Shown here piece after piece: positions 1 through 64,000 of a DNA stretch of 64,000 nucleotides. Within the stretch, counting starts at the first letter, position 1; each line of letters begins with the position of its first letter. The stretch is from the human T2T-CHM13v2.0 reference genome, Homo sapiens: assembly GCF_009914755.1 (NCBI RefSeq), contig NC_060931.1; one strand, given 5' to 3'. The translations under genes and the position numbers were made by a program. The notes below the pieces were generated by a model. It did no database searches. It was not told the origin of the DNA and was given only the letters and a program-made list of their open reading frames with translations.

Positions 1-10
1 TGTAACAAAT

Positions 11-84
11 TCACAATTATGTGTGCAATTATATGTACAACTATTTGTACAGAATTATGTATACAATTACTCACAATTATGTGT
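11..84. repeat. Degenerate ~12-bp tandem repeat (ACAATTATGTGT-like)
   Basis: About 6 imperfect units; TCACAATTATGTGT occurs exactly at 11-24 and 71-84. Confidence 0.7.
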
Positions 85-568
85 AGAGAAAACTATCATG
101 GCAGCCCCAAGACATGCCTAAAAAACAACAACAAAATAAAAACGGTAATAACTGTATTCTAGGGATTGATATGTGTTTTATACAGGAAATTATGTTTCCA
201 CTTCTACTATCTGCCCTTTTATATCTAACACTGCTTTTCTTATTGGAAACCCGTTTCTCTGAAAATCAGCTACTATAGCTATCACAGGCTGAGATTTAAT
301 TTGCATTGATCATGAATAAAGGCACATTTCCCTTCCCTCCCACTGTTTTTAACTGCAAACAATGTACTGTTTTCAACTCTAAGTAATTTGTTTTTCTCTT
401 CTTAATGAAGAAGTCATATTAACTCTTCTGATTTGAAGGTTTTCCTTCTTGAGGAGCAACAGAAATGAAAATTGACCCCAGTCCTCAGGCCTAAGGGCAA
501 AAATAAATACAAGTGCCTGGAACCAAATCCAATGGCCCTACAAGGAACAAGTGTACTTTCTTGTACAC

Positions 569-631
569 CTCTCTCTCATATTATCTATCTCTCTCTTTGT
601 CTTTCTCTCTCTCTATCTTTCTCTCAGTCTC
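569..631. repeat. CT-rich low-complexity/(TC)n tract
   Basis: Interrupted TC dinucleotide run. Confidence 0.7.
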
Positions 632-1989
632 GTTTTCACATGATTCAGTTTGTGGGGAAAGACAATATGCTTCATTTAGGCAGATTTCACTGTTCTTTTC
701 ATCTAAGAGGCTGGCAGAGAAGGTCAAAATCTAAGAGGACAAGATGGTATAGTTATATGTGGCCAATGGTAATACATGCTGTATAGGCCAAATAGAAATT
801 TTTCTAATGATTGGCAAGACTGATTTAGTAAGCCAAACTCCCCCTAGTGCCTGGATAGAAGCTCATGAGAGCCTCATGGAAGCAACCAGGAAATAATTCT
901 CCTCTTTTCAGTGATGAGGAAATTAATGTCCAAGAAGATTTACAACTCAAACAGGAATCTGTACTCCCAGTTCAGTTTTCCATCTCTTGAGTTAACCTGC
1001 CATCAGTCAAGAAGCCACCATTCTAAGAATGAATTTAAATATGCAGAATATCCAAAATCACTCCGAGTGATTGTTGGTTTAGATCATTACCATATATCAT
1101 TACACAATATTTACTGATGACAGAAAACAGAAAAGGCAGAGAAACCAAAATACCAGCCAAACAAAAGAAGGACATGCAGTCAGTGATTGCATTCTCACCT
1201 CATATTTAGATGCTCAGAAGCTCAGCAATAAGCAAGCATGCACCTTAGGCTAGAAGCAGTAGCAACAACACACATTTACAAATTATGAAAAGAGCAAAAT
1301 GCTCAGTCTGCACTGTTCAGCACAAAGAATTCCCAAAAGCTTCAGAGACATGTCCTTTTAATGAGAAACAATAGTTTTCAACCAGATGCTCCTCATCATT
1401 AAGAACACTTTAGCACCAGAAACAGGCACAAAAGGGGGCTACAAACCTAGCACTTTCAAAATAAAGACCTCTGTGGACAAGTGCACCTATTAATATAAAT
1501 GATTTTGAACAGATTCAGCTTCTGCTCCAAGTCTATCAATTAACAGGAATAAAAATTATATTTCTATGCCATTCCATGAAAAAACAAGACATGAGGCATA
1601 TCTGGAGACACCTAATTTTCTAACTGGGATCATATCTGTTGCATGACTATTAAAACAAAAAATATTCCCTTGAAAATACTGACACCTCTTAGCTTGATTT
1701 TACACTAGAGATAAAACGGCTAACATTCTTCAGATTTGCGGCTATTTTACTATTGAACAGGAGTAGCATAAATATGATTCCATTTAATAATAGAAATGAG
1801 AACATGAGCTTCCTAGTAAAGTTGCCATGAAAGAAACCTGAGTAAATGAACTAATAATACCACACTGTACTGATAGTTTTTCTCTCTTCATATTGTCTTC
1901 AAGAAATGGCAGTTTAATTGATACTTACCTATGAAATTGAAATCAAAATAAGTGTAATAATAATAAAGTATCATCTATCTACAATAATA

Positions 1990-2213
1990 TCAAGGAATTT
2001 GACGTTAGACTGCGTTAAGTTAAAATTTCAGCTCTGCTACATGACCTTGAATATGCTACTTAACCTCTCTAAACCTCTGCTTTCTCATCTTTGAAGTGGG
2101 GACAGTAAAACGGTCCACATCATGGAGTTGTTGTGCAGATTAAATTAAGTAATCCCCATGCAGCCCTTAAGGTAGGCTCTGGCATTTCATAAGCCCTCAA
2201 TATGTGAACTATT
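1990..2213 (+). mobile_element. MIR SINE
   Basis: MIR core GACCTTG..CTTAACCTCTCT..TTTCTCATCT..GTTGTG..GATTAAAT. Confidence 0.75.
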
Positions 2214-3511
2214 TTTCTTAACACCTATAATTTAAAGGCATCTTAGGAGAATTTGAGAACTGTCATCCAGGAATTTCACAAGGAATTTTACATTTGGGAA
2301 TTGTGCTAGGTATTTTAAATATGTCCATAATATTTTTTAAAAATCGAATTCACTGTCTAAGCTATTTTTCCATGGATGTGCATTAATGCAAATTAGGCAG
2401 AATGACTTTTCCCAGTTATAATTGGGCTGAAATGAGGTGGAAGGAACAGAAAGACAATTAACTTTAGCTACTTTTTTTTAATCTCCAGCAGTTCGGAGTA
2501 GGTTTTACTGCCTGATGGTTGTAGACTGTCAATGCTGCCAGGCGAAATTATTCAGAGACCTTCAAGGGGCTTTGTTTATCTCATTTTTCAATTAACCTCT
2601 GCGTTTTAACTTCATCATAATGCGTATGCCAATTCACACCAAAGAACAAATAAAAAATCCCCATTTGCTGTCATTATTTCTGTGCTTTACAAATCAAGTT
2701 TTATTTTTTCATTTTAATGCATAAAGAAAATACATGGAGGATGTAAAATTTAGGTTGCAAAAAAACCGGCAAAGTGGCAAATGATTTAATACAAATTAAC
2801 TTTTGTATTAAGCTATTTCCCTTTCTTTTCTTTTTCTTTTTTCTTCACGTGAGGCAACAGTGAAGTTTAGCACTGCTGAGAGCAAAGATCAAAGTGTGCT
2901 TGAAGACCGGGATTGCTGTTTTCATCTTAGTTTGAGATTTCAGGGCCTACATCACTACACATATGATGAGATGAGGATCAGTTTTTCTCTTCCTAGAGCA
3001 TCAATGTCAGTAGACGTAAATCTTAATCTGCATATCTCTTTCAAATATATGTTAATAGGACTAAAACACCTCACCTTTATTTTTATTAAGTCAGTACCAA
3101 GAAATAAACTGCTTTTTGAAAAGCACGTCCAGATTTTTTTACATCATTTAAAATAGCATTGAGATGTTAATCCTTAAATTGAAAAAAATCTCATCCAGAC
3201 AATTAAAATCCCTTTGTAAAAAGTGCCAGCTGATGCAGATAATACACATCACTTTCTATTTTACTGCCCAGGAAAGAAAAAATATATAAAATTTGGTATG
3301 TTTCCTACATTTAAAAATCTTTAGAAGCATAAAATATGTTTAAAATGAGTAAGACTTTAGTGCCAAATATTATTTAGTCTATGATATTGAATGTCTAATG
3401 GGTTAATTATGTAAGATTTGTGCTAATCCGGCTATTTGAAAGCATTGAGGAAAAGACACAATCAAGAATGTGGGGTAAAGGTGCTTTTCAATGGACAATA
3501 GATGTCAACAT

Positions 3512-3838
3512 TGTCTTAGTCTGCTGGGGCTGCTACAACAAAATACCAAAGAACTAGGTGTATTAAACAACAGAAATTTATTTCTCACAATTCTTGAGGC
3601 TGAGAAGTTCCACAGTGTGGGTGCTGGAAGATGTGGTTCCTGGTGAGGGTCTTCCTGGCTTGTAGGAAATTCTCCTTCTCTTCCTCTTCTTTTAAGAGCA
3701 TTAATCCTATCATGAGGATCCCACCCTCATGACCTAATTAAAACCTAATCATCCCCAAAACTCCTCCTCCAAATAACGTCACACTGAAGGCTAGAGCTTC
3801 AATGTGTGAATTTGGAGGGGACAGAAACAGGCAGTACA
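3512..3838 (-). mobile_element. MaLR solo LTR, MLT1A-like
   Basis: TGTCTTAGTCTGCTGGGGCTGCTACAACAAAATACC..AACAACAGAAATTTATTTCTCACA signature. Confidence 0.75.
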
Positions 3839-3963
3839 AATTGGGGAAGCAATATGAAAATTATCCAGTGGGTAAAAATTAAAATATGAGTGTCTGGGGG
3901 TGACCAGGTAAACATGACCTGACAAGTGTGACTATTTCTTTCTGAGAATAAATATTGATGGGA

Positions 3964-4239
3964 GGCCCAGATGTGGTGGCTCACGTCTGTAATCCCAGCA
4001 CTTTGGGAGGCCAAGGCGGGTGGATTACTGGAAGCCAGGAGTTTGAGACCAGCCTGGCCAACATGGCGAAACCCTGTCTCTACTAAAAATACAAAAACAT
4101 TAGCCAGGCATGGTGGCACACACCTGTAATCCCAGCTTCTTGGGAGGCTGAGCCACAAGAACTGCTTCAACCCAGGAGGCAGAGGTTGCAGGAGCCAAGA
4201 TCACACCACTGCACTCCAGCCTGGGTGACAGAATGAGAC

Positions 4240-4246
<7 letters not shown>
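3964..4246 (+). mobile_element. Alu (old S/J type); A-tail replaced by microsatellite
   Basis: Full dimer with TACTAAAAATACAAAAA linker; runs directly into (TCTG)n. Confidence 0.95.
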
Positions 4247-4282
<36 letters not shown>

Positions 4283-4380
4283 TTCTCTCTCTTTCTCTTT
4301 CCCTCTCTCTCTCTCTCTCTCTCTCACATACACACACACACAAAATATGTGTGTGTGTGTGCATGTGTGTGTGTGTATGT
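4240..4380. repeat. Compound microsatellite (TCTG)n(TC)n(CA)n..(TG)n
   Basis: Directly visible. Confidence 0.95.
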
Positions 4381-5792
4381 ACCATGTGGGACTAAGAAAT
4401 TTCTTAATTATTTGCAAATCTCCTGCACTTAAATTATTTCTTTTTTCTCCAGTGACTGAAATAAAGAGTCAATTCATATTTTCACTGACCCAAGTCATGA
4501 GGTGACCTTGGAGCTCCCCGTGAACCAGCCCTGAGCCCTGACCTGAATGGATCACATCTCCATATGGGAAGTGAAATAGAAAGTCATTACAATGTTTTTC
4601 CTTTCAAGACATCAAACTGAAGCCAACATTTCAATATTTTTGCTTTGTCACTCTACATACCATTAAAGTAAGAGCTGGTCTGACTTTATCAATATTTCTT
4701 GTAGGACACTGAAACAACTATCAGTCAATAACACATTTTGATCATTTCAGGCCTGGGTTGAATATAAACCTGATGTGTAAAACTTACCAAATAAAACTCT
4801 TTATCTCTATATATTTGTGCCTATGAGCTAGACAGAAAAGAATTTATTTCATTCTTTGAAAGAAAAATGAAGCACCGCATAATCATACTAAATAAAGAAT
4901 ACATTTAATTTCAAAAGAAAAAAGAACTGAAAATTAGAAATGTAATTATAACAAATAAATATTGCAAAAGCCTGGGTAACCTCTTAAAAATATAAAATGT
5001 TGAAAACACAACACTAATTCAGAAAAAAATGTTCTGCATTCAAAAATGGTTAGCCTCCAGATCCTATACTTTAAAAGAATCATGAATTGTAACAGCAGTA
5101 GCCCCAAGGAAATTAATACAGCACTCTCTTTCATCTTTCTGGAGTTAACAAATTTTTCCTAACTTGTACAATTCAACTTATAACTGGGTCTAGTCAGAAA
5201 GATGTGCCAACTTCTGTGAAAATGTGTCTGAGCATATATGATGTCACAAAGTTTCCATTTGTTTCGAGACAGAGTGGCTGCCAAGGGATTATAAACTGTT
5301 CAGTCATGAATACTACAGATCTCACTTTCTAGATCACTGGACCCAGAGATGTGACCCACAGAGAATGATGAGGGTAGAAAAACAGAGACTCAACAACATT
5401 CTGGATGACATCAAACATTCTAGAATGGGAAAAGCCATCATTTCATCACTTGCAAAAAAAAAAAGTATAGGAAAAAACACACTTAACTTCATGTTATACT
5501 TCAGAAATATAAATATTTATTATTGACATAATTGATAGTATTTTTGGGTTTTAAGGGTACATGGAAAGTTGGCCAATCACAGAGAAAGGTTTCATGCTTC
5601 CCAAAATTGGTATACAGACATTTCAATGATATGTTTTAACAAATCATTTGGTTTTGAACAAAGCCAAAAATATGAATACATATTCCTCCATCCAAATATT
5701 CATTGATTTCCAAGGAAGTATTTTTACAGATTCATATAGTTTTCTAATTCTTGCCATGTACAGTTAGTGTGAAATTTTATAATAAAAGTATT

Positions 5793-6120
5793 TGTCTTCA
5801 TCTGCTTTCTGCTGCTATAACAGAATACCACAAACTGAGTAATTCAGAAAGAAAAGAGATTTATTTGGCTCATAGTTCTGGAGGCTAGGAGGTCCAAGAG
5901 CATGGTGCCAGCCTCTGACTAGGATCATCCCATGGTGGAATGCAAAAGGCAGAGGTAAGCAAGGGAGACAAAGAGAAAAGAGGGTCCAGACTCTCTTAGT
6001 AACTAACCAACTCCCACAGGAATAGCATTAATTGCCTCCTAAAAGTCCCACTTCTCAACACTGTTACAATGGCAATTAAATTTCAACATGAGTTTTAGAG
6101 GGGACATTTAAACGATAGCA
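5793..6120 (-). mobile_element. MaLR solo LTR, MST family (MSTC/MSTD-like)
   Basis: TG...CA termini, MST motifs, 5-bp TSD GTATT at 5788-5792 and 6121-6125. Confidence 0.85.
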
Positions 6121-6638
6121 GTATTTCCATTGATAAATATAATGGTTCATATAAATATCCATCTAAAAATTTGTTTCATATTCCATATACAAACATTCTC
6201 ATTAAAATAAGTTTCATGTTTCAATCACCCCAGCAGGGCACTGAAGAAGATGAAAAGAGAGCCTGATAATTAAAAGTGTGATTTCATAGTAAATTTCAAT
6301 AGGTCTTCCAAAAGGATTATAGCATTGACTTCTAAGCTTCCTCTTAACATATACTGACAGTGATTTAGCAAACCCAAGACTGTTTTAAGAATTATCAGAA
6401 TTAAAAAACAGAAAACAAAAGAGTAAATTCATCAGGCTTACCAACATAAATGTGCAAAGTAAATTCTTATATGACTACCATTGGAATTTAACCAATAATG
6501 TATATGCAAGATATTATCAGAACTATGCAGATTAATTTTTTTATTCATAATGACAAATACAACAGATACAATTCTACTCAACTGTGCTCACCTAAGAGGC
6601 ATGATGAGTAATAAAGACAACTGCTGATAACATTTATT

Positions 6639-6680
6639 GTTTTAGTTTTTTGAGTTTGGGGTTTTTTGTTGTTGTTGTTT
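6639..6680 (-). mobile_element. Orphan poly(A) retro-insertion (T-rich tract with 17-bp TSD)
   Basis: TGCTGATAACATTTATT (6622-6638) and TGCTGGTAACATTTATT (6681-6697) flank a degenerate poly-T. Confidence 0.65.
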
Positions 6681-7171
6681 TGCTGGTAACATTTATTAAA
6701 ATGAATACTTTTTCACTCAGTGCCATATCATTTCTCAAGTCACTGACTTTTGCAATATACGTTTTTGTTTCTCCCAATTTTATTAAACCTCATTTTATTT
6801 AAGAGACAATAAATGGGTCAATAAGAAATGGCTCATAGATGTAAATCAACACTTACTGTACAGTTGCAACCAGATTTATAAGTAAATCCTTACAATGTCC
6901 TATAATTCTTTAGGGTGATAATGGTCTACACAGAGTTCTGTAGAGCTTAAAGCAGAAATTGAACTCATCAGAAAGGAGTCAAGGCACACTGGGAGCCATG
7001 TGGAAAAGTGAAAGGACTTCACTCAAAGACAGGTAATAAGAGGATTTTCTTCAAGAGAACTACCACATGTCATCTAATATATGATGCCCTCAGGGCTAAC
7101 ATACACTATTACTTTATACATAAAGTAATGTGTTTCTATTTCTACTAAACAGAAATATATTAAATCTATTA

Positions 7172-7545
<374 letters not shown>

Positions 7546-8899
7546 CTATTTCAGAGTCAGCAAAATGTGAAAAATATTAATCACAGTGTCATTTGTGTGA
7601 GGCATAGATGAGGGGCAATTATTGGAAGAGCTTAAAGATGTAAAGTTTGTGTATCAAAAAACAAAATTTACAAACAACAAAGCATAGGAGGTAGGCAAAG
7701 GGATTAGCGGTGTATATACCTGTTTGGGGATGAAGGAGAGAAGACAAGTCCCAGAGATTTTGAGGATGCGATTAAAAGTCAGAGTAGGTCATGTGGATGC
7801 TCTTGCATATTAAGAGGCATCACAGGGTAGGAAGGAGAGTAAGCATGGAGGTAATGATGTAACCTCACATTCTTATTGGAACACTGGGCTAAAGTTCTTT
7901 TTGTACCAGGCCAGGCTGGAATGTCTGGCCCAGGTTTAATAATTCCCACAGGCTTTCAATAGCCTGAAGTTGTAGAACCCAGCACAAGTTAAGATGCAGG
8001 GGTCACCATCCTGATGACTGTCTTAATTTGTGTCTGTCCATGGTCTTTGTTAAGATTTCAAAGAAAACATAGGTAGTGAGCTGCCATAGAAGTTGTATAT
8101 CTCTGGGTGCAGAGATTCATTCATATGCTAAATGTTTAAGTAAACATTATATTAAAGTGTTAGCAATAAAATCTTTCCTCTTTAATATTCATTCAAAGTT
8201 CCCACTGACCTTAAAGTAGAATTAAATACAGCACAGCTGTCCTGAGAGAATTAATCATTTCTTTATCACTAGTCAGGAATCATTTTCCCAAATGCCAACT
8301 CTTGCCCTCTAATAATTCACTTCTACCTGCTGTGGATCCGTGGTTGTGTGCCCAAGCTCTCTCCTTGACCTCAGCAGAATGAGTTGGCTGCAGTGCAGGC
8401 TGTCCTTGAAGACCACCTGGGAGCCTCAGGTTGTGCCCAATGCGGCAGCCTGTCAGAAACGGTCTACTGCCAGCGCAGAGCAGGGAACACCTGTGCCTCA
8501 CAGTCTGCACTGGCCACTCTTCCACTCCCAAGTGTCTTTTAAGATACAGGTCAAGACTTTCTCCAATCATAATTTACGTAGTGATATTTCTCAGTTCATC
8601 TTGTCCCCACTGCACCATCAATGTGGAGTGAGGATTTCGGAATTGAGTGAAGGAAATAAAACATTAGGGCACAAGTCAAGCTTTCTTTAGTTCCCAAAGT
8701 ACCATTTGTATGACTAGAATTTTGTTCTCTGACCCTACAACCCGCAGTATCCCACTTGTTATAAAAGTGTCCCCAAACATACATACACACAACCTATGCA
8801 TGCACACCATATAAACAATTTATCTTGTACCACATCTGGTATAATTGAGCTGATTGAGACTGAACAACCAATTCCACAAATATTTCTTTAGTTTTCAAT

Positions 8900-8985
8900 T
8901 TGTACTTGGCACTGTGCTAGATGCTGGGGCTAAAGACATGATCCCTGCCTTCAAGTAGGTCACATTCTAAAGGGAAAGACAAACC
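8900..8985 (-). mobile_element. L2 3' fragment
   Basis: GGCACTGTGCTAGATGCTGGGG..ATCCCTGCCTTCAAG..CACATTCTA motif. Confidence 0.6.
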
Positions 8986-9017
8986 ACAGTTTCTTATATT
9001 TAATAAAACATAAAGCA

Positions 9018-9245
9018 TAGTACCTGATAGATAGTTGTTTAACCCACCTCCCTTCCCTCCACCCACTAGTAGTTCACAGTATCTATTGTTCCCATATTTA
9101 TGTCCATGTGTGCTCAATGCTTAGCTCACTACCAGGGTGGTGGGATCCTTACTCCAAACCTCGGCATCATGAAACATTCCTATGTAAGAAATCTGCTCAT
9201 GTACTCCCGTATCAAAAATAAAAGCTGAAATTTTTCTGGGAAAAA
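9018..9245 (+). mobile_element. Short L1PB-like 3' end with 5' inversion (twin priming)
   Basis: 9018-9127 is reverse-complemented L1 3'UTR and 9124-9245 is sense 3'UTR plus A-tail; TSD AAAAC(A/G)TAAAGCA at 9005-9017 and 9246-9258. Confidence 0.85.
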
Positions 9246-10269
9246 AAAACGTAAAGCAGATAAAGAAATGCTAATATCTACAAAATTTTTTTCCCAAGTC
9301 ACACTTTTAAAAGATCTTTCCATTCATCTATTGTCAAAAATAGAGTTCATAAATGGAAGATGTTTCTATTATTCTAAACCTGGTTCAAGACTTCACTCCC
9401 TCACTTTCCTTGATTAATTTCACCTCCACTTACTGTTTCATTTAATGTGAAATCAAGACACCCATTTTCAAAACATCTCAAAAATATTTCTTGCTTTAGA
9501 AATACTTTAATATTTTCCTTTATATTCTGCTCCGAGTAGATTTAAGAAAAGAATCATGCCTGTCATGACGTTTTCTGTATTCCAAGCATAATGAGATCAC
9601 AGTAAATGTCAATTGCCCGGTGATTCTGCTGGATGGTCCCATTTTACCAACTGTGACAGTCACCTACTGGCTTCTCATTTATATGTAAGCAAGAGTTTTT
9701 TGTAAAAACTCCTAGACTTTTGGTAGCACAGCTAAGAAGATTATTAATTGGAAGTTTATTTGGGTGCCTGTATCATGTAAGTGTATTTACTTGTTTCAAA
9801 AATGTGAAGGCTCAGAGCTTAGGTCATTTTTTATTGATATTGCTCAGGTGATATACATAAATCACAATGTTAGGAACAAAATCACCTGTACTTCAGAATT
9901 TCCTTTTTATCTATAGGAGAAGTTTGAATAACGCATAGTACTATTTTTATTCATAGATGCATAAAAATTCAATTGTGTTTTTAAAATCTGACTGGCTAAT
10001 CTTGAGGTATTTATGAGATTATTATGACAAACCACAGTATTTTATTTTAATATAAATACTGCCTCCAAAGTAGTTATTTCATTTTAACTACCACCAATGT
10101 AGGAAATAGGAGTCTGTTTATAAAAAAAAATTTGGTTTTTGTTGAATAGTTTATATGAAACTAGAAAAGTATAATATAAAAACAAATTATTGATTGGCAT
10201 TTGCAAAGTATTTCTAGCTGAGTTTTAAAATTAATAAGGAGCACATTAAGATATTGGATCATTTGAAAA

Positions 10270-10600
10270 ATTGGAGTCAAAAAACCAAAGGCCTGGATTT
10301 CATACCTAATAGTGGTAATGCTTGAATAAGTCATTTAAATTTTCTTGTATGTCAGTCTCCTCGTCTATAAAATGAAGCTGACACTACCCCAATGAACAGG
10401 GTTTTTGTAAGATTTTAAGAACAGAAAACATTTGAGTGCTTAGTATGTATTATCAACCCTTTTAAGCATTTTAGATGTATTAACTCAATTCTCCCAATTA
10501 TACTAAGAGGTAAGTGCTACTATTACCTTCATTTTATCAATGAGAAACCGAAAGCCTTTAAAGGTTAAGTGGCCCACCTCAGGGTACCAGGGCTCTCTTC
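10270..10600. mobile_element. Two adjacent MIR fragments in opposite orientation
   Basis: CAGTCTCCTCGTCTATAAAATG (+) then ATTTTATCAATGAGAAACCGAAAG..GGTTAAGT (-). Confidence 0.55.
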
Positions 10601-10928
10601 CTAACTCACTGCCAGAGAACAAGATTACAGAGTCATAGCCATGAGCTCTGCTTACAGTGCAAAGTAAAGGGCTGAAATCAGCTTAAATGACTTCTCAATC
10701 ATCAATTAAAAGAAACTTGGATAAATAATAGCTTACTTTCCTCTACTGAAATGTGTTTCTAAAGGTATAGTTCCCCTCTTCCTGCTGATTAAAACCACAA
10801 GCAAATGCATGACACAAGTACTCTAAAAGGTAGAATGTCTTTTCTACAACCATTGTAAGAAATATGCAGTTGGTGAAAAGCCAAAATCTAAGAAAAGATA
10901 TCAAATTCATACTATAGAAACACAATTT

Positions 10929-11186
10929 TTTTTTTTTTGAGACAGAGTCTCATTCTGTCACCAGGCTGGAGTGCAATGGCACAATCTCGGCTCACTGCAA
11001 CCTCCTGCCTCCCGAGTAGCTGAGATTACAGGCACGCACCACCACGCCCAGCTAATTTTTGTATTTTTAGTAGGGACGGGGTTACACCATGTTGGCCAAG
11101 ATGGTTTCAATCTCCTGACCTCGTGATCTGCCCACCTCAGCCTCCCAAAGTGCTGGGATTACAAGCATGAGCTACCACGCCCGGCC
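10929..11186 (-). mobile_element. AluSc-like with internal right-arm deletion
   Basis: Poly-T head, GACCTCGTGATC diagnostic, TSD AAACACAATTT at 10918-10928 and 11188-11198; CAACCTCCTGCCTCCCGAGTAGC lacks ~30 nt of consensus. Confidence 0.95.
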
Positions 11187-11936
11187 AAAACACAATTTCT
11201 TTAATACTCTCAGCCTCATATGTTTACGCCTATGAACAGAAAATTGTCAAAATGCATAATAGGGAAATGAAAATTCCAAAAGTATGAAAGAATATTATTC
11301 ATTCTGGGATTAATAAGGTAAATCATTTAGTATGTGTTATTTGCAAACAGACAGAAATTCCAAAAATAAATTCCTCACCCCAGATATTCTCCTTTGTTTT
11401 TAGTAGCTGCTAGAACATGCCCTGAAGATCTCTGTGTAACTAAATATTCCATTCTTGTCTTAGCCAGAGAGGATTTGTCTGCAGTCTCTAAAGTCCTTTT
11501 AGAGAACACCCAGAAAATAATATAAAATAAGGTAAAAAGCATGCAGCACCTGCCACAGAATAAGAGCTTGCCTTGTATGTGCAGTATTGAAGTTGATGAC
11601 TCCTTCTGGCTTCCCAGCCTCTGAATTCTGTATTCATTTTTTTTCAGCTCTCAAGACTAGACATTGCCCTTCCTGAATATACCTCTAGGCCTCTTCTGAC
11701 TAGACCTATTCTCATGCCCCTGTAGCCTAATACACACATAGAGCCTAATAATTTATATGACTCTATTGAGAGGCATGGAATCATGAGATCTGTTTCAGCT
11801 TTGGTGTAAATGATTAAAAAAAAAAAAAAAAGACAGCCCTGAGCCAATTGTGATATGATAGGTAGAGAATAGGGACACGAAATGTTAAAACTAGTGGTTT
11901 CAAGACATAAACCCTAAAGGATAAGAGAAGAAACAT

Positions 11937-12292
11937 TGATATGGTTTGGATGGTTGTCCTCTCCAAATTTCATGTTGAAAAGTAATCTTCAATGTTGGAG
12001 GTGGGGCCTGGTGGGAGATGATTAGCTCATGGGGGTGGATCCCTCACGAATGATTTAGCACAATCCTCTTGGTGATAAGTGAGTTCTCACTCACTTAATG
12101 TGAGATCTCATTTAAAAGTCTACCCCTACACCACCACCTGGCTCTCTTGCTCCCTCTCTCGCCATGCGACATGGCTGCTTCACCTTCACCTTCTGCCATG
12201 ATTGCAAACTTCCTGAGTCCCTCACCAGGGTCACATGCTAAATTACCCAGCCTCAGGTATTTCTTTGTAGCAACACAAGAATGCCTAACACA
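11937..12292 (+). mobile_element. MaLR solo LTR, MSTB-like
   Basis: TGATATGGTTTGGAT...GGAGGTGGGGCCTGGTGGGAG...AATTACCCAGCCTCAGGTATTTC...CTAACACA. Confidence 0.85.
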
Positions 12293-12441
12293 AATACTAT
12301 TTTTTTAACCACACATATTCTGACATTTTGAGTTTTCTTTGGGAAATTGCTGGATAAATCCAGAAATATACTGAAGATATCTCTGTGCTGATTCCCTGTT
12401 CCAAGTATCGTTATTTCCTACCTATTCTGTTTTCCTCTCTG

Positions 12442-12516
12442 GATAGAATACACTTGAGTCTCAACTCAACTCTATACAACTCTACACAACTCTGTACAAC
12501 TCAAGTATATTCTATC
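12442..12516. repeat. 18-bp inverted repeat enclosing 10-bp tandem repeats
   Basis: GATAGAATACACTTGAGT / ACTCAAGTATATTCTATC (17/18); loop has TCTATACAAC TCTACACAAC TCTGTACAAC. Confidence 0.85.
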
Positions 12517-13972
12517 ACAACTATGGTTAATATATCCCCAAAGCCACTTTCAAATATGAGGAGCATCTGGGCTACTTTTGCCAGCACTGGGATGAAAGAA
12601 AGCAAATCATAACTGTTAGTATCACCTCCAAAATAGCTCAGTGAAGAAATATGGAAATATGAAAGGAACTTACTAATAATATTCATGAGTTGGTTTTACC
12701 CAAAGACAATATATTCTATACAATGATATAGAATACTAGCATACAAACTGAAGAACTCAATATCTTTAGTGGTATATTTTGCCATTCAAATCTAGGGCCA
12801 AGAACTCTAGATAATTGTTAAGTAATTTTAAAGAGAAAACATATATTACAAATTATATAAAAATGGATGTACCTAGAGTGTTAATAGTTATTCCTTGATA
12901 GTCTTTCTCTTAAAAATATTCTGATTAGGGCAGCTTAAAACTAATCCCCCTTTCACTGATCTTGGCAGAGGATTTTTAGCAAGTAATTTTATTTAAATTA
13001 CTACACAGAATTAATCCTTTTCATTGCTTAAGGCAAAAAGGAAACCAGAGAAAAATAAAGACTATAAACTGGGGTTGAGATAGTTACATCGAATTATTTC
13101 TTTCTTAATTGAAACAACTGAACGAAGTATTTTGCATTATAAGTAAATCCTTCCTCTACATTTATTTTGCTTCTTTCTAATGGAATAAAAGTCATGTATT
13201 TACAAGGCAGGTATAAAATACTAGTTGTATGACTGAGTGAAAATTTACTCTCATTTCCAGAATGCATAAAACTAAGATGCTTGTATCAACCAAAATTAAA
13301 GGTAATAGAAAAACATCATGAATGATTTTTTCTCCTTTTGTGAATTCAGGAGAAAATCCTGAATTATGCCTGTCTTTGCAAGTTTGGCAAAATCTAACTT
13401 TCACAATGCTGCCAATAGGCTAATCATTGAAGCTTTACATGCTGTTTTTCTCAATTCTAAAATTCTTTAGAAAACAAACAAAAAAAAACCATAAATAATG
13501 AGGAAAAAAAATGAGCTCTCATAGCCCAAGATGGTGGTTGTCAACGAGTATGTGATAGAATAAAGGAAGTGAAAGAGAAGCAATAAAGCACATATGTACA
13601 TTATCTTTAAGGACGTTTCATCACATTTCTACTTAAATACCACTGGCCAGACCTGAGTTAGAAAATCATTCAATAACAAGGTAAACTGGGAAATGCACTC
13701 CACGTTAGGTTATGCTGAGCCAAAAATTGAGGGCTCTATCACAGAAGGAGCACCTATCAATCAGCAGGCTCTGACAAACTCTGCCTCTTTCATCACTCAC
13801 GGATTTACTCTTCCCATACATGGAACTCATCCTGCCCCTCTCCAAGGGACCCAGTGCCAAAGTCCTATCCAATTTCAGCAACCGGCTCAAAGTCTAGGAT
13901 GTCTGGGTGATGTGATGCATCAAGTCTGGATATGATAGCTCATGGCCCAGCAACTTACAAAATAAAATACAA

Positions 13973-14112
13973 AGCCAGATAGTATGGTTCACATCTGTAA
14001 TCCTAGCTACTCGGGAGGTTGAGGCAGGAGGATCACTTGAGCCCTGGAGTTCAAGTCCAGCCTGGGCAACATAGTAAGAACCCCATCTCGAAAGGAGAAA
14101 AGAAAATACAAG
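13973..14112 (+). mobile_element. Free left Alu monomer (FLAM_A-like)
   Basis: Single monomer with AGCTACTCGGGAGG and CTGGGCAACATAG; TSD ATAAAATACAAA on both sides. Confidence 0.85.
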
Positions 14113-14755
14113 ATAAAATACAAATTATTTGGCCTTTCATGGTATTCAACGGTGAAGCAATAATTGGCTTTCCCCGCTAGAAAAAGCAGAAAATTGGAAG
14201 TTCATTGCAGTCCCTTGTACTTTACAATTATCAAAACCTGCTGACCAGGAATTATGAAGACTCCCTTTTTTGAGTAGGTAATCTAGCAAGTTTGGTTTTG
14301 CTTTCTGGGGGCAACATCCTTGTCCAATGTCTTGGACCTCAATTCTTCCTTTTGGGAGCTTCTTCCTGCTGTATTATGTCCCATGTTCACATGTAAGGTA
14401 GGCATTAGAGTTTACGCTTTAGGGTGGCTGTGTAGATTTCACAGCCTGCTTCCTGCTGATGCAGCTTAGTGTATCTGAGGATTTTATTAGAGATAGAACA
14501 ATTATAAGCTTTTGCAGTCCCATCTTGTTAATTAAGATGGAGATGTGCAAAGGTCAGCATTTACAGTTCCCTCAAAGAGTATTCACTTTGAGTCAATTCC
14601 AAGTACAAATGACTAGACCCAAAAATCTTATCTAGGCATAGTTTTTAGGCCCAAGGAATTTGTTTTTTAATTACTAGGCTCTAGTCCTGCCCATTTCTCT
14701 CTCTTCCATTGCCAGACCATGAGGTTATTACCTTGGGGATATTTTTAAAAGTCAG

Positions 14756-15151
14756 TGTATTAGTCTTCTCAGGCTGTCATAACAAAATACTGCATATTTG
14801 GTGGCTTAAAACAACAGAAATTTATTTTCTCACAGTTCCGGAGGCTGGAAGTTCAGGATCAGGTGTCAGCAGGGTTGGTTTCTGACGGGTACCCTCTCTT
14901 CTAGCTTACAGATAGTCACCATCTTGCTGTATCCTCACGTCTGTGTATACACATGGAGAAAATGAGATTTCTGGTATTTCTGCCTCTTCTTTTAAAGACA
15001 TCAGTTCTATAGGATTAGGGTCCTACCCTTATGACCTCATTTAACTTTGATTAGCTCCTTAAAGGTCCAATCTCCAAATATCATATACTGGAGGTTAGGG
15101 CTTCAATATATGGATTTATGGAAAGGGAAGTACAATTTACTTCATCATTGT
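14756..15151 (-). mobile_element. MaLR solo LTR, MLT1A-like
   Basis: TGTATTAGTC..GGCTGTCATAACAAAATAC..AACAACAGAAATTTATTTTCTCACAGTTC. Confidence 0.8.
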
Positions 15152-18149
15152 AGGCTTGAGAGAAAAGGCAGTACTTTTGATCTGATCTTTGCCACTAGTT
15201 TTGCCATCACAGTTGGCTTGGAAATTGCTTTACCTTCTGCTAAAGTTGCTGCTTTGTTTGGGGTTATAGAATCAGTCAGCTATTTCAACCCTGCAAGTTT
15301 TTAAATATCAAACTCTTCGTCAGTTTGTATTCCAGCTGGAGGCAGAGATGGTTGAGCTCAGCATAGTAATATTACCTTTATCTCTGCTTGCAGCCTGGAC
15401 AACTCTACCCCCAAGTAATATCTCACTTCTACAGCCTTGTTGAAAGCAGTAACAACAACAAAAACAAAACCCAACATTTTGAATTATTCTTACCATTTTC
15501 TCTTTTTAAAGTTTATCCTCACCAGGCACACGGACTACCTTCTAAGAGACCTTTGGGGATGGTGTTCTTAAATGTTTGCAATGACAAAATAGGGGTCACC
15601 AGACTTCTAATCTGCAATGAGTTCTGTTACCTGGCCACTTAGACTAATCCAACACCAAAAGTTGATTGTGGCATCCCATTTCTAAGAACACTTGAATTAA
15701 TATTAGATTCCGCTATGAGTGACAGAAGACTCAAAATAACAGCAGATTTTAAAGGGCAACAATCTTCTTTCTCATCTAACCTCCTGGTGTATGGTCCTGG
15801 ACTGGTTGGGTACGCCACAGGGTCTGGTACCCAGACTCCCTCTATCTTGTTGCCACCAACTCTTAGTGTTCTGGATTTTGTTTATTGACAACTAGAGCAC
15901 GTTTTCACCTCCTTATCACAGTGGTCAGAAAGCAGATGAATATACTTTCTAGATTCCCTACCAGCTACGGTTTAGGAGGTAATGTTGGTTGTGTCAATGA
16001 GAGGCATTCATGAGAGATTTGGAAGGCAGAAGAGAGGTAAATACTCCCTTCTTATAACAGTGGATACAGTGGTGGCTTTCAAGCAATTTCTAACAGAAGC
16101 CACATTCTAAACACTAGTCTTTTGTGGCATGAGGCAGCCAAGGGGACAGCAGAGTGGACAAGAGCTGCAGCAGCTGCCTGACCTCCACCTCACAGGGACA
16201 GTGATTGATCTTAATGCCAATTGACCTGTGGCAGTTCTCTGGTTTCCATTCTTCCAGCCCTTATGATTATTTTGTAAGTACCTAATTCACTGCATTACAT
16301 CCTTTCTGCTTCGGCTACCTAGACTGGTTTCCATTTCCTTAACTGAATGCCGGCTGATATACCTATCATGTTTTCTTTATCCACATGCTTGAAGTTGAAG
16401 ATAATTCACTGCTCCCATACCTATCTTTCCCTCTGCAGATAGGAGAGAAAGGTAGTAGAAAGCAAGAAGTTTCCTCTCAAGGGTATGACCTGGAAGTAAC
16501 ACACATAATTTCACTAGGACTCTATAGAACACAGTCCCATGGTCACCCTGAGATGCAAAGAAGGCAGAAGAGTAGACACCAGCAGGGCAAACACATGATC
16601 ACTAAAACTTGTGGAAGTTAATTGCTAAAAGGAAGAAGAGAAAAATTGGATATTGGGGGGACAATTAGCAGTCTCTATCACAGATCCCCTCAATACATCA
16701 CCCACTTTCAATAACAAAGCAATCATGGTTGTTAATTAAGGAAAGGCATTGAAAAGAAGGGTTAGAGCCAAAACCAGACAATGTGAAAGTGTTACCATTT
16801 CAGTAGTAGCCAATCACAGACCAGAAACAGGAAAAGGTCATTTTGTCATAAATTTAATTCTATCAATAAAACTGACTTAAATTATTGAATTTCTTTACTC
16901 ATATTCTGGTCCTTTGAGACTTACTACAGCCTACCTTACACACTTTTGAGTGGCATTTAGGAAAGTAATACATTTCAGTTTTCTTCTCATTAGGCCAGCC
17001 TTCCTTATGTTCTCAGAACACTAATCACTGAGGTCTTCATTTGGGACAGAAAATTCAGTACTATATACGTTCAGATATTTTATTTTCTTAAGAGATTTTT
17101 ATTATGACCCATAGTCATAACCTTTATTATTTTTTGTGGGCCTCCTTTTGAAGTGATTCTGTTTGAAACAGTCAGGCCCCAATTAGGAAATATTTTCTTT
17201 GCTTCAGAGAAGGTGGTGGCATTTTCAAAGCTCTAAGCTTAGCACCTTAAAGAGTTTGGACAGAGAGCAGCACTTGAATCCTATAATTATACTGTGTTTT
17301 GGAGCATGGATTATGACAGGTGTGCAAGCAGGACCAACTAATGAGAGAGTTGGCAAAACAGTTGAATTTTCATATAATTCACTGGTCAAAAGCTAATCAT
17401 TAACAGTAATAACAACGGGTCTTTAGGAAGACTAGAGCTTCGATTATGGCTCAAAGTAATATTTCCTATCAGAATTTCAGGCACATTTTAATACACTAGC
17501 TGCAATGTTTTATCCAATCTTTTGGCTTTTATTTTACCTAGAAAATATCTCATATAATTCTGCCACATTTGTAATCACAGAACAGTTGATATTGTAGAAC
17601 CTTAAAGACCGTCTTGTTCAGCCTCCCATTCAGGAAGGAATTTACCTCTAATGACCCCTACACACCTCGTTGAGCTCCCAAAAAACTGGTGCTTCAGCCT
17701 GCTCTCTGAAAAACTAGAAGAGTAGAACCTATCTCAAAGGTTAAGAGAATTATTTAGTTCATATTTATAAAACCCTTAGAAAGTATTAAATACTAAATAA
17801 ATATTTACTAAATCCAAAAACTACTCAAGAGAAAGAACTGTGGATCCAAAGGAATGACACATAGAAGGGGAGTTTCTGTGCCATTTAGAGAGCTCTTGTT
17901 AGAATATTTTCCTCTGAGGACTTGAATTTGGTTCTCACTCTTCCTTAGCAGCAGCACAGGCTTTATGCCCCTTCAGTTCTCCAAGCACCAACCACTGCGG
18001 TAGCTGTTTCTATTTCCTTAGGACCAAAATTAAACTATCAAGTAAGTGCATGAGATATCTATCAGACATATAAGCAGTTGATGTGCTCTCAAAGGAATGC
18101 GGATAGCTATATTTGTTCATTTTGAATAGATTTTTCACTGATTATCAAT

Positions 18150-18770
18150 CCAAACTCAGATCATGTCAGTTCTCTATTCAAATTTACTTAGGGTAAAAGC
18201 CAAAATCCTTACAAGACCCAACAAAATATGGCCCCTTTACACCTCTTTGATTTCTCTCACTAAGCTTCTCTTGCCCTTCCTGCCACATCAACCTCACCTA
18301 TTCCACTCACAGTCACCAAATGCACTGGAATCTTCTGTAGTTCCGACATATCAATCAGACTCCCAACTCAAGACTTTTGCCATTGCCCTTTTTTCACCTA
18401 GAACATCCAGCCATAAACCCCTATATTTGCATGGCACTTTCTCACCTTCTTCAGCTCTTTCCTTAAAATGAGGCCTTCTCTGGCCACCATATATGAAATA
18501 GATCCAACCTGCTAAAATTTCCATCCCCAGTACTCCTTATCCCTCTTACTACACTGTATTTTCTTCTACAGCAATTATCATCAAACATACTTCATTATGT
18601 ACTTGTTTATCTGTTCGTTCTCTGCACAACCATCTCTACACCCTGCCTCACAATACTATGTAAGCTCCATGAGGATAATAACTTTGGTCACTGGAATATC
18701 CCCAGCCTTGTATATTGTAGATGCCTAATAATATCTATTGAATGAGTAAACAGATGAATAAATAACTAAT
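18150..18770 (+). mobile_element. L2 (L2a-like) 3' portion
   Basis: CAGATCATGTCA..GTAAAAGCCAAAATCCTTAC..TAAGCTCCATGAGG..ATTGAATGA tail. Confidence 0.7.
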
Positions 18771-19226
18771 ATTCATATATGCCTAGCATATATATAAGCA
18801 TACTTATTGGACTCAGTTTTTTCTCCATTAATTCAGCCATGTGTTCAAGGCTGCCAGTATTCCTAGTTTGGGCAGGGGCCTCCAATATTTAACAACTGAA
18901 CCAACAAAGCTTTCTGAATGTGATCATTCTCAGCACTGACCTAGTCATGGTGTCCATAAGGTTCCCAGAGCCCCATGTGCCCCCAAATCACCTGTGACCT
19001 CTCTCTTTCATTTCTAATTCAATAAGCCCTTCAAACCAAAAGGCTATATTATACGCTTAAGATAAAGACAGTCACCTAAAGGAGGAAAAAGTAAAGAAAA
19101 AAATATATATCTCATTTGAGGGGGGAAGGCATCAATTTTATCTTTGTATACCCAACTTAAATGCAACCTCTAAAACAAGTATGCACTCAAGTTTTTATAT
19201 ACAAGACAGTATAATAGTGCTTAGAG

Positions 19227-19413
19227 CTTTGCTTATCTAATACTGTAGCCACTAGCCACTTATGACTATTAAAATTTAAATTAAAATAACTCTTCAGTTT
19301 TTCTAGTAATAGTTCAAGTGCACCAAAGCCCCATGCAGCTAGTGGTTACTGTGTAAGACAGCACAGATATAGAACATTTCCATCATCACAGAAAGTTCTA
19401 TTGGACAGCACTG
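19227..19413 (-). mobile_element. MER3 (hAT-Charlie DNA transposon MITE)
   Basis: GTAGCCACTAGCCAC..AGAACATTTCCATCATCACAGAAAGTTCTATTGGACAGCACTG terminus. Confidence 0.85.
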
Positions 19414-19499
19414 GGCTAAAGGATACAGTGACCAATTAATTATTACTGGATAGCATCCTGTAGAAAGGCCTTAGTTTACATGCCAGTCTCCAGACATGT

Positions 19500-19670
19500 C
19501 CAGTGCCAGCTTGACAATCTAAGTGGGACTTCAGAAAGGTTACATGACCTCACTGAGACTCATTTTCCTGAGGTGTTATGAGGATTATATGATGCTATTT
19601 ATTTAAAGTGATTAGGATAGAGTTTGGTACATAATACATAATCAATATTTACTAATATTATTGTTGCTAT
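19500..19670 (+). mobile_element. MIR fragment
   Basis: GTTATGAGGATTATATGA..AAAGTG..TGGTACATAAT. Confidence 0.55.
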
Positions 19671-19757
19671 TATTAACAAAAGCTAAAATAGTCATTTATT
19701 TATACTTCATAGTATAAATAACACTTTAGGCTATGAAGCCTGTGCAATATTTTCTTA

Positions 19758-20138
<381 letters not shown>

Positions 20139-21489
20139 TTAAATGGACTGTAGTGAGAAGTGGCCAACTATCACATTCCTCTCACAAAGTGACTCACTCT
20201 TCTTCTGAAATGAAATCAGACTTTGAGGAAAAAGTTAAACTCCTCCTAGGCAAATTATCTGTGATTGTGGAGAAGCAACAGAAAAGAAAATAAGCAGATT
20301 ACATGATAGAAAGTATATCAGTAACATACTGAATAGCTGGTATCTATCTCTACTCAGCAAAAGAGAACTATCTGTTGAGTTCTGGAGGATTCGAAGTTCA
20401 GAAAAAAAAATAGCAGTGGCTGATACGTTCTCATGTGTGCACACAGAAAACTGGCAGGAAATAGGCTTTTTTCAGGTACTCTTAGTCATTTAATCAGTAA
20501 AATCTGGTGCTAGTCCTCATAAACATTGGATTGTGCAGAGCATCATTGTATAATGCCCTCCAAAGGGTGAGTTCAGACAATAAACTGTCTTCAGGTGAGT
20601 CCAAGAGAGACCCATTATATTCATCAAATACTTAATTGAGTGACTGCGATGTGCCTGTTGGTGTTTGAGATATGGGAACAACATATTAGTGAACAAAACC
20701 AAAATCTCTACCCTCGTTGAGCCTGCATCCTAGCAATCCTACGTAGTTCCATTTTCAGTGAAGTTATACTTACCAAAGAAGATTAGTTTATTTACAAAGT
20801 AAAAGTGACTAAGAGATTTAAGAATAGTAGGTTTAAAATGGTAAATATATTTAAAACTGTTTATACTAATGACACAAGAGGAAAATATCAATGCAATCAA
20901 ACTGTTTTTTCATATGCCTCTGTTATTTAGAGCTGATACTTATTTAAAAATCTCATAGACTTCTTTCTCTAAAAATAGAAAATATTAAGGAAGATTAAAA
21001 TAACTTGTCCTTCATTTAATAGCAACAAACAATAAATAAAGCTTACAAGTTAGAATTTTTCTTTTATCTCGAAGCATAAATTGGGAGACCTACATAATCC
21101 TCTTTCTGTTTTCTCATGTAAGTAATTGTGAAGGGGCAACTCCAGATATCTCACGGCCAATTTAATTTTTGGCTATCTGGCATAATTTTAGGAAAGTGAA
21201 TATTCAAGTAAAAAATTTCTTAGGTTATTTTATCACATGCAACTCTATCACTCATATTCTAATTATTTCTACATTTTTATTTTATCACTAGAATATATAG
21301 GACAATATGAATCAATGATCTATCCATATGTTCATTATTATAACTTCTGGTATATCAAATGTATAAGATGAACTTTACTTAGACATAAAATTCATAAATT
21401 TCAAGACTGATTCTTTAGAGATTGCTTTTTTAGTATTCATTAGCTTTTAATTTAACCTTTTCCTACAAGCTGCTCAAACCCACAGAAAT

Positions 21490-21830
21490 CATTAGCTATT
21501 GCTACATGATACTGTAAAACAACTAACCTCAAAACCTCAGTGGTATAAAACAATAAACATTGTTTTTGTTTTTAATACTCTTGAGTTTCAGGTCAGCTAG
21601 AAGAGCTCTGCTTCATGTGTTTCTCCCTCATCGTGGGCTAGCAGGCTCCTGGGGGTGGTACAAGCTCAAGAGAGCAAGCTGGCACATGTCAAGGCTTATC
21701 TGCCAATGCAAGGGAAAAGAAGGTGCACACTAGCCACTGTGAGGTTGGGGAAGGACAACAGTAAAGTCTCCTTGGCAAAGCTATGGATCTAGAAAGAGGT
21801 AAAGAACTGGACTAAATAATTCAATCTACT
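21490..21830 (-). mobile_element. Old MLT1-type LTR fragment
   Basis: TAGCTATTGCT..CCTCAAAACCTCAGTGGTATAAAACAATAAACATT. Confidence 0.5.
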
Positions 21831-23556
21831 GAGATTAGATCTGGAACATAGTCTGCATATGATGAAATGAGCACAGCTTCCATCTCTGAAAATGTCAGAG
21901 GTTTATATATTCCATATCAAGACAGCCTCAACAATCTCAAAAATATCTATGATGAGGACAACTTGGTGAGAGGGAGTGTATACATCACTATGAATTTATC
22001 ACAAATTAGGAAATGTTTTCACATGGTAATGACAATTTATACATTTCAAAAGAAACTGTTTGGTCCTCATAGCTACAGATTTTATTATTGCTATAAGTTA
22101 AAGTGGCTACCTAATGGTTTTGAAAAGAGAACTACAGCATTCAGTGTTCAGTAAGGTCCAGGCACTGCAAAGTTTAAAAGTAACTTCAAATTTCCATTAA
22201 AAAATAAAACCCTGGAGGTGGCCGGCCTGATGGCCGAATAGGAACAGCTCCGGTCTTCAGCTCCCAGTGAGATCAATGCAGAAGGTGGGTGATTTCTGCA
22301 TTTCGAACTGAGGTACTCATCTCATCTCATTAGGACTGGTTAGACAGTGGGTGCAGCCCATGGCGAGCCGAAGCAGGGTGGGGCACTGCCTTACACAGGA
22401 AGCACAAGGGGTCGGGAAACTCCCTCCCCTAGCCAAGGGAAGCTGTGAGGGACTGTGCAGTGAGGAAAGGTGCGCTTCTTTCCTCATGCCCAGATACTAC
22501 ATTTTTCCCATGGTCTTTGCAACCTGCAGGCTAGGAGATTCCCTCGGGTGCCTACAGAATCAAGGCCCTGCGTTTCAAGCACAAAACTGGGCGGCCATTT
22601 GGGCAGACACCAAGCTAGCTGCAGGAGTTTTTTCTCATACCCCAGAGGCACCCAGAACGTGAACGAAACAGAACCGCTCACTCCCCTGAAAAAGTGGCCG
22701 AAGCCAGGGAGCCAAGCGGTCTAGCTCAGTGGATTCCACCCCAAAGGAGCCCAGCAAGCTAAGATCCACTGGCTTGAAATTCTTGCTGCCAGCACAGCAG
22801 TCTGAAGTCGACCTGGGATGCTAGAGCTTGGTAAGGGTAGGGGTATCTGCCATTACTGAGGCTTGAGTAGGCGGTTTTCCCCTCACAGTGTAAAAAAAGC
22901 CTCCAGGAAGTGTGAACAGGGGAGAGTCCATCGCAGCTCAGCAAAGCCGCTGGAGCCAGATTGCCTCTCTAGATTCCTCCTCTCTGGGCAGGGCATCTCT
23001 GAAAGAAAGACACCAGCTCCAGTCAGGGGCTAATAGATAAAACTCCCACCTCCCTGGGACAGAGCACCTGGGGGAAGGGGCGGCTGTGGGTGCAGCTGCA
23101 GCAGACTTAAATGTTCCTGCCTGCTGGCTCTGAAGAGAGCAGCAGGTCTCCCAGAACAGCGCTGAAGCTCTGCTAAGGGACAGACTACCTCCTCAAGTGG
23201 GTCCCTGACCCCCGTGCCTGCTGACTGGGAGACACCTCCCAGCAGGGGTCGACAGACACCTCATACAGGACACCTCTAGCTGGCATCTGGAGGATGCCCC
23301 CCTGGGATGAAGCTTCCAGAGGAAAGAACAGGAAGCAATCTTTGCTGTTCTGCAGCCTCTGCTGGTGATACCCAGGCAAACAGGGTCTGGAGTGGACGTC
23401 CAGCAAACTCCAGGAGACCTGCAGCAGAGGGGCCTGTCAGAAGCAAAACTAACAAACAGAAAGAAATAGCATCAACATAAACAAAAAGATGTCTAAACAA
23501 AAACCCCATCCAAAGATCACCAACATCAAAGAACAAAGGTAGATAAATCCACAAAG

Positions 23557-24598
23557 ATGAGGAAAAAACAGTGCAAAAAGGCTGAAAATTCCAAAAACAA
23601 AAACGCCTCTTCTCTGCCAAAGGATCACAACTCCTTGCCAGCAAGAGAACAAAACTGGATGGAGAATGAGTTTGATGAATTGACAGAAGTAGGCTTCAGA
23701 AGGTGGGTAAAAACAAATGCCTCCCAGCTAAAGGAGCATGTTTTAACCCAATGCAAGGAAGCTAAGAACCTTAAAAAAGAGAAGAGAAAATGCTAACTAG
23801 AATAACCAGCTAAGAGAAGAACATAAATGACCTGATGGAGCTGAAAAGCACATCACGGAACTTCGTGAAGCATACACAAGTATGAATAGCCGAATTGATG
23901 AACACGAAGAAAGGAGATCAGAGATTGAAGATCAACTTAATGAAATAAAGCGTGAAGACAAGATTAGAGAAAAAAATAATAAAAAGGAATGAACAAAGCC
24001 TCCAAGAGATATGGGACTATGTGAAAAGACCAAATCTACATCTGATTGGCATACCTGAAAGTCATGGGGAGAATGGAACCAAGTTGGAAAACACTCTTCA
24101 GGATATTATCCAGGAGAACTTCCCCAACCTAGCAAGACAGGCCAACATTCAAATTCAGGAAATACAGAGAAAACCATAAAGATACTCCTTGAGAAGAGCA
24201 ACCCAAGACACATAATCATCAAATTCACCAAGGCTGAAATGAAGGAAAAAATGTTAAGGGCAGCCACAGAGAAAGGTTGGGTTACCCACAAAGGGACACT
24301 CATCAGACTAATAGCAGAACTCTCTGCAGAAACCCTACAAGACAGAAGACAGTGGGGGCCAATAGTCAACATTCTTAAAGAAAAGAATTTTCAACCCAGA
24401 ATTTCATTTCCAGCCACACTAAGCTTCATAAGTGAAGGAGAAATAAAATCCTTGACAGACAAGCAAATGCTGAGAGATTTTGTCACCACCAGGCCTGCCT
24501 TACAAGAGGGCCTGAAGGAAGCACTAAACATGGAAAGGAATAACCGGTACCAGGCAATGCAAAAACATACCAAATTGCAAAGAACATCGACACCATGA
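23557..24598 (+). pseudogene. Outer L1 ORF1p, disrupted
   Basis: Fragments MRKKQCKKAENSK.., ..SLQEIWDYVKRPNL.., MKEKMLRAA.. in different frames. Confidence 0.9.
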
Positions 24599-24643
24599 AG
24601 AAACTGCATCAACTAATGGGCAAAATAACCAGCTAGCATCATA

Positions 24644-27667
<3,024 letters not shown>

Positions 27668-27682
<15 letters not shown>

Positions 27683-28123
27683 GGCTTGGGTTCCAAGATG
27701 GCAGAATAGGAACAGCTCCAGTCTGCAGCTCCCAGCGTGAGCGACACAGAAGACGGGTGATTTCTGCATTTCCAACTGAGGTAGTGGGTTCATCCCACTG
27801 GGATTTGTTGGACAGTGGGTGCAGCCCACGGAGTGTGAGCTGAAGCAGGGCAGGCATCGCCTCACCTGAGAAGTGCAAGGGTTCAGGGAATTCCCTTTCC
27901 TAGCCAAGTAAAGCCATGACAGACAACGGTACGTGGAAAATCGGGACACTCCCACCCTAATACTGCGCTTTTCCAACAGTCTTAGCAAACAGCACAACAG
28001 GAGATTATACCCCATGCCTGGCTCAGAGGGTACCATGCCCACAGAGCCTTGCTCACTGCTAGCACAGCAGTCCAAGATCAAACTGCAAGGCGGCAGCGAG
28101 GCTGGGGGAGGGGCATCCGCCAT
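27668..28123 (-). CDS. L1 antisense ORF0-like frame, open for 151 aa (expression unproven)
   Basis: [42 protein letters not shown] matches primate L1 ORF0; ATG in GCAATGG context. Confidence 0.5.
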
Positions 28124-28722
28124 TGCTGAGGTTTGAGTAGGTAAACAAAGTGGCCGGAAGCTCAAACTGGGTGAAGCCCACTGCAGCTCAACAAGGCCTG
28201 CCTGCCTCTGTAGACTCCACCTCTGGCGGCAGGGCATAGGTGAACAAAAGGCAGCAGAAACTTCTGCAGACTTAAATGTCCCTGTCTGACAGCTTTGAGG
28301 AGAGTAGTGGTTCTCCCAGCATGGAGTTTGAGCTCTCAGAACACACAGACCGCCTTCTTAAGTGGGTCCCTAACCCCCAAGTAGCCTAACTGGAAGACAC
28401 CGCCCAGTAGGGGCTGACTGACACCTCATTCAGCCGGGTGCCCCTCTGAGATGAAGCTTTTAGAGGAAGGATGAGGCAGCAACATTTGCTGTTCTGCAAT
28501 ATTTGCTGTTCTGCACCCTCCACTGGTTATACCCAGGCAAACGGGGACTGGAGTTCACCTCCAGCAAACTCCAAAAGACGTGCAGCTGAGGGTCCTGAGT
28601 GTTAGAAGGAAAACTAACAAACAGAAAGGAATAGCATCAACATCAACAAAAAGGACATCCACACCAAAACCCCATCTGTAGGTCACCATCATCAAAGACC
28701 AAAGGTAGATAAAACAACAAAG

Positions 28723-29731
28723 ATGGGGAGGAACCACAGCAGAAAAGCTGAAAATTCTAAAAATCAGAGCTCTTCTTCTCCTTCAAAGGAACACGGCTCC
28801 TAACCAGCAACAGAACAGAGCTGGACGGAGAATGACTTTGACGAGTTGACAGAAGTAGGCTTCAGAAGATCAGTAATAACAAACTTCTCCGAGCTAAAGG
28901 AGGATGTTCAAACCCATCAAAAGAAGCTAAAACCTTGGAAAAAGATAAGACAAATGGCGAACTAGAATAAACAGTGTAGAGAAGACCTTAAATGACCTCA
29001 TGGAGCTGAAAGCCACGGCAAGAGAACTACATGATGCATACACAAGCTTCAGTAGCCAATTCGATCAAGTGGAAGAAACAGTATCAGTGATTGAAGATCA
29101 AATGAATGAAATGAAGCAAGAAGAGAAGTATAGACAAAAAAGAGTAAAAAGAAACAAACAAAGCCTCCAAGAAATATGGGACGATGTGAAAAGACCAAAT
29201 CTACGTCTGATTGGTGTACCTGAAAGTGATGGGGAGAATGGAACCAAGTTGGAAAACACTCTTCAGGATATTATCCAGGAAAACTTCCCAAACCTAGCAA
29301 GACAGGCCAACATTCAAATTCAAGAAATACAGAGAATGCCACAAAGATACTCCTCGAGAAGAGCAACCCCAAGACACATAATTGTCAAGATTCACCAAGG
29401 TTGAAATGAAAGAAAAAACATTAAATGCAGCCAGAGAGAAAGGTCGGGTTACCCACAAAGGGAAGCCCATCAGACTAACAGCAGATCTCTCAGCAGAAAC
29501 TCTACAAGCCAGAAGAGCATGGGGGCCAGTATTCAATATTCTTAAAGAAAAGAAAACTAATCTGCCGAACTAAGCTTCATAAGTGAAGGAGAAATAAAAT
29601 TCTTTACAGACAAGCAAATGCTGAGGGATTTTGTCACCACCAGGCCTGCCTTACAAGAGCTCCTGAAGGAAGCACTATACATGGAAAGGAACAACCAGTA
29701 CCAGCCACTGCAAAAACATGCCAAATTGTAA
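28723..29731 (+). pseudogene. Inner L1 ORF1p, disrupted
   Basis: ATG 28723 to TAA 29731; internal stop, frameshifts and a small deletion near 29555. Confidence 0.9.
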
Positions 29732-29794
29732 AGACCATCAATGCTAGGAAGAAACTACATCAACTAACGAGCAAAATAACCAGCTAACACTATA

Positions 29795-32700
29795 ATGACA
29801 GGATCAAATTCACACATAACAATATTAACCTTAAATGTAAATGAGCTAAATGCCCCAATTAAAAGACACAGACTGGAAAATTGGATAAAGAGTCAAGACC
29901 CATCAGTGTGCTGTATGCAGGAGACCCATCTCACGTGCAGACACACATAGGCTCAAAATAAAGGGATGGAGGAAGATATACCAAGCAAACAGGAAAAAAA
30001 AAAAAAAAAAGCAGGTGTTGCAATCCTAGTCTCTGATAAAACAGACTTTAAACCAACAAAGATCAAAAGAGACAAAGAAGGCCATTACATAACGATAAAG
30101 GGATCAGTTCAACAAGAAGAGCTAACTATCCTAAATATATATGCACCCAATACAGGAGCACCCAGATTCATAAAAAAAGTCCTTAGAGACCTACAAAGAG
30201 ACTTGGACTCCTACACAATAATAATGGGAGACTTTAACACCCCACTATCAATATTAGACAGATCAACGAGACAGAAAGTTAACAAGGATATTCATGACTT
30301 GAACTCACCTCTGCACCAAGCAGACCTAATAGACTTCTATAGAACTCTCCATGCAAATCAACAGAATATACATTCTTCTCAGCACCACATCGCACTTATT
30401 CCAAAACTGACCACATAATTGAAAGTAAAGCACTCCTCAGCAAATGTAAAAGAACAGAAATTACAACAAACTGTCTCTCAGACCACAGTGCAATCAAATT
30501 AGAACTCAGGATTAAGAAACTCACTCAAAACTGCACAACTACATGGAAACTGAACAACCTGCTCCTGAATGACTACTGGGTAAATAACGAAATGAAGCAA
30601 GAAATAAAGATGTTCTTTGAAACCAATGAGAACAAAGACACAATATACCAGAATCTCTGGGACACATTTAAAGCAGTGTGTAGAAGGAAATATATAACAC
30701 TAAATGCCCACAAGAGAAAGCAGGAAAGATCTAAAATCGACACCCTAACATCACAATCAAAAGAACTAGAGAAGCAAGAGCAAACACATTCAAAAGCTAG
30801 CAGAAGGCAAGAAATAACTAAGATTAGAGCACAACTGAAGAAGATACAGACACAAAAAACCCTTCAAAAAAATCAATGAATCCAGGAACTGGTTTTTTGA
30901 AAAGATCAACAAAATTGATAGACCACTAGCAAGACTAATAAAGAAGAAAATAGAGAAGAACCAAATAGATGCAATAAAAAATGATAAAGGGGATACCACC
31001 ACTGATCCCACAGAAATACAAACTACCATCAGAGAATACTATAAACACCTTTATGCAAATACAATAGAAAATCTAGAAGAAATTGATAAATTCCTCAACA
31101 CATACACCCTCCCAAGACTAAACCAGGAAGAAGTTGAATCCCTGAATAGACCAATATGAGGCTCTGAAATTGAGGCAATAATTAATAGCCTACCAACCAA
31201 AAAAAGTGCAGGACCAGAGGGATTCACAGCTAAATTCTAAGAGAGGTACAAAGAGGAGCTGGTACCATTCCTTCTGAAACTATTCCAATCAACAGAAAAA
31301 GAGGGGCTCCTCCCTAACTCATTTTATGAGGCCAGCATCACCCTGACACCAGGCAGACATACAATAAAAAAAGAAAATTTCAGGCCAACATTCCTGATGA
31401 ATATCGATGCAAAAATACTCAATAAGACACTGGCAAACTGAATCCAACAGCACATCAAAAAGCTTATCCACCACAATCAAATTAGCTTCACCACTGGGAT
31501 GCAAGACTGGTTCAACATACACAAATCAATAAACATAATCCAGCATATGAACAGAACCAAAGACAAAAACCACATGATTATCTCAATAGATGCAGAAAAG
31601 CCCTTTGACAAAATTCAACATCCATTCATGCTAAAAAAACTGTGAATAAATTAGGTATTGATGGGATGTATCTCAAAATCATTAGAGCTATTTATGACAA
31701 ACCCACAGCCAATATCACACTGAATGGGCAAAAACTGGAAGCATTCTCTTTGAAAACTGGCACAAGACAGGGATGCCCTCTCTCACCACTCCTATTCAAC
31801 ATAGTGTCGGAAGTTCTGGCCAGGGCAATCAGGCAAAAGAAAGAAATAAAGGGTATTCAGTTAGGAAAAGAGGAAGTCAAATTGCCCCTGTTTGCAGATG
31901 ACATGACTGTATATTTAGAAAACCCCATCATCTGAGCCCAAAATCTCCTTAAGCTGATAAGCAACTTTAGCAAAGTCTCAGGATACAAAATCAATGGCAA
32001 AAATCACAAGCATTCCTATACACCAATAAGAGACAAACAGAGAGCCAAATCATGAGTGAACTCCCATTCCCAATTGCTTCAAAGAGAATAAAATACCTAG
32101 GAATCCAACTTACAAGGGACATGATGGACCTCTTCAAGGAGAACTACAAATCACTGCTCAAGGAAATAAAAGAGGACACAAAAAAATGGAAGAACATTCC
32201 ATGCTCATGGATAGGAAGAATCAATATCATGAAAATGGCCATACTGCCCAAAGTAATTTATAGATTCAATGCAATCCCCATCATGCTACCAATGACTTTC
32301 TTCACAGAATTGGAAAAAACTACTTTAAAGTTCGTATGGAACCAAAAAAGAGCCTGCATTGCCAAGACAATCCTAAGCAAAAAGAACAAAGCTGGGGGCA
32401 TCATGCTACCTGACTTCAAACTATACTATATGACTACAGTAACCAAAACAGCAGGGTACTGGTACCAAAACAGACATGTAGACCAATGGAACAGAACAGA
32501 GCCCTCAGAAATAATACCACACATCTACAACCATCTGATCTTTGACAAACCTGAGAAAAACAAGAAATGCAGAAAGGATTCCCTATTTAATAAATGGTGC
32601 TGGGAAAACTGGCTAGCCATATGTAGAAAGCTGAAACTGGATCCCTTCCTTACACCTTATACAAAAATCAATTCAAGATGGATTAAAGACTTAAATGTTA

Positions 32701-33612
32701 GACCTAAACCCATAAAAACCCTAGAAGAAAACCTACCATTCAGGACATAGGCATGGGCAAGGACTTCATGACTAAAACACCAAAAGCAATGGCAACAAAA
32801 GCCAAAATTGACAAATGGGATGTAATTAAACTAAAGAGCTTCTGCACAGCAAAAGAAACCACCATCAGAGTGAACAGGCAACCTACAGAATGGGAGAAAT
32901 TTTTTGCAACCTACTCATCTGACAAAGGGCTAATATCCAGAATCCACAAAGAACTCACACAAATTTACAAGAAAAAAACAAACAACCCCATCAAAAAGTG
33001 GGCAAAGGATATGAACAGACACTTCTCAAAAGAAGACATTTATGCAGCCAACAAACACATGGAAAAATGCCCATCATCACTGGCCATCAAAGAAATGCAA
33101 ATCAAAACCACAATGAGATACCACCTGATGCCAGTTAGAATGGCAATCATTAAAAAGTCAGGAAAAAACAGGTGCTGAAGAGGATGTGGAGAAATAGGAA
33201 CACTTTCACACTGTTGGTGGGACTATAAACTAATTTAACCATTGTGGAAGACAGTGTTGTGATTCCTCAAGGATCTAGAACTAGAAATACCATTTGACCC
33301 AGCAATCTCATTACCGGGTATATACCCAAAGGATTATAAACCATCCTGCTATAAAGACACATGCACAAGTATGTTTATTGCACACTATTCACAATAGCAA
33401 AGACTTGGAACCAACCCAAATGTCCATCAATAATAGACTGGATTAAGAAAATGTGGCACATATACACCATGGAATACTATGCAGCCATAAAAAAGGATGA
33501 GTTCATGTCCTTTGTAGGGACATGGATGAAACTGGAAACCATCATTCTGAGCAAATTATCACAAGGACAGAAAACCAAACACCGCATGTTCTCACTCTTA
33601 GGTGGAAATTGA
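29795..33612 (+). pseudogene. Inner L1 ORF2p (EN/RT/Cys-rich), disrupted
   Basis: MGDFNTPLS EN motif, LFADDM RT motif, multiple stops and frameshifts. Confidence 0.9.
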
Positions 33613-33830
33613 ACAATGAGAACACCTGGACACAGGGTGGGGAACATCACACACTGGGGCCTGTCATGGGGTGGGGGAAGTGGGAAGGGATAGCATTAGG
33701 AGAAATACCTAATGTAAATGACGAGTTAATGGGTGCAGTACACCAACATGACATGTGTATACATATGTAACAAACCTGCACGTTGTTGACACGTACCCTA
33801 GAACTTCAAGTATAATAATAATAAAAAAAA

Positions 33831-34002
33831 GAAAATGTGGAAATGTTGGAGAAGATTCAGAAAATACTATGAAAAATAAAAGTACTGTAAAAATAAAAGC
33901 TGGGAGCAAGATTAAAGGGATTTATTTTTGCTAAGGTTTAAAAATACTTAAGAGTGACTGATGCACTAATTGGCGATCACATCAAAGGTTTTCACATAGA
34001 GC
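33831..34002 (+). other. L1-mediated 3' transduced non-L1 sequence (172 bp)
   Basis: Non-L1 DNA between the L1 A-tail (ends 33830) and a second poly(A) (34003-34012), inside the TSD pair. Confidence 0.88.
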
Positions 34003-34025
34003 AAAAAAAAAAAAACTGAAGAGTT

Positions 34026-34793
34026 TCTGCACAGCAAAAGAAACTGTCATCAGAGTGAACAGGCAACCTACAGAATGGGAGAAAATTTTTGCAATCTATC
34101 CATCTGACAAAGGCATAATATCCAGAATCTACAAGGAACCTAAATTTACAAGAAAAAAATTAGACAACCTCATCAAAAAGTGGCCAAAGGATATGAACAG
34201 ACACTTCTCAAAAGAAGACATTTATGTGGTCTACAAACATATGAAAAACAGCTCATCATCACTGGTCATTTGAAAAATGCAAATCAAAACTACTATGAGA
34301 TACCATCTCACACCAGTTAGAATGGTGATCATTAAAAACTCAGGAAACAACAGATGCTGGAGAGGATGTGGAGAAATAGGAATGCTTTTACAGTGTTGGT
34401 GGGAGTGTAAATTAGTTCAACCATTGTGAAAGACATTGTGGCGATTCCTCAAGGATCTAGAACCAGAAATACCATTTGTCCCAGCAATCTCATTACTGGG
34501 TATATACCCAAAGGATTATAAATCATTCTACTATAAAGACACATGCACATGTATGCTTACTCCAGCCCTATTCACAATATCAAAGACTTCGAACCAACCC
34601 AAATGCCCATGAATGATAGACTGGATAAAGAAAATGTGGCACATATACACCATGGAATACTATGCAGCCATAAAAAAGGATGAATTCATGTTCTTTGGAG
34701 GGACATGGACGAAGCTGGAAACCATCATTCTCAGCAAACTAACACAGGAACAGAAAACCAAACACTGCATGTTCTCACTCAAGTGGGAGTTGA
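34026..34793 (+). pseudogene. Outer L1 ORF2p 3' part
   Basis: Resumes at TCTGCACAGCAAAAG exactly where it was interrupted. Confidence 0.9.
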
Positions 34794-35090
34794 ACAATGA
34801 GAACACATGAACACAGGGAGGGGAACATCACACACTGGGGCCTCCCAGTGGATGAGGGTCTGGGGGAGGGATAGCATTAGGAAAAATACCTAATGTAGAT
34901 GACGGGTTGATGGGTGCAGCAAACCACCATGGCACGTGTATACCTATGTAACAAACCTGTACGTTCTGCACATCTCAGAACTTAAAGTATAATTTAAAAA
35001 AATAAAAATAAAACCCTGTAGTAGCAAAAGTAACTGGATATGAACATGATCATTAATTTTTCCCAATTACTTGAGTTATTTTTTAAGGAA

Positions 35091-35160
35091 ACACATTCGG
35101 TTTGATTCTCTAGTCACTTTTGAAATGATATAACAATTTTTTCTTAGAATTCAAGGAAGA
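35091..35160 (+). repeat. Dispersed direct repeat, copy 1 (copy 2 at 36321-36390)
   Basis: 64/70 ungapped identity. Confidence 0.9.
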
Positions 35161-35196
35161 AAAGTTATATACCCTATTTTGTTTGGGAGAAGAATA

Positions 35197-35198
<2 letters not shown>

Positions 35199-35247
<49 letters not shown>
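35199..35247. repeat. (GT)24 microsatellite
   Basis: Perfect run. Confidence 0.98.
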
Positions 35248-35250
<3 letters not shown>

Positions 35251-36320
35251 TAAAGCATACAAACAATGTCACCTTCAAAAGTAGGAACTTGAAGAAGATC
35301 TATGCTTATTTTGAGAATGTACCCAGTACCAAAACAGCTTGAAAATTCTTGTTTGGAATTCCTATCTGAGCCAATAGCATGTTCTATCCAACATTCTTAC
35401 TTAGCTTTGTTTTTCCCAAATACATATGGATTCAATTTTTTTTAAGTATCCAAAACAGTTTAGAACCAATTCTGGTCACAAGGTAATAGAGCATATATCA
35501 TTACAGAAGTCAAAAAGATAATTCAAAAAAATTACTTCCTAATAGGCCATCTTAAAAGATACCACTTATTTAAATGCATAAATTATACTGAGTATATTTT
35601 AAAATATATTACATGTAAATAAAAGAGCATGACTCTGTGTTAGATATTTTTTTAAAGGATTTTCTTGAAGGATATCAAGTAGCTCTCAGAATCAACAGAG
35701 AGTTTAGAGAACCAGGCCCAGAAATTGGGCAGGCACCACAGACAACTAGACTGTAGGTAAAAGCCATGGGCGGGGAGCAAGGAGATTAAGTTACTGTCTC
35801 CCCTGCTGGTCATCTTCTCCAGTGCCATGGATGCTGCCACCACTTCACACTGTCCCTTCTGGCCATTTCTACCACTTGGCATCTCTGATGGTGCAACTAA
35901 AAACAAATGAATCCTTTGCTTATATCTCTTGCCCCTGACTGTGACCCCAGATGGGAGCATTCATTTAGCTAAACCAGGGGGCAGGTAGTGAAAAGGGAGT
36001 TTCTGATCCCCTTGCTTCTGCACAGGGAGGCAAGAACTGGAGAAAATTAAAAAGAACAGATGCCCTTACTTTCAGTCATACCTCTCAAATCCTACAAATC
36101 CTCTTATCTGTAATTCAGACAAATTCATATCAAATTCATATGATCAAGAGGTTTTTTATACATTGAATTTCAGAACCTCACAAAAAGTCTTATGATGGTA
36201 AGAGATAGCAACCTCACATCAGATGGATAAGTAAAAATTAAGACCAAGTGGTTAGATTTCTTTTTGCAAATAAGTAAATGTGGAAGTATTTTAAGCTGCC
36301 CTTTTCACTTTCTTAGGAAA

Positions 36321-36390
36321 ATACATTTGGTTTGATTCTCTAGTCACTTTTGAAATGATATTACAAACTTTTCTTAGAATTCAAGCAAGA
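36321..36390 (+). repeat. Dispersed direct repeat, copy 2
   Basis: 64/70 identity to 35091-35160. Confidence 0.9.
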
Positions 36391-36479
36391 ATTCTTGAAT
36401 TCCAGGAAGAATATTCTCTTCCATCATCACCTTGATTATTATTTCCATCAGAATCATCAGGACTGCCTTTCATGTAGCA

Positions 36480-36670
36480 CTTCCATATGCTGTCACTGTT
36501 TTAAATGCTTCACAAACATTATGATCATTCTATCTTTACAAAACCACTGCAAGGTAGGTATTTTAATCTACATTTCACAGGCTTGGAAACTGAGGCAAGG
36601 AGGCTAAGTGATTTGCGTGATGATCACAGGTCAGTCTGACCCACAGGCTAAGTACATCTCTGCCATTCTA
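36480..36670 (-). mobile_element. MIR
   Basis: GGTAGGTATT..CATTTCACAG..GGAAACTGAGGC..GGCTAAGTGATTTGC. Confidence 0.65.
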
Positions 36671-38666
36671 CAAAGTCTCATCAAAATGTCTCATGAAAAG
36701 AATTTCGAAGTTAGAACCATTAGAAGGAAAATTCAAATGAGTATAAAGAGAAAAGGCCGGCCTTTCTCTCCACACCCCTAGGAGTACATTAGCATGTTCT
36801 GAACTCTACTACCATTAGATCAATTTGGTGTATCTGTTGATGACTGTTGTGATGGGCAAACATTTCAACTGCAGAAATATAGAAGAGAAAAGAAATACAT
36901 TATAAATATATAATCTCCATTGCTATTTTCAGTTTGCCATTTTATACTAAAAGTCTTAGTGACAGTGATCATATGTTTAGCAGATACATTTGGTACCACA
37001 GATACAAAGCATTGCCTTCCCAGATACAGCATCTAAATTATAGATTATACCCCTCACTGCAAATTAATTATGCTGGCAATAAAAAAAATCTGAACAAAGA
37101 AGAGCAGGCACTGATATATTTTCCTCTACACTAATCTGTTTCGACCTACATACACAAGCAAATTAATGAATTCATACTAGCCAATAGTTAATAAATAACA
37201 CCTTGTCACTATTCATTACCTTTATTCCAAAGACGCAAACACATTTTACCAATAGGCCAATAGATATCCAGGAAATTGCCTTTTAAGGGAATATGACTTT
37301 GTTTCTTATCTGTCAGAAGCAGAATCAAAGTCCAAAGAAGATGAATTTTAAGACAAAGTCTCACAAAGATTAATTTTTTTAAAAATCTTCTTAGGTCATA
37401 CATGTTCTACCTTGGTATATGTGTATCACTATACATTACCACCAATGTGGTCCATTTTTAATGAGACTACAAATACTGTAATGCAGTTCCTATTGTGCAA
37501 ATGAAAGTATTAGTACTTAAATCAAGCAAATCTGTTCAGCCAATATTTACATTACTATTCCCCACTGCTTGAAATGGAATACAAAGACCTCTCTTGCTCC
37601 CAAAGAAAAATATTCAGCAAATTTTTCCATGAAAAAAATATTTTCAGTTATACTCCAAACAACAAACAAACACCAGGTAGTTACTAGAAACATCAGACAC
37701 ACAGGCATCAACTTTGAGTGTCTGAAAGACAGAAAGAGGCCACAAAGAATGCTTTGTTAACAGAATGTATCTCTTTGTTTAACGGCCCTTTGCCAATTTT
37801 GCTAAACAGTGAATATACTGGTTGGATGACAAAAAGTTCTTTCTCAAAGCCATCTGCTCCTCCGAGTCAATCCTGTGTGAAATAGTTTATACTAAATTTG
37901 CCACATCACACCTCATTTTCAGGTCAATAGAGTGTCTGGAGTAGAATTCCAACACTTTTGCTTATTCTAACAGAGAGATTAGTTGGATCCAGCAAATAAC
38001 TTTTGAAAGTTTGGGAACCAAAATATAGTGATTGGCTACACACTCATAGATCAAGCCAACCTGATCAAGTCCTCACTGCCATCCCACCAAGAGATGCCTT
38101 TCCTAACAATAAGCTCCTTCCCTATTGCCTACAGTTTTATTTGTCTAGGAGAACACAATCAGTAATCTCTTAGTGAACACACGTCTCTTCCATCTGTAAT
38201 AGATGAGTAAATTAAAAAGACAAAGCATTTTCTTACAAATATAACATTATATAAGCTGTATTTATGAAAATTATTTGGGGCACAAGCTACTGAAGCCAAA
38301 GCAAACTACCTTAAGCCAGAAAGGAAATTTTTTAGAGGGCACTACAGAGTTTCACAGAAAAACTAAGTCATGAAAAGGGCAGGGTTGAGGCTGGACTCCA
38401 GAAATTGCTGGAACCAGAGAGGCTTAAGTAGCATTAGGATTCAGTCTGCTTCTCTCAGCTCTCCCTCCACCGTGGCTTCTTTCTTTTCTCCTGAAGTAGA
38501 CTAATTTTCTCCACACAGTGGAAAAATGGCCACCAACAGCTCTTGAGGTTTTGGGGACTATCTTTACAAGGAACTCTCACTAAGAATTAAAATCAACCCA
38601 TGCAAAAAACATTGCTCCACAAAATCACTATTTTTTTTTAGATTCCCACTCATACTAATTTCGTCC

Positions 38667-38925
<259 letters not shown>

Positions 38926-39856
38926 TGTCCCAATTCTTTACCTACAAAACCACACAAAAGCCTGGAATCAGTGCTAGCACCTAGCCATTCTTCTATTTCC
39001 TTGAAATTCACATTTCTCACAAAGGATGTTGTAATGGCCCATAATTCACATTTTTATATACAATCTTATTTTTACACATACTTGTTTTTAAAGCCTAATA
39101 CAAAAAAAAGAACAAATAAAGTGTTAAGAAACCTAAAGTGCTAAGAAGCGCTAACTCTAGAGCTAGCTTCACCTGTAACTCATTTTGTGACATTTATCAA
39201 ATCAATTGACCTCTCTGGAATTCTTTTAAAACAAAGATGTTAAACATTCCCTCAAGCCTGATGACTACTGTTAATGAGATTTGTATTCATAAACTTCTAA
39301 TCACCCATGGAGATACTCTGTAATGGAAACACTGCATAATAGCTGGTAACAACTGAGGAACTCTTTTTATAATGCCATCCTTCTATGCGCTCTGGAGAAT
39401 GTTACATTTTCCCTGAAAAATCAGGAAGAGAGCAATTATTTTGACAATGTAGAAGTAGGTACAAAGCAAGAAGGGTCACAGAAATACATAGGCCAGTAAC
39501 CACCTTTGGAGAAGGGCTTACTAAGACCTGACCATCTATCAACTTCCCATGTTGCTATTTTATCAAAAACAAAACACTAACTATAAAAATTGAATGTCCT
39601 TCCAAAAATGTATAAAAACAAGCAAAAATTCCATAATGACAATAGACTCATTGATAGTTACCAGTTATTAAATAGTTACTCTATCAGTCACTTTTTTGAG
39701 CATTTAATCTATATTATTATATTTAGTTCTCTCAATAACCCCATGGGGTAGGTCACTTTGTTCCCACTTTACTGAAGCTTAAAGACCACTTTCTCAAGCT
39801 ATTAAATGTTGGAGTTGGAACTCAATCCTAGGTTCATCACATTCTAAGGCTCATGT

Positions 39857-40399
39857 TGTTAGAAACAAGAGCTCAGAGTTGTGAGGAAAACTAGCACTCA
39901 AACAAAGGATTTCTCAGCAAGGCAAATTTACTTCTGCAGAAGGGCACCGCTCACACTTCTGGCCAATGAGACAGCACACCAAACAAAGGAAGGAAAAGGT
40001 TTTTATCCCTAATGTGGTTAGTCCCTGCTTCTATGTCCTGTCCCCATTTACTGGAGTCAGACCGCAAAATCTAAACTGACCTGACTGGCTACTGTTTAAA
40101 ATTGAATATGGCTACTTAGGTGGGAAGAGAAAGGCTGTCTGTTACAGCACAAGGCATGTTTGGGCATGTCAGGGTGCAGCAAAGGTGGGAAGAAGAGCAG
40201 TTTACAGAATGGGTAGCCAGGAGTAAAAGAGGACTCTTCCCAAGTAAGGAAGAGATGTGAATTACAGATTGGGACTGGAGGGAAAAGTTGTTTACAGAGC
40301 AGGTGGCTTAGGAGAAGGGAGAAGGAAGTTGATCTCAAGAACAAAGAATAAGGAAGTCAAGACATTAAACCTTTGAAGAGGAACTTACTATATCTGACC
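39857..40399 (-). mobile_element. ERV1 solo LTR, LTR10-family-like, inserted in a MIR
   Basis: TGTTAG... to ...CTTTGAAGAGGAACTTACTATATCTGAC; 4-bp TSD ATGT at 39853-39856 and 40400-40403. Confidence 0.75.
40152..40171. promoter_or_regulatory. p53 response element
   Basis: AGGCATGTTT GGGCATGTCA: two RRRCWWGYYY half-sites, no spacer, 19/20 match. Confidence 0.75.
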
Positions 40400-41645
40400 A
40401 TGTTCATACTGTTTCTGCTATACTTTGTCGCTTCACTTAATAGCAATGCATATCATTTACAAATACTCTACCTAAATGTACAGATGACATTCTCTGTATT
40501 TGGGTGTTACTTTGGCCTTTTTGAAAACAAACCTATACATTAATGGGTATATATTGCAAACTGCACCATAAAATACACAAGTTACAGAGATTCTAGTTTT
40601 AATTTCAAAATATTCCAAACATTCAGAAAATAATGAAAAAGACATCTATGAAAATACTGTCTAGATATAAGAGATGACAATATGCTGCCATACTTGCTTC
40701 AGATAGCTCTTTTAAAAAACAAATGAATCCTAATGGTGGAGAAATATTTTAGACAAAGGTTGCATCTGCATGTAACTGTCAGTATTGACTTAGCTTAAAT
40801 TATCACATGTAGAATGTAGCTGAAATGTTAAAAGTCTCTTCTGTAATGTTTACTTTCCTGAAATGGGTTAAAAATCAATGTTGTTTTCTTTTCCAGAAGC
40901 AATTTCCATTTGAATTGTATTTCTTTCTAAAAATGGAATCAGAACACAGGCTCTACCTTTGCAAAGTCAAAATATCTGGTGGTTGATTGAAAAATCTTTT
41001 CTTCAGACATCTAGAATGAGCATAACATATCGTCTTATTGCAACAAGACAAGTTGCTCATTGAGACGTTCAATTCTTACTCTACTTGGTGACAAGTTTAG
41101 TGTGTGTGACAGATCCCTCATATCTTCCTCCTGACTTAAGAGTGGAAATGATGGCAGCCAAATTGGCTAAAGAGCACCAAGAGTTTGTAATATAAAATAA
41201 GTTTGAGGAAAAGAGTATAGCTTCATTACAGGAGAATTTGCACTCTATCACCAATAAGCAGACATTGTGCTGTATTGGTCACAAACCATCCTATCATATT
41301 TTAACCTTTTATAGATGTTTTATATTTGATTTTACAAGTCTTGATGATTTTTATACCATAATTAGGAACTTACTAAAATGCACAAATTGTCTTTGACTAT
41401 AAAGTTTATTGGTAGAGGTCATTTCTACCTCTGAGCTTAATAACTTTAGAACATTTTTAATTCTCAATAAAATATTAATATTCATGTAAAAAAAGTTGTA
41501 AAGTCCCACTTACCCTCAACTTTTTCTCCCCTGAAGTAATCACTACCCTAACATTTGTTATCATTTTCATACATACTATTATACTTTTATCACAAATGTA
41601 TATGTAATATTTTAAAATATTTTTATGTATTTTTAAATATTTTCA

Positions 41646-41948
41646 GTATGGGCATGGTGGCTCATGCTTGTAATCCCAGCACTTTGAGAGGCCAAGGTGG
41701 GCAGATTGCTTGAGGCCACAAGTTTGAAACAAGCCAGAGCACCAAAACAAGCCAGAGCACCAAACCAAGGCCTCGAAAAAAAAATTTTTTTAAGTAGCCC
41801 AGCATGGTGGCATGCACCTGTAGTCCTAGCTACTCAGGAAGCTGAGGTGGGAGGATTGCTTGAGCCAAGGGATTCAAGGCTACAGTGAGCTATGACTGCA
41901 CCACTGCACTCTAGCCTGGGCAACAGAGAATACTCTGTCTCTAAAAAA
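41646..41948 (+). mobile_element. AluJ with internal 18-bp tandem duplication
   Basis: AAACAAGCCAGAGCACCA twice; TSD TAAATATTTTCA at 41634-41645 and 41949-41960. Confidence 0.93.
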
Positions 41949-42932
41949 TAAATATTTTCATAAATATAATCACATCATATATATCATTTTATAACTTGCT
42001 TTTGCCAGTCAACTTTACCCTTTTAAGATACATTCATGTTGATACCTGAGATAATACATTTACTTTGCATTAGACTTGCATTTTTCTGTCTTGAATGATT
42101 TCTTGATTTCCTGATTTTATCTATTTAATAGATTTTATTAGGTAAATTGCAAGTCACTAGCAGGTCACTTAACCTATAAAGATAGTAGTGTTTAGTTTGT
42201 GAAAACACACTCTTTAATAGCAGCAAGGTATTTCTGCTTACCCAGTTTTTTTGAAAAGTCACTTTCTGGGTCTACCTGACTTGCTTGTAGGGATGAAATA
42301 TCTTTCAGTGGCTAACAGTCAGTTCTATTTGAATCACCAAAGTAAAAAATTCCTTCTCTGTGAACTAGAGTTCAGATGCTAGTCTTTCAATTTGTGATAG
42401 TTGCGTGTGAATTGGAAAATGAAGCCATGAAGGCCAACTGCAGAGTTCTCAAATAAAAGTGCAGGTGTACCAGAGGAGGAATAAAAGAGAAAATACAAGA
42501 TTAAGAGAAAAATATATACAAAGTGATCCAGTTACTAACTCTGATTTGGAGTGAGCATTCAAATCATGTTCATTTTGCCCTGGGTCATTTCTCCATGAAC
42601 AATAACTGAGGCATCACTTTAGTTTGCCCTGTGCTTCTTTTTCCTTTATCATTTCAATCAACTGACTGAACACTTCCAGCAAGTTCTACAGTTCTCACTC
42701 TTCTTGCTTTTCATAAAACTTCTTGTACATGTCCTTTGTATTTCATATTTGTAGAGGAAGTAAAATCCAAATTAAAGTTGGCTTTACTTTGTGATGATGT
42801 TCCTTTAATAGACTTTTTTCTTTTTTAAAAAATAAAAAGCTCTATTCTGCCTGGAATTTTTAAATTCCAACTTGCTAGAAGATAGAGATGGTTGAGATGA
42901 GCAAGAGAACTTCTCTTCAGTAATATGGTTTC

Positions 42933-43323
42933 TGATATGGTTAGGCTTTGTGTCCTCACCCAAATCTCATCTTAAATTGTAATCCCCATAATCCCCATAA
43001 TCCCCACGTGTCAAGTGAGAAACAAGGTGCAGGTAATTGAATCACAGGGGAGGTTTCCCCATGCTGTTCTCATGATTAGTGAATGAGTCCTCATGAGATC
43101 TGATAGTTTTATAAGGGCCTCTTTCCCCTTTGCTCAGCACTTCTTGTTCCTGCCACTTTGTGAAAAAGATGCCTTGCTTCCCCCTTCACCTTCCACCATG
43201 ACTGTAAGTTTCCTGAGGCCTCCCCAGCCATGTTGAACTGTGAATCAAGAAAACCCCCTTCCATTATAAAGTCAGCCCAGTCTCAGTCAGTTCTTTATAG
43301 CAGTATGAAAACAGACTAATACA
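42933..43323 (+). mobile_element. THE1 (THE1D-like) solo LTR
   Basis: TGATATGGTTAGGCTTTGTGTC..CCAAATCTCATCTT..GACTAATACA. Confidence 0.9.
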
Positions 43324-43849
43324 GTCCCCTTCCTGAAGTTATATTATTATCACTGTCCAGACATAAAAATTTCATGAACAGAAAAACCAAAATTGAATAA
43401 ATTTTGAAAAATCAAAATTGAATAATTGGGGTGCCTTTTTATTCTAAGATACAAAACTAATGTTTATTAGCCTACTCATGACCCTCGGCTTTCCTGAAAA
43501 CTGTTAATCCATAAAATTACTGACTTGGGCATACTGTGTGCACATTTGTATGAAATTCAAAGAGATTATCTTTTACCAAGTCAATATCTCTCATCTTTAT
43601 ATGGTTCTTAATGGTCATCAATGACTTTTCAAATCAGAATTTCGTTTAATCCTTACAACCATCAGATAACATAAATGGGAAGGATACCCTTAATGATTTA
43701 TAAGGGAATAAATTGATTTTAATCAAAACTAGGTGACTTGCAGGACACAGAGCAAGTGTGAGAATTAGTGATGAAACCAGAGCTGCCAACACCTGATAAT
43801 GTGAGGATTTTTGTCAAGATTTTTTTTTCATATCATTTGTTATGCCATC

Positions 43850-44229
43850 TGGATTAGTTTGCTAGGGCTGCCATAACAAACTACTACAGACTGGGTGGCT
43901 TAAACAACAAAAATTTATTTTCCACAGTTCTAGGGGCCATAAGTCTAAGATTAGAGTTTTTGGCAGAGTTGGTTTCTTCTGAGGCCTCTTTCCTTAATTT
44001 TTAGATGGCAGTCTTCCTCCTATGTCTTCACATGGTCTTCCTTCGGTGTGTCTGCATTTCCTCTTTTTATAAAGATACCAGTCATATTGGATTAGGGCCC
44101 ACCCTACTCACCTTATTTTAACTTAATTAAACTTTAAAGATCCTATCTCCAAATACAGTCACATTCTGAGGTTCAAGAGGTTATAATTTCAATATATGAA
44201 TTTGAGGGAATGCAATTTAACCCATGACA
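43850..44229 (-). mobile_element. MaLR solo LTR, MLT1B-like
   Basis: MLT1 signature; 5-bp TSD CCATC at 43845-43849 and 44230-44234. Confidence 0.85.
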
Positions 44230-44519
44230 CCATCATTGCCAAATTTTAAAATTAAGATAATACTCTTAATTTCTGCCATTTTAGCATAAAGCTTCCATTT
44301 TTCAAGTTTCTTTTCTTTGTCTATTTGCACACATATTTTACAAGTAATACACAGTACTGTATTGTAATTTTCTTTTTCTTACTAAATATTCCATGAGGAA
44401 AGAGCTGCTATCTCATTTGCTAGCTATGTCTACAATATTTAGCAATTTGCCTGTTCAGTTCAATACATTGAACTGAATTGACTGAATGTAAATCAGTTGG
44501 TTGAGTTGAAAACAAACAA

Positions 44520-44521
<2 letters not shown>

Positions 44522-44550
<29 letters not shown>
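44522..44550. repeat. (AC)n microsatellite
   Basis: Perfect run. Confidence 0.97.
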
Positions 44551-44552
<2 letters not shown>

Positions 44553-47299
44553 GCTTTAGTTAACAATATTCCAATTTAGATTGTTCCAAATATTGCCCCA
44601 AAATACTAAGAAGAGAGAGTAATGACTTGCACCCTGTAGGCACTCAATAAATGTTAAATGAGTGAGTGAATGAATGAATTCTCATGTAAGTTAGCAGGAT
44701 GCTTTAGGTGCCAAAAGAGACATTAAACACTGCATCTTTTTGAAGTTGTTAATAATTATTATTTGGCAAATTCCTTAATAAGATAAATGTCTACCTTTAT
44801 AAGGTGATGAGTATATTAAATTTTTTTCTCTTGATAGATTCAAGCAACTCAAACACATATGATTATCAGGTAAGCTTGTCCTGTAGAATCAGCTATAAGT
44901 AGATCATTTTCCAACTGATTCATTCTCATTTCCAAAGGAAGTATTATCTCTAGGGCAAGCAATAAAACCAGCAGACAGTGCAGCAGCAGTAGGAGACACT
45001 CTCTGGATATAATATGTGGTGCCTGATCTAGTGGTATGGCCAAATAAAGACAGATGGAAATTGATTAATTTTAATACTACACTGTGCAGGGCACTGTGGT
45101 CATTGCAGACTTTCCATGAATATTGTTTTTTCCAAAATTCTCATTTATCCACATTAATTAAGTTTTAAGAGCTAAACAGCAGTCTTTTGTTTTTAAAATG
45201 GCCTTACACCTTAAGTACTAAAAATTTAACATGCAAGGATTAAAAAGAAACATAAAATCACAATTTTAGGTACTGAAAAATGTACTAGTTCCTTTCCATG
45301 TATCACGTTATTTAATTCTTACTATAAATCTTCAAAGTGGTTATTATTTTAAGGGAATTAAAGCTAAAAGACATTGACTCTGCATGTCATGTTATTTGAA
45401 CCAAGATTCTTACCTTCCAAAGCCCATTGTCTTTCAAACACATGGGGTGGATCCACTTTTTATGGTATATTATGATCAACCTGTGGATTGCATGAGCACT
45501 CATCATTTTCTCACTTTCAGTATGAACAACTTCTCAAACTGTCCCAGACCATGAAAACAGGGAAGTTCTTGTTGTGAAGAGCTTTCTCAACTAAAGAGGA
45601 TGAGCTTCTACAACCCAGGAAAAAGCATAAGTAGTTAGCCCTGAAAGAACTCAAGAATCCACATACATTCTCAACATCTAAGATCTGTTCCAATATCAGG
45701 CCACATCGAGACTGACTGCTTAACAACAAATTCTGTCTCCCCTTCTCTCATTTCCATCATCTCTAGCTCCTCATTGCCACTACAGGCTGCAGTTGATACT
45801 CATTTTATACACTGTTGAGGAAAGCATAAGAAAAAGCCATTACAGATTGATTTGCCTGGATTTTGACATCTGACATTTTGAAGTTATAAATTCTTTTGAG
45901 AACATGAAGAGAGTTACTAATCCTCTCCCCCTAAAAATGCACATTCACAGATATACCAAAAACCTCAAATAAAATTTAAATGAGAAGGCTAAAACAATCC
46001 CTTTTTGCTTCATATTGATTTTGTATAGACCGTGTTTTGATGTCTTTGAATCATTATTGATCTTACACATCAAGAAATAAAGATAAGATTAATTTGGAGG
46101 GACATCATACACACACTTGGAGAATGGTCCAGAGAGTTGAGGACCTCAGAACTAAATATGTAAATTTATCTTATGGAGATAGATGCATTAGGAAATTCTG
46201 GGTTTCTTTGGAGGAAGTCAAGTTCTTTTACAGCAAAAAGATGAATACATATAATTTGTCTTACATATCAGTACTTAATATTCATGTGAAAAGTTATGTC
46301 AAAATACTGTTTCAACTGAAGTTTCCACTTTTCAACCAGCTTCTGTGGTTCTATGGTACTGTGTAGAAAATCTAAATTGCTGGGTTCTAGGTAAATACAG
46401 TAAACAAAAACTTGTTTATATATTAAACGGCACAAAGATGATACTGAAGTTCAATATTTTTTAAAATGCCATTATGCCTTAGTATCTAGAAGTATAAAAA
46501 CATTCACAAATAATATAATCATGGAGGTGATTGCTTCAATTTTATAGTAAATTGTAACCAAAAATCCACTTCAAATAAAAAAGCAGCCCTTATCTAGAAC
46601 TAACTTCAGGGACATGAAGATATAATCATTAATAGAAATAAACCCATTATACCTACATTTCAATATAAAGTTTAGTTCAAGATCATTTACTCTTAGATGA
46701 ACAGACAGTTCTGTAGTCAAGGTAAATTTTTCTGTTAAGGTGGTATACTTCTTGAAAATATTACAAGATAACTAATATACTTGAGAGATGCATTTGGGGA
46801 TTTAAGCTAAATACAACTGAAATGAATTATTTGGGCATGCAGATCCTTACTTATGAGTAGTTTCTAACTGCTTTTTGCAGTGCAGCCCTTTTCAAAAAGA
46901 GTCACTAGAGATAAAGAAAAAATGTTACAAGAAGGATTACACTCAATATGAATTACACATGAAAGAAAGACTACCTCCAATGAACTTCATAATAAAAGAA
47001 ACCAAAAGACATGGCAGAGCAATGGATCACTTGGAAAGAAATGTCACCGTATACACATTTGCTGCTTGTGGAATGGATTTCCATAGACCTTGGAGAGCCT
47101 TGTGCTGTGTATCACATCTCCTTCATGTCAATTCATTTTGACTGCCTCCTAAAGGAAAATGTAGTTTCTTTCATTTCACTGGAAAAAAACAATGATGGAA
47201 TTAAAATATTCAACCTCATCTTTTAAAAGTAGGTTATTATTGTATGGAGTCAAAGTGGTTTATTGTGTTAACTCACGTGTTACTGTTTCCAACAGTCCT

Positions 47300-47455
47300 G
47301 TATTTGAGACACTGCTCTGTCTGTAGAGTCTACTACAATCCAAGCTCCACAAAATCAGGACCTTGTCTGTCTTATTCATTGATGTATCTCTAGCACACAG
47401 AACCATGCCTGGCCCAGAAAATAATTGCTGGATACTGGAAGAATTTATTTGACAT
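47300..47455 (+). mobile_element. L2 3' end
   Basis: AAGCTCCAC..CAGGACCTTGTCTGTCTTATTCA..TATCTCTAGCA..TGCCTGGC. Confidence 0.65.
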
Positions 47456-47962
47456 CTATAAACATAAGTTTCCTTATGTGTATAATAAGCCAGCTTCAAA
47501 AAGAGAGCATATGGGTGAAATGTGATTAAAATGTGAAAAGCATCTGACCAATGTAAGCACTCTATAAATACTTGCTAAATTTGTTACCTGAAAACCAAGT
47601 CAAAATTCTTATATATGCAGTTAAGCACACACTCTGTCTCATAACTTTAAGGTTTCACAAAGTGTGCTTCATTATTTCCTGAATTAATTGCTTATTACTA
47701 TTTTAAGAATATTCCATGTTGCCTATTCTAGCCATCAGACATCTTCCCTGGTCTCCCTACCTCAGACGTTTTACCTCTTTAAAGCCAAATTTCTCATTGT
47801 ATTAAGAATACTGCTAGTGAATAGTAAGCAGCCACATCACTCTACAAAACAAGAAACATCTAGTGCATAGATGTAAGGGTATTCATTTTTTACTATTTTT
47901 TTAACTGAAGATTTTTCCTCCCCAATTTTTACCGATGTCAGGGATTTCAGATTAAAATATAA

Positions 47963-48334
<372 letters not shown>

Positions 48335-50202
48335 CACAATCTGTTTTCTTAAAAAAAAAGAAATGCTGATTTTATTTGTAAGTTTTGCCTTTATATATTT
48401 AATGTAATTTATTTCGCATCCAGGAATGTATTAACAATTATTTTTCTACGTCTCAAAGATAGCTTCTACCGCTAATAATGTATCCTCCCCCACTTCCTTC
48501 CCAAGGCCATCGAATCACAGAAAATTCAAAATGCAAGGAATGAGATCATCCATTTGTAGAAATGACTCATGGTCAATCAATGTGACCAGAGTACAAGCCT
48601 TCAGGAGAGTAGGTCTGCATTACATTTGCAACTAAGAATAACTGTGTCCAAATAGAGTTTCATATTAATCTCTACAAAAAAGAAAGAGAAAAACAAATGA
48701 AGACTGTCAAGATGGCCCCTCTGAAAGAGGATTCAACATCTGACATTGAAGTATGTCTCCAACACTTTGGGGTCCAGTGATCCCAAAACACAGAGCATCT
48801 CAACCCCTCCACTCAGGCCCAAAGATCATACAACCCATTCTCCTGGTCTTATCCCAGGCTCACTGAGCAAACTTCTAATCATAATTTGCCCTTGTGAGAT
48901 TTCCCACAGATAAAATGTATTGATCAGCAAACACGATTTTTGGATCCTTTCAACACCTTCCGTTCTCAATGTAAATTAATACATTGGCGTTCTGGTTTTT
49001 ATTTACCAATCTCTATTAGTTTGTTCTGTGTAAATCTGTCCCCTGAGGTAGATTTGTTCTTGGTCAGCTGACAAATGATGTTTCTAAGCTTGTCAGGCCA
49101 GGGCCAGGGCCAGGCCCAGGAGTGGGTGAATTCTCTAAGGTAACCTGACCTGAGTGTATGCGTTTCCATTCAGGAAAGCAATGGCCCTAGTCATTTTATG
49201 TCCAATCTGTTATTTCTTCTGTCTTCTGTCTTCATAGCTTTGACTAAGAATATATCTCTACACATGCTTTTGAGTGTACAGCTTCCCAGGCAGGATGATA
49301 AAGGACAATGTTATATGGCAGGATTGATGCTTTCAGGGTGGACAGCTGGGACACAGTGGGCTGAAATGATCTGGCCTGTTGCCACTGGCCACATGCTGCC
49401 TCCTCTATTTGCCCTAGAATACCATGTTAATATTATTATTTTGTATGATATAAAAAATATTGGGAAGTGCTTAAAGTATTTCACTGCTAAGTCACTTACT
49501 AGATCCAGTGTTTTCAGATCCAGTAATAAACATACAATGACCTTCAAGTCCTTCCACAAGATTTCTCTTTGCCATCCACTCAATGTTATCTCTTGCCAAA
49601 ATTTAGCCATTCCTCCCAATCTTGTCAAGTAAGCCATACTATAAAATAATACATTTCTTTTCTTCCTAATACTCATCCTGAGTTCAAAACGACTTTCAAC
49701 TATAATAGCCACACTACATCTGAGACAACTTACTTTGAGAGGCTTTCCTTAATGAATCTAAACCAGAGGCAAATTTACAGCAGAAGTTACCAGTTTGATT
49801 GCAGTTTGTTCCCAACACACATTCTCCTATTTTTACATAATGATAGAAAGGTACAGGAACATCTCATCTATGCAAAGATCACATTTCCAAGTCTTCTGTG
49901 CAGTTAGGTATGGACATTTGGATTTTGCATTCAGGTAATATTTTAGTTACTGAAAACTAAGCACACCCTAAGGGATATCAGTCTCCCCTTCAACACAGCA
50001 GGAATTCAAATGTTTTCAAAATTCAAGTTTTTCTTTCAAAGTACAAACCACACTCTTCCTGAGAAAACTGGGAAAATATACTTTTCTCCATCTCATTACA
50101 ATCTATAAGGTTGTTTCTTATAACTTGGCTATATGAGCACTTTACCCACAATATCTCACCTCAAAAGTACAAAAATGTCTTAAAGTAAATGGTATCAAAG
50201 AG

Positions 50203-50696
50203 TGAAAGGTCTGAGAATTTGCCCTACTTCTAAGGTGACAAGTTAGCCTGCCACAGTTTTATAGATGTTGGCAGAAGACATGAGACTCCTGGGTCAGAGG
50301 CAAGGAATTTTGTTATTTATAACACAGCAGGCAGCATGAGTTTCATGTTCATATCAGCTCTCCTGTCTCCATGTCTCTTGAGGCAATGTGTAGGGGCCCA
50401 GATACATGCTACATATACAGTGAGTCTATGTCACATCTGAGGGATACTGAACTTAGTAAACCCCCAATCTTTTATAACGAGCTAAAAGCAAACTTGCCCT
50501 TTGCCCCAGAAGGAGGCATTATTTTTATTTTACTGGATGGAAAACAAACTTACTCTTGGCTATAGAGGGAGACACTATCTTCTTAAGCTGTTTCTTATAC
50601 AAACCCTTGAAAATAATTTGAAAGACATCTATAAGTGCTGCTGCTGATAAAAAATACAGAAATGCAAGAAGTCCATGGATAATTATGTCCTAAAAA
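50203..50696 (-). mobile_element. ERVL-type solo LTR (subfamily unresolved)
   Basis: GTTAGCCTGCCACAGTTT..GAGACTCCTGGGTCAGAG..CAGCAGGCAGCATGAG pattern. Confidence 0.55.
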
Positions 50697-51189
50697 TAGA
50701 AACATCAGATTGAAGTACCTACTATTCTCTTTCCCCTCCCCACCAATCCCCTGCTAATGACCAAAGAAAAGAACAAGAGCAGTATTAATTACGCTTAAAG
50801 AAAAAACAAACTGTGCAACCAAAGTAGGCATGAACATCAAGTAATTATCCAATGAATTTGAATTAAAGTGTCAATTAATCTTTGCTCTGAGAAATCAACC
50901 CCAATCCTTACGCAGGCCTGTCCCTCATGCCTCAATCTCTGGCAAACTAGGGGACAAGGATTTGAAAGTGGTGCTCGGAACAAAAGGATCTTTCAGACAG
51001 TTGAATAGAGCAGGCTGGTGAAAGACACGGTTGGGTAACCAACATGAGCACCCAGAGAAACAAACCATCTGAAAAGAGGACTCTTGCTAATTTCTTTCTT
51101 TCCATGGTGATTTTTTCTTTATTTTCTCTTCTCTGTTATTCCCCATTCACATTACCCAAGCTCGTGTAACTGATAAGTTGATAGCATTG

Positions 51190-51420
51190 TACAACCAGCA
51201 CAGTTTTAAAGTGCTTTGTGTATATTAACTCATTTAATACAACAATCCAATGAGATAGGTTCTAGCACCATCCCTGTTTTATAAAAGAGAAAACTAAAGC
51301 ATAGAAAAAAAAATTAAAATCTTCCCCAAAGTCATACAGCGAGTAAATTACATAGCCAGGATTTGAACGTAAGAATTTTAACTCCAAGGTCCATGTTTCT
51401 CATCACTATACAACAACACC
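51190..51420 (-). mobile_element. MIR
   Basis: ATTAACTCATTTAAT..TGAGATAGGT..AAACTAAAGCATAG..CCAGGATTTGAAC. Confidence 0.7.
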
Positions 51421-51559
51421 TCTAATGTTAGCACCAAGTCATGTGACTTCCATAACCTTATCCACACCAGAAGAATAATATACAAAGACATAGCCACCTA
51501 CATAGAGATTTGGTACATTTTTGGTCAGTGTTTATTCCCTAAAATTGAAACTATTATGC

Positions 51560-52640
51560 CCATTTTTTAATGTATTCTTGCTCTTCTCATTTGAAAACAT
51601 TTCCAAGTTAACTGCCAAAGATCCAATCTATACTTTTTAATGAAAAACAATATTCTATTGTAAGGATGTAACAATCTATTTGTGCATTATTCTATTCACG
51701 GGCATTCACTTTGTCTCCAGTTTGTTCCCACCACAAATATTCCAGCAATAAACTTCTTTTACATAAATCTTATGCACTCAATGCTTTTATTTCTATGGGC
51801 TCAATTCCCAGGAATAAGTTTGCTGATTAAAGGGTATGTTTATCTCTATATTTAGTAGACCGTTCCAGACTGCATTCTGAGTCACATTTCAACAGCAATA
51901 TGTAAGAACCCCCTGTCTCCTCAACCCCATCAGAGTAGATGTAATTGCTCTTTTTAAATGGCACAATCTGATGGGTATAAAGTGATATCTCACTGCTACT
52001 TTAAGTTGCATTTTCTAAGTAGTGAACTTCAGATTCTTGAAAAATGTGATTAGCCGTTTGGATTTGTTCTATCAATTACAGAGTTAAATCTTTTTGTACA
52101 TTTTAAATAGAGTTGTTTTTGTTTATTATTCAGGGCTCTGCTTATTATTTAAGGGTTCTGTTTATTTTAAAGATTAGTCCCTTTTTCTGTCATTTGCATT
52201 TAATTTTTTCCAAAAATCTATATTTTCTATTTAATTTTGCGATGAAAATTTATTTATACAATAGATATTAATTCATAAATACCTGAATGTATGTCTCTTT
52301 TCTTTTATAGATTCTGAGTCCTATATTTGATAGGAGCTCTCCATCCCTAACCTTTACATGAAGTAACCTATATTTCCTTCTAAGATTTTCAGTGTTTAAA
52401 TTTACATTTTATTCTATCTGAAGTCTGCATATATGATGTAAGGCATGCTTCTAAACTTATTTCCTTCCAAATGAATAGACAATTGTGCCAAGATTCTTTG
52501 TTAAATAAACCATTATTTTCCTATTGAATTGAATCTCTATCATATATTAAGTTCTCATATTTACTGGGCTATATTTCTGGACACTAGTATGCTTCATTAA
52601 TCCATTTTTATTTTTCTATGCCAAATACCACTGGAATTAC
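51560..52640 (-). mobile_element. Ancient L1M fragment
   Basis: Antisense L1 3' ORF2/3'UTR-like tracts (TGATATCTCACTG..TTGCATTTT). Confidence 0.6.
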
Positions 52641-55600
52641 TAATTATTTGAAGACTACACGAGAAGGGAAAGGAAATAAGCAGCAATCTGGACCAACCAG
52701 TAAAACTAATAATAAACAGGAAAAAAAGAGAAAACAGTAGCATAAATAATAAAATCAGATAGAAGTACACCTGAAAATCAGACAGAGGTATAGCTATTGC
52801 AGGACTAAATGCTACCATTTTCTGTCTTTCAAGCTTTGCTGCCGTTGTCCCCAACATTGCTACCACAAGCTATCAAATCACCTGGAGAACGACACTAAAA
52901 TAATAAATTATCTTATATCATCACTAGAAGGGAATGTTTTCAAAAGAACATGGCTTCCTGCTTTACATAAATATCAAGGCTAATTTTTTGTATTTTTTAA
53001 AAACCAGTGCCACAGTAAAGCAAAAACTTGTTTTGCTTAAATGGAAGATACTAAATCAATGTCATTATTTCTATAATATGCCCCAAAGTTTTTATAGTTA
53101 GCATTAAGAATATTAATAGGCAACTATGAACTAAGTGGTAGCTGCTAAGATTTTGGGATGACATTATTTAATCTGAGGAATATTGGTAGGTGAAAATTAA
53201 ATAAATGACAGCTGCTCAGGGTACCATTTTGGCCTTGCTAACTTCTCAGCAGCTTTAACAAAGAGATGGGTAAATTTCAACCAATCAGAAAATGGTTTAA
53301 CCATTGAAACACGTTGTTTCTCTTGCTGTTTTTGTTCCCTGTAGAAGAGCTTACATTCTACAACTGGCCATCGTTTTGGATGTGTGAAATAGTGCAGTAA
53401 ATGAAGCTTTTTGCTTTCTCCTTATGGATTTGAGATGCTTTTGTCATTACCATTACGTTGCTATTATTTTAGCAGTGTTATCTTGGGTACTGTACATTGT
53501 TTAAGGTAAAGTTATATGAACAACAATGAAAATAATACCTATAGAATTCAGGTATATTTGGTTCACCTGTATTCACCCTCCTTAAACAAGAAAATAATAA
53601 GCATCTTGGCAATGTTGGCTTTATTCAAGTAAAACTTTTCCTTCAGTAAGCTCAGTTTCTAAAGTATATATACCCTTTGTTAAGTAAAACGGTTCATTAA
53701 CAATATGGAGAAAAGTAGAATAATGGGCATTCCGGTCATTTCTTGGCATCTAGTCCTGATTTCAGTTGGAGATTAAATTGCCTGATGTCCTCACTTTAAT
53801 AATTGCTATGGCTGATTTTTACGAGGCTATCATGAAGAAACCTTCAAGTTTTCAAAGGAATGTCATTTAAAAGACACGAAATTAGATGCTGATATGCCTA
53901 AGTAACTGCTAATAATTAATTAAAGTGAGTTTCAATTAGTGAGTTATTTAATATCCCACCCCCTTCCTAAAAATGTTAATAAGGTGGTAGTCAATAGGCA
54001 TTATTGGGGCATTGTGGTACTAATATATACACAAGTAATGATCAACATTACATGCTTCTTAGTCGATGTTTACTTAAAAAAAAAATCAAAAGCATCTACT
54101 TCATGCAGAGGAGGTGCTACACTTCTATCACCCTAATGGTGTGAAAATGTAATGATGTTTTCCTACAAAGGAAAACCTCTTTTCTTTGATGTTTGAGCTT
54201 GGCTTCCATTACCACAGCTTCCGATAGCTGAGAAGAAAACATACATTACCCACACTATCAAAGATGTCACTGTGCTGCTGAGAAGCATATACTTAATTGT
54301 GGGATTTTAAATGATGTGTCTGCTTTTGATTTTCACGGTGACAACTCTTTACTAAAAAAAATATAAGTAGTGCTACCTAAAAACAGAAGATGCAATGTCT
54401 TCTTACTTCATAGAGGTATATACAGAAAAAGAATGATAAATCACTGTACTCTGTCATCTTTGTGATTTTATTTCATTCTGGGACATTCAATTTAACATAA
54501 ACTTCTCAAAACTGCATAAGAATGAAACCCCCATTATACTGAGAAATACAAATTAAAATAGAATCTAAATGATTAGGCACTAAATGCATAAGATATTCTA
54601 GTAGATGTTACACTTTTTCAATCCAATTAGAAGGTGGTACTGCAAATTATTAATAAATGCTAGTCTATGAAAATCACTCTGTCTTAAACATACACACAGT
54701 CATTCAAACACAAATAGATGGTGGCTTAAAAAGAGGATAACTTAACTTGCAAAGTTGTTGCAAGGATTAAATTAGATAACACACTGCAAAGCACCTAGTT
54801 CATTATTAGGTAAATAATAGATTGCATTATTTATAAATTTCAGAGATAAGGACAAATATAAAGTGAAGAACTTGGAGTTTATAATATTTCATGGAAGACA
54901 GGAAAAAAAAGGAGAGGGGCAAAGAAATAGGGTGAGAAATATAATGAGTTAGAGAAAGAGCTCCATGTGGGAGAAGAGGACAAGAAGACTGGGTAGGGGC
55001 AGTGAATAATCTACTCCAATGGAAGCCCCATTTGAGCTCTTTCGACCAGAAACTTTTGCATCTGAGAGGTCCTATTGTTTGTACCAGTGATGCCTAGCAA
55101 ACTTTTCTGACACTGCCCAAAACAGAACTCCTTGTCAAAGAAGTTGTATAAGCTTTCACAGAAGCAACACAGAAAATGGGTTGATATATTCAGCACTTCA
55201 GTGCATATTCTGATACCAGGCATCCTAAATGAATTCTAGCTATAGATAAGAGTCAGTGGTTCTGCAGGTCGGCTGTCTATGCATCATCTACATGCTATGC
55301 CTCACATGTCATAATGCACATGTGTTATGTCGTAGGTTCAGTTCTGTTCAATAAATGTACTAATTTAACTTTGTGATGAGGAGGTCTGCCTTGTGTTTTA
55401 GTTATTTCCTGAAGTCTGGACAAGGGCGGGAAATATACCACACTTGTATCCCATGGAATGAAACTTTGAAGAATTCACAAAAATCAGCAAAAGAAGTATT
55501 GCTACACAAGAAAATGTAGACAAAGCAGCAGAGGAGGATGCTAATTCACTAACTTGATTAGAAATTGCTAATAAATGTTTAGAAATCTATGTTCAGCAAA

Positions 55601-55887
55601 TTAAGGTTAGGTACTTATCAGTTCAATTGGAAATTGAGGCAAAATTTGACTAAAAAGCCCTGTGTGTTCCTATTCACATCTAAACATTGAGAATAGTATT
55701 ATACAATTCAAGTGCTATTACAAATATTTCAGGACAAAGATTAGCTAGGTTCTTTGACTATATTTGCCAATTTTTTTCAGATAAAGCTCATACTATGAAA
55801 TTCTGTAATTGTTTGAGCTGATGTTAATGATAAACTTTATGTTATCAATAATATTAAATTTATTCTGCACCCCAAAAGTAAGGACTA

Positions 55888-56181
<294 letters not shown>

Positions 56182-57297
56182 AAAAGAACTTTCAGAAAAC
56201 AAAAAAATGGCTCTTGGAGACTAAAAATGCAATAGCAGAAATCTAAAATTCTACATAAAGAATCTCTCAGAAGAAAAAAAACACAAAAATACAGAAGTGG
56301 AAACTATAACAGAAAACATAATTAAAGAAAAAATCCATATTAGATTATGATAGTAGGAGTTTCAGAGATATCACCAAATATGGACTAAATCATTCAAGAA
56401 ACTTTTCATAACTGATAGACATGAGTTTCCAAATTGAAAAGGGCTAAGGGCTCAGAGTAATGGATAAAACGGATGGTGATGTACAATACGCTTAAATAAC
56501 ATTGGATACATATTTAAGCATTGCAAAAAACTCCAAGTGAGAAATCTTCAATAAGATGAAATCAATAGAATTTCTCATGATTTTCAACATATGAGAGATT
56601 ATTTATACATCTGGAGAAGATTTTATGGTTGAATTGGTGATAAATACAAAAAAAAATAAGCATATGAAAGTCAAAATAATTATTAACTCCAGGAAAACCA
56701 AAGATCATATCCAAAAGAAAAATCAGAGTTTGCTATATGGGTCAGCTATAAATATCAATGACTCTGTCATTTAATGTAAACCCTAATAATTGATCTGAAC
56801 ACAACCAACATATACACAACAACTACACTGGAAAAGTACATGTATGTGCTAAGGTCAGTGGTGATCCTGTGAAAGAGAGGAACCTTCATTTTCCAAAGTT
56901 ATCCATTATTTAACAAAATGACAGGAAACATTAAAAAATATTTTAAAAGTTGGAACTAGTTGCTTACAGAGAGCAGAAAATGAGGGAGGGTGTCAGTGCA
57001 GGAAGAGACTGTTGTCATTCATAACAGCTTAATTTGAGTTTAAAATTATTTTCACATATAACTTTTATAAAAACAAAAATGCCCTTAAAAATCAACCTAC
57101 TTAGGCCCATTGCAGCCCCCATCAACTCAAACTCAAGACTTTTCATCAAGTAAGTTTGGATTCCTGCCTCCCTAATAGCCCTTATAAACTAAAAAGAGCT
57201 AGATGCTTTATTTAGCAAATGACAGTCCTTGATTATTCTGCCCTTTGTCTTGAGATTAAACCAAAACAAAACTTTAAAAGATAGTCTTTTAGCATTA

Positions 57298-57346
57298 TAT
57301 GTGTATATATGTATGTGTGTGTGGGGGGGGGGGGGGGTGTGTGTGT
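57298..57346. repeat. (TG)n interrupted by a G15 run
   Basis: G run at 57323-57337. Confidence 0.9.
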
Positions 57347-58070
57347 AATGGCCATTTCAAATATCCTACATGGATCAAAACAATTTACTATACTAACCAA
57401 CAATGCTGGTACTTGGAAGGCTATAAAAAGTCACAATTGAAATATTCTTCCTGTCACCATTTATTAAATTGTATTTAGTGTTGATAGATCGCCATTGTTA
57501 CCATTTAAAATATTAAGCAACTTTCAAACTATCTTTAAAGAACTATATATACACATAGTCTGAGCCAAACACAAAGTTAAATAAACATTAGCAACAAAGC
57601 TAAGCTGCATATAAACAAAAATTGAAATGTGATATAAAATATTAATTTAATGTTCCAAAGAACACAGGTTTGAGAGGATACATGACAGAAACTTCTATAG
57701 GCATTGCTTGTCTTGAAGGAGGAGAATTCAGAAATGAAAACTTTCTCATGGGTGTCAGCAACACTTTTTCTTTTCCTCTGTATTCTCATGATCATTTATA
57801 AAACATGTAGTTTAAAAAAAACATGTAGCTTAGTTTTACCTTATGAAATATGATTATTAAGGCCAAATCTTTAAGCTCTATGTATTTTTCCCATATATGT
57901 GTAGTTCAACCAAACCTTGGTTATCAGTTGGGGCCATGAAGACCCAAAGTAACTGTATGCCAGAAAGGTCCCCATTAACCACTTAAATACTGCAGTCCCT
58001 TAGGATCTTGAAGTCCAAAGTTGCAGCAAGGGTCAGATCTGGGAATTGAGCAAGGCTAAATGTTTACTTA

Positions 58071-59333
<1,263 letters not shown>

Positions 59334-59829
59334 AATTGAGATAACTCAACAATCTGGTTTTTACACTTTATAAATTATTTTCTATTTACTTTATCTGGGT
59401 AGTTGCCTATTACCTTCACTGCCACTGAAACCTGACCTTTCATTCCTAGGGGAAAAAAAGGTATTTTATGATATATAATATGGTCATATAACTATACTAT
59501 AAGCATTCATTATTTATTATTATTCTGAGTCAGGAATTGTGGGAGACCCAAACATTTATAAAATACAGATCTCCCTACAGCTCACAATATGGAGGAGGTT
59601 AGGAGACAAATTTCTGGGAGTGAAGGCTGTAATTCAGAGCTGTACAAGAGAAAATCAAAGAAATCCTTAGATAATCTGTCCAGAAGTTTCAACCAATAAT
59701 GAAATTCAGGACTTATGAACTGAACTTTTCTGGGACCTATATCTTAGATCACTTATACCATTTAAATACTTTTTTCTTGTAACAATGACATTTTTTGACT
59801 AGATATGTCTTAAGGCTCCTGGCAAAAGA

Positions 59830-60610
59830 TACAGGATATTTCTGATAAGGTTTGGTTTCAGAACTGAACTCTCCTCCGTGGAGACATTTAGGAAAATACA
59901 GCCAGAGAATTAAAACTGCAGTGATCAAGGCTTTTATCACACACCCATTTGCTAGGCCCATTTCCCCCATAAAATCAAGTTTCGTTGGAACGCAGAGCCC
60001 CGCTCATTCAAACCTCCACGGTGAAGTTGAGAAGTTGCCACACATTGCTGGGCACTCCTCACTGGACACCTCTGCGGGGCACTCTACAGACCTCAGGGCC
60101 GCGATCACCAACCTGCAGCGTTTCCAGTTCCCTTCCTTAATGCCCACCCCGCTCCTTCCTGGGTCGCCACGGAGGAGTCCAGAATCTGTCCTCTGTCGAG
60201 GGTTCCACGGACTCCGATACCTGCTCCAGCACCCCCAGCACTTACCCCATCTTCACCTGAGCCTTCTCAACTACGCGGCCCACCTTCTTCCCTCGTTCTG
60301 ACCCCACTACAACAAGGCCCATGGCGGTGCCACCTCACGAGGAGAAGGACGATCACCTTGAGACCCATCGGCCTCTGAGGCCACGGACCACGCTGCCCCA
60401 TGCTCCAGACGGCCGCTGGCTCCTCCTCACACTCACTCACACTTCAACCCCTGGGAAGACTGGCCTGCGGACCTACCGGCCGTGTCTCAGTAGGACAGAA
60501 AAAGTCCAGACAGCAGGAGCGCGACCCTCACACCCTCACAGCTCCGCCGCGTTCACCACGTGGGCAAAGGGGCCGACGGGAAGACGCCCAGGGCACATGC
60601 GCAGTGAGGT
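59830..60610 (-). promoter_or_regulatory. GAGE/PAGE/XAGE-like promoter + exon 1 + intron 1 module (intact copy)
   Basis: Minus strand CTGCGCATGTGCCCTGGGCGTCTTC..GCCCACGTGGTGAACGCGGCGGAGCTGTGAGGGTGTGAGGGTCGCG..TCTGGACTTTTTCTGTCCTACTGAGACACGGCCG|GTAGGTCCGCAGGCCAGTC..TTGAAGTGTGAGTGAG, as recalled for GAGE-family 5' ends. Confidence 0.75.
60477..60596 (-). ncRNA. Putative non-coding first exon of a leftward (probably lncRNA) transcript
   Basis: Donor CCG|GTAGGT at 60476; second strong donor GGG|GTAAGT at 60245; NRF1-like site 60593-60605; E-box 60557-60562. Confidence 0.55.
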
Positions 60611-60679
60611 CGGTGCCTGCTCTGTGGGCTGTGGCGCCCCTCCTCGACCCTCCTCGCTCTACCCCATCCAGCGCCGCGC

Positions 60680-61160
60680 AGTCCTCTGCCCTCTCCCAGG
60701 TTCCCACTGAAGACTTTGGAATGTGTCTTCTGTGGGCGGTTTCATATGCCTCCGGGACTCAAATACCACAAATGGTTTCCCCCTTCAAAACTCCATGTTC
60801 ACTCGGCCCTCCTCCTTTCTATGGCCCTCCTTCCTACCCTGTCTGGGACTCCCACGACAGCAAGGCCATGGCTGCGTCGCCGCCTGTTAGGAGAAGGACA
60901 GGGACCTCAAGGCCCTTCCCCCTAGGAGGCCATAGACTGCGCCGCGGGCTTCTCCTCACGCTCTCTCACACTTCAACTCTGGGAGGACTTATCTGCGGAC
61001 CTAGTGGCTGACTCCTAGTCAGCAACACAGAAAGAAGTCACGATGTCTCCTTGCACAGCTCTGCGGGGACAGAAGGCAGACAGCAAGGCACATGGACAAC
61101 AAGGGACTTGGGCAGCAAGGGGCATGCACACTGAGTCAGGCACATGCAAGGCCAGCCGCG
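60680..61160 (-). repeat. Degenerate tandem copy of the GAGE-like module
   Basis: Collinear with ~60145-60610 at an offset of ~530-550; donor GT changed to CT at 61004. Confidence 0.8.
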
Positions 61161-62461
61161 GTTTTCCCTCTCTCCTCTCACCCCGGACTCGCATCCCTAA
61201 GGTGTTTGTAGCAGAAAGAAAGGGACTAAGAGGCTTTGTTCTCTCTCTTACCCTACCATTCTCATGCATCCAGAAACACTGGGAACAGACAGTCCCCATG
61301 TCACCATTAGTGGAGGATGTGTCTGAGAAAGACCTTTTGTGACAGAAATAAATTATTTTAATATCTTTAAAAAAAGAAAAAAGAAAACCTGAAAAAAGAA
61401 TATGACAAACTAAAATTAGATGAAAGGAAAGACTGTCATTTTTCCTCATGTTTTATAAAATAGGTATTGCTTTGATGTGTTTTGTGAAATTATACTTTGA
61501 AATATCATGCTATTTTCCTTAACTTTGTTTACCAAAAGAAGGGTAAAAATGATAATTGATAAAGATCTTTCTCTTCAATTTAAAAATCCTGAAATTTGTT
61601 ATTCTAATAAATCTCTCCATCAAAATGAATATACATTACAATTTACAACTCTGAGAGCCTATTTTGGAAAGTAGGTTTGTCTGATACTATGATATTAAGA
61701 CATTTGAAAGGGTTTTTTTTCCCTTTAATAACACATTATTTGGCATTATTTTCATTCTTTTTATGGGAAATTTGACCCAAATTTGCCTTCTTATTTGTAT
61801 AAAATTCTTTTGATACCACACTTGAAAGAAAGAAGATAATGACAGAGTAAAGTAGACTCCCTTTTCCACAATAAACAAGCTACAGACTGACTCTTTTGAT
61901 TATGTTTTATGATGAGCAAATCTTGATTATACAAAGGTTTTATCTAAATTACAGAATTCCAAAGCCATGACAAAAATTAAAAATAATTATTGTTTGCAAA
62001 CGGACTCAAATAAGAAAATGTACAATATTATTCTTTAAATAAGAGCATAAAATTCTTTGAAGAAAAAAAATAAAAGGAAAGTAGCTAATTGGCCAGGATT
62101 TGGTAATAATGTTTCTTAAGACAACAAAGAGGAGATAATGATCCTCACACACAGAGCTCTAGGGATGCTTAAATCTTACAACTATTGAGAATGACATTTC
62201 TGCTTCACCTTGGACAGAGTTCTTAAAACAAAACATTTCCTTTTCATTTGTTAAGATGTGATACTGGTTATGTGGCCTTTAAATTGGCTTCATTAAAATC
62301 CGTTTGCCTTAAAGGTGATTTGGTATCAGAAAATCTATTCATATACCACACCATATTAATAAGCTAGAAGAGAATAAAATAGATCTATATCAATAGATGC
62401 CAAATAAGAGCTCTTGGAAAACTTCAACAGTCACAAGAGAAGAATGTCCACTTTTACAATT

Positions 62462-62526
62462 ATTATTTAATAAATATTAATATTATTTATTATATTTTAT
62501 ATTAATATTAATATTTATTAAATAAT
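62462..62526. repeat. Perfect 24-bp all-AT inverted repeat with 17-nt spacer
   Basis: ATTATTTAATAAATATTAATATTA / TAATATTAATATTTATTAAATAAT. Confidence 0.9.
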
Positions 62527-63123
62527 TCACTCAGTGAAAACAAATAAGATATATATGTATATATATGAAAGGAAAAGGTAAAATTACCATTACTTGCAGG
62601 TGAACTTTTGTATACATAGACTCAAAATTATAATAAAAAATATAAACTATAATAAATAATGTAAAACCAATAAAATTCAATAATGTGGCTAGTTATAAAA
62701 TTATTACTCAATATCAATCATTTTCCTATGTATAATCAATGGGAAGCTAGAAAATATAATTTAAAAACTGTATCTCATTTACAATAGCAAAAAAAAATTT
62801 TTAATATGAAGAACTTATGTAAAGAAAACATTTAAAATGTACTGAAATATAAAAGAATTATCTTAGTAATACTCAAAATTCTAAAGATTTAATATATTAT
62901 GTAGAATTATTTTTTAACTTTACAAAATACTACTAAAGTTCATTTAGAAAAACAATGTGAGAATATCCAGAAAAATCTTGAATAAGAATATTAATGAGAG
63001 GTGACTAGTCCTACCAGATATTAACATATATTTTGAAGCTACAATTAATTAACTTACTTTAGTACTAGGGGAATATTTAACAGACAAAAAATATTGTATG
63101 AATATATATCTAAAATAATATGA

Positions 63124-63462
<339 letters not shown>

Positions 63463-64000
63463 TCATTTCTCAATGAGGAGGGAAAAATATTATTCAATAA
63501 ATGACACTGAGACAACTGGTTAGCTCTTTCAAAAAACATAAATCTAGATTTCTTGTTTATTTCATTCACCAACATAATGTCCAAAATGCATCAAAGAGTA
63601 ATAGAAATTTAAAAAGATTAAATGAAAAACATATTTGTAATTTCAGAGTTTAGCAGGTATTTGTTAATAGGAAACATAATTCAGAAGTCATGAGAAAGTG
63701 AATTAATAAATTTAGATAAATTCAACATTTGAGCATGGTGAAAAATATAAAGTCAGATGACAAATTAGGGAAATTTTTTAATACATATGAAAAACTATTA
63801 TTCTTAACTAAAACAATCCATGAAAATGAATAATAAGCAATGAAGTAATAATAGAACTAAAAAAACAAAATCAGTGGGACAAAAAAGTAGAAAAGGCAAT
63901 CCACAGATTAGGGGTAGGAAAAAAATCATAAAAAAAATGTCCAATCTTACTTCTAATATTAAAAAGCAGATGAAACTACAATAAAAGGCTGTTTTTCACC

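What the first reader, a model, noticed from the sequence alone, without database searches (positions are those of the whole stretch)
59830..60610. Orphan GAGE/PAGE/XAGE-type germline promoter cassette without its coding exons
Seen: the only CpG island in the window has, on the minus strand, an NRF1-like site (ACTGCGCATGTGC), an E-box (CACGTG), a ~120-nt exon ending in CCG|GTAGGT and a second strong donor GGG|GTAAGT at 60245. Recalled knowledge: this matches the non-coding exon 1 of X-linked GAGE/PAGE/XAGE cancer-testis genes (GCCCACGTG..GAGCTGTGAGG..GGACTTTTTC..CTACTGAGA|GTAGGT) and continues collinearly through their intron 1 to about GAAACCAAACCTTATCAGAAAT. I see no GAGE-type coding exon (MSWRGRST-like) downstream. 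Intron sequence is kept and there is no poly(A) or TSD, which argues for DNA-level duplication rather than retroposition. Inference: a portable, methylation-controlled germline promoter-plus-splice-donor cassette that recruits local cryptic exons to create a testis/tumour lncRNA. It may belong to a dispersed family not catalogued as a transposon.
Basis: partly seen in the sequence, partly recalled or inferred. Interest (0 to 1): 0.88.

Follow-up and report, generated by a model that had tools for sequence, protein, structure and literature searches.

The report
XAGE promoter copy driving lncRNA MGC4859
A 1.56-kb copy of the promoter, first exon and start of the first intron of an X-linked XAGE3-type cancer-testis gene sits alone on chromosome 7, probably carried there by a reverse-transcribed antisense RNA, and now supplies the annotated start of the long non-coding RNA MGC4859.

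Summary
It holds the window's only real CpG island, the conserved TGCGCATG element, the CACGTG E-box, exon 1 and its GTAGGT donor, but no GAGE-type coding exon. RefSeq already uses it: exon 1 of lncRNA MGC4859 (60477-60539) splices from that donor to chr7 exons 218 kb and 327 kb away. Two parts of the interpretation fail. First, it is not a dispersed family: chr7 is the only promoter-plus-intron copy found outside chrX, and the block is not repeat-masked. Second, there is a poly(A), on the other strand. On the plus strand the homology ends 16-18 nt after an ancestral AATAAA and runs into a 23-of-30 A-run found only in chr7. The best reading is an L1-type retrocopy of an unspliced, non-coding RNA antisense to an XAGE3/4 progenitor, inserted roughly 30-40 Myr ago. 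No target-site duplication was detectable. The chr7 copy kept more ancestral CpGs (55 of 67) than its chrX relatives (43 of 67 each). This is a new variant of promoter-carrying retrocopies, of moderate interest.

The parts
59805..61367 (+). Block copied from an XAGE3/XAGE-4 progenitor. The sense of the inferred RNA intermediate is the + strand. Read on the - strand it is about 750 bp of upstream region, exon 1 and about 670 bp of intron 1.
   Evidence: blastn 59805-61364/61369 against XAGE3 (89.3%) and XAGE-4 (89.6%); three-way alignment; junctions compared with 11 chrX paralogues; not repeat-masked.
61347..61352 (+). AATAAA polyadenylation signal of the inferred source RNA
   Evidence: The only AATAAA on either strand in 59700-61500. 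Present as AATAAA at the same place in 5 of the 11 chrX paralogues, including XAGE3, XAGE-4 and XAGE2; the other 6 carry variants or are offset in the display.
61368..61398 (+). Degenerate poly(A) tail, found only in chr7
   Evidence: 23 A in the 30 nt 61369-61398. Runs of this class: 5 on the + strand and 1 on the - strand in 64 kb. All 11 chrX paralogues continue here with shared non-A sequence.
59961..60840 (.). CpG island
   Evidence: 880 bp, GC 0.60, o/e 0.64, 48 CpG.
60593..60605 (-). ACTGCGCATGTGC element (NRF1-like half-site by recalled consensus; binding not tested)
   Evidence: Position. The TGCGCATG core is shared by GAGE, PAGE1 and most XAGE copies.
60557..60562 (-). CACGTG E-box
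   Evidence: Position. Shared by XAGE3, XAGE2, PAGE1 and the GAGE unit; reads CATGTG in XAGE-4.
60477..60539 (-). MGC4859 exon 1 (RefSeq NR_147499.1), homologous to the non-coding exon 1 of XAGE/GAGE/PAGE1
   Evidence: Annotation; family alignment. The XAGE3 RefSeq gene start maps to about 60619 and the 5' end of the chr4 spliced pseudogene maps to 60591.
60471..60476 (-). GTAGGT 5' splice site used by MGC4859
   Evidence: Exon boundary in RefSeq. GTAGGT is present at this column in 13 of the 17 aligned family members.
60240..60245 (-). Second donor-like GTAAGT inside the copied intron 1; no annotated use
   Evidence: Position. XAGE3 reads GCGAGT and XAGE-4 GTGAGT here. No RefSeq exon ends here.
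60823..61039 (-). Upstream member of an ancient ~530-bp tandem duplication of the exon-1 region (partner 60277-60506)
   Evidence: Self-blast 77% and 70% identity; direct repeats with 528-529 nt spacing. Collinear in XAGE3 and XAGE-4, so it predates the copy.

Best explanation
Window 59805-61367 is a single autosomal copy of the 5' end (upstream region, CpG-island core promoter, non-coding exon 1 with its splice donor, and the first ~670 bp of intron 1) of the progenitor of XAGE3 and XAGE-4 on chrX. It most likely arrived through an RNA. An unspliced, non-coding transcript ran antisense across that promoter and ended at an AATAAA about 750 bp upstream of the XAGE start. It was polyadenylated, reverse-transcribed (L1-type, probably 5'-truncated) and inserted into unique AT-rich chr7p21.3 sequence roughly 30-40 Myr ago. 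Because a CpG-island promoter works independently of the orientation of the RNA that carried it, the insert still fires on the minus strand. Its exon 1 donor has no XAGE exon 2 to join, so it splices to chr7 acceptors 218 kb and 327 kb downstream, giving lncRNA MGC4859. Shown: homology, breakpoints, polyadenylation signal plus A-tail, lack of coding exons, single-copy status, the annotated transcript. Inferred: the RNA route, the age, promoter autonomy, germline hypomethylation.
For: Identity and source: 1.5 kb at 89-90% to XAGE3 and XAGE-4. ML tree (chr7,(XAGE3,XAGE-4)) with 100/100 and 100/99 support and clock-like branches of 0.045 against 0.018+0.033 or 0.035. RNA route: homology to all 11 chrX paralogues examined ends within about 3 nt of the same point, 16-18 nt after an AATAAA shared with XAGE3, XAGE-4 and XAGE2, and only chr7 continues with an A-run of 23 A in 30. 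Only 6 such runs occur in 128 kb of strand sequence, so about 6.6e-4 are expected at a breakpoint in the right configuration. A polyadenylation hexamer falls in a given 30 nt about 9% of the time. The minus strand has no AATAAA, and only two 6-nt A runs follow its 3' end. Both flanks are single-copy, so this is an insertion into unique DNA. The source RNA was non-coding here: the + strand ORF is not conserved and has no Pfam match. Use as a promoter: the RefSeq BestRefSeq transcript starts at 60539 and uses the inherited donor; exons 2 and 3 have AG acceptors. All conserved core motifs are intact in chr7. CpG island retained: 55 of 67 ancestral CpGs against 43 of 67 in each chrX relative (Fisher p=0.03, or 0.086 under a conservative count).
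Against: No target-site duplication: the best flank alignment is a 6-mer scoring at the null mean. At about 5% divergence a 10-15 nt duplication should still be visible, so a canonical L1 insertion needs a target-site deletion or a very short duplication. No antisense gene is annotated at XAGE3 or XAGE-4, so the source RNA is hypothetical. The flanks are AT-rich, so an A-run there is less improbable than in average DNA. There is no sign of purifying selection on the chr7 promoter core: 7 private substitutions against 6.2 expected. The CpG difference is only marginally significant. Expression evidence is one RefSeq model plus gene-list mentions in somatic datasets. Exon 3 lies antisense to the HSPA8P8 pseudogene, so unstranded counts may be contaminated. 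No other primate genome could be examined.
Confidence: 0.7

Rival explanations
1. DNA-level duplication: a 1.56-kb piece of chrX DNA was pasted into chr7 during double-strand-break repair or as a small segmental duplication, and the A-run is pre-existing target sequence.
For: Promoter and intron sequence are retained and collinear with genomic DNA. No target-site duplication is detectable. The flanks are AT-rich. No annotated antisense RNA exists at the source loci.
Against: The breakpoint falls 16-18 nt after an ancestral AATAAA and abuts one of only 6 comparable A-runs in 128 kb of strand sequence. A random breakpoint would have to hit both by chance. Intron retention is equally expected for an antisense RNA.
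Confidence: 0.2
2. Sense-strand retrocopy: an XAGE pre-mRNA started about 750 bp upstream, kept intron 1, was polyadenylated inside it, and was retroposed. This is the Okamura-Nakai type of promoter carry-over.
For: This is the published route for promoter-bearing retrocopies (PMC2386082 abstract; PMC4772013 passages). Two short A6 runs follow the minus-strand 3' end.
Against: No AATAAA on the minus strand in 59700-61500, and none of that hexamer or ATTAAA visible in the last 60 nt of the block. The sequence after the minus-strand end is not a poly(A). The plus-strand end has the full signal-plus-tail signature.
Confidence: 0.03
3. Inert relic: whatever the route, the copy is a decaying neutral fragment, and the MGC4859 first exon reflects rare or aberrant transcription without function.
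For: chr7-private substitutions are evenly spread with no constraint on the core. MGC4859 appears only in gene lists: 6 papers found, passages read in 3, none on function.
Against: The CpG island and every conserved core motif survive after about 9% divergence, and CpG retention exceeds that of the parent genes. A curated RefSeq transcript uses the start and the donor. This rival concerns function, not origin, and is compatible with the best explanation for origin.
Confidence: 0.3

Closest known systems
5' regions of XAGE3 and the XAGE-4 pseudogene (GAGE/PAGE/XAGE cancer-testis family, chrX)
   Same: 89-90% identity over 1.56 kb. Same TGCGCATG element, E-box, exon 1, GTAGGT donor, start of intron 1 and internal ~530-bp tandem duplication.
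   Different: It is autosomal and single, not in a chrX repeat array. It has no coding exons. It carries a plus-strand A-tail. It retains more CpGs. The donor-equivalent of the upstream duplicate is GT in XAGE3 and XAGE-4 but CT in chr7.
Retrocopies that inherit the parental promoter (Okamura & Nakai 2008, PMC2386082, abstract read; Carelli et al. 2016, PMC4772013, passages read: about 3% of expressed retrocopies)
   Same: A parental core promoter is transcribed, reverse-transcribed and becomes active at a new locus.
   Different: In those cases the promoter rides in the sense orientation on a spliced mRNA together with the coding exons. Here the inferred RNA is antisense, unspliced and non-coding. 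Only promoter, exon 1 and part of an intron moved, and the product is a lncRNA built from local exons.
LOC100286945, 'X antigen family member 3 pseudogene', chr4:3311598-3312106 (RefSeq)
   Same: It derives from the same gene lineage and lies on an autosome.
   Different: It is a conventional spliced retrocopy. Its match to the chr7 core covers only exon 1 and stops exactly at the donor, then GAGE-domain coding sequence follows (Pfam hits at chr4:3311689-3312004). It has no promoter or intron sequence.
5'-truncated L1-mediated retrocopies of non-genic RNA, including orphan 3' transductions (recalled knowledge, no call)
   Same: A unique-sequence insert ending in a polyadenylation signal plus A-tail, without L1 sequence.
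   Different: No target-site duplication was found. No source L1 was looked for or identified. The payload happens to be a complete promoter in reverse orientation.

Membership tests
GAGE/PAGE/XAGE gene family (as a gene or pseudogene) | Nucleotide homology to a family member's 5' region, with the conserved core promoter and exon-1 motifs | tested here: met
   89-90% to XAGE3 and XAGE-4; motifs shared with the GAGE unit, PAGE1 and XAGE copies.
GAGE/PAGE/XAGE gene family (as a gene or pseudogene) | GAGE-domain (PF05831) coding exons | tested here: not met
   128 of 128 six-frame candidates were scored and none lies in chr7:10.85-10.914 Mb. No XAGE3 gene-body match anywhere in the window.
GAGE/PAGE/XAGE gene family (as a gene or pseudogene) | Location in chrX repeat arrays | tested here: not met
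   The window is on chr7. Both flanks are single-copy.
L1-mediated retrocopy | Homology ends shortly after a polyadenylation signal and is followed by a poly(A) tail | tested here: met
   On the plus strand, AATAAA at 61347-61352 and an A-run at 61369-61398 that is absent from all 11 chrX paralogues.
L1-mediated retrocopy | Target-site duplication flanking the insert | tested here: inconclusive
   The best flank alignment is a 6-mer scoring 12 against a null mean of 12.1.
L1-mediated retrocopy | Introns removed relative to the source (processed) | tested here: not met
   The block is collinear with genomic XAGE3 and XAGE-4, including intron 1. This is expected if the RNA was antisense, so it is not decisive.
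Promoter-inheriting retrocopy (Okamura & Nakai type) | The parental core promoter is present in the copy and used as the start site | tested here: met
   Core homology. The RefSeq start at 60539 lies inside the inherited exon 1.
Promoter-inheriting retrocopy (Okamura & Nakai type) | The promoter is carried in sense orientation on the parental mRNA together with its exons | tested here: not met
   The tail is on the strand opposite to the promoter. No coding exons.
   All 53 non-self matches are on chrX (40 of 53 candidates scored). The core search found one chr4 hit, which is a spliced pseudogene (40 of 56 scored). The block is not masked in the chr7 table. Dfam could not be queried.
CpG-island promoter | At least 200 bp, GC at least 0.5 and CpG o/e at least 0.6, overlapping an annotated start site | tested here: met
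   59961-60840, GC 0.60, o/e 0.64. The MGC4859 start is at 60539.
Methylation-controlled cancer-testis promoter | Methylated and silent in soma; demethylated and active in germ cells, placenta or tumours | not testable with these tools
   No methylation or CAGE data were available. The only indirect evidence is higher CpG retention than in XAGE3 and XAGE-4.

The most novel reading that the evidence does not exclude
A non-genic RNA running antisense through a cancer-testis promoter was retroposed and planted a complete, orientation-independent CpG-island promoter plus splice donor on an autosome. There it left the chrX context, kept its CpGs better than its parents, and founded a 330-kb lncRNA gene from local exons. 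If so, antisense or read-through RNAs are an overlooked vehicle for spreading promoters ('promoter seeding'). This locus would also be a 30-40-Myr natural experiment on whether CT-X promoter silencing is intrinsic to the sequence or imposed by chromosomal context.
Probability: 0.3. Interest if true: 0.65.

Novelty: new variant of a known kind. Interest (0 to 1): 0.45.

Why it matters
It gives a concrete origin for an annotated but unexplained human lncRNA (MGC4859): a borrowed X-linked cancer-testis promoter and splice donor. It extends the known idea that retroposition can move promoters to a case where only the promoter moved, in reverse orientation and on a non-coding RNA. It also provides a paired comparison: the same promoter sequence on chrX and on an autosome. 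That comparison could test whether germline-restricted, methylation-dependent control of CT-X genes is encoded in the promoter or depends on chromosomal context. The practical weight is modest: it is one locus, its function is unknown, and there is no sign of selective constraint.

Tried and rejected
Target-site duplication: local alignment of the 35-nt left flank against the 56-nt right flank gave only a 6-mer (score 12; positional null 12.1±2.8; shuffle null 11.1±2.1). Weak candidates seen by eye were dropped as not significant.

Empty-site paralogue: both flanks are single-copy, so the pre-insertion site cannot be recovered from this genome.

Hidden antisense gene: the 203-aa plus-strand ORF (60400-61011) has no Pfam match and is broken in XAGE3 and XAGE-4 by indels of 1, 4 and 10 nt. 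No plus-strand gene is annotated at either chrX locus.

Constraint on the chr7 promoter: private substitutions are uniform along the block, so there is no signal.

Second autosomal intron-containing GAGE copy on chr12: the two Pfam hits lie inside PIWIL1 and are probably compositional. I did not pursue this further.

The shared interspersed repeat (window 58057-59342 and copies near XAGE3 and XAGE-4) was considered as part of a larger duplication. I rejected this because the window holds at least three other copies at similar identity.

Literature: MGC4859 (6 papers; passages read in 3, listing only for the other 3), LOC79150 (1, irrelevant), XAGE+retrocopy (1; its Table 1 lists XAGE as X-only), GAGE+PAGE+XAGE+NRF1 (1, irrelevant by title), XAGE3+promoter+methylation (25; one passage read). 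None describes the origin of this promoter. Supplementary tables of PMC2386082 and PMC4772013, which may list promoter-inheriting retrocopies, were not opened.

One search was wasted: I aligned opposite strands. It was redone correctly.

Full report
**What is there.**
- On the minus strand, window 59500-61300 shows a GC-rich stretch (GC 0.52-0.69 between about 59900 and 61300) set in DNA of 25-40% GC.
- A Gardiner-Garden scan finds one clear CpG island, 59961-60840 (880 bp, GC 0.60, o/e 0.64, 48 CpG). The only other candidate is a borderline 230-bp stretch at 38691-38920.

**What it is related to.**
- A whole-genome search with 59700-61300 gave 54 matches (40 of 53 candidates scored). All but the self-match are on chrX.
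- The best matches are the 5' ends of XAGE3 (90%) and the XAGE-4 transcribed pseudogene (89%). Next come XAGE2, XAGE5, XAGE1A/B and unnamed XAGE-like pseudogenes (71-79%), then PAGE1/2/3 and the GAGE array (68-83% over shorter spans).
- blastn of the whole window against 18 kb around XAGE3 and XAGE-4 shows one specific block, 59805-61364/61369. Everything else is interspersed repeats.
- The block is not repeat-masked in the chr7 table.
- A correctly oriented three-way alignment is collinear with only small indels. XAGE3 and XAGE-4 stay alignable with each other beyond both ends, so the ends are specific to chr7.
The TGCGCATG element, CACGTG, GGAGCTGTGAGG, CTACTGAGA and the GTAGGT donor are shared by chr7, most XAGE copies, PAGE1 and the GAGE unit.

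**What is missing.**
- A six-frame Pfam GAGE (PF05831) scan of the genome scored 128 of 128 candidates. None lies in this window or its neighbourhood.
- No XAGE3 gene-body DNA is present either.
- So this is promoter, exon 1 and about 670 bp of intron 1, and nothing more.

**How it is used.**
- RefSeq NR_147499.1 (MGC4859) has exons at chr7:10910477-10910539 (window 60477-60539), 10692142-10692237 and 10580118-10583076.
- Exon 1 is the inherited XAGE exon 1 and ends at the inherited GTAGGT donor.
- Exons 2 and 3 have AG acceptors. Exon 2 is not masked. Exon 3 lies antisense to the HSPA8P8 processed pseudogene.
- The RefSeq start of XAGE3 maps to about window 60619. The 5' end of a spliced XAGE3 pseudogene on chr4 maps to 60591. 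Starts are therefore dispersed over about 80 nt, as is usual for CpG-island promoters.

**Is it a dispersed family?**
- No. A second search with the 221-nt core (40 of 56 candidates scored) found one further autosomal hit, chr4:3311566-3311680.
- That hit covers only exon 1, stops exactly at the donor, and adjoins GAGE-domain coding sequence.
- RefSeq calls it 'X antigen family member 3 pseudogene'. It is an ordinary spliced retrocopy.
- Matches in closed regions are not shown by the tool, so absence elsewhere is not absolute.

**How it got there.**
- On the plus strand the block ends ...AATAAA (61347-61352), then 16-18 nt, then an A-run with 23 A in 30 nt (61369-61398).
- Against 11 chrX paralogues, AATAAA is present at that position in 5 (XAGE3, XAGE-4, XAGE2, XAGE1A and one unnamed copy). 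The other 6 carry variants or are offset in the display.
- All 11 continue past the breakpoint with shared non-A sequence. Only chr7 has the A-run.
- At the other end, all 10 paralogues that gave a hit share sequence up to the same point, and chr7 diverges at 59804/59805.
- A-runs of this class occur 6 times in 128 kb of strand sequence. The expected number at a breakpoint in the right configuration is about 6.6e-4.
- The minus strand has no AATAAA and no tail.
- This is the 3' signature of an RNA-mediated copy whose RNA ran antisense to XAGE.
- Retention of promoter and intron is then expected, because an antisense RNA is not spliced at the sense introns.
- The RNA was non-coding over this stretch.
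- The weak point is that no target-site duplication is detectable. Both flanks are single-copy, so no empty site can be recovered from this genome.
- No antisense gene is annotated at the source loci.
- I put the RNA route at about 0.75 and DNA-level insertion at about 0.2.

**When.**
- K2P distances are 0.093 (chr7-XAGE3), 0.096 (chr7-XAGE-4) and 0.066 (XAGE3-XAGE-4). Excluding CpG sites they are 0.061, 0.075 and 0.048.
- The ML tree is (chr7,(XAGE3,XAGE-4)) with 100/100 and 100/99 support. The chr7 branch is 0.045.
- In the CpG-dense core the XAGE3+XAGE-4 stem is nearly zero. In the upstream half XAGE3 and XAGE-4 share many differences and have few private ones. This looks like later gene conversion on chrX. 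The copy therefore left at about the time XAGE3 and XAGE-4 separated.
- With recalled primate neutral rates of about 1.1e-9 per site per year, this gives roughly 30-40 Myr. That figure is an inference, not a measurement.

**State of the copy.**
- Of 67 CpGs inferred ancestral to the trio, chr7 keeps 55, and XAGE3 and XAGE-4 keep 43 each. Most losses are to TG or CA.
- Fisher p is 0.03, or 0.086 under a conservative count.
- This is suggestive of less germline methylation on chr7 than on chrX, and no more than suggestive.
- chr7-private substitutions are evenly spread (7 in the core against 6.2 expected), so there is no evidence of purifying selection.

**Comparison with what is known.**
- Promoter carry-over by retroposition is established. 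In more than half of 29 gene pairs the core promoter had been retroposed (PMC2386082, abstract). About 3% of expressed retrocopies inherited a parental promoter (PMC4772013, passages).
- Those cases are sense-oriented mRNAs with coding exons. This one is antisense, unspliced and promoter-only, and its product is a lncRNA.
- A census of CT genes lists XAGE as X-only with no intronless copies (PMC1890293, Table 1 passage).
- None of the passages I read on MGC4859 addresses its origin. For three further MGC4859 papers I saw only the search listing.
- Supplements were not opened.

**Verdict.**
It is probably wrong about how it moved, and wrong about it being a dispersed family.
- It is a new variant of a known kind, of moderate interest.

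Noticed in passing
G000 chr4:3311566-3312106 (inside RGS12): RefSeq 'X antigen family member 3 pseudogene' LOC100286945 is a conventional spliced retrocopy. Its exon-1 part ends exactly at the donor-equivalent, so the same gene lineage left both a spliced copy and the promoter-only chr7 copy.
   Followed up: partly
chrX 52152247-52153778 (XAGE3) and 54950395-54951941 (XAGE-4); equivalent to window 60743-61213: In the upstream half, XAGE3 and XAGE-4 have almost no private differences (1, 1, 1 per 157-nt bin) but many shared differences from chr7 (3, 10, 3). In the CpG-dense core the three copies form a near star. This looks like gene conversion between the two chrX copies.
   Followed up: partly
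chrX 54947869-54951941 (L002): The RefSeq span of the XAGE-4 transcribed pseudogene begins about 200 bp downstream of its own promoter and exon-1 homologue. Its E-box reads CATGTG instead of CACGTG.
   Followed up: no
window 60823-61039 vs 60277-60506: There is an ancient ~530-bp tandem duplication of the exon-1 region inside the cassette (77% and 70% identity), shared with the chrX paralogues. The donor-equivalent of the upstream copy is GT in XAGE3 and XAGE-4 but CT in chr7.
   Followed up: partly
G000 chr12:130380597-130380728 and 130383353-130383484: Two Pfam GAGE-domain hits (E = 0.0086 and 6e-5) lie inside PIWIL1. This is probably compositional similarity rather than a GAGE copy.
   Followed up: no
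window 58057-59342; also 26853-27680, 32011-33840, 34013-35013: These are copies of one interspersed, LTR-like repeat, one of them with an inverted segment at 58085-58382. The same family lies near XAGE3 and XAGE-4 at 82-90% identity and is unrelated to the cassette.
   Followed up: no
chr7:10580118-10583076 (MGC4859 exon 3, outside the window; L036): The 2.96-kb last exon of MGC4859 lies antisense to the HSPA8P8 processed pseudogene. Unstranded expression measurements of MGC4859 may therefore pick up HSPA8-derived reads.
   Followed up: no
window 60400-61011 (+): A 203-aa ATG-started ORF lies on the plus strand of the CpG island. It has no Pfam match, and the frame is broken in XAGE3 and XAGE-4 by indels of 1, 4 and 10 nt, so it is a by-product of GC-rich sequence.
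   Followed up: yes
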